In this document: positions 1 through 32,000 of the stretch, piece after piece
Layout of the letters: every line of letters begins with the position of its first letter
How positions within the stretch are numbered: position 1 is the first letter of the stretch
From: Clostridiales bacterium
GTDB taxonomy: Bacteria > Bacillota > Clostridia > Oscillospirales > Oscillospiraceae
Assembly (NCBI GenBank): GCA_004556965.1
Contig: SFFE01000011.1
Span: 6,394-38,393, forward strand
Length of the DNA: 32,000 nucleotides
Direction of reading: 5' to 3'
Translations under genes and position numbers: made by a program
Notes under the pieces: generated by a model
The model's input: only the letters and a program-made list of their open reading frames with translations
Told to the model about the DNA's origin: nothing
The model's database searches: none

Positions 1-810
1 GCTCGGAACGGCGAGATAAATCGCGCACAGCAGCACGAAAGCCCCGGCCATTGCACAGACCGGTATGCGGCTGCGGCTGCGGCGCCAGAGAATGGCCTCC
101 AGCGCGAGACACAAAAGAATGGCCGGCGGAATGTTCGCAAATTTGGACCATCCATAAAGGATACAGGCCAGTGCAGCCCAAACGGCGTCCCAAACGGAAC
201 AGTCCCGGCGCGAGAGAATCCGCACGGCAGCGGCGGCCACCAAAACAAATGCGATGATTTGCAGCGCCTCGCCGTAGAAGGAGTTAAAATAGACCAGATA
301 ATCCCCGTCGCACAGGACCAAGAGCAGCAGGAGCTTTGCGCCCCAATCCATCCATCTGCGGCGCAGATGAATCTGCCGAAACAACAGTGCCAGCGCGGCG
401 GCGTAGCAGACTGCATACAGCACGCCGAGGACGCCGAGCCGATATGTCGTCATGGGCGCGCCGGAGAGCTTGTTGACGATCAGATTGAGCACCACGGACA
501 CGCGCGTGAACAGAAGCTGAATGGATGGATAAACGTTCACACCCTCAGAACCGAACAGGATCCCGAACACATTTTCTGCAGCGGAACGATCCTGAAGCAC
601 AATGCGGTATTCGCTGATGTAGACAAATCGGCTGTCGTCTACCGTGCGCGCAATGGAGGAAGCCCGCATCACACGGGAAAAATCGCCGTTGTCAGACAGG
701 CCAATCTCCTCGCCGGCAAACAGAATGCAGAGCGCCAGCAGCAGCGCGGCCGCACCGAGCAAATATGGCTGTATCCGGTCGAGTTTCTCGACAAATCCAG
801 TTCGCTGCAA
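1..810 (-). CDS. Integral membrane protein of unknown function, N-terminal 270 codons. The ORF runs off the window start, so it is missing from the ORF track.
   Basis: Minus-strand frame is open from TTG (810-808) to base 1. AGGAGG at 823-818 lies 7 nt upstream. Translation LQRTGFVEKLDRIQPYLLGAAALLLALCILFAGEEIGLSDNGDF... contains several hydrophobic helices. The overlapping + ORFs 51-257 and 259-903 look like shadows. Confidence 0.7.
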   Translation of the reverse strand, partial: MQRTGFVEKLDRIQPYLLGAAALLLALCILFAGEEIGLSDNGDFSRVMRASSIARTVDDSRFVYISEYRIVLQDRSAAENVFGILFGSEGVNVYPSIQLLFTRVSVVLNLIVNKLSGAPMTTYRLGVLGVLYAVCYAAALALLFRQIHLRRRWMDWGAKLLLLLVLCDGDYLVYFNSFYGEALQIIAFVLVAAAAVRILSRRDCSVWDAVWAALACILYGWSKFANIPPAILLCLALEAILWRRSRSRIPVCAMAGAFVLLCAIYLAVPS

Positions 811-838
811 GATGATTCCTCCTACTGGCTGCGGTTTT

Positions 839-1870
839 TCAAAGACTGCGGACGGCGCAGATCAGAGCGTCCACGTCCTCCGGGCGCGTTGCCCAGGAGG
901 TGACGAACCGGATGGCGGAATGGTTCTCGTCCACTCTGGCGATGAATTCAAAACTGAAATTCTGCCGCAGCGCTTCTACCTGCGCGTTGGTGAAGATGGG
1001 GAAAACCTGATTCGTGGGCGACGCGGCGTAGAGCGGCACGCCCATGGCGGTCAGCGCCGCCGCGAGGCGCTGCGCCAGCTCGTTTGCGTGGCGCGCGGTC
1101 TGCAGCCAGAGGTCGTCCTGCAGAATCGCGGCAAACTGTACGCCGAGCAGACGCCCCTTCGCCAGCATACCGCCGTGCTGCTTCATGACGTTTCGGAAGT
1201 GCGGTTTGAGCGCGTTGTTTACGATGACGAGCGCCTCGCCGAACAGCAGGGCGTTTTTCGTCCCGCCGAGGTAGAACGCGTCGCAGAGCTGCGCAAAATC
1301 CTCCGGCACAAGGTCATTGCCCTGCGCGGTCAGCGCCATGGCCATGCGCGCGCCGTCGAGATACAGATACAGCCCCAGCTCGCGGCAGGTATCGGACAGC
1401 GCCTGCAGCTCCGCGCGCGTGTAGATCGTGCCCAGCTCCGTGGAGTCGGACACGTATACCATGCGGGGCAGTACCATGTGCTCCTCCGTGCCGGTCTGGT
1501 GGTCGCGCACGGCGGTGCGGATGGCGTCGGGGGCGAGCTTTCCATCCACGCCGGGGACGACATAGACCTTGTGGCCGGTGGCCTCGATCGCGCCGGTTTC
1601 GTGCACGGCGATGTGGCCGGTGTCGGCCGCGATGACCGCCTCCCAAGGGCGGAGGAACGCCGCGGCGGCGGTGAGATTCGTCTGCGTGCCGCCGACGAGG
1701 AAATGCACGTCCGCGTTCGGGCAGGCGAAGCGCTCGCGCAGCAGCTCGCGCGCACAGGCGCAGTATTCGTCGCAGCCGTAGCCGGGGGTGGAGACCAGAT
1801 TGGTTTCAACGAGCGCCTGCAGCACCTTCGGGTGCGCGCCCTCGGAGTAGTCATTGCGGAAATAGATCAT
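839..1870 (-). CDS. ltaE: PLP-dependent low-specificity threonine aldolase / beta-eliminating lyase family protein
   Basis: 343 aa. N-terminus MIYFRNDYSEGAHPKVLQAL...GYGCDEY and a GGTKN lysine motif are typical of the threonine aldolase family. Confidence 0.8.
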   Translation of the reverse strand: MIYFRNDYSEGAHPKVLQALVETNLVSTPGYGCDEYCACARELLRERFACPNADVHFLVGGTQTNLTAAAAFLRPWEAVIAADTGHIAVHETGAIEATGHKVYVVPGVDGKLAPDAIRTAVRDHQTGTEEHMVLPRMVYVSDSTELGTIYTRAELQALSDTCRELGLYLYLDGARMAMALTAQGNDLVPEDFAQLCDAFYLGGTKNALLFGEALVIVNNALKPHFRNVMKQHGGMLAKGRLLGVQFAAILQDDLWLQTARHANELAQRLAAALTAMGVPLYAASPTNQVFPIFTNAQVEALRQNFSFEFIARVDENHSAIRFVTSWATRPEDVDALICAVRSL

Positions 1871-1904
1871 GGGGAGTCAACCTTCTCTCTTGCTTACTGG
1901 GGAC

Positions 1905-1933
1905 AGTATAATGCAGATCGCCGGGAATGTCAA
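1905..1933 (-). promoter_or_regulatory. Sigma-A type promoter for ltaE
   Basis: Minus strand reads TTGACA (1933-1928), 17 nt spacer, TATACT (1910-1905). Confidence 0.6.
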
Positions 1934-1963
1934 AAAACACGCCGTGGAAGCTCCACGGCGTGT
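1930..1963 (-). terminator. Intrinsic terminator of the SLH Cys-repeat gene
   Basis: 12-bp stem ACACGCCGTGGA/TCCACGGCGTGT (1937-1948/1952-1963), followed on the minus strand by a T6 run. Confidence 0.7.
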
Positions 1964-1977
1964 TGTGCTGTGTTTGG

Positions 1978-4635
1978 TTATTGCGCGACGTTTTCGCAGA
2001 AGCGCATGAGGATGGTGGCGACCTGCGCGCGGGTGGCGTTGCCCCACGGGTCAAGATAATTGACACCGTCGCGGCTGTTGCCCTTGACGAGACCGGCGCC
2101 ATTCGCCCAGGTCATGGCGTCCACGGCGTACGCGAGCACCTGATCGTCGTCCGGGAAGACGGAGAGGTCGCCCTTGGCCGACGTGTCAAGCTTCATGACG
2201 CCCGCAAAGCGGTAGAGCATGGTTGCCAGCTCCTGACGGGTAATCGCGCCTTTCGGATCGAAGGTGCCGTCGGGACGACCGTTGACGATGCCGGCCTCTG
2301 CCGCCCAGGCGACCGCGTCCAGATACCAGCTTGCCGCCGGATCATTGGGCGAGCCCAGATCGGGGAACGCGCAATCCTGCGTTGCCGCCGGCTCGCCAGC
2401 CAGCCGCCAGAGGACGGTGACGAGCATGGCGCGCGTGAGCGTGCCGTCCGGGTCAAACTCCGTATCGGAAACGCCGTTCATCAGGCGGTTTTCGACGCAG
2501 TAGTCGATGCCGAGATGTCCCCAGTGCGCCTTTACGTCGGAGAAGCTCCGACTCGGGCAGGACGCGCCGCCGTCGCACACGCCGGTGGCGGGGATGACTT
2601 CGGTCTTCGTCTCGCCGCAGACGGTGCAGGTGTAGGTCTTGACGCCGTCCGCCGTGCCAGTCGGCTTGGTCGTCACGACGCCGTCATCCCAGACATGGCC
2701 GAGGGCGGGAATCTCCGCACCCTTCTCAACGACTTCGCCGCAGACGGAGCAGACGAGGTCGCCGGTGTAGCCCGCTTCCGTGCAGGAAGCGTCCTTGGCG
2801 TTTTTCAGCTCGGTCTTGTGACCCAGAGCTTCCACGATCTCCTGCTTGACGAGCACTTCATTGCAGACGGAGCAGTGCTTGCCTTCGGTCAGGCCGGTCT
2901 CGGTGCAGGTCGGGGCAACGGCTTCGTCCGCGACCTCAGTGTGGCCGAGGGCTTCGATCTCCCGGCTCACGGTCTCGTTGCAAACGGTGCAGACGCCGGA
3001 TTCCTCACCGGCTTCGGTGCAGGTCGGGGCCTTGGTTTCTTCCCAATCCTCCACGGTGTGGCCGAGAGCGGGGATTTCTTCCTGTGCGACGAGCACTTCG
3101 TTGCAGACGGAGCAGTGCCTGCCTTCGGTCAGGCCGGCCTCGGTGCAGGTCGCTTCGACAGCTTCGTCTACGACCTCAGTGTGAGGCAGCATGGGGATGA
3201 CCTCGGAGATGTACTTGCTGCATACCGAGCAGTAACGCATCTGCTCGCCTTCTTCGGTGCAGGTCGCAGCTTTGATCATGACGACCGGCGCGTTTTCATC
3301 AAACGTGTGTCCCTTTGCGGGGAGAATTTCTTTGACGATCTGCTTGCACACGGTGCAGTAACCCGTCTCTACGCCATCTTCGGTGCAGGTGGGCTCCTTG
3401 CTCACAGCGCCAGCAGCCAGTTTATGACCCGTTGCCGGGATCGGAACGTTGTATGCAAAGCCGCAACGGCTGCAGCGGTAGGTTTCATAGCCATCCTCAG
3501 TGCAGGTTGGAGCTTTGGAGCCGAGTTGCGCGGCATCCTCTTCGTGGGTGTGCTCGAGGGCGGGAATCTCACGAGTTTCCACTTCGCCGCAGACGGTGCA
3601 GGTTCTGGACTTTTCACCGGCTTCCGTGCAGGTAGCTTTCTTGGTTACTGTCCATTTGCCGAAGTCGTGACCCAGCGCGGGGACTTCTTCTTGTGCGACG
3701 AGCACTTTCTCGCAGACGGAGCAGTGCTTGCCTTCGGTCAGACCGGTCTCGGTGCAGGTCGCTTCGACAGCTTCGTCCACAGCTTCGGTGTGCCCAAGCG
3801 CGGGGATTGTTTCACCCAGTTCGGCGATCTTACCACAGATGGTGCAGACTTTATCTCCGGTGTAGCCTGCCTCTTCGCAAGTCGCTTCTTTTGCATTCTT
3901 CAACGCAAGCTCGTAGTCGAGCGAGGGAATCTCGCGGGTTTCCTTGTCGCCACAGACGGCGCAGATTCTGGTCTCTTCACCGGCTTCTGTGCAGGTAGCT
4001 TCTTTGGTTACCTTCCACTCGCCGTAGTTGTGGCCAAGGGCAGGAACGCTCGCGGTTACGTTCTCTTTGCACACGGAGCAGTAGACTGTCATTTCGCCCG
4101 GTTCGGTGCAGGTGGGGTTTTTCGTTATGTTCGGATTCGAAGTTACCACGAGCTTATGACCCGTTGCGGCAATCTCCCGGGTGACGGCCGTGTGGCACAC
4201 GGTGCAGTAGCCCGTCTCTACGCCATTCTCGGTGCAGGTCGGAGCTTTGGTCAGGTCCCACTTTTCAACCGTATGCTGCGCATTGGTCGTTTCAGAATAG
4301 AGCTTACCGCAGACGGAGCACACATAGCTGGCTTCACCGTTTTCCGTGCAGGTGGCCGGCTTTACGTTGATTGGCTGCGCGCCTTCTGCGTGCTGATGAC
4401 CCAGCGCAGGGATGTCTTTACCCGTTTCGATGGTTTCCTTGCAGATGGTGCAGACCCGATCGCCGGTATAGCCGGGGTTTTCACAGGTCGGAGCGGCGGC
4501 CTTGACTGTCTCAACTCCGGCGTGCTTGCAGGGATGCTGCACCACGACCGGCTCATCCACAGCCAGCACCGCGCCCGGCAGGAGCGTCAATACCATACAC
4601 AGTACCAACGCCCAGCTAAGGATTCGTTTTCTCAT
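1978..4635 (-). CDS. Secreted cell-surface protein with 16 tandem Cys-rich (C-X12-C-X2-C ... H) repeats and three C-terminal SLH domains
   Basis: 885 aa. Signal peptide MRKRILSWALVLCMVLTLLPGAVLA. Repeats resemble PALGH..x..ATCTEAGEETRxCxVCG. The C-terminal 188 aa (nt 1981-2544) carries 3 SLH motifs (FSDV..HW, FPDL, FPDD .. TRAQVATILMRF). Confidence 0.9.
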   Translation of the reverse strand: MRKRILSWALVLCMVLTLLPGAVLAVDEPVVVQHPCKHAGVETVKAAAPTCENPGYTGDRVCTICKETIETGKDIPALGHQHAEGAQPINVKPATCTENGEASYVCSVCGKLYSETTNAQHTVEKWDLTKAPTCTENGVETGYCTVCHTAVTREIAATGHKLVVTSNPNITKNPTCTEPGEMTVYCSVCKENVTASVPALGHNYGEWKVTKEATCTEAGEETRICAVCGDKETREIPSLDYELALKNAKEATCEEAGYTGDKVCTICGKIAELGETIPALGHTEAVDEAVEATCTETGLTEGKHCSVCEKVLVAQEEVPALGHDFGKWTVTKKATCTEAGEKSRTCTVCGEVETREIPALEHTHEEDAAQLGSKAPTCTEDGYETYRCSRCGFAYNVPIPATGHKLAAGAVSKEPTCTEDGVETGYCTVCKQIVKEILPAKGHTFDENAPVVMIKAATCTEEGEQMRYCSVCSKYISEVIPMLPHTEVVDEAVEATCTEAGLTEGRHCSVCNEVLVAQEEIPALGHTVEDWEETKAPTCTEAGEESGVCTVCNETVSREIEALGHTEVADEAVAPTCTETGLTEGKHCSVCNEVLVKQEIVEALGHKTELKNAKDASCTEAGYTGDLVCSVCGEVVEKGAEIPALGHVWDDGVVTTKPTGTADGVKTYTCTVCGETKTEVIPATGVCDGGASCPSRSFSDVKAHWGHLGIDYCVENRLMNGVSDTEFDPDGTLTRAMLVTVLWRLAGEPAATQDCAFPDLGSPNDPAASWYLDAVAWAAEAGIVNGRPDGTFDPKGAITRQELATMLYRFAGVMKLDTSAKGDLSVFPDDDQVLAYAVDAMTWANGAGLVKGNSRDGVNYLDPWGNATRAQVATILMRFCENVAQ
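2584..4500 (-). repeat. In-frame tandem coding repeats (about 120-135 nt units, 16 copies) inside the SLH protein gene
   Basis: Near-identical DNA blocks recur, e.g. gagcacttc[a/g]ttgcagacggagcagtgc[c/t]tgccttcggtcag[a/g]ccgg[c/t]ctcggtgcaggtc around 2850, 3090 and 3700. Confidence 0.85.
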
Positions 4636-4668
4636 TTGTTTTATTTTTCCTCCTCTTGCAGAATGATG

Positions 4669-4713
4669 TGGAATTGCATTCCATCTAAATGGAATAATAC
4701 ATCTTATAATTCC
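4669..4713. promoter_or_regulatory. Two GGAAT/ATTCC inverted repeats, a candidate operator for the adjacent XRE regulator
   Basis: TGGAAT-TGC-ATTCCA at 4669-4683. GGAATAATA (4691-4699) and TATAATTCC (4705-4713). Both lie in the AT-rich divergent intergenic region. Confidence 0.45.
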
Positions 4714-4797
4714 TTATGTCAATATAAATCTGTCCTGAATTTCCGCACATCTTTCTGCTTGAGCCACTATAGTACATATCATATGGAGGTGTATGCT

Positions 4798-5130
4798 ATG
4801 GGTTCTGTGGACTACATGGACTATACAGAATGGTTCTATCAGCGGCTTACGGCGCTGCGCATGGAAAAGGGCGTTTCTGCGCGGGATATGAGCTTGTCGC
4901 TGGGGCAGAGCGAGAGTTATATCAATAAGATTGAAAACCGGCGGACCATGCCGTCCATGGCAGGATTTTTCTATATTTGCGAATATTTCAACATCACGCC
5001 GCAGGAGTTTTTCGACTCGGAGCTACGGGCACCGCAGAAGGGGAAAGAACTGCAGCGCGAGCTTGGGAAGCTGACGCCCCAGCAGGCTGAGCACATTCTG
5101 CAGGTTGTGAAAGACCTTACGCAAAAATAG
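4798..5130 (+). CDS. XRE-family helix-turn-helix transcriptional regulator (110 aa)
   Basis: GGAGG at 4785-4789 lies 8 nt before ATG 4798. Sequence ...LRMEKGVSARDMSLSLGQSESYINKIENRRTMPS... is a classic HTH_3 motif. Only the 3' end of the 1067-aa track ORF is real. Confidence 0.85.
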   Translation: MGSVDYMDYTEWFYQRLTALRMEKGVSARDMSLSLGQSESYINKIENRRTMPSMAGFFYICEYFNITPQEFFDSELRAPQKGKELQRELGKLTPQQAEHILQVVKDLTQK

Positions 5131-5150
5131 GAACACACGGTCGGATACGC

Positions 5151-5186
5151 GAACCACCCCCGGCGGATGCCCGCCGGGGGTGGTTC
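5151..5186. terminator. Perfect 16-bp GC-rich hairpin between convergent genes (no U-tract)
   Basis: GAACCACCCCCGGCGG-ATGC-CCGCCGGGGGTGGTTC. Confidence 0.6.
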
Positions 5187-5203
5187 GTGTATATCCGATG
5201 CCG

Positions 5204-5872
5204 TTACGCCTGCCAGGCGCGCACCTGCTCGCGGAGCCAGTCGGCCCACGGCTCGATGCCCTCGCCCTTGAGCGCGGAGATCGGGAAGATCTGAATGTTT
5301 GGATTCAGCTTCCGGACGTATTCCGTGCACCGCTCAAGGCTGAAGTTGAAGTACGGCGCAACGTCGATCTTGTTCACGAGCAGCACGTCGCAGATCGAGA
5401 ACATGAGCGGGTACTTCAGGGGCTTGTCGTCGCCCTCCGGCACGGAGAGAATCATTGCGTTTTTGACGGCGCCGGTGTCGAACTCCGCCGGGCAGACGAG
5501 GTTGCCGACGTTCTCCAGAATGGCGAGGTCGATGTTCTCGGTGCCGAGCCCCTCCAGACCCTGACGGGTCATGCCCGCGTCGAGGTGGCACATGCCGCCG
5601 GTGTGGAGCTGGATGACCTTTGCGCCGCTGGTGGAGATCGTGGCGGCGTCCACGTCGGAGTCGATGTCCGCTTCCATGACGCCGATGCGCAGATCGTCCT
5701 TCAGGGCGTTGATGGTGGCCATGAGCGTGGTCGTCTTGCCGGAGCCGGGGGAGGACATGAGGTTGAGCAGGAACGTCTTTTCCTGCTTCAGCTCCGCGCG
5801 GAGCTTTTCCGCCTCGCGGTCGTTGTTGGCAAATACGCTCTCTTTGATTTCAAGTACTCTGTATTTCTCCAT
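5204..5872 (-). CDS. hypB: HypB/UreG-family metallochaperone GTPase (hydrogenase nickel incorporation protein HypB-like)
   Basis: 222 aa. P-loop SSPGSGKTT, metal site GGMCHLD, ENVGNLVCPAEFD and NKIDV motifs. AGGAGG lies 6 nt before the ATG. Confidence 0.9.
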   Translation of the reverse strand: MEKYRVLEIKESVFANNDREAEKLRAELKQEKTFLLNLMSSPGSGKTTTLMATINALKDDLRIGVMEADIDSDVDAATISTSGAKVIQLHTGGMCHLDAGMTRQGLEGLGTENIDLAILENVGNLVCPAEFDTGAVKNAMILSVPEGDDKPLKYPLMFSICDVLLVNKIDVAPYFNFSLERCTEYVRKLNPNIQIFPISALKGEGIEPWADWLREQVRAWQA

Positions 5873-5922
5873 GGTTGACCTCCTGTTACTGAGTCGGTAT
5901 CAATATCCGTGTGTATGTCTAA

Positions 5923-5951
5923 ATTATAACAGCACGGCTGTCGTTTTGCAA
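5923..5951 (-). promoter_or_regulatory. Promoter for hypB
   Basis: Minus strand reads TTGCAA, 17 nt spacer, TATAAT with an upstream TG. Confidence 0.65.
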
Positions 5952-5977
5952 CAGCGACTTCTTGTGGATGTAGGGGA

Positions 5978-6006
5978 TTGTAATAGCAGGGGATTTTCGG
6001 TATAAT
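5978..6006 (+). promoter_or_regulatory. Promoter for ppk
   Basis: TTGTAA (5978-5983), 17 nt spacer, TATAAT (6001-6006). Confidence 0.65.
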
Positions 6007-6040
6007 AACACTGATTTGATGGGAATGGGAGGCGGTGGAC

Positions 6041-8254
6041 ATGCCGCGAAAACCAGAGACCCCGCTGCCCGGCGCGGACGCGCTGCGGCAGATGGCGGAG
6101 CAGGACGGCAGCGGCCTGTTTGCGCCGCAGCAGCCGGACCCGGCCTGCGCGGGGCTGTTTCTCAACCGCGAGCTGAGCTGGCTGGCATTCAACCGCCGCG
6201 TGATGCAGGAGGCGGCGGACACACGCCTGCCGCTGTATGACCGGCTGCGGTTTTTGTCCATCTACTGCTCGAATCTGGACGAGTTTTACATGGTGCGCGT
6301 CGGCGGTCTGATGGACCGCGACCTGCTGCGGCCGTGGCGCGCCGAGCCGCTGACCGGCTTGACCCCACGCGAGCAGATCGATCGCATTCTCGCCGAGACC
6401 GCGCGGCAGAAAAGGGAGTTTGAGCCGCTCTACCGCGAGGTGGCGGCGGGACTGGCCGCGCAGGGCGTGGAGCTTTTGGATTTTGCGCGCATCGACCCGG
6501 TGGATGAGCTGCTGGCGAAAAAATACTTTGACGAGCTGCAGCCCCTGCTCAGCCCGCAGGTGATCGGGCGCGGCCATCCGTTCCCGTTTTTGCGCAACAA
6601 GGAGCAATACGTGCTGGCGCTGTTTCGCGGAAAGGACGGCGCGGGCATCGTGCCGGTGACGCGGCTGCCGAAATTTTTCGTTTTCCGCGTGGAGGGCGTG
6701 CAGAAAATCGCGCTGACGGCGGAGCTGGTGCGCCACTTTGTCAAAAAGCTGTTCCCGAAGCAGACGGTTGCCGAGACGACGATCCTGCGCATCACGCGCA
6801 ACGCCGAAATTTCCGCCGGAGACGTGATGGACGACTGCGACGCGGATTTTCGCGCGGTGATGGAGCGGCTGCTGCGGCGGCGACGCCGGCTGGAGCCGGT
6901 GCGCGCGCAGCTCGCGGGAAAGCCGTCCGACCGGATGCTGGAATTTGTATGCGCGCAGCTCGACCTGCCGAAAAAGTGCGTGTTTTCCAGCCGCGTGCCG
7001 CTGGATCTCTCCTTCGTGCTGGCGCTGCCGGAGGCGGTGGAGCTGTCCGCCCTGCGCGCGGCGCTCCCGGAGCCGGCGAAGAACGTGGCGCTCAAAAAGG
7101 GCGACTACTTCGGCTATCTCGCGCGGCACGATCTGCTGATCGCGCTGCCGTACCAGAGCATCAACCCGTTCGTCGATCTGCTCTACGAGGCGGCGGACGA
7201 CCCGAACGTGACGAGCATCCAGATCACGCTCTACCGGCTTGCGGGCAGCAGCCGCATCGCCGCAGCGCTGGCCTACGCCGCCGACCGCGGCAAGCAGGTG
7301 ACGTGCCTGCTGGAGCTGCGCGCCCGCTTCGACGAGCAGAACAACATCGACTATTCCCGTATGCTGGAGGAGGCCGGGTGCACGATCCTCTACGGGCTGA
7401 CGGAATACAAGGTGCACACGAAGCTGTGCCTGATCACGCGGCGCGTGCCCGGCGGCGTGCAGTATTACACGCAGGTGGGCACCGGCAACTACAACGAGGC
7501 GACCGCCGAGCAGTACACCGACCTGATGCTGCTCACGAGCGACCCTGCCGTCGGGCGCGACGCGGCGAAGGCGTTCCGCGCGCTGGCCGTGGGCGAGACC
7601 GTCGGCGAGACGGAGACGCTCTGGATCGCGCCGGAGGGCTACAAGTCCCGCCTGCTTGCGCTGATCGACGAGCAGACCGCGCTCGGCAGCGCAGGATATC
7701 TTGCCATCAAGGTCAACTCCATGAACGACGCGGACGTGATGCGGCGGCTTGTGCGCGCGTCCGGCGCGGGCGTGACGGTGGAGCTGTTTGTGCGCGGCAT
7801 CTGCTGTCTCTGTCCCGGCGTGCCGGGGCGGACGGAGCACATCACCGTGCGCAGCATCATCGGGCGGTATCTGGAGCACGAGCGCATCTTCGTGTTCGGC
7901 CGGGGAACGGCGCAGCGGGTGTTCATCGGCTCCGGCGACCTGCTCGAGCGAAACACCATGCGCCGCATCGAGGCGTTCACCGAGGTGAAGACGCCGGAAA
8001 CGCGCGAGGAGGTGCTCGCCATTCTCGACAGCATGCGCCGCGACAACTGCAAGGCGTGGCTCATGCAGCCGGACGGCGGCTATGTCCGCGCGCAGCCGGA
8101 GGGCGAGCCGTTCGTCAGCCAGGAAAATCTGCACGCCTATTTCTCCGGGCGCACGGTGCGCAAACCGGAACCGCCCGCGCCGCAAAAGCCGCCTGCGCCG
8201 CAAAAAAAGCTGTCCTGGTGGCGGAGACTGCTGAAGTGGCTGAAGGAAAACTGA
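6041..8254 (+). CDS. ppk: Polyphosphate kinase 1
   Basis: RFLSIYCSNLDEFYMVRV and two PLD-like HKD regions (EYKVHTKLCLI). GGGAGG at 6027-6032 favours ATG 6041 over the track's GTG 6035. Confidence 0.95.
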   Translation: MPRKPETPLPGADALRQMAEQDGSGLFAPQQPDPACAGLFLNRELSWLAFNRRVMQEAADTRLPLYDRLRFLSIYCSNLDEFYMVRVGGLMDRDLLRPWRAEPLTGLTPREQIDRILAETARQKREFEPLYREVAAGLAAQGVELLDFARIDPVDELLAKKYFDELQPLLSPQVIGRGHPFPFLRNKEQYVLALFRGKDGAGIVPVTRLPKFFVFRVEGVQKIALTAELVRHFVKKLFPKQTVAETTILRITRNAEISAGDVMDDCDADFRAVMERLLRRRRRLEPVRAQLAGKPSDRMLEFVCAQLDLPKKCVFSSRVPLDLSFVLALPEAVELSALRAALPEPAKNVALKKGDYFGYLARHDLLIALPYQSINPFVDLLYEAADDPNVTSIQITLYRLAGSSRIAAALAYAADRGKQVTCLLELRARFDEQNNIDYSRMLEEAGCTILYGLTEYKVHTKLCLITRRVPGGVQYYTQVGTGNYNEATAEQYTDLMLLTSDPAVGRDAAKAFRALAVGETVGETETLWIAPEGYKSRLLALIDEQTALGSAGYLAIKVNSMNDADVMRRLVRASGAGVTVELFVRGICCLCPGVPGRTEHITVRSIIGRYLEHERIFVFGRGTAQRVFIGSGDLLERNTMRRIEAFTEVKTPETREEVLAILDSMRRDNCKAWLMQPDGGYVRAQPEGEPFVSQENLHAYFSGRTVRKPEPPAPQKPPAPQKKLSWWRRLLKWLKEN

Positions 8255-8282
8255 GTTTTTGCGGAAAATTTTCGTTTTTCGC

Positions 8283-8310
8283 TTGACAAGCAGCGAAAAA
8301 ACGGTATAAT
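8283..8310 (+). promoter_or_regulatory. Promoter for the metK leader
   Basis: TTGACA (8283-8288), 16 nt spacer, TATAAT (8305-8310). Confidence 0.7.
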
Positions 8311-8329
8311 AACGTCTGCAATTGAACAT

Positions 8330-8473
8330 GCCTTATCAAGAGTGGCGGAGGGACCGGCCCTGTGAAGCCCGGCAACCTGCATTTGCAAGGTGCCAAATCC
8401 GGCGGTGTAAATCGAAAGATGAGGGAATCACGACTTTCCATGCGCTCCGCCGGGACGGCGGGGCGCATTTTTT
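8330..8473 (+). promoter_or_regulatory. SAM-I (S-box) riboswitch with intrinsic terminator
   Basis: CTTATCAAGAGTGGCGGAGGGACCGGCCCTGTGAAGCCCGGCAACC...AAGGTGCCAAATCC...AAAGATGAGGG matches the S-box core. An 11-bp terminator stem at 8442-8466 is followed by T6. Confidence 0.93.
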
Positions 8474-8535
8474 GCGGGCGCGAACTCTGCGAGGCTTTTT
8501 GTGTAAAAACCAACGAAAGCGAGGATATGAATACT

Positions 8536-9732
8536 ATGGCACATCATCTGTTTACTTCGGAATCGGTCACGGAGGGACATCCGGACAAGATCTGCGACCA
8601 GATCTCCGACGCGGTGCTGGACGCGATTCTGGAAAAAGACCCGAACGGCCGCGTTGCCTGCGAATGCACGGTGACGACCGGCATCGTGAACGTCATGGGC
8701 GAGATCACGACCGACTGCTATGTGGACATCCCGAAAACCGTGCGGCAGGTCGTGCGCGAGATCGGCTATGACCGCGCGAAATACGGCTTTGACTGCGAGA
8801 CCTGCGCCGTCGTGACGAACATCGACGAGCAGAGCGGCGACATCGCGCTCGGCGTGGATCAGTCGCTGGAGAGCAAGGAGAGCGGCGACGCCGCGCTCGA
8901 CAACGGCGCGGGCGACCAGGGTATGATGTTCGGCTACGCCTGCGACGAGACCCCGGAGCTGATGCCGCTGCCGGTCTCCCTCGCGCACAAGATGGCCAAG
9001 CGGCTGGCCGAGGTGCGCAAGACGCAGCTCGTGGCCTATCTCCGTCCCGACGGCAAGACGCAGGTGACGGTGGAATACGACGAGCAGAACAAGCCCGTGC
9101 GCGTGCACACGGTGGTGCTCTCCACGCAGCATGCGCCGGAGCTGCCCATGGAGCAGCTTCGCCGCGAGATGATCGAGCTGGTCATCCGCCCCGTCATTCC
9201 TGCCGGGCTGCTGGATGAGAACACGCGCTATCTCATCAACCCCACCGGACGCTTCGTCGTGGGCGGCCCGTGCGCGGACTCCGGCCTGACCGGCAGAAAA
9301 ATCATCGTCGATACCTACGGCGGCAGCGCCCCGCACGGCGGCGGCGCGTTCTCCGGCAAGGACCCGACGAAGGTGGACCGCAGCGCGGCCTATGCCGCCC
9401 GCTACGTGGCGAAGAACATTGTCGCGGCAGGGCTTGCGTCCCGCTGCCTCGTGCAGCTTGCCTACGCCATCGGCGTGGCGGAGCCGGTGTCCGTCATGGT
9501 GGACACCGAGGGCACCGGCACGGTCGCCGACGAGACGCTCGCCGCGGCGGTGCAGCAGGTGTTCGATCTGCGCCCGACGGCGATCATCCGCGATCTCGAC
9601 CTGCGCCGCCCGATCTACCGCAAGCTCGCCGCCTACGGACACATGGGGCGCGAAGACCTCGGCGTCCGCTGGGAGGACACTGACCGCGTGGACGCGCTGA
9701 AAGCGGCCGTAAAAGGCGTCACCGTGTGCTGA
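8536..9732 (+). CDS. metK: S-adenosylmethionine synthetase
   Basis: [29 protein letters not shown]..., [28 protein letters not shown]. The track start at 8362 would run through the riboswitch. GAGGA lies 10 nt before ATG 8536. Confidence 0.97.
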
Positions 9733-9772
9733 AACAGACTGCTGCACAGCCAAAAACTCCCGCTTTGCCGAG

Positions 9773-9801
9773 TTGACAAAATGGGAGTGTGTGCGTATAA
9801 T
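9773..9801 (+). promoter_or_regulatory. Perfect consensus sigma-A promoter with no downstream gene on this strand
   Basis: TTGACA (9773-9778), 17 nt spacer, TATAAT (9796-9801). Confidence 0.75.
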
Positions 9802-9807
9802 AAAAAC

Positions 9808-9905
9808 AGAAAAGGCGCTGCCGATAAGCGGTTTGGCCTAGTTACAGTTCAATAAGTATCAACCTAAGAAACCGTCACTTTGCCGAGTGGCGGTTTCTGC
9901 ATTTT
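9808..9905 (+). ncRNA. Candidate sRNA of about 98 nt, antisense to the 3' end of the 25-codon ORF
   Basis: Bounded by the consensus promoter and the hairpin at 9868-9897 plus TGCATTTT. It contains no ATG or SD. Confidence 0.5.
9868..9905. terminator. Hairpin shared by the convergent small transcripts (and probably metK)
   Basis: 11-bp stem GAAACCGTCAC/GTGGCGGTTTC (one G-U pair) with an 8-nt loop. T-rich sequence follows on both strands. Confidence 0.65.
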
Positions 9906-9952
9906 ACGATGATCGTAACCGTAAAGGCTCCGATATGTAACGTAATCCGCAT
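9875..9952 (-). CDS. 25-aa hydrophobic/cationic micro-ORF (MRITLHIGAFTVTIIVKCRNRHSAK), a candidate type I toxin
   Basis: ATG at 9952-9950, TGA at 9877-9875. SD GGGAGGGAGGTGA has a 7 nt spacer (GGAGG to ATG). It has its own promoter. It is below the track's size cutoff. Confidence 0.45.
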   Translation of the reverse strand: MRITLHIGAFTVTIIVKCRNRHSAK

Positions 9953-10029
9953 AGCCTCACCTCCCTCCCGGGAGATTGGCCGAACCGCCTACCGAATCTG
10001 GCAGCGCCTGCCCCGCATGGGGCATATTG

Positions 10030-10058
10030 ATTCTACACGTTACGCCATGATTTGTAAA
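10030..10058 (-). promoter_or_regulatory. Promoter for the micro-ORF transcript
   Basis: Minus strand reads TTTACA (10058-10053), 17 nt spacer, TG-n-TAGAAT (10035-10030). Confidence 0.7.
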
Positions 10059-10097
10059 TTACGGCCATTTCGGCAGAAGCTCTTGCCGGCAACCGAA

Positions 10098-10131
10098 CAA
10101 CTGCGCGCCCTCTTTCGGGGGCGCGCAGTTG
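10098..10131 (-). terminator. Terminator hairpin of the met operon
   Basis: 13-bp stem CAACTGCGCGCCC/GGGCGCGCAGTTG, 17 nt after the stop at 10148. The U-tract is weak. Confidence 0.5.
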
Positions 10132-10147
10132 CTGCTGTCTATGGAGA

Positions 10148-11908
10148 TTACAGCGCTTCGATGATCTTTTTGATGAGCTCCACGCGGCGGAAGGGGGTCA
10201 TGATGTACAGCCCGTCGGTATACGGCGTGATCTCCTGCGCGATGCGCGTCGAGATCGTGACGGCGAGCGCCTCGGCCTCGTCGCGGTCCTTGCCCGCATA
10301 GAGATCAATGATCTCTTCGCAGACGCGCATGCCGGAAATTTCGTTGTTCAAAAAGCATGCGTTGCGGTGGCTCACGACGGGGAAGATGCCGCCGAGCAGC
10401 TTGCCCTGCAGCGTTTCGCGGGCGCGCTTGAGATTTTCCAGCGCCTCGGCGGACAGCACCGGCTGCGTGAGGAAGCCGACAACGCCGTTTTCCTCCTTCT
10501 CCTGCGCGCGGCGCAGCTCAATGTCGAAGTTTTTGGCGTTGAGATCCAGCGCGCCGAACACACGGAACGGCGACGTAAGAACGGTGCTGTTCAGACTCGT
10601 GACATACCGCGCGAGCTTGCGGGAGTTGAAGTTGAACACGCTCTTGACCTCGTCGCGCTCCTCGGTGGGTATCGGGTCGCCTGTGACGAGCAGCACGTTG
10701 TGCACGCCTTCCATCGACAGTCCCAGCAGCAGCGCCTTCGTGGCGTTCAGGTTGCGGTCGCGGCAGGTCATGTGCGGCAGCGGCTCCATGCCCAGCTCGC
10801 GCTTGACTTTGCAGGCGAGCAGGCTGCTGTCGGCGCGGGGACGGCCGATCGGACAGTCGGCAAGGGTCACGGCGTCCGCGCCGCAGTCGCGCAGCGTCTT
10901 CACCGCGTCGAGGAAGTAACCGACATTGTCGTCCACCGGCGGGTCGAACTCCACGGCGATGACGCGCTTGCCGGCACTGAGCTTGTCCCAGAACGGGTTT
11001 GGCTTCGGCGCTTCCGGCTGCTGCTGTGCGGCGCGCTTGCGCACGTGCGCCTGTGCGGGAGAAAACCGCGCGAGCGTGGCGGTCATCTGCGCGATGTGCT
11101 CCGGCGTAGTGCCGCAGCAGCCGCCCACGATGGCGGCGCCGGTCTCCGCGATCTGGAGCATCTTGCCCGCGAAATAGTCCGGCTTGCCGTGATAGACGGT
11201 CTGGTGGCCGACCACGGAGGGATACCCGGCGTTCGGCATGACCGAGACGATGACGCCCTGTATGTCCAGCGTGCGCAGCAGCTCCAGCAGGTGATGCGGG
11301 CCGGAGTAGCAGTTGAAGCCGACGGCGTCCACCTCCGGGATGGCGGCGGTGCTCTGGAACAGCTCCTGCCCCAGACGCCCCTCGCGCGTGGCTCCGTCCG
11401 AGCCGACGGCGTAGGAGACGATCAAAAATGCCTCCGGGCAGCGCTCCTTCAGATAGCACGCCAGTTCCGCAATGCCCTCGTCCGACGGCAGTGTTTCCGC
11501 GAGAAAGTGCGTCACGCCCTGCTTCAGAAACAGATCGACCTCGCGGCGATAGGTCTCGGCGGGCGGCATCGGCAGACCCTGCGGCGCGGGGCCGAGATCG
11601 GCGAACACATACGCGCCGTAAGGCCCGGCGGCCTCAGACGCCAGGCGGCACCCGGCGGCGATGATCGCTTCGCCCAGCTCCGGACGCCCCTGCGCCAGAT
11701 CGACCCCGGCGGAGAAGGTGTTCGTCTTGATTGCCTGACAGCCCGCGGCGAGATACGCGCGGTGAATGGCGAGAATTTCGTCCGGATGCTCCAGATTCGC
11801 GTTTTCGCAGCGCATCTGCGCCCGGCCGGGCAGGGAGGCATAATACGTGCCCATCGCGCCGTCAAAGGTCAACGGCTTTCCCAATGCTAAATACGTTCTG
11901 ATATCCAT
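10148..11908 (-). CDS. Bifunctional homocysteine S-methyltransferase / 5,10-methylenetetrahydrofolate reductase (YitJ-like)
   Basis: 586 aa. N-terminal Hcy-binding domain (FDGAMGT...GGCCGTTPEHI) and C-terminal MTHFR domain (VEFDPP...PHMTCRDRN...LLVTGD). Its ATG overlaps the metH stop (TAATG). Confidence 0.9.
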   Translation of the reverse strand: MDIRTYLALGKPLTFDGAMGTYYASLPGRAQMRCENANLEHPDEILAIHRAYLAAGCQAIKTNTFSAGVDLAQGRPELGEAIIAAGCRLASEAAGPYGAYVFADLGPAPQGLPMPPAETYRREVDLFLKQGVTHFLAETLPSDEGIAELACYLKERCPEAFLIVSYAVGSDGATREGRLGQELFQSTAAIPEVDAVGFNCYSGPHHLLELLRTLDIQGVIVSVMPNAGYPSVVGHQTVYHGKPDYFAGKMLQIAETGAAIVGGCCGTTPEHIAQMTATLARFSPAQAHVRKRAAQQQPEAPKPNPFWDKLSAGKRVIAVEFDPPVDDNVGYFLDAVKTLRDCGADAVTLADCPIGRPRADSSLLACKVKRELGMEPLPHMTCRDRNLNATKALLLGLSMEGVHNVLLVTGDPIPTEERDEVKSVFNFNSRKLARYVTSLNSTVLTSPFRVFGALDLNAKNFDIELRRAQEKEENGVVGFLTQPVLSAEALENLKRARETLQGKLLGGIFPVVSHRNACFLNNEISGMRVCEEIIDLYAGKDRDEAEALAVTISTRIAQEITPYTDGLYIMTPFRRVELIKKIIEAL

Positions 11909-14268
11909 TATCCCAACACCCTTCTGACGATCTCCACCGACTGGCGGGCGTCCTTTGCATAATAATCTGCGTGCATGTGCACGGCGTATTCCGGTGTGAC
12001 CACCGCGCCGCCCACAAACACGACCGGCGGCTCCGGCAGCGTGTGCAGCAGCCGGATGGTCTCCTCCATGGCGGGGAGGGTGGTGGTCATCAGCGCGGAG
12101 AGCCCCACGAGCCGGACGCCCTGCTCCTGCACGGTATTCAAAATCGTCTCCGGCGGCACGTCGCGCCCCAAATCGATCACGTCGTAGCCGTAGTTTTCCA
12201 GAACGGTTTTTACGATGTTTTTGCCGATGTCGTGAATGTCGCCCTGCACGGTGGCGATGACGAGCCTGCCCTTTTTCACCGGCGCGCCGCCCTTCCGGGC
12301 GATGGAGGTGCGAATCACCTCGAACACGGCCTGCGCCGCCTGCGCCGCGCTGAGCAGCTGCGGGAGGAAGAGCGTACCCTGCTCATAGCCCTCGCCGACT
12401 TTGTCGAGCGCGGGGATGAGCCGCCGCTCCACGAGCGAAAGCTCGTCCTCCTGCGCGAGCGCTTCTTTCGCAAGCCGCCCCGCGTCGGCGCGCAGGCCGC
12501 GCACAATGGCGTCGTCCAGCGTGAGGTTCCCGCTCCCGCCGGGGACGGGGGCGGTCGGCACCGGCGCGCCGGCAAAGCGGGCGATGTAGTCCCGGCATTC
12601 GCCGTCCTCGCCGGAGAGCACGCGGAATGCGGCCACGGCGTCCATCATTTCCCGCTGGTTGGGGTTGATGATCGGCAGCGTCAGCCCCGCGTACATGGCC
12701 TGCGTGAGGAAGCTCTGCGTGATGAGCGCGCGGTTCGGCAGGCCGAACGAGATGTTCGACACGCCCAGCACGGTCTGCAGCCCCAGCGCATCGTGCACGG
12801 TGCGCACCGCCCGCAGCGTCTCCGCCGCCTGCTCCTGCTGCGCCGAGACGGTCAGCGTCAGGCAGTCGATCCACACGTCCTCGTCCGGGATGCCGTGGGC
12901 GCGCGCAGCGGCCAGAATGCGTCTGGCAATGGTTACGCGCCCTTCGGCCGTCTGGGGGATGCCGTCTGCGTCGAGCGCGAGGCCGACGACGGCTGCGCCG
13001 TATTTTTTCACGATGGGCAGCACGCGCGCGAGCACCTCCGGGTTGCCGTTCACGGAGTTGACCGCGGCCTTGCCGTTATACACCCGCAGCCCTGCCTCCA
13101 GCGCGTCGGGGTTCGAGGAGTCGAGCTGCAGCGGGATGGACAGGGCGCTTTGCAGCGTCTTCACCACGCGCGGCAGCATGGCGACCTCGTCCACGCCGGG
13201 GTAGCCGACGTTTACGTCCAGAATGTCCGCGCCCGCGTCCTCCTGCTGGATGCCCACGTCCAGAATGTAGTCCAGGTCATTTTCCAGCAGCGCCTGCTGG
13301 AAGCGCTTTTTGCCGGTGGGGTTGATGCGCTCGCCGATCACGCGCACGCCGTCGATGCGCAGCGGCGTGACGGGCGTGCACACGAAGCTGGCGGCGTCGT
13401 ATGTGCGCTTGGCGGGCGTCTTGCCCGCAAGCACGGCGTTTAATTTCCGGATATACTCCGGCGAGGTGCCGCAGCAGCCGCCGAAGATGGTCACGCCCGC
13501 GTCCAGACACGGCAGAAGCGCTTCGGCGAACGCGTCCGGCCCCATGTCGTAGTGCCCGTCCACGGGGTCGGGCAGCCCGGCGTTGGGCTTGGCGATGACC
13601 GGCAGGCGCGTGCTGCGGCAAAGCTCCGCCAGCAGCGGTGCGAGCAGGTCGGGCCCCAGCGAGCAGTTGAGACCGATGGCGTCCGCGCCCAGCCCCTCCA
13701 GCGTGCGCGCCATGGAGGGGATGGTGCAGCCGGTGAAGGTGCGGCCGCTCGCTTCAAACGACATCGTGACGAACACGGGCAGCGCGGTGCGCTCCTTCAC
13801 GGCGAGCAGCGCGGCCTTCGTCTCGTACAGGTCGGTCATTGTTTCGATCACGGCGAGATCGGCGCCCGCCGCCGCGCCCGCCTCGGCGATTTCGCGGAAG
13901 AGATCATAGGCGTCCTCGAACGGGAGACTGCCCATCGGTTCGAGCAGCTCGCCGAACGGCCCGATGTCGAGCGCGACGAGCGCATCGGCTCCGGCGGCTT
14001 CGCGCGCGACGCGCACGGCGGCGCGGACGATCTCATCCACGCTGTGGCCGGTGCGCGCGAGCTTTTTGCGGTTCGCGCCGAAGGTGTTCGTGTAGATCAC
14101 CTGACTGCCCGCGTCGATGTAGGCGCGGTGCACCGAACGGATGAGGTCGGGCTCCGTCAGATTCAGCAGCTCCGGCTGGCCGCCGGGCGGCAGGCCGCGC
14201 TGCTGCAGGACGGTGCCCATGCCGCCATCGAGCATCAGGATCTTGTTTTGAAAATCAGCCAGTTGCAC
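11908..14268 (-). CDS. metH: Cobalamin-dependent methionine synthase lacking the C-terminal activation domain
   Basis: Hcy domain (LMLDGGMGT, GGCCGTSPEYI), pterin-binding domain, and B12 domain with the DIHDIGKNIV (DxHxxG) motif. GGGAGGAA lies 6 nt before GTG 14268. The track start at 14364 is unsupported. Confidence 0.9.
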   Translation of the reverse strand: MQLADFQNKILMLDGGMGTVLQQRGLPPGGQPELLNLTEPDLIRSVHRAYIDAGSQVIYTNTFGANRKKLARTGHSVDEIVRAAVRVAREAAGADALVALDIGPFGELLEPMGSLPFEDAYDLFREIAEAGAAAGADLAVIETMTDLYETKAALLAVKERTALPVFVTMSFEASGRTFTGCTIPSMARTLEGLGADAIGLNCSLGPDLLAPLLAELCRSTRLPVIAKPNAGLPDPVDGHYDMGPDAFAEALLPCLDAGVTIFGGCCGTSPEYIRKLNAVLAGKTPAKRTYDAASFVCTPVTPLRIDGVRVIGERINPTGKKRFQQALLENDLDYILDVGIQQEDAGADILDVNVGYPGVDEVAMLPRVVKTLQSALSIPLQLDSSNPDALEAGLRVYNGKAAVNSVNGNPEVLARVLPIVKKYGAAVVGLALDADGIPQTAEGRVTIARRILAAARAHGIPDEDVWIDCLTLTVSAQQEQAAETLRAVRTVHDALGLQTVLGVSNISFGLPNRALITQSFLTQAMYAGLTLPIINPNQREMMDAVAAFRVLSGEDGECRDYIARFAGAPVPTAPVPGGSGNLTLDDAIVRGLRADAGRLAKEALAQEDELSLVERRLIPALDKVGEGYEQGTLFLPQLLSAAQAAQAVFEVIRTSIARKGGAPVKKGRLVIATVQGDIHDIGKNIVKTVLENYGYDVIDLGRDVPPETILNTVQEQGVRLVGLSALMTTTLPAMEETIRLLHTLPEPPVVFVGGAVVTPEYAVHMHADYYAKDARQSVEIVRRVLG

Positions 14269-14917
14269 AGCTTGTTCCTCCCTTGCGCAGCGCGCAGGTT
14301 TGCCGCAGCGCGCAATAGGCGCAGCCGCGGATACGCGCCATTTGCGGCGCATCGGCCAAGCCAATCACGGCGGTGACGGTCTTGGCGGGGTTTAAGAGCA
14401 GGCTCTCCGTCACGGTCACGCCGAGACGGCGCTGCGCGTCGAGCGCGGCGCAGATGCCGGGCTGCAGCGTCAGCGGCAGGTCGCCGTAGCCGGGACTGAA
14501 ACGGTCGGTCAGGTAGCGCTCCGGAAAGCGCGTTTTCAGCTCCTGCTCGGCGGCGTCGCACCCGGCCTCGACCCACGCGCTGCCGCAGGCGTCGAGCATC
14601 ACGGCGCGCGACATGTCGCGCGCCTGCTGCGTGCGCAGCAGCGTGTCGAACTGCGCGCCGAGCGTGCACATGAGCAGCACGGCCTGATCGCACTGCGCCA
14701 GCATCCGCCGCGCGGTGCTGCCGGTGAGCGCCACGTCCGCGTCCGGAAGCAGCTCGGCGTGTTCTTCGTGCCGCAGCGGATAGACGCGGTAGATATAGCG
14801 CGGCCGGAGCGTCTGCATGAGCTGCCGCGCCACGTCCGCCATCTCCTGCCGCAGCGCGGCGGGCGCCTGCGCGCCCGCGCCCAGATAGCGCAGCGCTTCG
14901 TCGATGTTGAGCTGCAT
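14255..14917 (-). CDS. Stand-alone methionine synthase activation (AdoMet-binding) domain-like protein
   Basis: 220 aa. RFSPGYGDLPL motif and a Cys-rich C-terminus CAYCALRQTC. GGGAGG lies 7 nt before ATG 14917. It overlaps the metH start by 14 nt. Confidence 0.75.
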   Translation of the reverse strand: MQLNIDEALRYLGAGAQAPAALRQEMADVARQLMQTLRPRYIYRVYPLRHEEHAELLPDADVALTGSTARRMLAQCDQAVLLMCTLGAQFDTLLRTQQARDMSRAVMLDACGSAWVEAGCDAAEQELKTRFPERYLTDRFSPGYGDLPLTLQPGICAALDAQRRLGVTVTESLLLNPAKTVTAVIGLADAPQMARIRGCAYCALRQTCALRKGGTSCATG

Positions 14918-14951
14918 ACACACGCCTCCCGCGCAATATGTTATAAATGAA

Positions 14952-14980
14952 AGTATAGCATTTTGATAGGGAAATGTACA
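14952..14980 (-). promoter_or_regulatory. Probable promoter of the met operon (short leader, no riboswitch)
   Basis: Minus strand reads TGTACA, 17 nt spacer, TG-c-TATACT. Confidence 0.5.
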
Positions 14981-14996
14981 CCCTCTATTTTTTCGG

Positions 14997-15033
14997 GCGA
15001 AAAAAATTTCCCCGCCGGAAGGCGGGGAAATTT
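14997..15033 (-). terminator. Intrinsic terminator of the NlpC/P60 gene
   Basis: 13-bp stem AAATTTCCCCGCC/GGCGGGGAAATTT with a GGAA loop, followed by T7 on the minus strand. Confidence 0.75.
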
Positions 15034-15043
15034 GGATCACGAT

Positions 15044-16567
15044 TCAGTTGATGATGCGCTTGGCGCCCACATAGTGGGTCTGGTAGTAGGTCGAGTCGAG
15101 ATCGCTGATGACAACGGAGCCGGTGCCCGAAGAGCTGTGGATGAACTGGCTGCCGCTGATGAAGATGCCGACGTGGCCAATGCTCGAGCTGGAGCTGGAG
15201 AAGAAGACCAGATCGCCGGGCTGGAGGTCGGCCTTGTCCACATACGTGCCGTTGTTGTAGTAGATGCTGCTGGCCACGCGGCTCATGGAATAGCCGCAGA
15301 GCTTGTACACGTAGTTGACGAAGCCGGAGCAGTCGAAACCGGAGGGACTCATGCCGCCCCAGACATAGGGCGCGCCGAGGTATTTCTTGGCGGTGTCCAC
15401 GATGAGCTGGCCGCCGGTGCTGGAGGGCGTGTCCTCGCTGCCGGTGCTTCCGCCCGGATTGGAGGTCGTGACATAGGTGCTGTTGACGTAGCCGTTCACG
15501 CCGCCCAGAGTAACGGCGGTCCACTCGCCGCTGGTGCCGGTGATGGTCAGCGGGGTGCCGTTGTTATAGGTGCCGAGAATGGAGTAAGAGGTGCCCGGGC
15601 CGCTGCGCAGACGCACATCGTTGCCCTTGATGTAGCCGGCCGAGCTGCTCGACGGCGTGTCGCCGCCCGGCTTGGTGGTGGTCATGTAGTCCTTGCAGAC
15701 GTAGCCGCTCGTGCCGTTGTAGGTCACGGCGTACCAGTTGCCGCTCGAACCGGTGATGGTCATGGCCGTGCCGGTGTTGTAGGTGCCGAGAATGTTGCTC
15801 GTGGTGCTCGGGCCGGAGCGCAGGCGCACGGACGTACCGTTGATGTAGCCGGTCTGCTCGCTGCTGCCGGTCGAACCGGAGGCGACATAGTCGGAGTGCA
15901 TATAGCCGCTCACGCCGCCGATCGTTACCTTCGTCCAGTCGCCGCTGGTGCCTTCAATGGTCAGCGCGGTGCCGTTGCTGTAGGTGCCGAGAATGGCGTA
16001 GCCCGTGCCCGGGCCGCTGCGCAGGCGCACGTCGCTGCCCTTGACCGTGCCGGCGGTGCCGGAGGACGAGGAGGACGAGCCGCCGCCCGCCGCGCCGGAC
16101 AGGGACATGTAGTCCGACCGGACGTAGCCGGTGGCGCCGTTATAGCTCACCTGATACCAGTTGCCGTTCACGCCCGTGACTTCCATGGCCGTGCCGGAGC
16201 TGTAGGTGCCGAGAATCGAGCTGTCCGTCCCCGGGCCGGAGCGCATCCGGACGTAGGAGGCGTTGATCGTGCCCGTGCCGAAGCTGCCGCTCAGCTCGTT
16301 GGAGAAGCTCAGATAGTCGGAAGATATGTATCCGGTAGTGCCGTTGTAGACGACCTTGGACCAGCCGTTGCCGGATTCGGAAGACACCACAACCTTCGCG
16401 CCTGCGGGCAGCGTCGAAATGATGCTGTAGCCCGTGCTGGGCCCCGTGCGGAAGTTGACTGCGGTTGTCGTCGTCGCGCCGCCGGTCGAGATCGCGCCCG
16501 CGGTCGCCGCGAGCATGACCACGCACAGCACCGCGGCCAGCGCCGTTCGATACCATCGTTTCGTCAT
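15044..16567 (-). CDS. Secreted cell-wall hydrolase with five SH3b repeats and a C-terminal NlpC/P60 domain
   Basis: 507 aa. N-terminal signal/anchor. Five repeats of VRLRSGPGT.Y.ILGTY..GT...I.G..G.W..V...G..GY. P60 catalytic region YVWGG..PSGFDCSGFV ... GHVGIF. Confidence 0.92.
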   Translation of the reverse strand: MTKRWYRTALAAVLCVVMLAATAGAISTGGATTTTAVNFRTGPSTGYSIISTLPAGAKVVVSSESGNGWSKVVYNGTTGYISSDYLSFSNELSGSFGTGTINASYVRMRSGPGTDSSILGTYSSGTAMEVTGVNGNWYQVSYNGATGYVRSDYMSLSGAAGGGSSSSSSGTAGTVKGSDVRLRSGPGTGYAILGTYSNGTALTIEGTSGDWTKVTIGGVSGYMHSDYVASGSTGSSEQTGYINGTSVRLRSGPSTTSNILGTYNTGTAMTITGSSGNWYAVTYNGTSGYVCKDYMTTTKPGGDTPSSSSAGYIKGNDVRLRSGPGTSYSILGTYNNGTPLTITGTSGEWTAVTLGGVNGYVNSTYVTTSNPGGSTGSEDTPSSTGGQLIVDTAKKYLGAPYVWGGMSPSGFDCSGFVNYVYKLCGYSMSRVASSIYYNNGTYVDKADLQPGDLVFFSSSSSSIGHVGIFISGSQFIHSSSGTGSVVISDLDSTYYQTHYVGAKRIIN

Positions 16568-16581
16568 AGAATCATCCTTTG

Positions 16582-16872
16582 CTATTTTGCTGCAAGCGCG
16601 CGGTCCAGCCAGACTGCCGCCACGTCCATGGCGCTGTACAGTCCGTCCTTTTCTGTCTTTTTAACCACGCGGTCGCGCGATTTGAGATCCGGGTCCGTCA
16701 GCTGCAGCTGCACGGATACCCGTGTCGCCACGTCCATGTCCTTGACCTTTTTCGTGTCAAGGATCTGGAGCATGATGATATACTTGTCAGCCATGCTGCC
16801 GAAGTAAATGAGATTGTCTTTTCTTCTGAGCGGATGGCCTTTGTACTCCAGCTCGGTGGATTTTGCTGCCAA
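16582..16872 (-). CDS. Hypothetical 96-aa protein co-transcribed with the NlpC/P60 hydrolase
   Basis: GGAGG lies 7 nt before TTG 16872. The track's GTG 16881 sits inside the SD. The gap to the next gene is 14 nt. I recognise no family. Confidence 0.6.
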   Translation of the reverse strand: MAAKSTELEYKGHPLRRKDNLIYFGSMADKYIIMLQILDTKKVKDMDVATRVSVQLQLTDPDLKSRDRVVKKTEKDGLYSAMDVAAVWLDRALAAK

Positions 16873-16903
16873 ATGAAACACCTCCGATTGTTGCTGTTAC
16901 CGA

Positions 16904-16932
16904 ATTGTAACACATTCTAAGAAATCTGTCAA
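16904..16932 (-). promoter_or_regulatory. Promoter for the 96-aa gene / NlpC-P60 operon
   Basis: Minus strand reads TTGACA (16932-16927), 17 nt spacer, TG-t-TACAAT (16909-16904). Confidence 0.7.
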
Positions 16933-17047
16933 CACGTCAGAAGACGATCGCTCCATTCCGCTTTCGCCACAAGGCGACGGAAGCTGCATATTCGCTCCCG
17001 CCTTCTTCCTTTTCGCGCCGCAACCCATCGTAGCGGTTGCGGCGCGA
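16933..17047. repeat. Copy A of a dispersed structured intergenic element of about 115 nt
   Basis: About 70% identical to the reverse complement of 26118-26230. It shares the 11-mer GCTCCATTCCG with 29638-29648. It has two hairpins whose stems covary between copies. Confidence 0.6.
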
Positions 17048-17125
17048 GGAGCGCCGCCTGCGGGCGGCGAAGCCTACGGCCGGGAAATGTGGGGAATGCT
17101 GGGAACGCGGTGCGATACGCACCAA

Positions 17126-17151
17126 AGCCTTCCCCTCTCAAGGGGAAGGCT
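17126..17151 (-). terminator. Hairpin directly after the PBP gene stop
   Basis: 11-bp stem AGCCTTCCCCT/AGGGGAAGGCT with a 4-nt loop. The U-tract is weak. Confidence 0.5.
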
Positions 17152-17154
17152 CTG

Positions 17155-19287
17155 CTACTGAAGCAGTCCCTCCAGCGCCTGCTGGACGGCGGTGAGCGGG
17201 TCGGTCGCCGCGTCCGGCGTCTGGGACTCATCCGGGGTCTCGTCCTCCGGCTCCTCCTCTTCCGGCTCGGACATGTCGCCGAAAATGCCGGTGGGCGCGC
17301 CGATGGTCGGCGTCGGGAAGGCCTTGTATTCCAGCCCCTCGTGGATCGGCGCCATGATGAGCTTCCAGATCTGCGCCGCGGGGTTGCCGGAGAAGTTCAT
17401 ATACTCCGGCGTGTCGTACCCGGTCCAGACCGCCGCGACGTAGTACGGCGTGTAGCCGACGAAATAGCGGTCGCGGTTGGCGGTCGTCGTACCGGTCTTG
17501 CCGGCGACAGGCATATTGCTCAAGCGCGCCTCGGTGCCGGTACCGGCGTTGACGGCGTTATAGAGCATGTCAGTCATGTTCCACGCGGTGTTTGCCTTGA
17601 AGGCGACGATGGTGCGCGCCGGGTTTTCCAGCACGACGTTGCCCGCGGAATCCGTAATATAGTTGTACGTGCGGGAGTAGGTGAAGATGCCGTCGTTGAC
17701 GAAAGCGCTGTACGCCTGCGCCATCTCGCGCACGGTGATGCCGTTCGTGAGCTGGCCGAGGGCGAGCGGGGCATAGTCGCAGTCCGCGTCGATCATACTC
17801 GTGACGCCGAGCTTGGTCTTCAGGAATTCAAACGACGCGCGCGGCGTGAGTTTATCGAGGATCTGTGCCGATACGGTGTTCAGCGAGCGCTGCAGACCCT
17901 CGCGGATGGTGATGACGCCGTAGTTGCCGCCGCCGGAGTTGCTCGGGTACCAGGTCGTGCCGGAGAGCTTGATGTCCCGGCTGTCGTTTACCTGCGTGTA
18001 CTGCGTGATCAGCCCCAGCTCCATGGCCGGACCGTAGACGGCGATCGGCTTGAAGGACGATCCGGGCGGGCGCTTGGCCTGCGTGGCGCGGTTCAGACCA
18101 AAGTTGATGGTCTTTTCGCCCGTGCCGCCGGAGAGACCCTTGATCTCGCCCGTATACGGGTCGAGGATGACGATGGCGGACTGGAACTGCTGCCCCTTGG
18201 CAGACGGGTGCTGCGGCAGATTATCCAGATTCGTATAGTATTCGTCGATCACGCTCTGGATACTCGCGTCGTAGCAGGAGTAGATCTGATAGCCGCCGGA
18301 ATACAGCAGGGTCTTCGCCGTGTCGTAGCTGACGCCCTTCTGCTCCATGAGATCCTGCAGCACGTCCTCAATGACGGTCTCGGCATAGTAGCTGTAGATC
18401 GTCTGGTTGCCGCCGCTGCTCTCGCTGTGGACGAAGACCAGCTCCTCGGCGACGGCCTCGTCATACTGCTCCTTGGTGATGTAGCCCTGATCGTACATCT
18501 CCCAGAGGATCGTTTCCTGCCGCGCCTTGTTGTTGTCGCGGCTGATGAACGGGTCGTACTTGGAGGGGTTGTTCGTGATGCCGATGATGCTAGCACACTC
18601 CGCGAGCGACAGCTCCGACGGCGTTTTGCCGAAATACGTCTCCGCCGCGGTGTAGATGCCGTTGCAGCCCTCGCCGAAGTACACGACGTTCAGATACCAT
18701 TCGATGATTTCTTCTTTGTCATACGACTTTTCGAATTCGAGCGCCTGGAAGATCTCCAGCAGCTTGCGCTGGACGGTGATATCGTCCTGCTTCGTGAGGT
18801 TCTTGATGAGCTGCTGCGTGATGGTGGAGCCGCCGAAGTCGTTGCGCATGGACAGGAACATGTTCACGAACGCGCCGGTGGTGCGGTACCAGTCCACGCC
18901 TTTGTGCCGGTAAAAGCGCTGGTCCTCAATGGCGACGGCGGCGTGCTCCATGTCCTTCGGGATGTCCTCGTAATCGACCCAGATGCGGTTTTCCGTGCCG
19001 GAGAGGGTCACGAGCTTCTGCCAGTTGCCGTCCGCATCCTGATACAGGATGGAGCTGGACAGCGACAGCGTGAAGTCCTCCAGCTCAACGTCCAGCTCGG
19101 TGGACAGGCAGTTTTTCACGTAATACGCGAAGATGCACATGAAAAGCAGCCCCGTGACCAGCAGAATGAGCAGGATGGTGCCGATGACCCGAAAAACGGT
19201 GCCGACGACGCTGGCGGTCGCTTCCGCGGTACCGTCGGCGAGCTTCTTCGCCGAGCGCCTGGCGTGCTTGTTCCGCTTATCAGCCAT
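17155..19287 (-). CDS. ponA: Class A penicillin-binding protein (glycosyltransferase GT51 + transpeptidase)
   Basis: 710 aa. N-terminal TM anchor, EDQRFYRHKGVD (GT51), SSFKP, SLN, KTGTT. Acidic Pro/Glu-rich C-terminal tail. GGAGGTGA lies upstream of the ATG. Confidence 0.95.
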   Translation of the reverse strand: MADKRNKHARRSAKKLADGTAEATASVVGTVFRVIGTILLILLVTGLLFMCIFAYYVKNCLSTELDVELEDFTLSLSSSILYQDADGNWQKLVTLSGTENRIWVDYEDIPKDMEHAAVAIEDQRFYRHKGVDWYRTTGAFVNMFLSMRNDFGGSTITQQLIKNLTKQDDITVQRKLLEIFQALEFEKSYDKEEIIEWYLNVVYFGEGCNGIYTAAETYFGKTPSELSLAECASIIGITNNPSKYDPFISRDNNKARQETILWEMYDQGYITKEQYDEAVAEELVFVHSESSGGNQTIYSYYAETVIEDVLQDLMEQKGVSYDTAKTLLYSGGYQIYSCYDASIQSVIDEYYTNLDNLPQHPSAKGQQFQSAIVILDPYTGEIKGLSGGTGEKTINFGLNRATQAKRPPGSSFKPIAVYGPAMELGLITQYTQVNDSRDIKLSGTTWYPSNSGGGNYGVITIREGLQRSLNTVSAQILDKLTPRASFEFLKTKLGVTSMIDADCDYAPLALGQLTNGITVREMAQAYSAFVNDGIFTYSRTYNYITDSAGNVVLENPARTIVAFKANTAWNMTDMLYNAVNAGTGTEARLSNMPVAGKTGTTTANRDRYFVGYTPYYVAAVWTGYDTPEYMNFSGNPAAQIWKLIMAPIHEGLEYKAFPTPTIGAPTGIFGDMSEPEEEEPEDETPDESQTPDAATDPLTAVQQALEGLLQ

Positions 19288-19466
19288 GTGTGCAGATCAC
19301 CTCCATGGTTTTTTCGAAAAGCAGCGGTTTCCCACTGCGGGATTTTGACGTATCCAATAGTATATCATACTCTGTCAATTCGGGACAGAGAGTTTTCAGA
19401 TTTTTTACGATTGTGGAATATTTTTCGCTTCCGCGCGGCATAATGGCGGAAAGGGAGTGATTTACC

Positions 19467-19790
19467 ATGAAACGAAAGACAAAACTCACCGTCGTCACGG
19501 CGCTGTCGCTGTGCTCGGTGTTCTGTGCGGGCGCGGCGCTGTCCACGGTGCGCGGCAGTGCGGCGAACACGGAGGTCGTGTCCTACGACGGGGCGGAGGC
19601 GGAATATATCCTGCGCGACTACGACGGCTACGTCGGCGTGTTCGACGCGGAGCAGGACCGCGCGCCGCTGCAGATCACGGCCATCGAGACCGGCGCGCTG
19701 CGCCAGACCGACCGGGATATGCTGCAGGGCGGCATCTCCGTTGGCAGCCGGGAACAGCTTCTCCTGCTGCTGGAAGATCTGGGGTCTTAA
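19467..19790 (+). CDS. Small signal-anchored protein of unknown function (possibly BofC-like C-terminal region)
   Basis: 107 aa. MKRKTKLTVVTALSLCSVFCAGAA signal/anchor. GGGAG lies 9 nt before the ATG. The family assignment is uncertain. Confidence 0.65.
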   Translation: MKRKTKLTVVTALSLCSVFCAGAALSTVRGSAANTEVVSYDGAEAEYILRDYDGYVGVFDAEQDRAPLQITAIETGALRQTDRDMLQGGISVGSREQLLLLLEDLGS

Positions 19791-19796
19791 TTCTAC

Positions 19797-19825
19797 TTGA
19801 TTTCTGCCGTGGTATGCGGTAGAAT
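19797..19825 (+). promoter_or_regulatory. Promoter for the DUF1292 gene
   Basis: TTGATT, 17 nt spacer, TAGAAT. Confidence 0.6.
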
Positions 19826-19855
19826 GCAGATAGAAACGACAGGAGGGCACCACCC

Positions 19856-20140
19856 ATGAGTGAAGAATTCGGCAACGATTACCTGACCATCGAGGACGAA
19901 GAGGGCAATACCTTTGAGCTGGAAGTGCTCGGCGGCTTCGACTTTGAAGATCGGTCGTACATGGCGGCGCTGCCCGCCGACATGGAGGAGACAGACCCCG
20001 ATTTCGGCATCATCCTTCTGCGCATCGAAGAGGAGGACGGCGAGGAAATCTTCGCCTCCATCGACGATGATGATGAGCTGGACCGGGTGTACGAATACTA
20101 CATGCAGTTCATTCTGGAAGACGAGGAACCGGAAGCATAA
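19856..20140 (+). CDS. DUF1292 (YrzB-like) small acidic protein
   Basis: 94 aa. MSEEFGNDYLTIEDEEGNTFELEVLG.F.F.DR.Y.AL.P ... is the typical DUF1292 pattern. AGGAGG is upstream. Confidence 0.85.
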   Translation: MSEEFGNDYLTIEDEEGNTFELEVLGGFDFEDRSYMAALPADMEETDPDFGIILLRIEEEDGEEIFASIDDDDELDRVYEYYMQFILEDEEPEA

Positions 20141-20411
20141 GTTCCCGGCTTTTCGCATAGGGATGCAGTAAATCCTGCGGTGTGCGTGGAGCATAGTGGT
20201 TGCTCGGAGCCTATTTAAACCCACATCTCTCATAAGGGATGCCGGAACTCCCGCTGCGGATTGCAGGCCTCCCGGAGCGGCTTTGCGCCGCTTTGGACGT
20301 TGGAAGCAGCGAAACAGCGGGGAGGCGACCCACCTGCATTCTGTGCAGGTTGTAATTGGGCTCACACGGCATCGCGGGACGGCCGGCAGCGGATATCGCT
20401 GCCGGCTTTTT
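20141..20411 (+). ncRNA. Unassigned structured RNA region (a long 3' UTR or an independent ncRNA) ending in a strong terminator
   Basis: No credible ORF. A long closing helix can form between 20174-20191 and 20361-20378. Internal helices include 20248-20256/20315-20324, 20274-20293 and 20332-20350. Confidence 0.35.
20382..20411 (+). terminator. Intrinsic terminator
   Basis: GCCGGCAGCG-GATA-TCGCTGCCGGC followed by TTTTT. Confidence 0.8.
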
Positions 20412-20464
20412 CAGAGCGTTACGGACGTTGTGCAGCTTCGCGGCTTCGGTGCGCAGATTGGTGC

Positions 20465-20493
20465 TTGACGAACGGCGCGGTCTCTGCTATACT
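20465..20493 (+). promoter_or_regulatory. Promoter for the CDF-gene leader
   Basis: TTGACG, 17 nt spacer, TATACT. Confidence 0.65.
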
Positions 20494-20549
20494 CCTCCCA
20501 ATGACAGGTCGAAAGGCCGGGCGGCATGCGCCGCAGCAGAACGAACGAT

Positions 20550-20585
20550 AAGCGTCTGTGGGACAGAACCCACAGACGCTTTTTC
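20550..20585 (+). repeat. Terminator-like hairpin, copy 1 of a 35-nt direct repeat
   Basis: AAGCGTCTGTGGG-ACAGAA-CCCACAGACGCTTTTTC. Confidence 0.85.
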
Positions 20586-20728
20586 TTACGGACGGACCGA
20601 TGTGCCATGTATGCAACTGCATGGGGCGGGTCCGGGAGGGGATTGGGTATCCCCTCCCGGCAAGTTCGATCGGTTGGATTCAGGCCGTGAGCGGCCTGAA
20701 TCCATGCTTCAAAGTGATGTTCACTTTG

Positions 20729-20765
20729 AAGCGTCTGTGGGACAGAACCCACAGGCGCTTTTTTC
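20729..20765 (+). repeat. Terminator-like hairpin, copy 2 of the direct repeat, immediately before the CDF RBS
   Basis: AAGCGTCTGTGGG-ACAGAA-CCCACAGGCGCTTTTTTC. It differs from copy 1 by one substitution. Confidence 0.85.
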
Positions 20766-20787
20766 AACCTGGAAGGGAGTTTATTGG

Positions 20788-21666
20788 ATGCAGGAACAAA
20801 ATGCAAAGTGCGTGACGATGCGCATTTCCGCCGTCGGCATCGTGTGCAACGTGGCGCTGACGCTCTTTAAGCTCATCGCGGGCATTGTGGCGAATTCGGC
20901 CGCCATGGTCGCGGACGCGGTCCATTCGGCGTCCGACATCGTGGGGTCGTTCGTCGTGATGATCGGCGCGGTGATCTCGAACAAGGCGCCGGACACGGAG
21001 CACCCCTACGGTCACGAGAAGCTGGAGTGCATCGCGTCCGTCATTCTGGGCAACATCCTCGTCGCGGTCGGCGCGCTGATCGGCTACAACGGGATTTTGA
21101 AGATCGTCAGCGGTGAGACGCTCACGGCGCCGGGAACGCTCGCGCTCATCGCGGCGGTGGCGTCCATCGTGGTGAAGGAGGCGCTGTACTGGTACACGAT
21201 CCTCGGCGCGAAGAAGATCAACTCCGTCTCGCTCAAGGCGGAGGCGTGGCACCACCGCTCCGACGCGCTCTCGTCCATCGGCAGCTTTGTGGGCATTCTG
21301 GGCGCGCGGCTCGGCGTGCCGGTGCTCGATCCCATCGCGTCGGTGGTCATCTGCCTGTTCATCTTCAAGGTGGCCTACGGCATCTTCCGCGAGAGCATCG
21401 ACCGGCTGATCGACCACGCCTGCTGCGACGAGACCGTCGAACAGATGCGCGAGACGCTCGCCGCCGTGCCCGGCGTGCTGGCCGTGGACGATATCAAGAC
21501 GCGCCTGTTCGGCAGCCGCACGTATGTGGACGTGGAGATCGCCGCCGATGGCGACCTGCCGCTGCGCGAGGCGCACGCCATCGCCGAGGCTGCGCACCAC
21601 ACGCTGGAGCGGGAATTTCCGGAAGTGAAGCACTGCACGGTGCACGTGAACCCGAAGGATGCATGA
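20788..21666 (+). CDS. czcD: Cation diffusion facilitator (CDF) family divalent-metal efflux transporter
   Basis: 292 aa. ADAVHSASD and HHRSDALSS metal-site motifs, six TM helices and a C-terminal cytoplasmic domain. GGAAGGGAG lies 8 nt before ATG 20788. The upstream extension in the track is the leader. Confidence 0.9.
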   Translation: MQEQNAKCVTMRISAVGIVCNVALTLFKLIAGIVANSAAMVADAVHSASDIVGSFVVMIGAVISNKAPDTEHPYGHEKLECIASVILGNILVAVGALIGYNGILKIVSGETLTAPGTLALIAAVASIVVKEALYWYTILGAKKINSVSLKAEAWHHRSDALSSIGSFVGILGARLGVPVLDPIASVVICLFIFKVAYGIFRESIDRLIDHACCDETVEQMRETLAAVPGVLAVDDIKTRLFGSRTYVDVEIAADGDLPLREAHAIAEAAHHTLEREFPEVKHCTVHVNPKDA

Positions 21667-21673
21667 AGGAAAC

Positions 21674-21719
21674 GGCAAGCCCGGTGCGCATTTCCGATGG
21701 AATGCGTGCCGGGCTTGTC
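21674..21719. terminator. Long near-perfect hairpin between convergent genes
   Basis: GGCAAGCCCGGTGCGCATTTCC-GAT-GGAATGCGTGCCGGGCTTGTC, about 20 bp including G-U pairs. Confidence 0.6.
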
Positions 21720-21726
21720 GCTGCTG

Positions 21727-21948
21727 TTATGGTTCATAAGGCTGCTTCCGATTGGTGCGGCCAAGGAGATAGTCTACGCTCACTCCATAAAAATCCGCAA
21801 GCGCACACAGAACATGCGGCGGAATCATTCGCTGACCGCTCTCATAATAGGCATAGGTGCGCTGCGGCACATTGATCGCCGCGCCAACCTTCGCCTGCGT
21901 AAAATCGGCATCCTCGCGTAACGCCCGGATGCGTTCATATCGTTCCAT
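21727..21948 (-). CDS. Small XRE-family HTH regulator (73 aa)
   Basis: MERYERIRALREDADFTQAKVGAAINVPQRTYAYYESGQRMIP... is an HTH_3 motif. ATG 21948 is preferred over the track's GTG 21957. Confidence 0.8.
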   Translation of the reverse strand: MERYERIRALREDADFTQAKVGAAINVPQRTYAYYESGQRMIPPHVLCALADFYGVSVDYLLGRTNRKQPYEP

Positions 21949-21973
21949 TGCAATCACCAGTGCCAGTATAAAA

Positions 21974-22013
21974 AGAACAAATTATTCTATTTACATTTTG
22001 AATATATTGTTCT
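21974..22013. promoter_or_regulatory. Inverted repeat (12/14 match) overlapping the divergent promoter, a candidate XRE operator
   Basis: AGAACAAATTATTC (21974-21987) and GAATATATTGTTCT (22000-22013). Confidence 0.5.
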
Positions 22014-22018
22014 AAAAT
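21990..22018 (+). promoter_or_regulatory. Promoter for the 50-codon ORF
   Basis: TTTACA, 17 nt spacer, TAAAAT. Confidence 0.6.
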
Positions 22019-22037
22019 ATTCAGGGGGGTGATGAAA

Positions 22038-22190
22038 ATGCCGGACTACAGAACGCTCTATTACAAATTGTTTCGGGACACGGAGAAAGCCATTCAAATT
22101 TTGGTTGCGGCACAGCAGGAATGTGAAGCGATGTACTTGAGGGCGACAGATATTGTGGACGATGAGACGGAGCTGCCCGAAGACGAATGA
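22038..22190 (+). CDS. 50-aa helical protein with an acidic tail (MPDYRTLYYKLFRDTEKAIQILVAAQQECEAMYLRATDIVDDETELPEDE)
   Basis: AGGGGGGTGA SD lies about 8 nt before the ATG. It has its own promoter and a shared terminator. It is below the track's size cutoff. Confidence 0.55.
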   Translation: MPDYRTLYYKLFRDTEKAIQILVAAQQECEAMYLRATDIVDDETELPEDE

Positions 22191-22200
22191 ACCGCAGCAA

Positions 22201-22232
22201 AAAAGACGCCGGTCAACCGACCGGCGTCTTTT
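22201..22232. terminator. Bidirectional intrinsic terminator (small ORF / gdhA)
   Basis: AAAAGACGCCGGTC-AACC-GACCGGCGTCTTTT. Confidence 0.8.
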
Positions 22233-22251
22233 GCTATGTTTGGATTTTGGA

Positions 22252-23664
<1,413 letters not shown>

Positions 23665-23846
23665 TTACTACCAACATTTCCTGAATTCAATAGGGGAAAT
23701 CCATAGAAAAGCGTTTTTTTTTCGTGCAAAACTACCATTTTTACGCTTTACATCATAAAAGGATTCGACCTTTTGACGAAATTATGACAAAAATTTGACA
23801 TTCGAAGCGCGCCGCGGCGCAGGCGCCCGCCCTCCAAAAGATTCGG

Positions 23847-23876
23847 TTGACACGATGATATCAAACAGGGTAGAAT
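23847..23876 (+). promoter_or_regulatory. Promoter for the URO-D family gene (gives a leader of about 160 nt)
   Basis: TTGACA, 18 nt spacer, TAGAAT. Confidence 0.6.
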
Positions 23877-24042
23877 GTTTCTGAAAACACCACATGTGTG
23901 AGAAAACGGCGCATGCAAACCCGCGATATGCGCGCGGCAGACCGAGACTTTCCCATTCTGCCGGCTTCGGCAGCGAGATGAAATCCGGCACGGCGGGCGC
24001 CGTGCATGAATTATATATTTATAAACAGGAGAAAACAAAACC

Positions 24043-25011
24043 ATGAACCGAAAAGAACGGACGCTGCGCGCCCTCCAGGGGCTTCCTGTGGACCGGCCTC
24101 CCATGGCTTTCTGGCACCATTTTGTGGGAGCAGACATGGAAAAGGAGAATTTCGCTGCTTCTCATGTCCGTTTTTACCGCGAAACAGGGGAAGATTTTAT
24201 CAAAATGATGTGCGACGGCTATGTGGCGCTGCCGGACCTGACCGTGCGGCAGCCCTCCGATTGGTTGCATATCCGTCTGCCGAAGCTGTCGGATCCCTTT
24301 GTTCAGGAACAGATCGTCCATATCAAGCGGGTGCGGGAAGCCATTGCCGATGAGACGGCCGTGTTTTATAACATGTTCAACACGGTGTCCACGCTGCGCA
24401 GCTCCACCAGCGACGAACTGGTGTATGCGCATCTTCAGGAGCGGAACCCCGAACTGTTTGCCGCGATCGACGCCGTGAACCAGTTTAAAATGGAATTCGC
24501 CCAGAAGCTGGTCGAGGACGCCGGCGTGACCGGGCTTTTCCTCCCGATGCAAAACAACGACCTCCATTCGTTCACGGGCGACTGCTATCAGGAGCTGCTC
24601 CGCCCCTATGACCGGAAGCTGATCGAGTATGCGAATACTCTGTCTCCCTATAATATTATCCATCTCTGCGGCTATTGGGGCGTCCGCAACGATCTGGACA
24701 ACTGGAAAGACTTCCCCGGCGCCGCCATTCATTGGGACGTGCATACCGACCGCCTCTCTCTGGCGGAAGGCAGGGCGTTCTTCACCCATAAGAAAGCGGT
24801 CATGGGCGGCTTCAACAATAAGGAAGGAAGCCTGATCTACACCGGCGACCGGGAAGCGGTCATGGCCGAGACTGTGGACATTGTCAGAAAAGCCGGGCCC
24901 ACGGGTCTCATCATCAGCTCGGACTGCTCGCTGCTGGAGACCATCGACCATCGCCGGGTCCACTGGGTCGCCGAAGCTTTGGACACGCTCATTTCGCAGG
25001 AGCACACTTGA
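24043..25011 (+). CDS. Uroporphyrinogen decarboxylase (URO-D) family protein, possibly an MtaA/CmuA-like methyltransferase
   Basis: 322 aa. N-terminus MNRKERTLRALQGLPVDRPPMAFWHHF and the overall pattern are typical of the URO-D family. The substrate cannot be inferred. Confidence 0.8.
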   Translation: MNRKERTLRALQGLPVDRPPMAFWHHFVGADMEKENFAASHVRFYRETGEDFIKMMCDGYVALPDLTVRQPSDWLHIRLPKLSDPFVQEQIVHIKRVREAIADETAVFYNMFNTVSTLRSSTSDELVYAHLQERNPELFAAIDAVNQFKMEFAQKLVEDAGVTGLFLPMQNNDLHSFTGDCYQELLRPYDRKLIEYANTLSPYNIIHLCGYWGVRNDLDNWKDFPGAAIHWDVHTDRLSLAEGRAFFTHKKAVMGGFNNKEGSLIYTGDREAVMAETVDIVRKAGPTGLIISSDCSLLETIDHRRVHWVAEALDTLISQEHT

Positions 25012-25040
25012 ATATCCGGGCGGGAGTCGCCGCCTGCTCC

Positions 25041-25081
25041 AAACCGTCTCCGGTGAGCATGTCTCACCGGAGGCGGTTTTT
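25041..25081 (+). terminator. Intrinsic terminator
   Basis: 17-bp stem AAACCGTCTCCGGTGAG/CTCACCGGAGGCGGTTT (one mismatch) followed by a T-run. Confidence 0.8.
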
Positions 25082-25146
25082 GCGTCGGGAACGCCCCGCG
25101 CGCGAAAGAAGGAAGCATAAAGTTGATAAAAAGTGGAAGATAAGGC

Positions 25147-25175
25147 TTGACAAACTATCTAAATGCGTATAATAT
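25147..25175 (+). promoter_or_regulatory. Promoter for the small Cys-rich protein gene
   Basis: TTGACA (25147-25152) followed by TATAATAT (25168-25175). The spacer is 15-17 nt depending on register. Confidence 0.55.
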
Positions 25176-25221
25176 AGCATTAAAATTATTCAAACGAATA
25201 ATTTTGAAAGGAGGAAGTACG

Positions 25222-25470
25222 ATGGAACTGCGTTTTCCGGAGCACCCGGATGTGGCGCTGGCGCTGCGCGGGGGCAGTCCGGTGTGCGCGCGGGCGCGGC
25301 AGCTTCGGTGCAGTGCGTGCGGCGCGCCGCTGGAGCCGTGGGAGGAGGCGTATCTGTGGAGCGTCGGACGCCGGCGCGAGCCGGTCTGCGGAGACTGCTT
25401 CGATCTGCTGCTGGCCGCGCTGGACCGCCGGGAACAGGCGAGAATGCTGGGGGTGGAGGTGCTGCAATAG
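25222..25470 (+). CDS. Hypothetical 82-aa protein with two CxxC pairs (zinc-ribbon-like)
   Basis: AAAGGAGGAA lies 6 nt before ATG 25222. CSAC ... CGDC. Confidence 0.6.
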   Translation: MELRFPEHPDVALALRGGSPVCARARQLRCSACGAPLEPWEEAYLWSVGRRREPVCGDCFDLLLAALDRREQARMLGVEVLQ

Positions 25471-25499
25471 GGGGGATGCGGACAATTGGGCGTCAGCCT

Positions 25500-25865
25500 T
25501 TACGGACGACGGCGCGCTCGTGTGAAATTTTCAAACCTGTGCTGGGCGGCACAGAGTAACTTTGAAACGATTGGCTGATAGATCCAATTGATGAGATGCG
25601 ACGTTACAACAGACAGCACCAACATCAATGCAAAAATCGGAATCGGATATTTTGCCACAAATACGAGGTTGGGAAATAATACGAGATAGTAGAACATATG
25701 AACGAGCCAAATATTTGTTGAGTGTTTGCCGAAGAAGGAAAACAGCTTTTTTGCCCATAGCGGTTTATCCCAGAGATAGAAACAGGTCAGTGTTAGAATG
25801 CCGGTGATTGGTGCGATAATCAATGACTTTATGACGCAATGGACGAGGAACAGCGCGGCTGGCAA
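25500..25865 (-). pseudogene. Truncated acyltransferase-3 (OafA-like) family gene, only about the last 100 codons, in an AT-rich island
   Basis: FGKHSTNIWLVHMFYY... TM-rich C-terminal pattern of acyltransferase_3 proteins (normally about 350 aa). The composition of about 25555-25845 is much more AT-rich than the flanks. No RBS. Confidence 0.5.
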
Positions 25866-25882
25866 TATATATATATATATAT
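25865..25882. repeat. (AT)9 dinucleotide microsatellite
   Basis: atatatatatatatatat read directly from the sequence. Confidence 0.95.
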
Positions 25883-25971
25883 GGGCGGTTATTCCAGACG
25901 CGGCCTCCGAGCTGGTTGAGCCGTGCTCTCAGTAAAGCGGCATTTCACCTGTCCAAAGGACGGATTTCACG

Positions 25972-25999
25972 AAAAAAACACGCCGAAGCGTGTTTTTTT
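25972..25999 (-). terminator. Terminator of the tRNA operon (bidirectional A7/T7-flanked hairpin)
   Basis: AAAAAAACACGC-CGAA-GCGTGTTTTTTT. Confidence 0.7.
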
Positions 26000-26000
26000 C

Positions 26001-26085
26001 TGGTGGGGGAAGATGGATTCGAACCATCGAAGGCATTGCCAGCAGATTTACAGTCTGTCCCCTTTGGCCACTCGGGAATTCCCCC
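26001..26085 (-). tRNA. tRNA-Tyr (anticodon GTA), class II with a long variable arm and encoded CCA
   Basis: GGGGGAATTCCCGAGTGGCCAAAGGGGACAGACTGTAAATCTGCTGGCAATGCCTTCGATGGTTCGAATCCATCTTCCCCCACCA. It is close to canonical bacterial tRNA-Tyr. Confidence 0.95.
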
Positions 26086-26117
26086 ATATGAACTTGTGGT
26101 GTTGCTGTGCCGCATTT

Positions 26118-26230
26118 CTCGCGGCGCGACCCAACGAAGTGGTCGTGACGCGAAAAGGAAGACGGAAGGAGCGGATGTGGAGCTTTCGGCTCCCAGCCGG
26201 AAGCGCAACGCAGCGAGTTTCGTCTGACGT
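26118..26230. repeat. Copy B of the dispersed structured element, inside the 166-nt tRNA-Thr/tRNA-Tyr spacer
   Basis: The + strand aligns to the reverse complement of 16933-17047 (shared GCGAAAAGGAAGA, GGAGCG, TCTGACGTG). Hairpin stems differ by compensatory changes. Confidence 0.6.
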
Positions 26231-26251
26231 GAAGCGCGCCCATTCCGACGC

Positions 26252-26327
26252 TGGAGCTGGTAGACGGACTCGAACCCCCGACCTGCTGATTACAAATCAG
26301 CTGCTCTACCAACTGAGCTATACCAGC
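26252..26327 (-). tRNA. tRNA-Thr (anticodon TGT), encoded CCA
   Basis: GCTGGTATAGCTCAGTTGGTAGAGCAGCTGATTTGTAATCAGCAGGTCGGGGGTTCGAGTCCGTCTACCAGCTCCA. My fold gives one G-G mismatch in the T-stem. Confidence 0.88.
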
Positions 26328-26344
26328 ACAACACCGGCCTAGAT

Positions 26345-26373
26345 ATAATAGCAAACCGCCTTTTGTTTGTCAA
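26345..26373 (-). promoter_or_regulatory. Promoter of the tRNA operon with an AT-rich UP-like element
   Basis: Minus strand reads TTGACA, 17 nt spacer, TATTAT, preceded by AAAAATTTTT. Confidence 0.75.
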
Positions 26374-26429
26374 CAAAAATTTTTGAAGAATTTCAGTGGA
26401 TCCTGCGGGGACTTTATGGAGGAGAAACC

Positions 26430-26645
26430 ATGAACTTAGAAGAACTTTCAAAACAGTACCGGGACAGCGGCACAGCCTGCCGCGTACGCGCCGAGCAGCT
26501 CCAACGCGAGCTTCGCACGGCGCGCCTGAACGAGCACGGCAAGCACGCGCTGCGCGTGCGTATCATGCATCTGGAGGACATGGCCACGGCCACGCTCTCG
26601 ACCGCGAATTTTCTCGCGCGCTACTACGACCGGACGCGGAGCTGA
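26430..26645 (+). CDS. Hypothetical 71-aa helical protein
   Basis: GGAGGAGAAACC-ATG at 26430. MNLEELSKQYRDSGTACRVRAEQLQRELRTARL... I recognise no family. Confidence 0.55.
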   Translation: MNLEELSKQYRDSGTACRVRAEQLQRELRTARLNEHGKHALRVRIMHLEDMATATLSTANFLARYYDRTRS

Positions 26646-26653
26646 CAGGGGGT

Positions 26654-26682
26654 TTGCGTCGGCGCGGATCGTGTGGTATACT
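26654..26682 (+). promoter_or_regulatory. Promoter placing the transcription start at or next to the GH25 ATG (possible leaderless mRNA)
   Basis: TTGCGT (26654-26659), 17 nt spacer, TG-g-TATACT (26677-26682). ATG at 26689. Confidence 0.5.
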
Positions 26683-26688
26683 GTCGAT

Positions 26689-27549
26689 ATGAAACAGATT
26701 CACAGACAATGCAGACAAGGACTCGCCCTGCTGCTGGCGCTGGCCCTGTGCGTGGCCCTGTGCGGCTGTAGACGCGAGGAGCCGGACCCGCACGCGGGCA
26801 TGGTCGAGGTGTTCAACGGCGCGGCGAACGACTGGATTACCCCGAAACCGGCGGTACCCGTGAGCGCACTGACGCAGGCGGACTTCTCCCTGGACGGCGA
26901 AGTGGTGCGCTACGGCGGCACGGCCTGCCGTGCGGCGCAGGGCGTGGACGTGTCGTACTATCAGGGGGAGATCGACTGGGCGGCGGTCGCGGCCTCGGGC
27001 GTGGAATTCGCCATGATCCGCGCGGGCTACCGCGGCTACACCGACGGCGGCATCACCGAGGATGAGCGCTTCCGGGAAAACGCGCAGGGCGCGCTGAACG
27101 CAGGGCTGCGCGTCGGGCTGTATTTCTTCTCGCAGGCGGTCACGGTCGAGGAGGCCGAGATTGAGGCGCGCTGGCTGCTGGATGCGGCGAAGGACTTCAA
27201 AATCACCCTGCCGCTGGTGTTCGACTGGGAGCCGATCGGCGGCGTGTCGGGCGAGATCCGCACGGACGGCATGACCGGCGCGGAGACCACTGCGTGCGCC
27301 AGGGCGTTCTGCGAGATCATCGCCGGGGCGGGCTACGAGCCGTGCATTTATTTTTCCCGCTGGCAGGGATATTATGATTACGACCTGTCGCAGCTCACGG
27401 ACTACACCTTCTGGGTCAGCGGCACGGGCGCGTGGGACGATTTTTACTATGCGCACACCTTCTGGCAATATACCTTTAACGGTACGGTGGACGGCATTGC
27501 CACGGCGGTGGACCGGAATATCTGGTATATCCCGATCACGTCGGGATGA
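26689..27549 (+). CDS. Lipoprotein GH25 muramidase (lysozyme)
   Basis: Lipobox ALCGC. GVDVSYYQGEIDW...EFAMIRAGYRG...GLYFFS...VFDWE are GH25 motifs. No SD precedes ATG 26689. Confidence 0.88.
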   Translation: MKQIHRQCRQGLALLLALALCVALCGCRREEPDPHAGMVEVFNGAANDWITPKPAVPVSALTQADFSLDGEVVRYGGTACRAAQGVDVSYYQGEIDWAAVAASGVEFAMIRAGYRGYTDGGITEDERFRENAQGALNAGLRVGLYFFSQAVTVEEAEIEARWLLDAAKDFKITLPLVFDWEPIGGVSGEIRTDGMTGAETTACARAFCEIIAGAGYEPCIYFSRWQGYYDYDLSQLTDYTFWVSGTGAWDDFYYAHTFWQYTFNGTVDGIATAVDRNIWYIPITSG

Positions 27550-27561
27550 CAGCCCGCTGAG

Positions 27562-27592
27562 TCTGTCAAAAAAGCAAAGCTTTTTTGACAGA
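27562..27592 (+). terminator. Perfect 14-bp AT-rich hairpin after the GH25 gene
   Basis: TCTGTCAAAAAAGC-AAA-GCTTTTTTGACAGA. No trailing U-tract. Confidence 0.5.
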
Positions 27593-27810
27593 GTAGGATT
27601 GCGGCCTGCTGCAGCGCACTCGCTGTCCGCCAAAGGCGGCCAACTCGCACGTTTGCAGGCCGAGCAGTATTTTCTCCGCCGCACATGTCGCCGGAGAAAA
27701 TGATTGAATTTTCTTTCACCGCTCCGGCGGTGAAACTCTACGAGGTCTTTTGACAAGCTGGGCTGGATGACGGCCCGCTTCCACACAGACACATATAATA
27801 AGGAGTTCCT

Positions 27811-29634
27811 ATGAAAAAGACATTCCTCAGCCTTCTGTTGATCTTCAGCCTGCTGCTGACGCTTGCGCCAGGCGCGTTTGCCGCGTCGAACCGGGTGGAG
27901 GTGACCTCCGCCGCGGCGATGGCGGAGCAGCTTGCGCAGCCTGCAGCAGTGCCGCAGCGCAGCCGCGCGAGAAGCGCCGCGCCGACGCAGACGGAGCATG
28001 CCGCGCGCGTGCTGCTCTTTGCCGACGCGCTGCCCGACGACTGCGGCGCGCAGCGCGTGCTGCACTACGCGGCGTGGCGCGAGTTCGTGCTCGAATTCGC
28101 CTCGGAGCTTGCGGCGCGCGGTGCATATGAGACGCTCACCGAAACATATGGTATCACCGACTGCTGGCTGGACACGGCGCTCGACGGCGCGGAGGTTTTT
28201 GCGGACACCGACGCCTGCACCTCCTGGGGCGGCGCGGTGATGGGGCTGGACACGCTGAAGTCGCAGGCCGGGCGCTACGTGCCGGAGAGCCGCCGCATCA
28301 CGGTCGCGGTGATCGACACCGGCGCGGATCTGACCATCCCGGCGCTTCAGGCGCGGACGGTTTCGCCGTCCAGCTATGACTTCGTGGACGGCACGTCCGC
28401 CGTCACGGACATCACGACCGGCAGCTCCGCCGGCCACGGCACCAAGGTGGCGAGCCTGCTTGCCGACCTGACGCCGGAGAACGTGGAGCTGATGATTCTG
28501 CGCGTGTTCAGCGAGGAGACGGGCAAGGCGCAGAGCACCACGGTGCTCACGGCACTGCAGTACGCGCTGGAGGCGGGTGCGGACGTCGTCAACCTGAGTC
28601 TCGGCTGGACGAACGCGGACGTCAATCCGGAAAAATACACATTTCTGAATACGGTGCTGGACAAAGCTTACAGCACGGGCGTGCCGGTGATCTGCGCGGC
28701 GGGCAACAACAAGGTCGATGTGCGAACCGTCTACCCCGCGAACTACAGCACGACCATCGCGGTTTCGGCGTTTGACCAGAGCGGAACGTTTGCCGACTCG
28801 TACTCCAACTACGGGCCGGACATCGATTTCTCCGCGCCGGGTACGGCCGTTCAGACCGCCGCGCCCGGCGGCGGCACCGCCACGACAAGCGGCACCTCGC
28901 TCGCCGCGCCGCACATCACGGCGGCCGCGGCGGCCATCCTGCTGGCCGAGCCGGATGCCTCGGCTTCGCAGGTGTATCAGACGCTGCGGACTTATTCCAG
29001 AGATCTCGGCATTACGGGCAAGGACAATCTCTACGGCTGGGGCTGCCCGGTGATGACGGACTATTTCCACAACGTGCTGTGCCCGGCGCTGGCGTTCTCG
29101 GATATGCCGGCGTTTACCGAGTGGTCGCACGCGGGCATTGACTATTGCCTGGAGCACGATCTGCTGCAGGGACTGCCGGGCGCGATTCTGGACCCCGGCG
29201 GCACGACGACGCGCGCGCAGTTTGTCACGATGCTCTGGCGGCTGGCGGGCGAGCCGGAGCCGCACCGTGCGGCGGGCTTCACCGATCTGACGCAGGACTG
29301 GTACCGCGCCGCGGTCGCGTGGGCGGTGGAAACCGGCGTGACGAACGGCATGTCGGAGACGGCGTTCAACCCGGGCGGCGCGGTCACGCGCGAGCAGATG
29401 GCGGCGTTCCTGTACCGCTATGTGCACGTCGCATCGGCGGCGGACGAAACGGTGCTGGAGCAGTTCCCGGATGCGGCGGAGGTCTTCGCCTACGCGCGCC
29501 CGGCGCTCGCGTGGGCGTGCACGGAGGGGCTGATTCAGGGCGTCGGCTCGGATGCGGGCGTTTATCTGCAGCCGAAGGGCAGCGCCACGCGCGCGCAGGT
29601 CGCAACGCTGCTGATGCGCTTTGCTCAGAAATAG
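27811..29634 (+). CDS. SLH-anchored subtilisin-like (S8) serine protease
   Basis: 607 aa. Signal peptide ...LAPGAFA. Catalytic triad motifs VAVIDTGAD, GHGTKVASL and SGTSLAAPHI. Three C-terminal SLH motifs. AAGGAG lies 6 nt before the ATG. Confidence 0.92.
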   Translation: MKKTFLSLLLIFSLLLTLAPGAFAASNRVEVTSAAAMAEQLAQPAAVPQRSRARSAAPTQTEHAARVLLFADALPDDCGAQRVLHYAAWREFVLEFASELAARGAYETLTETYGITDCWLDTALDGAEVFADTDACTSWGGAVMGLDTLKSQAGRYVPESRRITVAVIDTGADLTIPALQARTVSPSSYDFVDGTSAVTDITTGSSAGHGTKVASLLADLTPENVELMILRVFSEETGKAQSTTVLTALQYALEAGADVVNLSLGWTNADVNPEKYTFLNTVLDKAYSTGVPVICAAGNNKVDVRTVYPANYSTTIAVSAFDQSGTFADSYSNYGPDIDFSAPGTAVQTAAPGGGTATTSGTSLAAPHITAAAAAILLAEPDASASQVYQTLRTYSRDLGITGKDNLYGWGCPVMTDYFHNVLCPALAFSDMPAFTEWSHAGIDYCLEHDLLQGLPGAILDPGGTTTRAQFVTMLWRLAGEPEPHRAAGFTDLTQDWYRAAVAWAVETGVTNGMSETAFNPGGAVTREQMAAFLYRYVHVASAADETVLEQFPDAAEVFAYARPALAWACTEGLIQGVGSDAGVYLQPKGSATRAQVATLLMRFAQK

Positions 29635-29745
29635 CTTGCTCCATTCCGGTTCCGGCCAAGGCCGAAACCTCCATATGGTCCAGACCACGCTCTCTTGCCG
29701 CTGCGCGGCAATTCACCTTGTCCGCGCCTTCGATTCTCCTGAACA
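29625..29745. repeat. Copy D (more diverged) of the dispersed element, in the 3' UTR of the S8 protease gene
   Basis: GCTCCATTCCG (29638-29648), hairpin TTCCGGCC-AA-GGCCGAA, then CTCCATAT. A second hairpin GCGCGG/CCGCGC lies at 29703-29727. Boundaries are approximate. Confidence 0.4.
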
Positions 29746-29768
29746 AAACCGAAACGTGTTTCGGTTTT
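29745..29768 (+). terminator. Terminator of the S8 protease transcript
   Basis: AAAACCGAAAC-GT-GTTTCGGTTTT. Confidence 0.6.
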
Positions 29769-29880
29769 GAAAGGACGAGCAGCGGAATGAATGCGCTTTC
29801 CCGCTTGTCGGGGAAGCAAATGATAGGGAGCTTGTGAGGACGTGCGGCATTGATTTTGAGAAAAGGACGGTGACAATCCG

Positions 29881-30537
29881 ATGAACCGGGAACGGCTGCG
29901 CCGCTGGCGGGAGATGCTGCTGAGCGACTTCTCCTGGAAGCGGCTGGGACTGATTCTGCTGGGGACGGCCATCGCGTCCTTTGGCATTTACAACATCCAT
30001 CAGCAGACGAACATCACCGAGGGCGGCGTGCTGGGTCTGCTGCTGCTTCTGAACCACTGGTTCGGCGTCTCTCCCGCGATCCTCACACCCATTCTGGACC
30101 TTGCCTGCTACGCGCTTGCGCTGCGGTATCTGGGCGGTACGTTTTTGAAGTGGTCGCTTGTGTCCACGTTCAGCCTCGCGGGCTTTTTCAAGCTGTGGGA
30201 GCAGTTCCCGCGCGTGCTGCCGGATCTGTCGGCCTGGCCGCTGGCGGCGGCCGTGCTGGGCGGATTGTTCGTCGGTGTGGGCGTGGGACTGGTGGTGCGG
30301 CAGGGCGGCTCCAGCGGCGGTGACGATGCGCTGGCGCTGACCATCGCGCATGTGACGCACTGGCGCATCTCGCGCGCGTATCTCGTCACGGACCTCACCG
30401 TGCTCGCGCTCTCGCTGAGCTACATCCCGGTGCGGCGCATCGTCTATTCGCTCGTGACGGTGACGGTGTCGTCGCTGGTGATCGAGCTGGTGCAGAATGT
30501 CGGCCGGAGGAAGGAGCCGGAGACGGCTGCGGAGTGA
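29881..30537 (+). CDS. YitT-family integral membrane protein
   Basis: 218 aa. Multiple TM helices and the GGSSGGDDALAL motif typical of YitT/DUF161 membrane domains. Confidence 0.8.
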   Translation: MNRERLRRWREMLLSDFSWKRLGLILLGTAIASFGIYNIHQQTNITEGGVLGLLLLLNHWFGVSPAILTPILDLACYALALRYLGGTFLKWSLVSTFSLAGFFKLWEQFPRVLPDLSAWPLAAAVLGGLFVGVGVGLVVRQGGSSGGDDALALTIAHVTHWRISRAYLVTDLTVLALSLSYIPVRRIVYSLVTVTVSSLVIELVQNVGRRKEPETAAE

Positions 30538-30561
30538 CGGCGGATATGAGCATGCAAAACG

Positions 30562-30607
30562 GCCCGGAGCCGCGTTCCATTTGGAACGCGGCTCCGGGCT
30601 GTTTTTT
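30562..30607. terminator. Bidirectional terminator between convergent genes
   Basis: 18-bp stem GCCCGGAGCCGCGTTCCA/TGGAACGCGGCTCCGGGC followed by T6. Confidence 0.8.
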
Positions 30608-30620
30608 GTGTTTTGTGTGC

Positions 30621-31019
30621 TTATTCCTCCGGGGTGTCGTCCGCCGTGACCTCCTCGAACTCGACCTCGATGCCCTGCTCCTTCATCGCGGCGCGCAGCT
30701 CGTCGATCTGGCGCTCCTTCTCGGCGACGCGCTCGTTCGCCTGCGTGATTTCGTCGCAAAGCTGCGCCATGAAGGCGTCGGCATCGTCGCGGTACTGCTC
30801 GTAATAGAGCTTGCCGATCTCGGCGTAGGCTTTCTGGATGTTTTCCAGCTCGGCGTTGGCCTCGACGGTGAGCTTCGCCATCTTTCCGGCGTACTTCGCG
30901 CGCTCGCTCACGGCGTCCACCGCGTCCGAGACCTTGTCCTTCAGCTCGGCATAGCCGGGGATGCCGGTGACGGTGTCTTTGACCTTCTGCTTCAGATCCT
31001 GATAGTTGAACCCTGCCAT
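30621..31019 (-). CDS. Hypothetical 132-aa coiled-coil protein with an acidic C-terminus
   Basis: AAGGAGG lies 7 nt before ATG 31019 (MAGFNYQDLKQKV...). It sits 36 nt downstream of lgt, so it is probably co-transcribed. Confidence 0.65.
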   Translation of the reverse strand: MAGFNYQDLKQKVKDTVTGIPGYAELKDKVSDAVDAVSERAKYAGKMAKLTVEANAELENIQKAYAEIGKLYYEQYRDDADAFMAQLCDEITQANERVAEKERQIDELRAAMKEQGIEVEFEEVTADDTPEE

Positions 31020-31055
31020 GGTTTGTACCTCCTTATGTGGCTGCATACATGCAGA

Positions 31056-32000
31056 TCATTGTGTGGGATGGGTGGAATCGCTGCCGCTGTCCGCGCTGCC
31101 GTCCGTATCCGGACGGACTTCGGCTTCCGGCGCCGGTTCGCCGGCTTCGGCGAGCGCCGCGCGGCGGACGTACAGTTCCGGCTGCTGCCTGCGGCGCAGC
31201 AGCACCACGAGCAGCACAACGGCCACAACGGCCGACAGTGCGGCCAGAAGCTGCGAGACCCGGATCATCGTGCCGGGGATGTACAGGCTGTCGGTGCGCA
31301 GCCCCTCGATCATGGCGCGGCCGACGCCGTACCACGCGACGTAGAGCAGCGTGACCTCGCCGTCGAATTTGCGTTCGTGCTTTTGATAGTAGAAGTGCAG
31401 GAACAGAAAACCGGCGAAATTCCACAGGCTCTCGTACAAAAACGTGGGGTGAACGTAAATGGGGGCTTTGCCCGGCACGGTCAGCCCCATGCGGCAGAAG
31501 ACGGTCGTCTCCCGGCCGAAGGCCTCGCGGTTGATGAAGTTGCCCCAGCGCCCGATGCACTGGCCGATGAGCAGGCCGTACATGGCGATGTCGCCCAGCG
31601 CGCCGACCGGGATGCGCTTTTTGCGGCTCCAGACGAGCGCCAGCAGCACGCCTGCGATGATGCCGCCGTAGATGGCCAGCCCCCCTTCCCAGACCTTGAA
31701 GATGTCCGCCGGGCGGGCGAGATAGTCCGGGAGGTTGAACAGCACATAGTACAGCCGCGCGCCGATGATCGCCGTCGGGATCAGCCAGAGGACGTAGTCG
31801 AACAGATCGTCGCTGGAGATGCCGGCAAACGCCTTGCTACGGCGGGAGCAGTAGAGAATGCCGAGGATGAAGCCGAGCGCGATGATCGCGCCGTACCAGT
31901 AGAAGGTGTGGCCGAAGAGCTGGAACGACGCCGGGGGGTTGATGGAAAAGTTGCCGAACATGGGGAAGCTGATGCTCGCTTCCCGCAGCATGGTTTGCAT
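31056..32000 (-). CDS. lgt: Prolipoprotein diacylglyceryl transferase with a Pro/Glu/Ser-rich C-terminal extension
   Basis: FYWYGAIIALGF, GARLYYV, WEGGLAIYGG and GRWGNFINREAFG motifs. The first ATG sits exactly at the window edge, so the true start cannot be verified. Confidence 0.9.
   Translation of the reverse strand: MQTMLREASISFPMFGNFSINPPASFQLFGHTFYWYGAIIALGFILGILYCSRRSKAFAGISSDDLFDYVLWLIPTAIIGARLYYVLFNLPDYLARPADIFKVWEGGLAIYGGIIAGVLLALVWSRKKRIPVGALGDIAMYGLLIGQCIGRWGNFINREAFGRETTVFCRMGLTVPGKAPIYVHPTFLYESLWNFAGFLFLHFYYQKHERKFDGEVTLLYVAWYGVGRAMIEGLRTDSLYIPGTMIRVSQLLAALSAVVAVVLLVVLLRRRQQPELYVRRAALAEAGEPAPEAEVRPDTDGSADSGSDSTHPTQ

Follow-up and report, generated by a model that had tools for sequence, protein, structure and literature searches.

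The intergenic gap 3' of metK and before an MTHFR gene, in a 32,000-nt stretch of Clostridiales bacterium DNA (the window), raises the question of whether a micro-ORF and an antisense RNA converging on it constitute a toxin-antitoxin (TA) system of type I, as the original prediction proposed. The analyses described below indicate that the gap carries an undescribed, autonomous two-transcript module, which on its sequence features probably behaves like a type I TA system of the 3'-overlap kind exemplified by bsrG/SR4.

Promoters, transcripts and RNA structures

The window copy of the module is chromosomal, with metK on one side, the metH/MTHFR genes on the other and a SAM riboswitch adjoining. 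The following features were assigned to it.

9773..9801, + strand: sRNA promoter TTGACA-17-TATAAT, 12/12 consensus match
9808..9906, + strand: predicted antisense sRNA (putative antitoxin), about 98 nt, ends predicted from sequence, supported by folding
9796..10023, - strand: predicted peptide mRNA, about 225 nt, ends placed from the -10 box and the closing helix
9813..9838, - strand: 3' arm of the closing helix, from inverted repeat, fold and covariation; read on the + strand, this stretch is the sRNA 5' stem-loop
9867..9898, both strands: hairpin spanning the stop codon and the 7 codons before it, 13 pairs, sRNA terminator on the + strand
9875..9952, - strand: 25-aa ORF MRITLHIGAFTVTIIVKCRNRHSAK, TGA stop inside the hairpin, predicted beta-hairpin core (about residues 1-17) and cationic tail
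9969-9957, - strand: Shine-Dalgarno sequence (SD) GGGAGGGAGGUGA, half-buried in the anti-SD/SD hairpin
9959..9976, - strand: anti-SD/SD hairpin AUCUCCC-GGGA-GGGAGGU with GNRA loop, from sequence and fold
9978..10009, - strand: 5' arm of the closing helix, from inverted repeats I6 (10 nt, 100%) and I1 (17 nt, 82%) and covariation
10010..10023, - strand: 5'-terminal hairpin GCCCC-AUGC-GGGGC of the mRNA, from sequence and fold
10030..10058, - strand: promoter TTTACA-17-TAGAAT of the peptide (putative toxin) mRNA, 10/12 consensus match

Further copies of the module were collected by a hairpin-pattern scan, which yielded at least 119 loci in species-representative genomes and 108 IMG/VR contigs; among the matches listed there are 237 copies, 129 from genomes (nearly all Oscillospiraceae) and 108 from IMG/VR phage contigs.

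A scan of 4 kb returned 5 promoter-like sites against 0.7 expected, and both promoters were recovered where they had been predicted, with 12/12 matches on the + strand and 10/12 on the - strand. The TGn extended -10 element originally read on the - strand is absent, the actual sequence in the promoter scan being GTG-TAGAAT. The sRNA promoter is perfect (12/12) in 97 of the 129 genome copies and 101 of the 108 phage-contig copies (198/237 in total), while the toxin-side promoter has a mean score of 9.2 of 12 among 168 unique complete copies and is outscored by the sRNA promoter in 144 of these 168.

The 5' end of the predicted peptide mRNA was placed from the -10 box and its 3' end from the closing helix together with the U/C-rich tract CCUUUUCUGUUUUUAUU. 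Folding of 229 nt of the - strand RNA of the window copy gave a dG of -101.4 kcal/mol (z = -7.2). The 5'-terminal hairpin was found at 10023-10010 as proposed, and comparable hairpins (e.g. GCCCC-GAAA-GGGGC) are present in many, not all, members of the family (alignment A1); such a hairpin was counted in 83 of 100, a figure that we do not use as evidence, as the folded segment may take in some of the closing arm.

A long inverted repeat (9813-9838 versus 9978-10009), overlooked in the original prediction, lets the 5' and 3' ends of the mRNA pair in a covarying closing helix of about 25 bp. Analysis of the family alignment revealed 42 double-sided changes in this helix against 10.6 in shuffles, with 0 of 500 shuffles reaching 42, and 96.7% of the helix cells were paired compared with 39-53% when the partner columns were slid. 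Duplexes of cognate 5' and 3' arms were more stable than those of non-cognate arms (-21.9 versus -14.8 kcal/mol, p = 3e-16), and the helix is canonical in 95% on the mRNA strand against 81% on the other strand. Since it forms only on the mRNA strand, the mRNA extends past the stop-codon hairpin. The same inverted repeat makes the whole sRNA (about 98 nt) the most likely extent of the RNA-RNA overlap, which supersedes the 30-45 nt given before. A long + strand RNA carrying the closing helix was ruled out by 87 G.U cells that would be A.C mismatches on the + strand. The predicted 3' end of the mRNA consists of the long-range helix and then the U/C-rich tract, and is not a classical terminator.

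The hairpin that masks the SD has the family consensus CCCC-GAAA-GGGG(GUGA). Folding bore out the claim that it occludes the SD, the core of which had an unpaired probability of only 0.01 in the window copy and a mean of 0.06 in 50 family mRNAs. Bound sRNA left the computed unpaired probability of the SD unchanged (0.06 versus 0.04); there is thus no computed route for control of translation by the sRNA, and neutralisation would proceed through decay of the mRNA. The computations likewise gave no route by which the predicted mRNA ever turns translatable.

The predicted sRNA folds with a dG of -33.4 kcal/mol (z = -3.5) into a 5' stem-loop and a terminator hairpin joined by an unstructured A/U-rich spacer, and its sequence contains no AUG, in agreement with the original prediction. 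Over its full length it complements the 3' third of the mRNA, where it covers the final 7 codons with the stop, the spacer and the closing helix's 3' arm. The stop-codon hairpin was located at 9867-9898, where it had been predicted, and comprises 13 pairs. On the + strand a U.G wobble completes its pairing and GCAUUUUAC follows; on the mRNA strand it is weaker, carrying a C.A mismatch whose A is that of the TGA stop. This T/G configuration is found in 129 family copies. The hairpin is canonical in 99.2% on the sRNA strand against 91.1% on the mRNA strand, its top pair covaries (UA 42, CG 8), variant hairpins show compensatory changes, and sequence inspection found no U-tract after it on the mRNA strand. 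The proposal of a shared bidirectional terminator of the fst/RNAII kind has to be abandoned, as the hairpin suits the sRNA strand and the mRNA must read through to the covarying 3' arm; on this comparative evidence the stop-codon hairpin is the terminator of the sRNA and is not shared by the mRNA. Orphan copies that consist of the sRNA only and have their own perfect terminator also occur (e.g. L006 4596-4730).

Coding signal and predicted peptide

A structured non-coding RNA, or a 3' element of metK or the methionine regulon in which the ORF is incidental, would be in keeping with the very stable structure (z = -7.2), with the site between metK and metH/MTHFR beside a SAM riboswitch, and with the hairpin being the only terminator-like element after metK in the window, where a secondary role as metK terminator is possible. 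Such an explanation is contradicted by selection on the ORF, which lies at 9952-9875(-) and reads MRITLHIGAFTVTIIVKCRNRHSAK, as predicted. Codon-position entropies in the ORF core are 0.23/0.17/1.12, the third position having about 5x the value of positions 1 and 2. The pN/pS ratio is 0.12 in the ORF frame (pS 0.53, i.e. near-saturated synonymous divergence) and 3.3 and 2.5 in the shifted frames, so that when conservation was weighed against synonymous drift the ORF proved to be under purifying selection at the protein level. The SD, start and stop are conserved in the family, SD and ORF being kept in 105 of the 129 genome copies and in 108/108 phage-contig copies. As judged from this substitution pattern the ORF is truly protein-coding, and a non-coding RNA as the sole explanation is refuted by the coding signal. 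The module was moreover found in phages and at over 100 sites of unrelated context, was absent 3' of metK in 40 relatives and has no Rfam match; we give next to no weight to a non-coding or metK-associated element. A leader peptide or attenuator was also rejected, given that no gene lies downstream on the ORF strand, that the neighbours vary and that no U-tract follows the hairpin there.

Peptides of the family are 25-32 aa long, apart from natural variants of 21 aa (L011, L049) whose reading frame ends ahead of the hairpin, and in the 25-aa class the residues T4, H6, T11, T13 and K17 are invariant and define a conserved polar face. The AF2 model of the peptide is a beta-hairpin (core pLDDT about 95), the hydrophobic moment of the family peptides is 0.71 at 180 degrees versus 0.30-0.38 at 100 degrees, and a 19-residue Kyte-Doolittle window of at least 1.6 was found in 0/104 family peptides. 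The peptide is therefore predicted to be an amphipathic two-stranded beta-hairpin followed by a disordered cationic tail. With respect to the hydrophobic core and cationic tail described originally, the tail is retained as a prediction, while the helix-like or transmembrane core gives way to the beta-hairpin of the AF2 model.

The last 9 residues of the family peptides have a mean net charge of +4.0. It is chiefly the RNA hairpin that constrains the C-terminal 8 residues, with a single base pair coupling Ser..Lys and Pro..Arg, so the cationic tail may be partly a by-product. Characterised membrane type I toxins are all alpha-helical (PMC8309996). The peptide shares the charged, usually cationic C-terminal region of those type I toxins that associate with membranes and lacks their hydrophobic alpha-helical transmembrane domain.

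Copies of the module in genomes and phages

Conservation among the copies falls to zero just outside both convergent -35 boxes. The copies occupy more than 100 unrelated sites as well as phages, no neighbour gene recurred at over 3 of the 108 genome loci, and multiple copies within one genome as well as tandem arrays were seen. Cultured carriers include Vescimonas fastidiosa MM35, Flavonifractor plautii, Lawsonibacter hominis NSJ-51, Evtepia gabavorous KLE1738 and Oscillibacter valericigenes. On the phage side the neighbours include integrase (28 loci), endolysin, tape measure, tail and repressor genes, and the module often sits at moron positions of temperate phages. Judged by comparison of the copies, the module is real and autonomous.

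The many copies at unrelated intergenic sites, the inverted repeats inside the module and its provision of the sole terminator after metK in the window could also be taken for a repeated or mobile intergenic element, either MITE-like or a portable promoter/terminator cassette, which is kept by spread and whose ORF and RNAs are functionless. Against this stand the lack of terminal inverted repeats and target duplications, with conservation stopping at the -35 boxes, the strong purifying selection on the ORF protein at near-saturated synonymous divergence, the strand-specific covariation of the helices and the intactness of 108/108 phage-contig copies; a functionless element of this kind is very improbable. 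A transposon or MITE as such was rejected, as nothing is conserved beyond the -35 boxes. At the metK locus itself, none of the 40 closest metK relatives (63-89% aa identity) carries the module; these also have no MTHFR neighbour, and the boundary of the insertion could therefore not be defined.

Searches with Rfam 15 over the whole window gave no gathering-score match in the region, and an E-value search confined to 9650-10200 produced only chance-level matches (E of at least 3.8). No family match to the peptide was obtained with Pfam and NCBIfam at E up to 10, including the models of known toxin families (Fst/Ldr, TxpA/BsrG, Hok, Ibs and others). A protein-database query made by concatenation of three family peptides returned 181 relatives, over-extended ORF calls that are all unnamed or hypothetical and without Pfam domain. 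Neither DNA nor peptide matched in the INPHARED phage genomes, and the sole carrier in PLSDB was the Vescimonas fastidiosa chromid. PGAP annotation shows no feature at the Vescimonas copies, in line with the expectation that the ORF would be missed by ordinary annotation, to which the module is invisible because its ORFs are of 25-32 aa. A full-text literature search with six family peptide strings gave no match, and no type I TA system from Oscillospiraceae or gut phages was found in the reviews and texts searched. Neither Pfam, NCBIfam and Rfam nor RefSeq annotation or the literature searched thus describes the module.

A candidate type I toxin-antitoxin system

The coding ORF of 25 aa is within the size of small type I toxin ORFs (<60 aa), and at the sequence level the antisense gene has its own promoter and terminator. 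Toxin mRNAs in T1TAdb are characterised by an SD/anti-SD stem-loop, a 5' stem-loop and a 5'-3' long-distance interaction (PMC8594479), all three of which are present in the module, as shown by the fold, the SD masking and the covarying closing helix. The bsrG/SR4-type architecture is found in the layout and in the presence of the family in phages, the window copy being chromosomal, and the phage carriage of copies matches the known prophage-borne type I TA systems (PMC6563280, PMC7699646, PMC3531473). An intact ORF was accompanied by an sRNA promoter of at least 11/12 in 202 copies and by a promoter below 9/12 in 1/207, and 12 copies had an sRNA promoter of at least 11/12 without the ORF. This asymmetry fits a TA system and could partly be a product of the compact layout, since the 3' region of the mRNA contains the sRNA promoter.

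The selection acting on the ORF as a coding sequence, the sRNA promoter at consensus in nearly all copies, the covarying helices of the mRNA, the pattern of multiple and orphan copies and the prophage carriage are the grounds on which we consider the 3'-overlap type I reading probable; the label 'toxin-antitoxin' is what we infer from them. The combination of micro-ORF, convergent cis-antisense sRNA, masked SD and TA-like layout that the original prediction put forward is strongly supported by the comparative evidence, and the core of its interpretation stands without the bidirectional terminator, the helix-like peptide and the TGn element.

According to the mechanism that we propose, the moderate - strand promoter (10058-10030) would direct an mRNA of about 225 nt whose ends are joined by the helix of about 25 bp. 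Closed ends and an SD buried in a GNRA-capped hairpin would make this mRNA compact, probably long-lived and poorly translated. The + strand promoter (9773-9801), of consensus strength, would give the sRNA of about 98 nt terminated at the stop-codon hairpin. Pairing of both RNAs, probably starting in the unstructured spacer or in loops, would extend into a long duplex that forces the closing helix apart and undergoes RNase III cleavage, and the mRNA would be destroyed as long as the sRNA is made. If the supply of sRNA stops, e.g. upon loss of the module or the prophage, the more stable mRNA may be translated into a growth-inhibitory peptide, which may act as an oligomeric beta-structure in the membrane or by binding a polyanionic partner.

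The closest parallels are bsrG/SR4, txpA/RatA and yonT/SR6 from prophages and prophage-like elements of Bacillus subtilis, in which a small ORF likewise faces an antisense RNA of some 100 nt that converges on it and overlaps the 3' end of the toxin mRNA; SR6, for instance, is a 100-nt RNA with a 3' overlap with yonT (PMC5848175). They resemble the module also in the partly sequestered SD, in being prophage-borne and in the antitoxin promoter being stronger than that of the toxin. SR4 acts on both mRNA decay and translation (PMC3834814), and the RNA duplexes are RNase III substrates (PMC3531473). On the contrary, no sequence similarity to this group was found (no Pfam, NCBIfam or Rfam match), the peptide of 25-32 aa is a predicted beta-hairpin rather than a transmembrane helix, the mRNA has the additional closure of a covarying 5'-3' helix with its 3' arm in the overlap, the antitoxin terminator encloses the stop codon, and the sRNA has no computed effect on SD masking.

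In hok/Sok of Enterobacteria and aapA1/IsoA1 of Helicobacter pylori the antisense RNA targets the 5' or translation-initiation region of the 3'-processed, activated mRNA. These systems are similar to the module in that a 5'-3' interaction and SD sequestration keep the full-length toxin mRNA inert, features that T1TAdb counts among the key determinants (PMC8594479). Here, however, the antisense RNA lies over the mRNA 3' end together with the 3' arm of the long-distance helix, a local hairpin and not the distant 3' end masks the SD, and the host phylum and the peptides are different.

The two RNAs of the par locus (fst/RNA II, Fst/Ldr family) of Enterococcus faecalis pAD1 have a bidirectional terminator in common and anneal by way of 5' direct repeats that span the start region. 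That architecture was not found here, given the C.A mismatch, the lack of a U-tract on the mRNA strand and the need for the 3' arm: the hairpin is tuned to the sRNA strand only and the mRNA continues beyond it, the sRNA is in its 5' part similar, not complementary, to the 5' arm of the mRNA, and the peptide has no Fst Pfam match. In par as in the module, transcription is convergent, both RNAs share a terminator region, the toxin mRNA bears a 5' stem-loop and the small peptide has a charged C-terminus (in part from PMC7472228).

The type I TA systems of Clostridioides difficile that lie in prophages or next to CRISPR arrays (CD0977.1/RCd11 and others) share with the module the class Clostridia and the location in prophages; they were shown to stabilise mobile elements (PMC7699646, PMC5961336, PMC6563280). 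Their toxins of 34-59 aa have a predicted transmembrane domain (PMC6563280), and there is no sequence relation to the module.

The same arrangement could alternatively serve a small protein that is not a toxin, i.e. a phage moron or accessory micro-protein without addiction or killing, whose dose is set by the cis-antisense RNA and which may, for example, bind nucleic acid or use beta-strand addition to modulate a protein of host or phage. Multiple copies per genome and tandem arrays, as they occur in ibs/sib, ldr and zor, speak against this, as does the occurrence of the ORF without antisense promoter in only 1/207 while antisense-only orphans persist. The beta-hairpin with a conserved polar face and without transmembrane helix, unlike characterised toxins (PMC8309996), and the frequent moron positions in temperate phages are in its favour, but the triple repression by masked SD, closed mRNA and stronger antisense promoter is typical of harmful products (PMC8594479). 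We consider a non-toxin function unlikely.

Returning to the type I TA reading, we tentatively put forward as one possible extension of it that the peptide founds a new class of type I toxin, composed of a 17-19-residue beta-hairpin and a cationic tail and acting as a pore or away from the membrane, and that at the same time the frequent chromosomal sRNA-only copies confer anti-addiction immunity against phage-borne copies. The hairpin proposed for this class would have a Thr/His/Lys face and an Ile/Leu/Val/Phe face, the pore would be a small beta-barrel-like assembly, and the immunity concerns the intact copies on temperate phages of Oscillospiraceae.

Few members of the gut and rumen microbiota are as abundant, or as hard to manipulate genetically, as Oscillospiraceae, across which the module is widespread, with at least 119 loci in genomes that represent species and 108 phage contigs. 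If it is a TA system, it would represent a new family whose toxin departs from the 'hydrophobic alpha-helix' rule, and a compact case in which one hairpin is at once sRNA terminator, stop-codon context and coding sequence. It would then also bear on the maintenance of prophages in the gut, and may provide a counter-selection marker in Oscillospiraceae, a use to which the type I toxins of C. difficile have already been put (PMC7699646).

A predicted convergent gene pair in the gap downstream of metK

Analysis of the gap 3' of metK indicated that it contains a gene for a predicted peptide mRNA (~225 nt) and, converging on it, one for a predicted antisense sRNA (~98 nt).

Features of the module and its flanks (window positions)
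8330-8425, upstream of metK: SAM riboswitch (Rfam scan, 84.7 bits)
9732, plus strand: metK stop, at the 5' flank of the gap
9733-10147: gap between metK and the MTHFR gene, holding the module
9773-9801, plus strand: sRNA promoter TTGACA-17-TATAAT (4-kb promoter scan)
9813-9838 and 9978-10009: long inverted repeat, the arms of the closing helix (repeat search)
9867-9898: stop hairpin, 13 pairs (inverted-repeat search and fold)
9952-9875, minus strand: 25-aa ORF (ORF reading)
Minus strand: SD GGGAGGGAGGUGA, half-buried in the hairpin AUCUCCC-GGGA-GGGAGGU (sequence and fold)
10023-10010, minus strand: mRNA 5' hairpin (sequence)
10058-10030, minus strand: mRNA promoter TTTACA-17-TAGAAT (4-kb promoter scan)
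10148-11908, minus strand: homocysteine-methyltransferase/MTHFR gene, convergent with metK

Both promoters, the 25-aa ORF, the stop hairpin, the 5' hairpin and the half-buried SD of the original prediction were all found at the locus; the TGn extended -10 proposed for the minus strand was absent in the promoter scan, and the inverted repeat 9813-9838/9978-10009 had been overlooked. The 4-kb scan returned 5 promoter-like sites where 0.7 were expected. Minus-strand RNA 10024-9796 adopts a closed predicted fold in which the 5' and 3' ends are paired, followed by CCUUUUCUGUUUUUAUU (dG -101.4 kcal/mol, z = -7.2 against shuffles).

The 11-mer CTTTGCCGAGT (repeat D1) has two exact occurrences, one at 9763-9773, directly 5' of the sRNA -35 box and sharing its first base, and one at 9878-9888, covering the stop-hairpin loop and running into the beginning of that hairpin's 3' arm; the repeat may be left over from an earlier tandem module copy. 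A perfect 13-bp GC-rich hairpin at 10098-10131, just 3' of the MTHFR gene stop, is probably the terminator of that gene, shielding the peptide-mRNA promoter from read-through. The Rfam scan also placed a 6S RNA gene at 20169-20384 (plus strand, 54.9 bits) and two tRNA genes at 26004-26085 and 26255-26327 (both minus strand).

Distribution and autonomy of the family

Species-representative genomes scanned with a pattern built from the hairpin alone gave at least 119 loci, those listed being nearly all from gut and rumen Oscillospiraceae or other Clostridia, among them the cultured Lawsonibacter hominis, Pseudoflavonifractor capillosus, Evtepia gabavorous, Agathobaculum ammoniilyticum, Yanshouia hominis and Oscillibacter valericigenes. 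These loci yielded 129 copies with the strand-asymmetric family hairpin, several genomes carrying multiple copies or tandem arrays, and 108 IMG/VR viral contigs also matched. A hairpin-independent scan for the peptide core gave 93 matches, 80 of them with the exact hairpin; a few of the other 13 are explained by contig ends and the rest carry variant hairpins, in most of which compensatory changes preserve the pairing.

A handful of listed matches in other phyla were rejected as chance palindromes. The matches in unrelated phyla (L034 and L070, from Anoxybacillus, L017, L024, L026, L097 and L102) were taken as chance or unrelated terminators and excluded from family counts; match lengths were read for L017, L024, L026, L034 and L070, whose spacing is unlike that of the family, and the arms of non-family matches are mostly perfectly palindromic. 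A few copies (L014, L047, L053, L064, L117, L119) come from MAGs whose labels are Bacteroidales, Bacteroidaceae, Roseburia or Lachnospiraceae, and could reflect binning contamination or real spread beyond the Oscillospiraceae.

In a blastn search of plasmid records the only match was the 861-kb replicon of Vescimonas fastidiosa MM35, in five places. At 308.8-309.6 kb of NZ_AP023416.1 (locus L006, 3990-4746), downstream of nadE, lie two tandem full modules, both promoters of which are perfect consensus and whose peptide is MRVTLHIGPFTVTIIVKRRNRH(S/P)A(K/R), and an inverted sRNA-only copy (L006 4596-4730) with a perfect promoter and the textbook terminator GGUUUUCUUUUUUAUU. RefSeq annotates nothing at these copies.

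Conservation drops to zero directly outside both -35 boxes. No terminal repeats were found at the module ends, even the most frequent neighbouring gene family occurs at no more than 3 of 108 listed genome loci, and the module was not found in the 40 closest metK relatives. Neither a MITE nor a metK element was retained as sole explanation. On viral contigs the module adjoins an integrase in 28 loci, ~280 nt away, as well as endolysin, tape-measure, tail and repressor genes; these sites are moron positions of temperate phages.

The ORF and its predicted peptide

SD and intact ORF are present in 105/129 listed genome copies and 108/108 viral-contig copies, the ORF being 21-32 aa, mostly 25 or 27. 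The other genome copies are contig-end truncations, sRNA-only orphans and a few decayed genes (start loss in L073, frameshifts in L107 and L111). Within the core of the 25-aa class, mean entropy was 0.23, 0.17 and 1.12 at codon positions 1, 2 and 3, several residues being invariant with near-random third positions. Pairwise pN/pS was 0.12 at pS 0.53 in the ORF frame compared with 3.3 and 2.5 for these bases in the other two. Judged from sequence, the family ORF is a gene; a pure ncRNA was rejected as sole explanation. Among the 237 genome and viral copies, an intact ORF accompanied an sRNA promoter of at least 11/12 in 202 cases and one below 9/12 in 1, while 12 had a strong sRNA promoter without a functional ORF.

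The family core reads (M)[RP]-I-T-L-(T-F)-H-I-[G/L]-x-[FYW]-T-V-T-I-x-V-K, in which hydrophobic residues strictly alternate with Thr/His/Lys/Arg on both sides of a variable two-residue turn, followed by the tail [SRC]-R-N-R-H-[SP]-[AG]-[KR]. At 180 degrees the hydrophobic moment reaches 0.71, against 0.30-0.38 at 100 degrees, and AlphaFold2 (84-sequence alignment) modelled two strands, residues ~1-7 and 10-17, with pLDDT ~95 in the core and low confidence in the tail. The peptide, with its hydrophobic core, had been likened to small membrane-active toxin peptides; none of 104 family peptides reaches 1.6 in a 19-residue Kyte-Doolittle window, and the models point to a beta-hairpin and not to the hydrophobic alpha-helical transmembrane peptide of all characterised membrane type I toxins (PMC8309996). 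The cationic tail was borne out, with a charge of ~+4 over the last nine residues. Its sequence is largely dictated by the RNA: the top pair of the stop hairpin is UA in 42 sequences, CG in 8 and mismatched in 0, and as it joins the first bases of the residues in Ser..Lys and Pro..Arg endings, it couples them. In a small subfamily from Oscillospiraceae genome contigs (L011, L049) a TGA just 5' of the hairpin leaves 21 aa and no tail (e.g. MTLTVTFHVRGYTVTIQVRVK), so the beta-hairpin core can exist without it.

Pfam, NCBIfam and Rfam gave no match for module or peptide. A collection of 5.8 billion proteins gave 181 relatives, all of them over-extended ORF calls that are unnamed or hypothetical, mostly of 45-140 aa ending in the true peptide; in database entries P0003 and P0091 gene callers merged two adjacent family peptides into single 71-87-aa 'proteins'. 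No paper in the searchable literature contains the peptide, and a clostridial type I TA review lists none from the Oscillospiraceae clade.

RNA folds, strand assignment and interpretation

The sRNA promoter scores 12/12 in 97/129 listed genome copies and 101/108 viral-contig copies; among 168 unique complete copies it exceeds the mRNA promoter in 144 (means 11.8 and 9.2). When 50 unique full-length mRNAs were aligned, the inner closing helix, SD hairpin and stop hairpin were 96.7% paired, compared with 93.3% in shuffles (matched by 0/500) and 39-53% when partner columns were slid; double-sided changes numbered 42 against 10.6 expected (reached by 0/500). Since the outer closing helix aligned poorly it was tested alignment-free, and cognate 5'/3' arm duplexes were more stable than non-cognate ones (-21.9 vs -14.8 kcal/mol, p = 3e-16). 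The masked SD was upheld, its core having a mean unpaired probability of 0.06 (<0.2 in 45/50 copies).

The strand of each helix was assigned from wobble pairs. On the mRNA strand 95% of closing-helix and SD-hairpin pairs are canonical, against 77-81% on the opposite one; for the stop hairpin the sRNA strand gives 99% and the mRNA strand 91%, and on the latter the A of its single C.A mismatch is that of the TGA stop. The stop hairpin is therefore the sRNA terminator, and the mRNA must read through it to the 3' arm. A hairpin shared by both RNAs had been proposed: it does overlie the stop codon, but terminates the sRNA only. The overlap, put at no less than 30-45 nt, consequently grows to the entire predicted sRNA (~98 nt), antisense to the mRNA 3' third.

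SD/anti-SD stem-loop, 5' stem-loop and 5'-3' long-distance interaction, the T1TAdb criteria for type I toxin mRNAs (PMC8594479), are all present in the predicted folds. The closest layouts are the 3'-overlap systems bsrG/SR4, txpA/RatA and yonT/SR6 of Bacillus prophages (PMC3834814, PMC5848175, PMC3531473); of the likeness drawn to fst/RNAII, txpA/RatA and bsrG/SR4, that to the latter two holds, without the bidirectional terminator. Prophage carriage is common to the module and C. difficile type I systems (PMC7699646, PMC6563280). On this anatomy, layout and carriage, the module is probably best explained as a type I toxin-antitoxin system; the main rival, a non-toxic micro-protein dosed by antisense RNA, seems rather unlikely. 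The toxin-antitoxin sRNA would act mainly via duplex-dependent decay; blocking the sRNA-covered part left the computed SD unpaired probability unchanged. Architecturally the module belongs to a known kind; what is new is the family, the predicted beta-hairpin peptide and the placing of the stop codon within the terminator.

Upstream of metK are a perfect consensus promoter (8283-8310) and the riboswitch terminator (8440-8468); the longest metK ORF calls overlap the riboswitch, so the true start lies further downstream (near MNTMAHH...). From the metK stop to the sRNA promoter (9733-9772) no terminator-like structure was found, so that metK read-through would stop at the sRNA terminator 9867-9898, which, there being no other terminator 3' of metK, probably also ends metK transcription here. 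The read-through RNA would include sequence antisense to the peptide mRNA, and at the window locus SAM-riboswitch-controlled transcription could thereby be coupled to antitoxin dose.

What the first reader, a model, noticed from the sequence alone, without database searches (positions are those of the whole stretch)
16933..17151. Copy A of a dispersed, apparently structured intergenic element, embedded in a run of five hairpins between the PBP gene and the next promoter
Region 16933-17047 aligns at roughly 70% identity to the reverse complement of 26118-26230. Shared blocks are CACGTCAGA, CGCTCC..CCTTCTTCCTTTTCGCG and CGCGAG. It also aligns partially to 29625-29745, including the exact 11-mer GCTCCATTCCG. 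Two hairpins are preserved by structure rather than sequence. Hairpin 1 is CCGCAACC/GGTTGCGG here and GCGCGACC/GGTCGTGA-type in copy B. An A-T pair becomes G-C, which is a double compensatory change. Hairpin 2 is TCGCC-ACAA-GGCGA here, CGGCT-GGG-AGCCG in B and TTCCGGCC-AA-GGCCGAA in D. Conserved single-stranded flanks with covarying stems suggest a functional RNA or a recognition structure rather than a plain terminator. In one orientation the linker is a C/U-rich tract (CUCCCGCCUUCUUCCUUUUCG). That resembles the anti-SD seed regions of Firmicute regulatory sRNAs. In the other orientation it is purine-rich followed by AUG. Two more hairpins (17052-17069, 17109-17123) and the PBP terminator follow.
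Basis: partly seen in the sequence, partly recalled or inferred. Interest (0 to 1): 0.6.

Follow-up and report, generated by a model that had tools for sequence, protein, structure and literature searches.

The report
CGTC-tagged mosaic hairpin repeat family
The stretch between the PBP gene and the next promoter is not a small-RNA gene. It is one array of a previously undescribed, fast-changing family of hairpin DNA repeats, present in over 100 copies in this uncultured gut bacterium, similar in kind to the REP/BIME repeats of E. coli.

Summary
Copy A (16933-17047) matches the reverse complement of copy B at 72-73% identity, and the stems covary.

The element is not a private structured RNA. 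Its 76-nt core (16935-17013) has at least 97-106 copies in this 2.19 Mb Oscillospiraceae MAG. All five hairpins in 16933-17151 are recurring modules.

Across 72 distinct copies, which are only 68% identical to each other, the core keeps a four-helix imperfect hairpin: 88% of cells pair against about 40% in slid controls, and 22 of 22 pairs show compensatory changes.

Copy number across 22 congeners runs from 0 to about 100. The element is absent at the orthologous PBP locus in seven congeners. Arrays differ in nearly every intergenic gap from a relative with about 95% identical flanks.

Orientation is random relative to both genes and replication. There is no Rfam hit, and Y1 transposase, TnpB, DUF559 and reverse transcriptase do not track copy number.

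The unpaired CGTC end lies flush against stop codons, tRNA CCA ends, an RBS or a -35 box.

My best reading is a selfish REP/BIME/NIME-like mosaic repeat, closest to the "CGTC-tagged REPs" but much larger and not reported in Firmicutes. The scan has noted analogous mosaic families in other gut Clostridia. The RNA-seq run finder was closed.

The parts
16935..17013 (+). Core module, copy A. Unpaired tag CGTC (16935-16938), then four helices: P1 16939-16946/16999-17006, P2 16950-16951/16994-16995, P3 16954-16956/16988-16990, and P4 16960-16968/16976-16984 (model pairing). Unpaired tail TCCTTTT. In copy A itself the apical hairpin is TCGCC-ACAA-GGCGA (16964-16968/16973-16977) and two model pairs of P4 do not form.
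   Evidence: CM R1 hit of 73.5 bits, E = 1.5e-18. Structure counted on 72 copies.
17014..17046 (+). Alpha hairpin module (CGCGCCGCAACC-CATCGTAGC-GGTTGCGGCGCG). Core plus alpha is the ancestral roughly 115-nt unit, found across the genus and in other families of the order.
   Evidence: About 19-28 alpha copies in the genome with covarying stems. The loop is inverted in the orthologous G016 copy.
17052..17069 (+). Small GC hairpin module (CGCCGCC-TGCG-GGCGGCG).
   Evidence: The pattern recurs, with about 14 palindromic sites, 11 of 28 strand-hits intergenic. It also follows core plus alpha at C53:25152.
17109..17123 (+). Delta hairpin module (GGTGCG-ATA-CGCACC).
   Evidence: About 12 sites genome-wide. 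It recurs after beta hairpins in many arrays.
17127..17150 (.). Epsilon hairpin module (GCCTTCCCC-TCTCAA-GGGGAAGGC), 4 nt from the PBP stop codon (CTA at 17155-17157). It is a likely stand-in for the PBP terminator, which in congeners is a different, unrelated hairpin.
   Evidence: About 15 sites genome-wide, 28 of 30 strand-hits intergenic. The simple scan calls no canonical terminator here.
16904..16932 (-). Promoter of the 99-aa gene (TTGACA-17-TGnTACAAT), conserved in all congeners. The CGTC tag starts 2 nt from the -35 hexamer.
17155..19287 (-). Class A PBP gene (transglycosylase plus transpeptidase). The array lies in its 3' flank, with the purine-rich strand of the core in the sense direction.
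   Evidence: Pfam PF00912 and PF00905.
26153..26229 (-). Core module, copy B, inside the tRNA-Thr/tRNA-Tyr spacer. The C/U-rich strand is in the tRNA sense direction.
   Evidence: CM hit of 84.1 bits. tRNAs at 26252-26327 and 26001-26085.
26118..26152 (-). Alpha hairpin of copy B (CGCGTCACGACC-ACTTCGTTG-GGTCGCGCCGCG).
26230..26250 (-). Truncated 5' fragment of a second core (CGTCGGAATGGGCGCGCTTCA). It starts 1 nt after the encoded CCA end of tRNA-Thr.
   Evidence: Sequence read.
29625..29676 (+). Copy D, left part. The degenerate tag GCTC overlaps the stop codon of the S8/SLH protease gene. The apical two-thirds of a core follow.
   Evidence: CM local hit at 29642-29676, 29.6 bits. Pfam for the gene.
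29745..29768 (.). Gamma hairpin (AAAACCGAAAC-GTGT-GTTTCGGTTTT), which resembles a bidirectional terminator. About 31 copies in the genome.
29769..29842 (-). Variant ('X-type') core in inverted orientation (CGTCCTCACAAGCTCC...GCTGCTCGTCCTTTC). With the left part it forms a tail-to-tail composite whose tags face outward.
   Evidence: CM hit of 20.7 bits. The same composite architecture occurs at 5 or more other loci.

Best explanation
Region 16933-17151 is one array of a multi-module family of intergenic palindromic repeats. The family is restricted to parts of this genus and, in expanded form, to a few of its species. Its anchor is a 76-nt imperfect hairpin with an unpaired CGTC tag and a TCCTT tail, normally followed by one of three alternative hairpins (alpha, beta or gamma) and optional small hairpins. 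I read it as selfish, non-autonomous DNA of the REP/BIME/NIME kind. Copies colonise transcribed spacers: between a stop codon and the terminator, between operon genes, and in tRNA and rRNA spacers. The arrays are then rapidly reshuffled by recombination and template switching at their palindromes. The hairpin stays intact across very divergent subfamilies because only structurally intact copies are propagated. In other words, the folded single strand is the substrate that an unidentified trans-acting host or mobile enzyme recognises, as in REP/RAYT or IS200/IS605 chemistry. At this locus it is a passenger that replaced the short native PBP terminator spacer. Its hairpins probably now supply termination or insulation between the PBP gene and the next promoter. 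Shown here: family membership, structure, covariation, patchy distribution, turnover and positional rules. Inferred: mobility through a single-stranded hairpin intermediate, and the local terminator role.
For: Copy number: iterated nhmmer finds 142 hits, 97 of them near-full cores. The CM finds at least 106 in G000.

Structure: 87.7% of cells pair, 22 of 22 pairs are compensated, and the covariation score is 0.589 against 0.07-0.15 when slid. Mean pairwise identity among copies is only 68%. An independent set from other MAGs pairs at 86.5% against 33-56%.

Patchy phyletic pattern: copies per congener are 99, 85, 44, 31, 21, 20, 17 ... 2, 1 and 0 (x4). Only scattered low-copy relatives occur in 11 of 120 other genomes of the order.

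Empty orthologous site: seven congeners (G001, G010, G011, G013, G003, G018, G014) have a 65-70 nt spacer with a plain hairpin and the same promoter. Two more (G017, G012) hold degenerate remnants.

Turnover: only 2 of 36 cores lie inside long syntenic alignments with G016. One of those two has lost its interior by an arm-to-arm deletion. There are clean insertion/absence differences of 250-540 nt. Hairpin loops are flipped between strains.

Mosaic grammar: adjacent cores are tail-to-tail with tags outward (11) or direct (10), and never tags-inward (0). Nested composites share the same junction.

88 of 97 copies are intergenic. The split is 21 convergent, 7 divergent and 43 tandem contexts.

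No orientation bias relative to transcription (19:24) or replication (26:16, p = 0.16).

No Rfam family matches at gathering or E <= 10 thresholds.
Against: No mobilising enzyme was found. Y1_Tnp and TnpB are absent from G000. Y1_Tnp, DUF559 and RVT_1 do not follow copy number in the genus. G000 has no multi-copy IS.

There are no target-site duplications at 11 dimers.

No strictly clean single-unit insertion against an empty site was recovered between near-identical genomes, so the mobile unit and its ends are not defined.

The strand that folds is not settled. The purine-rich strand folds better in 71 of 72 copies, but the excess of A.C over G.T (139:15) rests mainly on two fixed positions. 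It vanishes outside the fixed position in a second genome (20:22).

The tight placement at stop codons and CCA ends is not explained by a simple selfish-DNA model.

Confidence: 0.62

Rival explanations
1. Cis-acting RNA element of transcripts. The hairpins act in mRNA 3' UTRs and in tRNA/rRNA precursors as 3'-end stabilisers, terminators, processing signals or translation-coupled roadblocks, in the way proposed for E. coli REPs. They are kept by host-level selection.
For: Arrays lie in transcribed spacers, between the stop codon and a native-type terminator that is retained distal to the array (seen at most of the 10 loci inspected), between operon genes, in tRNA operons and in rRNA ITS. 27 of 46 same-strand copies start within -12..+10 nt of the stop codon. 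The gamma and epsilon modules look like bidirectional terminators. Convergent contexts outnumber divergent ones 3:1.
Against: Both orientations occur equally in co-directional contexts (19:24), yet the two strands fold very differently (-21.7 against -30.6 kcal/mol). Four congeners have none and others have only 1-2. Orthologous copies are not conserved between close relatives. No canonical terminator is called in 16800-17250.
Confidence: 0.2
2. Family of trans-acting small RNAs with a C/U-rich anti-SD seed.
For: Conserved C/U-rich unpaired segments (GCTCCATTCC, TCCACATCC, the TCCTT tail) sit between covarying stems.
Against: The element has no promoter of its own; upstream flanks are unrelated. 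There are more than 100 copies, random in orientation, with rapid gain and loss. Most of the proposed seed is paired. No Rfam family matches.
Confidence: 0.03
3. Binding-site arrays for a host DNA-architecture or repair protein, as BIMEs bind gyrase, IHF and Pol I. They would be spread passively by recombination rather than by transposition.
For: Internal-loop sequences are conserved on both arms. Orientation is independent of genes and replication. No transposase was found.
Against: An essential host function is hard to reconcile with 0-2 copies in eight congeners. Colonisation of more than 50 separate spacers needs some insertion process. The compensatory stem changes point to a folded single strand rather than duplex sequence recognition.
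Confidence: 0.1
4. Structure-specific recombination sites (like integron attC or Xer/dif), used by a tyrosine recombinase that acts on a folded strand at gene 3' boundaries.
For: The elements are imperfect palindromes of attC-like size, with conserved ends, a variable complementary interior and unpaired bases. They lie immediately after stop codons. There are no TSDs.
Against: The outer boxes do not fit RYYYAAC/GTTRRRY; only AGAA/TTCT is conserved. The flanked genes are syntenic housekeeping genes, not cassettes. The elements occur in both orientations. No integron integrase was sought specifically.
Confidence: 0.05

Closest known systems
CGTC-tagged REP superfamily (Di Nocera, De Gregorio & Rocco 2013, PMC3733652), which includes Neisseria dRS3 and Rickettsia RPE-4/-6
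   Same: An unpaired CGTC tag (variants TGTC and others) at one end of a palindrome. An 8-bp outer stem that opens with an A-T pair. A short unpaired tail. Intergenic location, mostly downstream of ORFs, sometimes supplying the stop codon. Family sizes of tens to hundreds with large differences between related species. No associated transposase gene (for the paper; for this family).
   Different: Published families have 8-9 bp stems closing 4-5 nt loops (about 25-30 nt in total) and a CCA tail. They were reported in Proteobacteria, Chlorobi, Bacteroidetes, Spirochaetes and Thermotogae, not in Firmicutes. Here the outer stem encloses a 52-nt interior with three further covarying helices and conserved internal loops, the tail is TCC(TT), and the unit is bound to a second hairpin module. 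No sequence homology was tested or is claimed.
BIMEs of Enterobacteria and NIMEs of Neisseria (mosaic intergenic arrays built from REP/dRS3 plus other motifs)
   Same: Several motif types combine in variable order to fill whole intergenic gaps. Array content differs between close relatives. There is a preference for 3' ends of genes and convergent gaps.
   Different: The sequences and module set are unrelated. The core is much longer and multi-helical. The host is an uncultured Oscillospiraceae.
REPIN/RAYT systems (Nunvar 2010, PMC2817692; Bertels & Rainey 2011)
   Same: Inverted doublets can form one long hairpin (here 11 tail-to-tail dimers of 138-278 nt). Stem evolution is compensatory. Lineage-specific bursts occur.
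   Different: No GTAG tag. No RAYT/Y1 transposase in the three richest genomes. Y1 genes occur in low-copy congeners instead.
BOX elements of Streptococcus pneumoniae (boxA-boxB(n)-boxC)
   Same: A modular composite repeat in a Firmicute that folds stably, is intergenic, and has no coding capacity and no known transposase.
   Different: No sequence similarity (no Rfam or BLAST relation seen). Different module logic: here one anchor core plus alternative hairpins.

Membership tests
CGTC-tagged REPs (PMC3733652) | Unpaired CGTC (or TGTC/CCTC) tetranucleotide at one end of the palindrome | tested here: met
   Columns 1-4 (C, G, T, C) are invariant or at least 90% conserved in 72 copies and lie outside helix P1.
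CGTC-tagged REPs (PMC3733652) | Stem of 8-9 bp with complementary A-T residues in the first and second positions | tested here: inconclusive
   Outer helix P1 has 8 pairs. Pair 1 is A-U in 58 of 72 copies, but pair 2 is G-C in 58 of 72; pairs 3 and 4 are A-U.
CGTC-tagged REPs (PMC3733652) | Loop of 4-5 nt, giving a whole element of about 25-30 nt | tested here: not met
   P1 encloses 52 nt that hold three more helices.
CGTC-tagged REPs (PMC3733652) | 3-nt unpaired tail fitting CCA | tested here: not met
   The tail is TCC(TT). CCA is instead found upstream of the tag at tRNA genes.
CGTC-tagged REPs (PMC3733652) | No dedicated transposase gene flanked by the repeats | tested here: met
REP/REPIN with RAYT | GTAG tag on 20-40 bp palindromes | tested here: not met
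   The tag is CGTC and the core is 76 nt.
REP/REPIN with RAYT | Single-copy Y1 (IS200-like) transposase present and flanked by the repeats | tested here: not met
   PF01797 is absent from G000 and G017 and gives only 21 bits in G016. It is present in low-copy G013.
MITE | Terminal inverted repeats plus target-site duplication plus a related autonomous IS | tested here: not met
   Tail-to-tail dimers do have inverted cores at both ends, but there is no TSD at 11 dimers, and G000 contains no multi-copy IS.
IS200/IS605-derived elements (PATE) or omega-RNA remnants | TnpA(Y1) and/or TnpB encoded in the genome | tested here: not met
   PF01797 and PF07282 have no match in G000.
BIME/NIME/BOX-type mosaic repeats (a kind, not a homologous family) | Several distinct short motifs combined in variable order in intergenic arrays | tested here: met
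   Core plus alpha/beta/gamma plus delta, epsilon and other modules. Arrays differ between G000 and G016.
Any Rfam RNA family | Covariance-model match | tested here: not met
   Nothing at the gathering threshold in the window. In 16880-17170 only chance-level hits, the best being 24.6 bits against a gathering score of 71.
Integron attC sites | R''/R' boxes RYYYAAC/GTTRRRY and an integron integrase | tested here: inconclusive
   The boxes do not fit; only AGAA/TTCT is conserved and AAC/GTT occurs in one subfamily only. An integrase was not searched for.

The most novel reading that the evidence does not exclude
The core-plus-alpha unit is an order-wide element whose CGTC end is joined base-exactly to the 3' boundary of gene products. 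It follows directly after the encoded CCA of three different tRNAs in three genomes, and it sits at the stop codon, give or take 3 codons, of dozens of ORFs. This would be because it is inserted by an undescribed, transposase-less mechanism that targets 3' ends of genes, for example one coupled to RNA 3' ends, to translation termination, or to a housekeeping structure-specific recombinase. It would then be a new class of site-selective mobile hairpin rather than an ordinary REP-like repeat.
Probability: 0.1. Interest if true: 0.8.

Novelty: new variant of a known kind. Interest (0 to 1): 0.47.

Why it matters
It extends the poorly understood, transposase-less "CGTC-tagged" class of bacterial palindromic repeats to Firmicutes and to a much larger, four-helix architecture. 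It also gives that class an unusually informative data set. Very divergent subfamilies all keep the fold. Congeners range from 0 to about 100 copies. There are sharp positional rules: tags always face outward and sit flush with stop codons, tRNA CCA ends, an RBS or a -35 box. These rules make the open question of how CGTC repeats are made and moved testable.

In practice, these arrays break MAG assemblies, since many contigs end in them. They replace native terminators, separate translationally coupled genes, and are easily mistaken for sRNA genes or riboswitch-like leaders in gut Clostridia.

Tried and rejected
1. **Known RNA family.** Rfam at gathering and E <= 10 thresholds found nothing.
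2. **RAYT/IS200 or TnpB partner.** Absent from G000, and not correlated with copy number in the genus.
3. **DUF559 nuclease partner** (a lead from earlier scan notes). It is present in zero-copy congeners and absent from G017, which has 85 copies.
4. **Retro-mobility.** RVT_1 is in G000 but also three times in zero-copy G010, and it is absent from G016 and G017.
5. **Genes bracketed by cores as candidate enzymes.** By their N-terminal sequences the 16 bracketed ORFs look like ordinary housekeeping or prophage genes; they were not run against Pfam.
6. **Replication-polar orientation.** 26:16, not significant.
7. **Small ORF on the purine-rich strand.** The ATG frame differs between subfamilies, so this was rejected from the alignment.
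8. **Same family as the GAGCGGCT repeats of the tRNA-Thr island in this genome.** No. That word is concentrated on contig C20, which has no core copy.
9. **Phage or plasmid carriage.** No BLAST match in the phage or plasmid collections. There was one exact-pattern hit at the edge of an IMG/VR contig.
10. **In-situ constraint test on orthologous G000/G016 copies.** It could not be done, because only 2 of 36 cores are alignable as orthologues.
11. **Short-module counting with nhmmer.** It failed and was replaced by pattern counts.
13. **Literature searches.** Oscillospiraceae intergenic repeats and REPIN/RAYT in Firmicutes returned nothing.

Full report
**Observation.** The window is G000:C37:6394-38393 of a 2.19 Mb, 54-contig, 59% G+C genome. 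Earlier notes of this scan call it a gut Oscillospiraceae genome, and the relatives that carry the family are uncultured Oscillospiraceae/Ruminococcaceae MAGs. Copy A (16933-17047) aligns to the reverse complement of copy B (26118-26230) with 84 identical positions in 117 columns. BLASTN gives 73.5% over 117 nt, E = 7e-11. Copy B lies between tRNA-Thr and tRNA-Tyr. Copy A lies between a class A PBP gene and the promoter TTGACA-17-TACAAT of a 99-aa gene.

**It is a large repeat family.** Iterated nhmmer starting from copy A converges on 142 hits, of which 97 are near-complete 76-nt cores. Many lie at contig ends. Nearly every core is followed by one of three alternative hairpins:
- alpha, with conserved apex CCACTTCGTTGGG;
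- beta, CAGCCGCAAGTCAAGCTTGCG;
- gamma, CCGAAAC-N4-GTTTCGG flanked by A and T runs.

The three further hairpins of 17052-17150 also recur 12-15 times each. So 16933-17151 is a mosaic made entirely of family modules. In the window the model finds A (73.5 bits), B (84.1 bits), the apical part of D (29.6 bits) and an inverted variant core at 29769-29842 (20.7 bits).

**Structure.** The core reads CGTC, then P1 (8 bp), a 3x3 loop, P2 (2 bp), a loop, P3 (2-3 bp), a 3x3 loop, P4 (9 bp, apical loop), and back, ending in TCCTT.
- On 72 copies that are on average only 68% identical, 87.7% of cells form standard pairs, against 39-44% when the partner is slid.
- All 22 pairs show changes on both sides. 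There are 341 compensated cells against 98 in shuffles. The covariation score is 0.589 against 0.07-0.15.
- RNAalifold independently recovers P1, P2 and P4.
- Alpha hairpins behave the same way: 91.4% paired, 12 of 15 pairs compensated, including one pair in the conserved apex. Those copies were pre-selected for complementary flanks.
- A second set of 51 copies from other MAGs pairs at 86.5% against 33-56%. That alignment was fitted to the model.

**Which strand folds?** The purine-rich strand is predicted to be more stable in 71 of 72 copies (-30.6 against -21.7 kcal/mol). The reason is that A.C oppositions on the C/U-rich strand (139) far exceed G.T (15). However, 99 of the 139 come from two nearly fixed positions and 12 from one subfamily. 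In the second genome set the excess disappears outside the fixed position (20 against 22). I treat the strand call as unresolved.

**Distribution and dynamics.** In 22 species of the genus the CM counts are: at least 106 (G000), 99, 85, 44, 31, 21, 20, 17, 8, 7, 6, 6, 4, 2, 2, 1, 1, 1 and four zeros. The pattern is patchy relative to sequence relatedness. In 120 other genomes of the order, 11 have 1-7 weaker copies, with the outer stem compensated.

At the orthologous PBP locus, seven congeners have a 65-70 nt spacer with an unrelated plain hairpin and the same promoter. G016 (94-97% identical flanks) has copy A plus about 340 nt of extra modules and a second core. G017 and G012 keep only a 12-20 nt remnant (CGTCAGAATGAA...).

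Across five repeat-rich contigs compared with G016, nearly every intergenic gap differs in module content. Only 2 of 36 cores lie within long syntenic alignments, and one of those has lost its interior by an arm-to-arm deletion. Hairpin loops are inverted between the two genomes. In RUG10603 many copies are nearly identical, which points to a recent burst. High turnover, intact structure and deep subfamily divergence together argue that selection for the fold acts when copies are made, not on each resident copy.

**Positional rules.**
- 88 of 97 cores are intergenic. There are 43 tandem, 21 convergent and 7 divergent contexts. In tandem contexts 19 are co-directional and 24 anti-directional.
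- There is no bias relative to GC-skew-inferred replication direction (26:16, p = 0.16).
- Neighbouring cores are tail-to-tail with tags outward (11) or direct (10), never tags-inward. No target duplications flank the 11 dimers.
- The tag end abuts functional sequence. 27 of 46 copies that face the 3' end of a same-strand gene start within -12..+10 nt of its stop codon. In the GAATGAA subfamily the element's own TGA terminates the ORF.
- Against empty sites in the complete genome G001 (20 loci), the tag falls on the ancestral stop codon, give or take about 3 codons. G000 retains a native-type terminator at the far end of the array, so arrays lie in the transcribed gap between stop codon and terminator, or between operon genes. 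This sample was chosen for proximity to the present stop codon. The informative figure is therefore the 27 of 46.
- In low-copy congeners, 5 of 7 copies lie just after a tRNA gene. The junction CCA|CGTC is exact at tRNA-Leu (G001), tRNA-Gln (G013) and tRNA-Met (G071, another family). It is CCA plus 3 nt in three more genomes. Copy B has CCA, then G, then a truncated core, then a full core.
- In G120 the copies appear to lie in rRNA operons. In the one operon fetched, cores sit 4 nt from the 23S 5' end and 7 nt from tRNA-Ala. The other five hits have the same scores.
- Copy A's tag is 2 nt from a -35 box.

**Partner enzyme.** None was found.
- Y1_Tnp and TnpB are absent from G000.
- Y1_Tnp, DUF559 and RVT_1 do not follow copy number.
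- Genes bracketed by cores look like housekeeping or prophage genes from their N-terminal sequences; I did not scan them against Pfam.
- G000 has no multi-copy IS.
- There is no match in the phage or plasmid collections.

**Comparison with what is known.** The unpaired CGTC tag, the 8-bp outer stem opening with A-T, the short tail, the location downstream of ORFs, the large differences between relatives and the lack of a transposase all match the CGTC-tagged REP superfamily of Di Nocera et al. (PMC3733652). Those elements, however, have a 4-5 nt loop and a CCA tail, and Firmicutes are not among the phyla in which that paper reports CGTC repeats. The mosaic organisation resembles BIMEs, NIMEs and BOX. 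REPIN/RAYT and MITE membership fails on defining features (see the membership table). I therefore file this as a new variant of the REP/BIME kind, with a working analogy to CGTC REPs but no demonstrated homology. Earlier notes of this scan describe analogous undescribed mosaic hairpin families in other gut and rumen Clostridia. The GAGCGGCT repeats of this genome's tRNA-Thr island are a different family.

**Limits.** No expression data are available. These are draft MAGs. Gene calls come from my own codon-usage caller. Copies are related by descent, so cell counts are not independent events.

Noticed in passing
G001 L114:1498-1504; G013 L113:1498-1504; G071 L014:1498-1504; window 26247-26254: The CGTC tag is joined base-exactly to the encoded CCA end of three different tRNA genes in three genomes (CCA|CGTC). 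In the window it follows 1 nt after the CCA of tRNA-Thr. In low-copy congeners the tRNA-adjacent copies are almost the only ones.
   Followed up: partly
L018 (G120:C4:643884-646953) 1501-1570 and 2024-2092: In a genome of another family of the order, the copies sit in rRNA operon spacers. They are 4 nt upstream of the 23S 5' end and 7 nt upstream of tRNA-Ala, with the purine-rich strand in the sense direction. There are 7 hits, apparently two per operon.
   Followed up: partly
G016 L029 (C19) about 2609-2852, against G000 C49:7198: A core plus beta unit is inserted exactly after the TGA of an ATGA-coupled gene pair. The insertion is followed by a diverged copy, about 30 nt long, of the upstream RBS region. 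That copy restores a Shine-Dalgarno sequence and an ATG for the downstream gene.
   Followed up: partly
window 17026-17034 against G016 L002; G000 C49 about 8650 against G016 L029: The loops of alpha hairpins are reverse-complemented between orthologous copies of two genomes (CATCGTAGC against GCTACGCTG; CCAACGAAGTG against CACTTCGTTGG). The palindromes flip in place.
   Followed up: no
G000 C11:536-721, C28:20708-20902, C29:27347-27542, C33:2832-2986, C50:1053-1167: These are composite elements. The apical half of one core is replaced, always at the same junction (GCGCTC| ... |ATCCGC), by an X-type core, a gamma hairpin and an inverted CGTCCAAACGGA-type core. The outer stems are of different subfamilies. 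This suggests either repeated insertion into the family's own hairpin or recombination.
   Followed up: partly
G000 C39:1-317 and C8:2374-2575: Short tandem runs of the core with a period of about 110-119 nt.
   Followed up: no
L042:201-729 and L054:926-1448 (RUG10603): A different composite repeat of about 530 bp, with 90% identity between loci. It is built of other hairpins, one of them containing GGTTGTTAAGGGGCGG..CCCCTTGACC. This is evidence that several mosaic families coexist in these genomes.
   Followed up: no
window 8330-8425 and 20169-20384: A SAM riboswitch lies upstream of metK (84.7 bits).
   Followed up: no
G000 whole genome: There is no multi-copy IS element in the assembly; the only repeats of 400 bp or more are paralogues. 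A single RVT_1 gene lies at C5:8066-8542 and a single DUF559 gene at C28:15207-15518.
   Followed up: partly

What the first reader, a model, noticed from the sequence alone, without database searches (positions are those of the whole stretch)
20465..20787. CDF metal-exporter leader with a duplicated 35-nt terminator-like hairpin bracketing three perfect 11-12 bp hairpins
A good promoter (TTGACG-17-TATACT) lies 288 nt upstream of the CDF start. The leader contains AAGCGTCTGTGGG-ACAGAA-CCCACAG[A/G]CGCTTTTT twice, at 20550-20585 and 20729-20765, with one substitution between copies. Copy 2 ends 5 nt before the RBS. Between the copies are three mismatch-free hairpins. They are CCGGGAGGGGAT/ATCCCCTCCCGG (20632-20660), GGATTCAGGCCG/CGGCCTGAATCC (20676-20703) and CTTCAAAGTGA/TCACTTTGAAG (20707-20731). 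The last of these overlaps copy 2 by 3 nt. TTACGGACG follows both the 20411 terminator and copy 1. I see two readings. One is a tandem conditional-termination (attenuator or riboswitch) leader controlling a metal exporter. Clostridial CDF genes are the classic context of the czcD/NiCo riboswitch, and ACAG/GGGACAG/GGGCGG strings are present, but I cannot verify that motif by eye. The other is a MITE-like or segmental insertion that duplicated the terminator.
Basis: partly seen in the sequence, partly recalled or inferred. Interest (0 to 1): 0.6.

Follow-up and report, generated by a model that had tools for sequence, protein, structure and literature searches.

The report
Metal riboswitch terminator duplicated by repeat
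The leader of this metal-exporter gene is a compact nickel/cobalt (NiCo, czcD-type) riboswitch, and a small hairpin-rich repeat element landed at its terminator hairpin and copied the whole hairpin, so one metal sensor now sits in front of two copies of its own terminator.

Summary
There is a 35-nt direct repeat (20550-20584 and 20729-20763, one mismatch) bracketing three perfect hairpins, behind a conserved promoter and ahead of a CDF gene (20788-21666).

1. 20500-20568 is a compact NiCo (czcD) aptamer with short P1 and P2. It scores 33.2 bits against a gathering score of 37, E 1e-5 per genome. All junction nucleotides are present. Copy 1 is its normal terminator platform, as in the single-terminator leaders of sister species.

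2. 20585-20728 is one copy of a dispersed repeat, which I call "E". E is restricted to uncultured rumen/gut Oscillospiraceae. It has a roughly 50-nt near-invariant core, and its hairpin covaries. Filled-versus-empty site comparisons at two other loci show that E arrives together with a duplication of the whole local hairpin. Copy 2 is that target duplication, not a second switch.

Sister lineages later lost copy 2 by deletion.

Folding predicts that in metal-bound read-through transcripts the orphaned 3' arm of copy 1 pairs with the 5' arm of copy 2. That would relay the aptamer's decision to copy 2. This is inference only.

This scan has noted hairpin-duplicating elements before in other Oscillospiraceae. 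I found no published description.

The parts
20169..20384 (+). 6S RNA gene (ssrS), the upstream neighbour. Context only.
   Evidence: Rfam RF00013, 54.9 bits against a gathering score of 46.4. Conserved in 21 of 22 genomes of the genus.
20382..20411 (+). Terminator of the 6S RNA gene.
   Evidence: 10-bp perfect inverted repeat followed by a T-run.
20465..20493 (+). Sigma-70-type promoter TTGACG-17-TGcTATACT. Predicted transcription start near 20500.
   Evidence: 10/12 match with TG extension. GCTTGACG...TATACT is conserved at the same distance from the aptamer in all orthologous and paralogous leaders. The start site itself is inferred.
20500..20568 (+). Compact NiCo (czcD-type) aptamer. P1 is about 3 bp (20502-20505 with 20562-20565). 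P2 is GGUC-GAAA-GGCC (20507-20518). P3 is GCGGC-AUGC-GCCGC (20521-20534). P4 is 20536-20543 with 20553-20559. The junction GGGACAG is at 20560-20566.
   Evidence: RF02683, 33.2 bits (gathering score 37), E 1.8e-5 on 801 nt and 1.1e-5 per genome. The printed Rfam alignment starts at 20463 because it forces promoter bases into the long consensus P2. The sister-species alignment gives the short-P2 register. The conserved blocks CAGG, GGCCGGGC, GCAGCAGA and UCUGUGGGACAG match canonical family members.
20550..20584 (+). Terminator copy 1 (T1), the expression platform of the riboswitch. Its 5' arm is the 3' strand of P4 plus GGGAC.
   Evidence: 13-bp perfect stem, 6-nt loop, U5. The same design is seen in canonical NiCo leaders of the family.
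20585..20728 (+). Inserted repeat element 'E' (144 nt). It consists of a variable 5' segment, then the core (20620-20663: GCATGGGGCGGG plus hairpin H1 at 20632-20660), then H2 (20675-20704), then H3 (20706-20732, which runs 4 nt into copy 2).
   Evidence: A second copy lies in the same genome (C5), with compensatory changes. There are 1-10 core copies in 6 other species of the genus. About 22 hits in species genomes and about 30 in metagenomes, nearly all from uncultured Oscillospiraceae or Clostridia. H1 covaries. Fold z-score is -7.3. No Rfam family matches.
20729..20763 (+). Terminator copy 2 (T2), a duplicate of the target hairpin made when E arrived. The stem has one U.G wobble, and a U6 run follows.
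   Evidence: 34/35 identity to T1. Related leaders without E have a single terminator. E is flanked by duplicated local hairpins at other loci whose empty sites carry one hairpin.
20771..20779 (+). Ribosome-binding site GGAAGGGAG.
   Evidence: Read from the sequence, 8 nt before ATG 20788. Orthologous to GGGAGAGGAGG in the sister species.
20788..21666 (+). CDF-family metal exporter gene (292 aa).
   Evidence: Pfam Cation_efflux 1.7e-50 and ZT_dimer 1.3e-25. dN/dS is 0.11-0.24 against relatives. It is the only NiCo-type CDF in this genome.

Best explanation
The promoter at 20465-20493 drives a transcript that begins with a minimal NiCo (czcD-class) metal-sensing aptamer (20500-20568). Without metal, the 3' strand of P4 plus GGGAC pairs with 20569-20581. 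This forms terminator T1 and transcription stops. With Ni2+, Co2+ or possibly Fe2+ bound, the aptamer holds that strand, T1 cannot form, and the polymerase continues towards the CDF exporter gene. This is an ON switch.

That was the whole ancestral leader: aptamer, one terminator, a few bases, RBS. Later a copy of a small non-coding, hairpin-rich repeat element (E, 144 nt) inserted at the foot of T1. The insertion duplicated the entire 35-nt hairpin plus U-run, as this family does elsewhere. The result is T1-E-T2.

T2 has no aptamer of its own. Two things probably stop it from silencing the gene.
(i) Hairpin H3 of E competes for the four basal pairs of T2.
(ii) In transcripts that passed T1 because the aptamer was folded, the unused 3' arm of T1 is a perfect complement of the 5' arm of T2. 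It can capture that arm before T2's own 3' arm (which carries a wobble) is made. The aptamer's decision would then be relayed to T2, while leaky read-through transcripts in which T1 did fold would still be stopped at T2.

What is shown: the anatomy, the homology to NiCo leaders, the repeat family, the hairpin duplication at filled versus empty sites, and the later deletions in sister lineages.
What is inferred: the transcription start, ligand response, the insertion mechanism, and both ways of escaping T2.
For: NiCo aptamer.
- RF02683 match of 33.2 bits, E 1.1e-5 per genome, and the only candidate in the genome.
- Eleven related leaders score 31.5-35.6 bits. All have the same promoter and terminator and sit directly before a CDF gene.
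- In the bacterial family, 39 of 141 genomes carry a NiCo match above the gathering score, in a continuum from 37 to 85 bits, usually one per genome. None of 14 control genomes matches.
- The canonical members share the junction blocks and the same use of the P4 3' strand plus GGGAC as the terminator's 5' arm.
- P3 differs from the canonical form by a compensatory C-G to G-C swap.

Insertion.
- Relatives have one terminator followed by 8 to about 55 nt and then the RBS.
- The E core recurs at unrelated loci.
- Two H1 base pairs covary: UA 12 / CG 10 / AU 1 and UA 16 / CG 8. A third is GC 17 / GU 7. 94% of cells are paired, against 46-67% when the partner columns are slid.

Hairpin duplication.
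- Downstream of rplL, this genome has one hairpin where G016 has hairpin-E-hairpin-E-hairpin.
- In an ABC-transporter intergenic region, this genome and 7 other species examined have one hairpin where G016 has hairpin-E-hairpin.
- Two more loci carry flanking hairpin repeats of 29 and 26 nt.

Later history.
- The G016 ortholog (97% identical CDF) keeps T1 plus the first 50 nt of E, including 19 nt of the core, fused to the RBS.
- A relative with 89% CDF identity keeps T1, a 40-nt remnant of E, and only the 3' arm of T2.

The gene is still needed. It is the only NiCo-type CDF in this genome and dN/dS is 0.11-0.24.

Escape from T2.
- The basal pairs of T2 have probability 0.08-0.39, against 0.81-1.0 for T1.
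- With the aptamer pairs enforced, the cross-helix 20569-20581 with 20729-20741 has p about 1.0 when the polymerase is at 20745.
- With the polymerase at 20765 the cross-helix has p 0.57 against 0.43 for the T2 hairpin.
- With T1 folded, the upper 9 bp of T2 have p about 1.0.
- Making T2 perfect in silico (G20755A) reverses the balance to 0.08 versus 0.92.
- All five other T1-E-T2 sequences examined (L092, L093, L095-L097) keep A in T1 and G in T2.
Against: - The NiCo score is below Rfam's gathering score. P1 is only about 3 bp and P2 only 4 bp, and no ligand binding has been tested.
- There is little covariation within the genus to test the aptamer helices independently.
- No transposase or other enzyme for E was found, and E has no terminal inverted repeats. 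'Insertion' therefore rests on filled-versus-empty comparisons, not on a mechanism.
- About 15 of roughly 20 distinct E-core loci show no flanking repeat.
- The 34 nt between T1 and the core are replaced by unrelated sequence in some strains, so the left boundary of E is not sharply defined.
- T1 and T2 share a loop (ACAGAA) that differs from the loop in sister lineages. This requires either gene conversion between the copies or a more recent duplication than the simple history implies.
- The cross-helix and the T2 hairpin are nearly isoenergetic in the model (0.57 versus 0.43). Equilibrium folding says nothing firm about co-transcriptional kinetics.
Confidence: 0.75

Rival explanations
1. A purpose-built tandem conditional-termination leader. 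On this view two ligand-responsive units act in series, each with its own sensor, giving a sharper or two-input response.
For: There are two complete terminator hairpins in series before the RBS. Tandem riboswitches exist for many classes (PMC9481103).
Against: There is only one aptamer. Nothing between the copies matches NiCo, yybP-ykoY or any Rfam family at E <= 10. The intervening sequence is a dispersed repeat found at unrelated loci. No tandem NiCo arrangement was seen among 783 representatives (PMC9481103). Relatives have one terminator.
Confidence: 0.03
2. A local segmental duplication by replication slippage or unequal crossing-over of the terminator, with the intervening 144 nt being native leader sequence and not an inserted element.
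For: Direct repeats of hairpins can arise by slippage. At one G016 locus the hairpin-plus-E unit is itself tandemly duplicated with identical copies. The 5' 34 nt of the insert differ between strains, and one version resembles the leader of a more distant relative.
Against: The core and hairpins of the insert recur at unrelated loci in this and other genomes, with compensatory changes. At least four other loci show the same element between duplicated but different local hairpins, and two of them have documented empty sites. Canonical leaders have only about 8 nt between terminator and RBS.
Confidence: 0.07
3. E is not mobile DNA. It would be a functional structured RNA module, either a small RNA or a cis-regulatory domain using T2 as its own terminator, recruited to this leader. 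Its strongly conserved core would reflect RNA function.
For: 24 columns of the core are invariant across species while the flanks diverge. A G.U wobble in H1 occurs in 7 of 24 copies and is tolerated only on the + strand. Most copies in other genomes end at a terminator next to tRNA, SRP RNA or 6S RNA genes, like a small RNA gene.
Against: No conserved promoter lies in front of the core. Copy number varies from 0 to about 10 between species of one genus. Sites are filled or empty between sister species, with target duplication. Sister lineages deleted most of the element from this leader without losing the gene. The two views are not exclusive: a mobile element may carry a functional RNA.
Confidence: 0.12
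4. T2 is a plain constitutive terminator, so the insertion has largely silenced or strongly damped the exporter. On this view it is a slightly deleterious or neutral regulatory lesion with no relay.
For: T2 folds as well as T1 in isolation (-24.9 kcal/mol, U6 run). Two related lineages independently lost T2 by deletion, as expected if it is a burden.
Against: T1-E-T2 is retained intact in the other sequences of this species that were examined, with 93-100% CDF identity, and the exact protein is indexed in 282 blocks of the collection. The gene is the only NiCo-type CDF in the genome and is under purifying selection. Folding predicts weakened basal pairs of T2 and a competing cross-helix.
Confidence: 0.25

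Closest known systems
NiCo (czcD motif) riboswitch, Rfam RF02683 (Furukawa et al. 2015, from my own knowledge; Fe(II) response in PMC9389577)
   Same: Four-helix junction with the conserved CAGG, GGCCGGGC, GCAGCAGA and UCUGUGGGACAG blocks. An intrinsic terminator whose 5' arm is the P4 3' strand plus GGGAC. ON-switch logic. It sits directly upstream of a CDF metal exporter, and there is one per genome.
   Different: P2 is cut down to 4 bp with a GAAA loop and P1 to about 3 bp. The conserved 5' ACAGUA tail is missing because the promoter abuts the aptamer. The score is 33.2 bits, below the gathering score of 37. Uniquely, the terminator is present twice, with a repeat element in between.
Hairpin-duplicating miniature elements of gut Oscillospiraceae noted earlier in this scan (AI notes e1-3095750, e1-4136475, e1-4167840, e1-3703860, e1-4239033, e1-2990373, e1-5022137, e1-2333604)
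   Same: A small (about 150-280 bp), gene-less, hairpin-rich element in the same bacterial family. It sits between two copies of a locus-specific terminator hairpin (21-40 bp). It has a near-invariant core, compensatory changes in its hairpins, and no identified enzyme.
   Different: No sequence similarity to those windows was found in the scan's index, so this may be a separate sequence family. Here the target was the expression platform of a riboswitch, which gives the duplication a regulatory consequence.
IS1272 / TnSha1 (IS1182 family) of staphylococci (PMC4923244, PMC5678879)
   Same: These elements choose targets by DNA secondary structure and not by sequence. Many of their targets are transcription-terminator hairpins.
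   Different: IS1272 and TnSha1 carry a transposase, cut bluntly inside the stem, delete part of the hairpin and make no target duplication. E has no gene and leaves the whole hairpin on both sides.
Insertion with long target duplication (restriction-modification gene units; Furuta, Abe and Kobayashi 2010, PMC2853133)
   Same: DNA is inserted with direct duplication of more than 30 bp of unique target sequence, of variable length, and with no recognisable transposase or integrase.
   Different: Those inserts are kilobase-sized gene cassettes. The duplicated targets are not defined by a hairpin, and the inserts are not a multi-copy repeat family.
Bacterial MITEs and REP-like repeats (Correia, RUP, BOX, bcr1; review PMC10969869)
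   Same: Short, non-coding, structured, intergenic and multi-copy. They can change the expression of neighbouring genes and can be transcribed as part of mRNAs.
   Different: Classical MITEs have terminal inverted repeats and 2-10 bp target duplications. E has neither, its copy number is low (2-10 per genome), and its duplication spans a whole hairpin (26-36 bp).

Membership tests
NiCo riboswitch (RF02683) | The covariance-model score reaches Rfam's gathering score (37 bits). | tested here: not met
   33.2 bits in the window and 31.5-35.6 bits in 11 related leaders. E is 1.1e-5 per genome and 0 of 14 control genomes match at E <= 0.001. The shortfall comes from the truncated P1 and P2.
NiCo riboswitch (RF02683) | Four helices P1-P4 around one junction. 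| tested here: met
   P2 is 4 bp, P3 5 bp, P4 7 bp with one bulge, and P1 about 3 bp. This is read from the cmscan alignments of the window and of the G016 ortholog. P3 carries a compensatory C-G to G-C change relative to canonical members. P1 is marginal.
NiCo riboswitch (RF02683) | Conserved junction nucleotides: J1/2 CAGG, J2/3 GG before P3, J3/4 A-GCAG, J4/1 GGGACAG. | tested here: met
   All are present at 20505-20508, 20519-20520, 20535-20539 and 20560-20566, and are identical to 12 canonical members of the same bacterial family.
NiCo riboswitch (RF02683) | An expression platform in which the terminator competes with the aptamer's 3' strand, placed upstream of a metal-efflux gene. | tested here: met
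   The T1 5' arm (20550-20562) overlaps the P4 3' strand and GGG. A CDF gene lies downstream. Canonical leaders have the same layout.
NiCo riboswitch (RF02683) | Cooperative, selective binding of Ni2+ or Co2+ (and Fe2+) with a change in termination. | not testable with these tools
   Needs in-line probing, ITC or transcription assays.
Tandem riboswitch | Two or more aptamers, or complete riboswitches, in one leader. | tested here: not met
   There is one aptamer only. No family matches 20580-20790 at E <= 10 beyond chance-level hairpin hits.
Classical MITE | Terminal inverted repeats and a short target-site duplication of fixed length. | tested here: not met
   No terminal inverted repeats were seen when comparing the ends of E copies. 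Flanking repeats are 26-36 bp, differ in length between loci, and coincide with whole hairpins.
Mobile or dispersed repeat family | Multiple copies at non-orthologous loci, plus presence/absence polymorphism between related genomes. | tested here: met
   There are 2 copies in this genome and 1-10 core copies in six other species, and none was detected in the remaining species of the genus. Filled-versus-empty sites are documented at two loci.
IS1272/TnSha1-type hairpin-targeting insertion | Blunt cut within the stem, partial deletion of the hairpin, no duplication, and a transposase gene in the element. | tested here: not met
   Here the whole hairpin is present on both sides and the element has no gene. 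The IS1272 properties are taken from PMC4923244.

The most novel reading that the evidence does not exclude
Duplicating a riboswitch's own terminator may have created a two-checkpoint 'relay' leader governed by a single aptamer. In metal-bound transcripts the unused 3' arm of terminator 1 acts as a built-in antiterminator of terminator 2. In transcripts that merely leaked past a folded terminator 1, terminator 2 is free to fold and stop them. The element would then lower basal expression without lowering induced expression, which is a kind of proofreading. The single A/G difference between the two copies would be what tunes this balance. Separately, the near-invariant 50-nt core of the element (a small hairpin with loop AUGGG followed by GGGAGGGGAU/AUCCCCUCCC) may be an undescribed functional RNA or protein-recognition module. 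It would be carried by a class of mobile DNA that duplicates whole hairpins by an unknown mechanism.
Probability: 0.25. Interest if true: 0.75.

Novelty: new variant of a known kind. Interest (0 to 1): 0.55.

Why it matters
- It shows that standard annotation misses a whole genus-level set of minimal NiCo riboswitches. All score 31-36 bits, just under the cut-off.
- It defines how far P1 and P2 of this class can shrink.
- It gives a clean natural example of a mobile repeat rewiring a riboswitch expression platform: one aptamer and two copies of its terminator. Sister lineages show the states before insertion and after loss.
- It adds independent filled-versus-empty evidence for small elements in gut and rumen Oscillospiraceae that duplicate entire hairpins. 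I found no published account of this insertion footprint, and its enzyme is unknown.
- If the relay prediction holds, terminator duplication would be a simple one-step route to tighter riboswitch control. That would interest both RNA evolution and synthetic biology.

Tried and rejected
- yybP-ykoY and all other Rfam families. An E <= 10 scan of 20100-20900 and of 20580-20790 gave only NiCo, 6S and chance-level microRNA or sRNA hairpin hits. E-core loci in other genomes also gave nothing.
- A coding reading of the ATG in the core (MGRV[R/W]EGIGYPLP...). Rejected because copies differ by 1-nt indels in the H1 loop that shift the frame, and because the covarying stem positions swap Arg and Trp codons.
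- A tRNA- or tmRNA-like reading of the sequences flanking E cores next to tRNA genes. ARAGORN calls only the true neighbouring tRNAs. The look-alike pieces are best read as degenerate duplicates of the terminator plus the tRNA 3' end.
- A class C group II intron fragment (these insert after terminators), an IS200/IS605 end, or an integron attC site. I considered these from memory. No defining motifs (5' GUGYG, domain V, TTAC-type cleavage context, R/L boxes) were seen, and none of these duplicates the target hairpin.
- An autonomous parent element. No transposase lies next to any E copy. The one IS481-like transposase found is an unrelated insertion into the H1 loop in another species. The core is absent from 2.9 million viral contigs.
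- An internal promoter in E that would bypass both terminators. None was found.
- TTACGGACG as a meaningful repeat. It is at chance level and is not conserved.
- The other dispersed element noted in this window (16933, 26118, 29625) is unrelated to E.
Full report
**Observation**

A 35-nt direct repeat, AAGCGTCTGTGGGACAGAACCCACAG[A/G]CGCTTTTT, lies at 20550-20584 and 20729-20763, with 34 of 35 bases identical. Each copy is a 13-bp hairpin followed by a U-run.

Between the copies are three mismatch-free hairpins: 20632-20660, 20675-20704 and 20706-20732. The last shares AAGC with copy 2.

The promoter TTGACG-17-TATACT (20465-20493, with a TG extension) scores 10/12. The CDF gene starts at ATG 20788 and has Cation_efflux and ZT_dimer domains.

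The 144 nt between the copies fold far better than shuffled sequence, with z = -7.3. An independent metagenome assembly carries the identical 700 nt, so this is not an assembly artefact.

Just upstream, at 20169-20384, lies a 6S RNA gene with its own terminator.

**The riboswitch**

A permissive Rfam scan gives one meaningful hit in the leader. It is NiCo (RF02683) at 33.2 bits against a gathering score of 37, with E 1.8e-5 on the 801 nt searched and 1.1e-5 for the whole genome. It is the only candidate in the genome. yybP-ykoY does not match.

The printed alignment begins at 20463 because the model forces promoter bases into its long consensus P2. The alignment of the sister species' ortholog (35.6 bits) shows the true register. 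The transcript starts about 7 nt after the -10 box and the aptamer starts almost at once:
- P1 is about 3 bp.
- P2 is only GGUC-GAAA-GGCC.
- P3 is GCGGC-AUGC-GCCGC.
- P4 is CAGA(A)CG/CGUCUG.
- All junction blocks are present: CAGG, GG, A-GCAG and GGGACAG.

Ten further leaders in other species of the genus score 31.5-34.6 bits. They have the same conserved promoter, the same terminator, and a CDF gene 8-20 nt after the terminator.

Across the bacterial family, 39 of 141 sampled genomes carry a NiCo match above the cut-off. Scores run continuously from 37 to 85 bits, usually with one match per genome. None of 14 control genomes matches.

Twelve canonical members that I read share the junction blocks. 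They also share the same design in which the P4 3' strand plus GGGAC forms the 5' arm of the terminator. P3 in the window differs from theirs by a compensatory C-G to G-C swap.

I therefore file 20500-20568 as a minimal NiCo-class aptamer, with copy 1 as its expression platform. The caveats are that the curated score threshold is not met and that ligand binding is untested. The class is reported to respond to Ni2+ and Co2+, and Fe2+ has also been proposed (PMC9389577).

**The insert**

The sequence between the copies is not leader sequence.

Part of it, 20607-20705, has a second copy in the same genome, in an unrelated intergenic region on contig C5. That copy differs by compensatory changes in both hairpins.

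Six other species of the genus carry between 1 and about 10 copies. None was detected in the other species of the genus.

An exact-pattern scan for the core (ATGGGGCGGG-NNN-GGGAGGGGAT) found the following:
- About 22 real hits among 185,579 species genomes.
- About 30 real hits in metagenomes.
- Nearly all hits come from uncultured rumen or gut Oscillospiraceae, Ruminococcaceae or Clostridia.
- There are no hits in viral contigs.

In an alignment of 24 distinct copies, 24 columns are invariant. Two base pairs at the foot of hairpin H1 covary (UA 12 / CG 10 / AU 1 and UA 16 / CG 8). One pair is GC in 17 copies and G.U in 7. Of all cells, 94% are paired, against 46-67% when the 3' partners are slid.

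No Rfam family matches the element at any locus. I call it E.

Only the roughly 50-nt core is conserved across the family. The following hairpins (H2, H3) keep their structure but not their sequence.

**Why the terminator is duplicated**

In the closest sequenced species, G016 (an Oscillospiraceae MAG with a 97% identical CDF), long-form copies of E sit between direct repeats of a local hairpin at two other loci. For both loci the empty site is available.
- Downstream of rplL, this genome has a single bidirectional terminator (AAAAAGCCACGCAC-GGTAAT-GTGCGTGGCTTT). G016 has terminator-E-terminator-E-terminator there.
- Between two ABC-transporter genes, this genome and seven other species examined have a single hairpin (AGGGAAGGCCTG...CAGGCCTTCCC). 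G016 has hairpin-E-hairpin there.

A script that looks for repeats flanking every E core found two more cases, of 29 nt and 26 nt. In the 26-nt case the two copies differ by a compensatory pair. About 15 other loci have no flanking repeat.

The repeated hairpins differ in sequence from locus to locus, so they are target sequence and not part of E.

At tRNA-adjacent loci the duplicated target seems to include the terminator plus part of the tRNA 3' end, now degenerate.

The T1-E-T2 arrangement in the window is therefore the family's usual footprint. Here it is applied to the terminator of a riboswitch.

The single-terminator leaders of the other species are the corresponding empty sites. They include a 6S-adjacent relative with 84% CDF identity.

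**Later history**

The other sequences of this species that were examined (93-100% CDF identity; loci L092, L093 and L095-L097) keep T1-E-T2. In L095-L097 the 34 nt between T1 and the core are replaced by unrelated sequence.

G016 keeps T1 and the first 50 nt of E, including GCATGGGGCGGGTCCGGGAG of the core, joined directly to the RBS. Its leader has therefore lost the rest of E and T2 by deletion.

A relative with 89% CDF identity keeps T1, a 40-nt remnant of E, and only the 3' arm of T2. T2 has thus been destroyed twice independently and retained once.

T1 and T2 in the window share a loop (ACAGAA) that differs from the loop in those lineages. This points to gene conversion between the copies or to a more complicated history.

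**Consequences for regulation (inference)**

This genome has no other NiCo-type CDF, and the gene is under purifying selection with dN/dS 0.11-0.24. Transcription must therefore get past T2. Folding suggests two ways.

First, H3 of E competes for AAGC. In the ensemble, the four basal pairs of T2 next to the U-run have probabilities of 0.08-0.39, against 0.81-1.0 for T1.

Second, duplicating a hairpin creates cross-complementary arms.
- I enforced the aptamer helices as a proxy for the metal-bound state that lets the polymerase pass T1. The orphaned 3' arm of T1 (20569-20581) then pairs with the 5' arm of T2 (20729-20741).
- The probability of this cross-helix is about 1.0 when the polymerase is at 20745.
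- At 20765 the cross-helix is still the minimum-energy structure, at 0.57 against 0.43 for the T2 hairpin.
- When T1 is folded instead, the upper nine pairs of T2 form with probability about 1.0.
- The one substitution between the copies matters in the model. T1's 3' arm is a perfect complement of the shared 5' arm, whereas T2's own 3' arm makes a U.G wobble.
- Changing G20755 to A in silico shifts the balance to 0.08 versus 0.92.
- All five other T1-E-T2 sequences examined keep A in T1 and G in T2.

These results would make T2 a second checkpoint that passes aptamer-licensed transcripts and stops leaky ones. The energies are close, and equilibrium folding does not settle co-transcriptional kinetics. 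I give this add-on roughly 0.3. The rival view, that T2 simply damps expression, gets about 0.25.

**Comparison with what is known**

The aptamer is a new, minimal member of the NiCo class. A survey of 783 NiCo representatives found no tandem arrangements (PMC9481103). This is not one either, because there is one aptamer and two terminators.

For the element, the closest published behaviour is IS1272/TnSha1 of staphylococci. Those elements target terminator hairpins by structure, but they cut bluntly, delete part of the hairpin, make no duplication, and carry a transposase (PMC4923244, PMC5678879).

'Insertion with long target duplication' has been described for restriction-modification gene units (PMC2853133). 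It shares the long, variable duplication and the lack of a known enzyme, but not the hairpin definition or the repeat family.

Classical MITE criteria (terminal inverted repeats, short fixed duplication) are not met.

Earlier AI notes of this scan describe the same footprint for other small elements in other Oscillospiraceae genomes. The scan's sequence index finds no similarity between those windows and E. My filled-versus-empty comparisons were made independently on this family. Two full-text searches found no published description of hairpin-duplicating elements.

**Limits**

Noticed in passing
window 20169-20411: The structured non-coding region just upstream, which an earlier first-reader note (e1-3805260) left unassigned, is a 6S RNA gene (RF00013, 54.9 bits, gathering score 46.4) with its own terminator. 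It is conserved in 21 of 22 genomes of the genus. The NiCo-CDF cassette sits next to it only in this species, in its sister G016, and in one more distant metagenomic relative.
   Followed up: partly
L104-L108 (NiCo leaders of other genera of the family), between the terminator and the CDF RBS: A conserved block, ATGGAGTGCCATAGAGCT..., follows the NiCo terminator in at least five genera. It reads as a micro-ORF beginning MECHRA(I/A) of about 11-19 codons that ends just before the CDF RBS. It could be an unannotated Cys-His leader peptide or a second regulatory element.
   Followed up: no
Metagenome and MAG loci L062-L079 and L152-L184: In most genomes the E core (GCATGGGGCGGG plus the GGGAGGGGAT hairpin, followed by AATTTGAGCGAAGCGGATC and a second hairpin) lies convergent to a tRNA gene (Leu, Cys, Gly, Pro, Ala), or beside SRP RNA, and shares a bidirectional terminator with it. 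Upstream there are often degenerate copies of the terminator plus the tRNA 3' end. It looks like either a small RNA gene or a repeat with a strong preference for the ends of stable-RNA genes.
   Followed up: partly
L080 / L022 (species G009): One E core is interrupted in the loop of hairpin H1 by an insertion that encodes an IS481/IS3-like DDE transposase (MPWKERTAMSERQRF...).
   Followed up: partly
Genome level: G000 compared with G016, G001 and G014: Most species of the genus have their NiCo-CDF cassette at another locus (77% protein identity to the window's CDF). G016 has both that copy and the 6S-adjacent one. This genome has only the 6S-adjacent copy, so the canonical locus appears to have been lost here.
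   Followed up: partly
L095-L097 compared with window 20585-20619: Strains with 98% identical CDF carry an unrelated 35-nt segment (GCACGCAGGGAGACTCATGCGCAATGCGCGGATCC) in place of CTTACGGACGGACCGATGTGCCATGTATGCAACT, between T1 and the E core. This is a strain-level cassette-like replacement of unknown origin.
   Followed up: no
window 8330-8425: A SAM-I riboswitch (RF00162, 84.7 bits). In addition, two tRNAs lie at 26004-26085 and 26255-26327 on the minus strand.
   Followed up: no
   Followed up: partly
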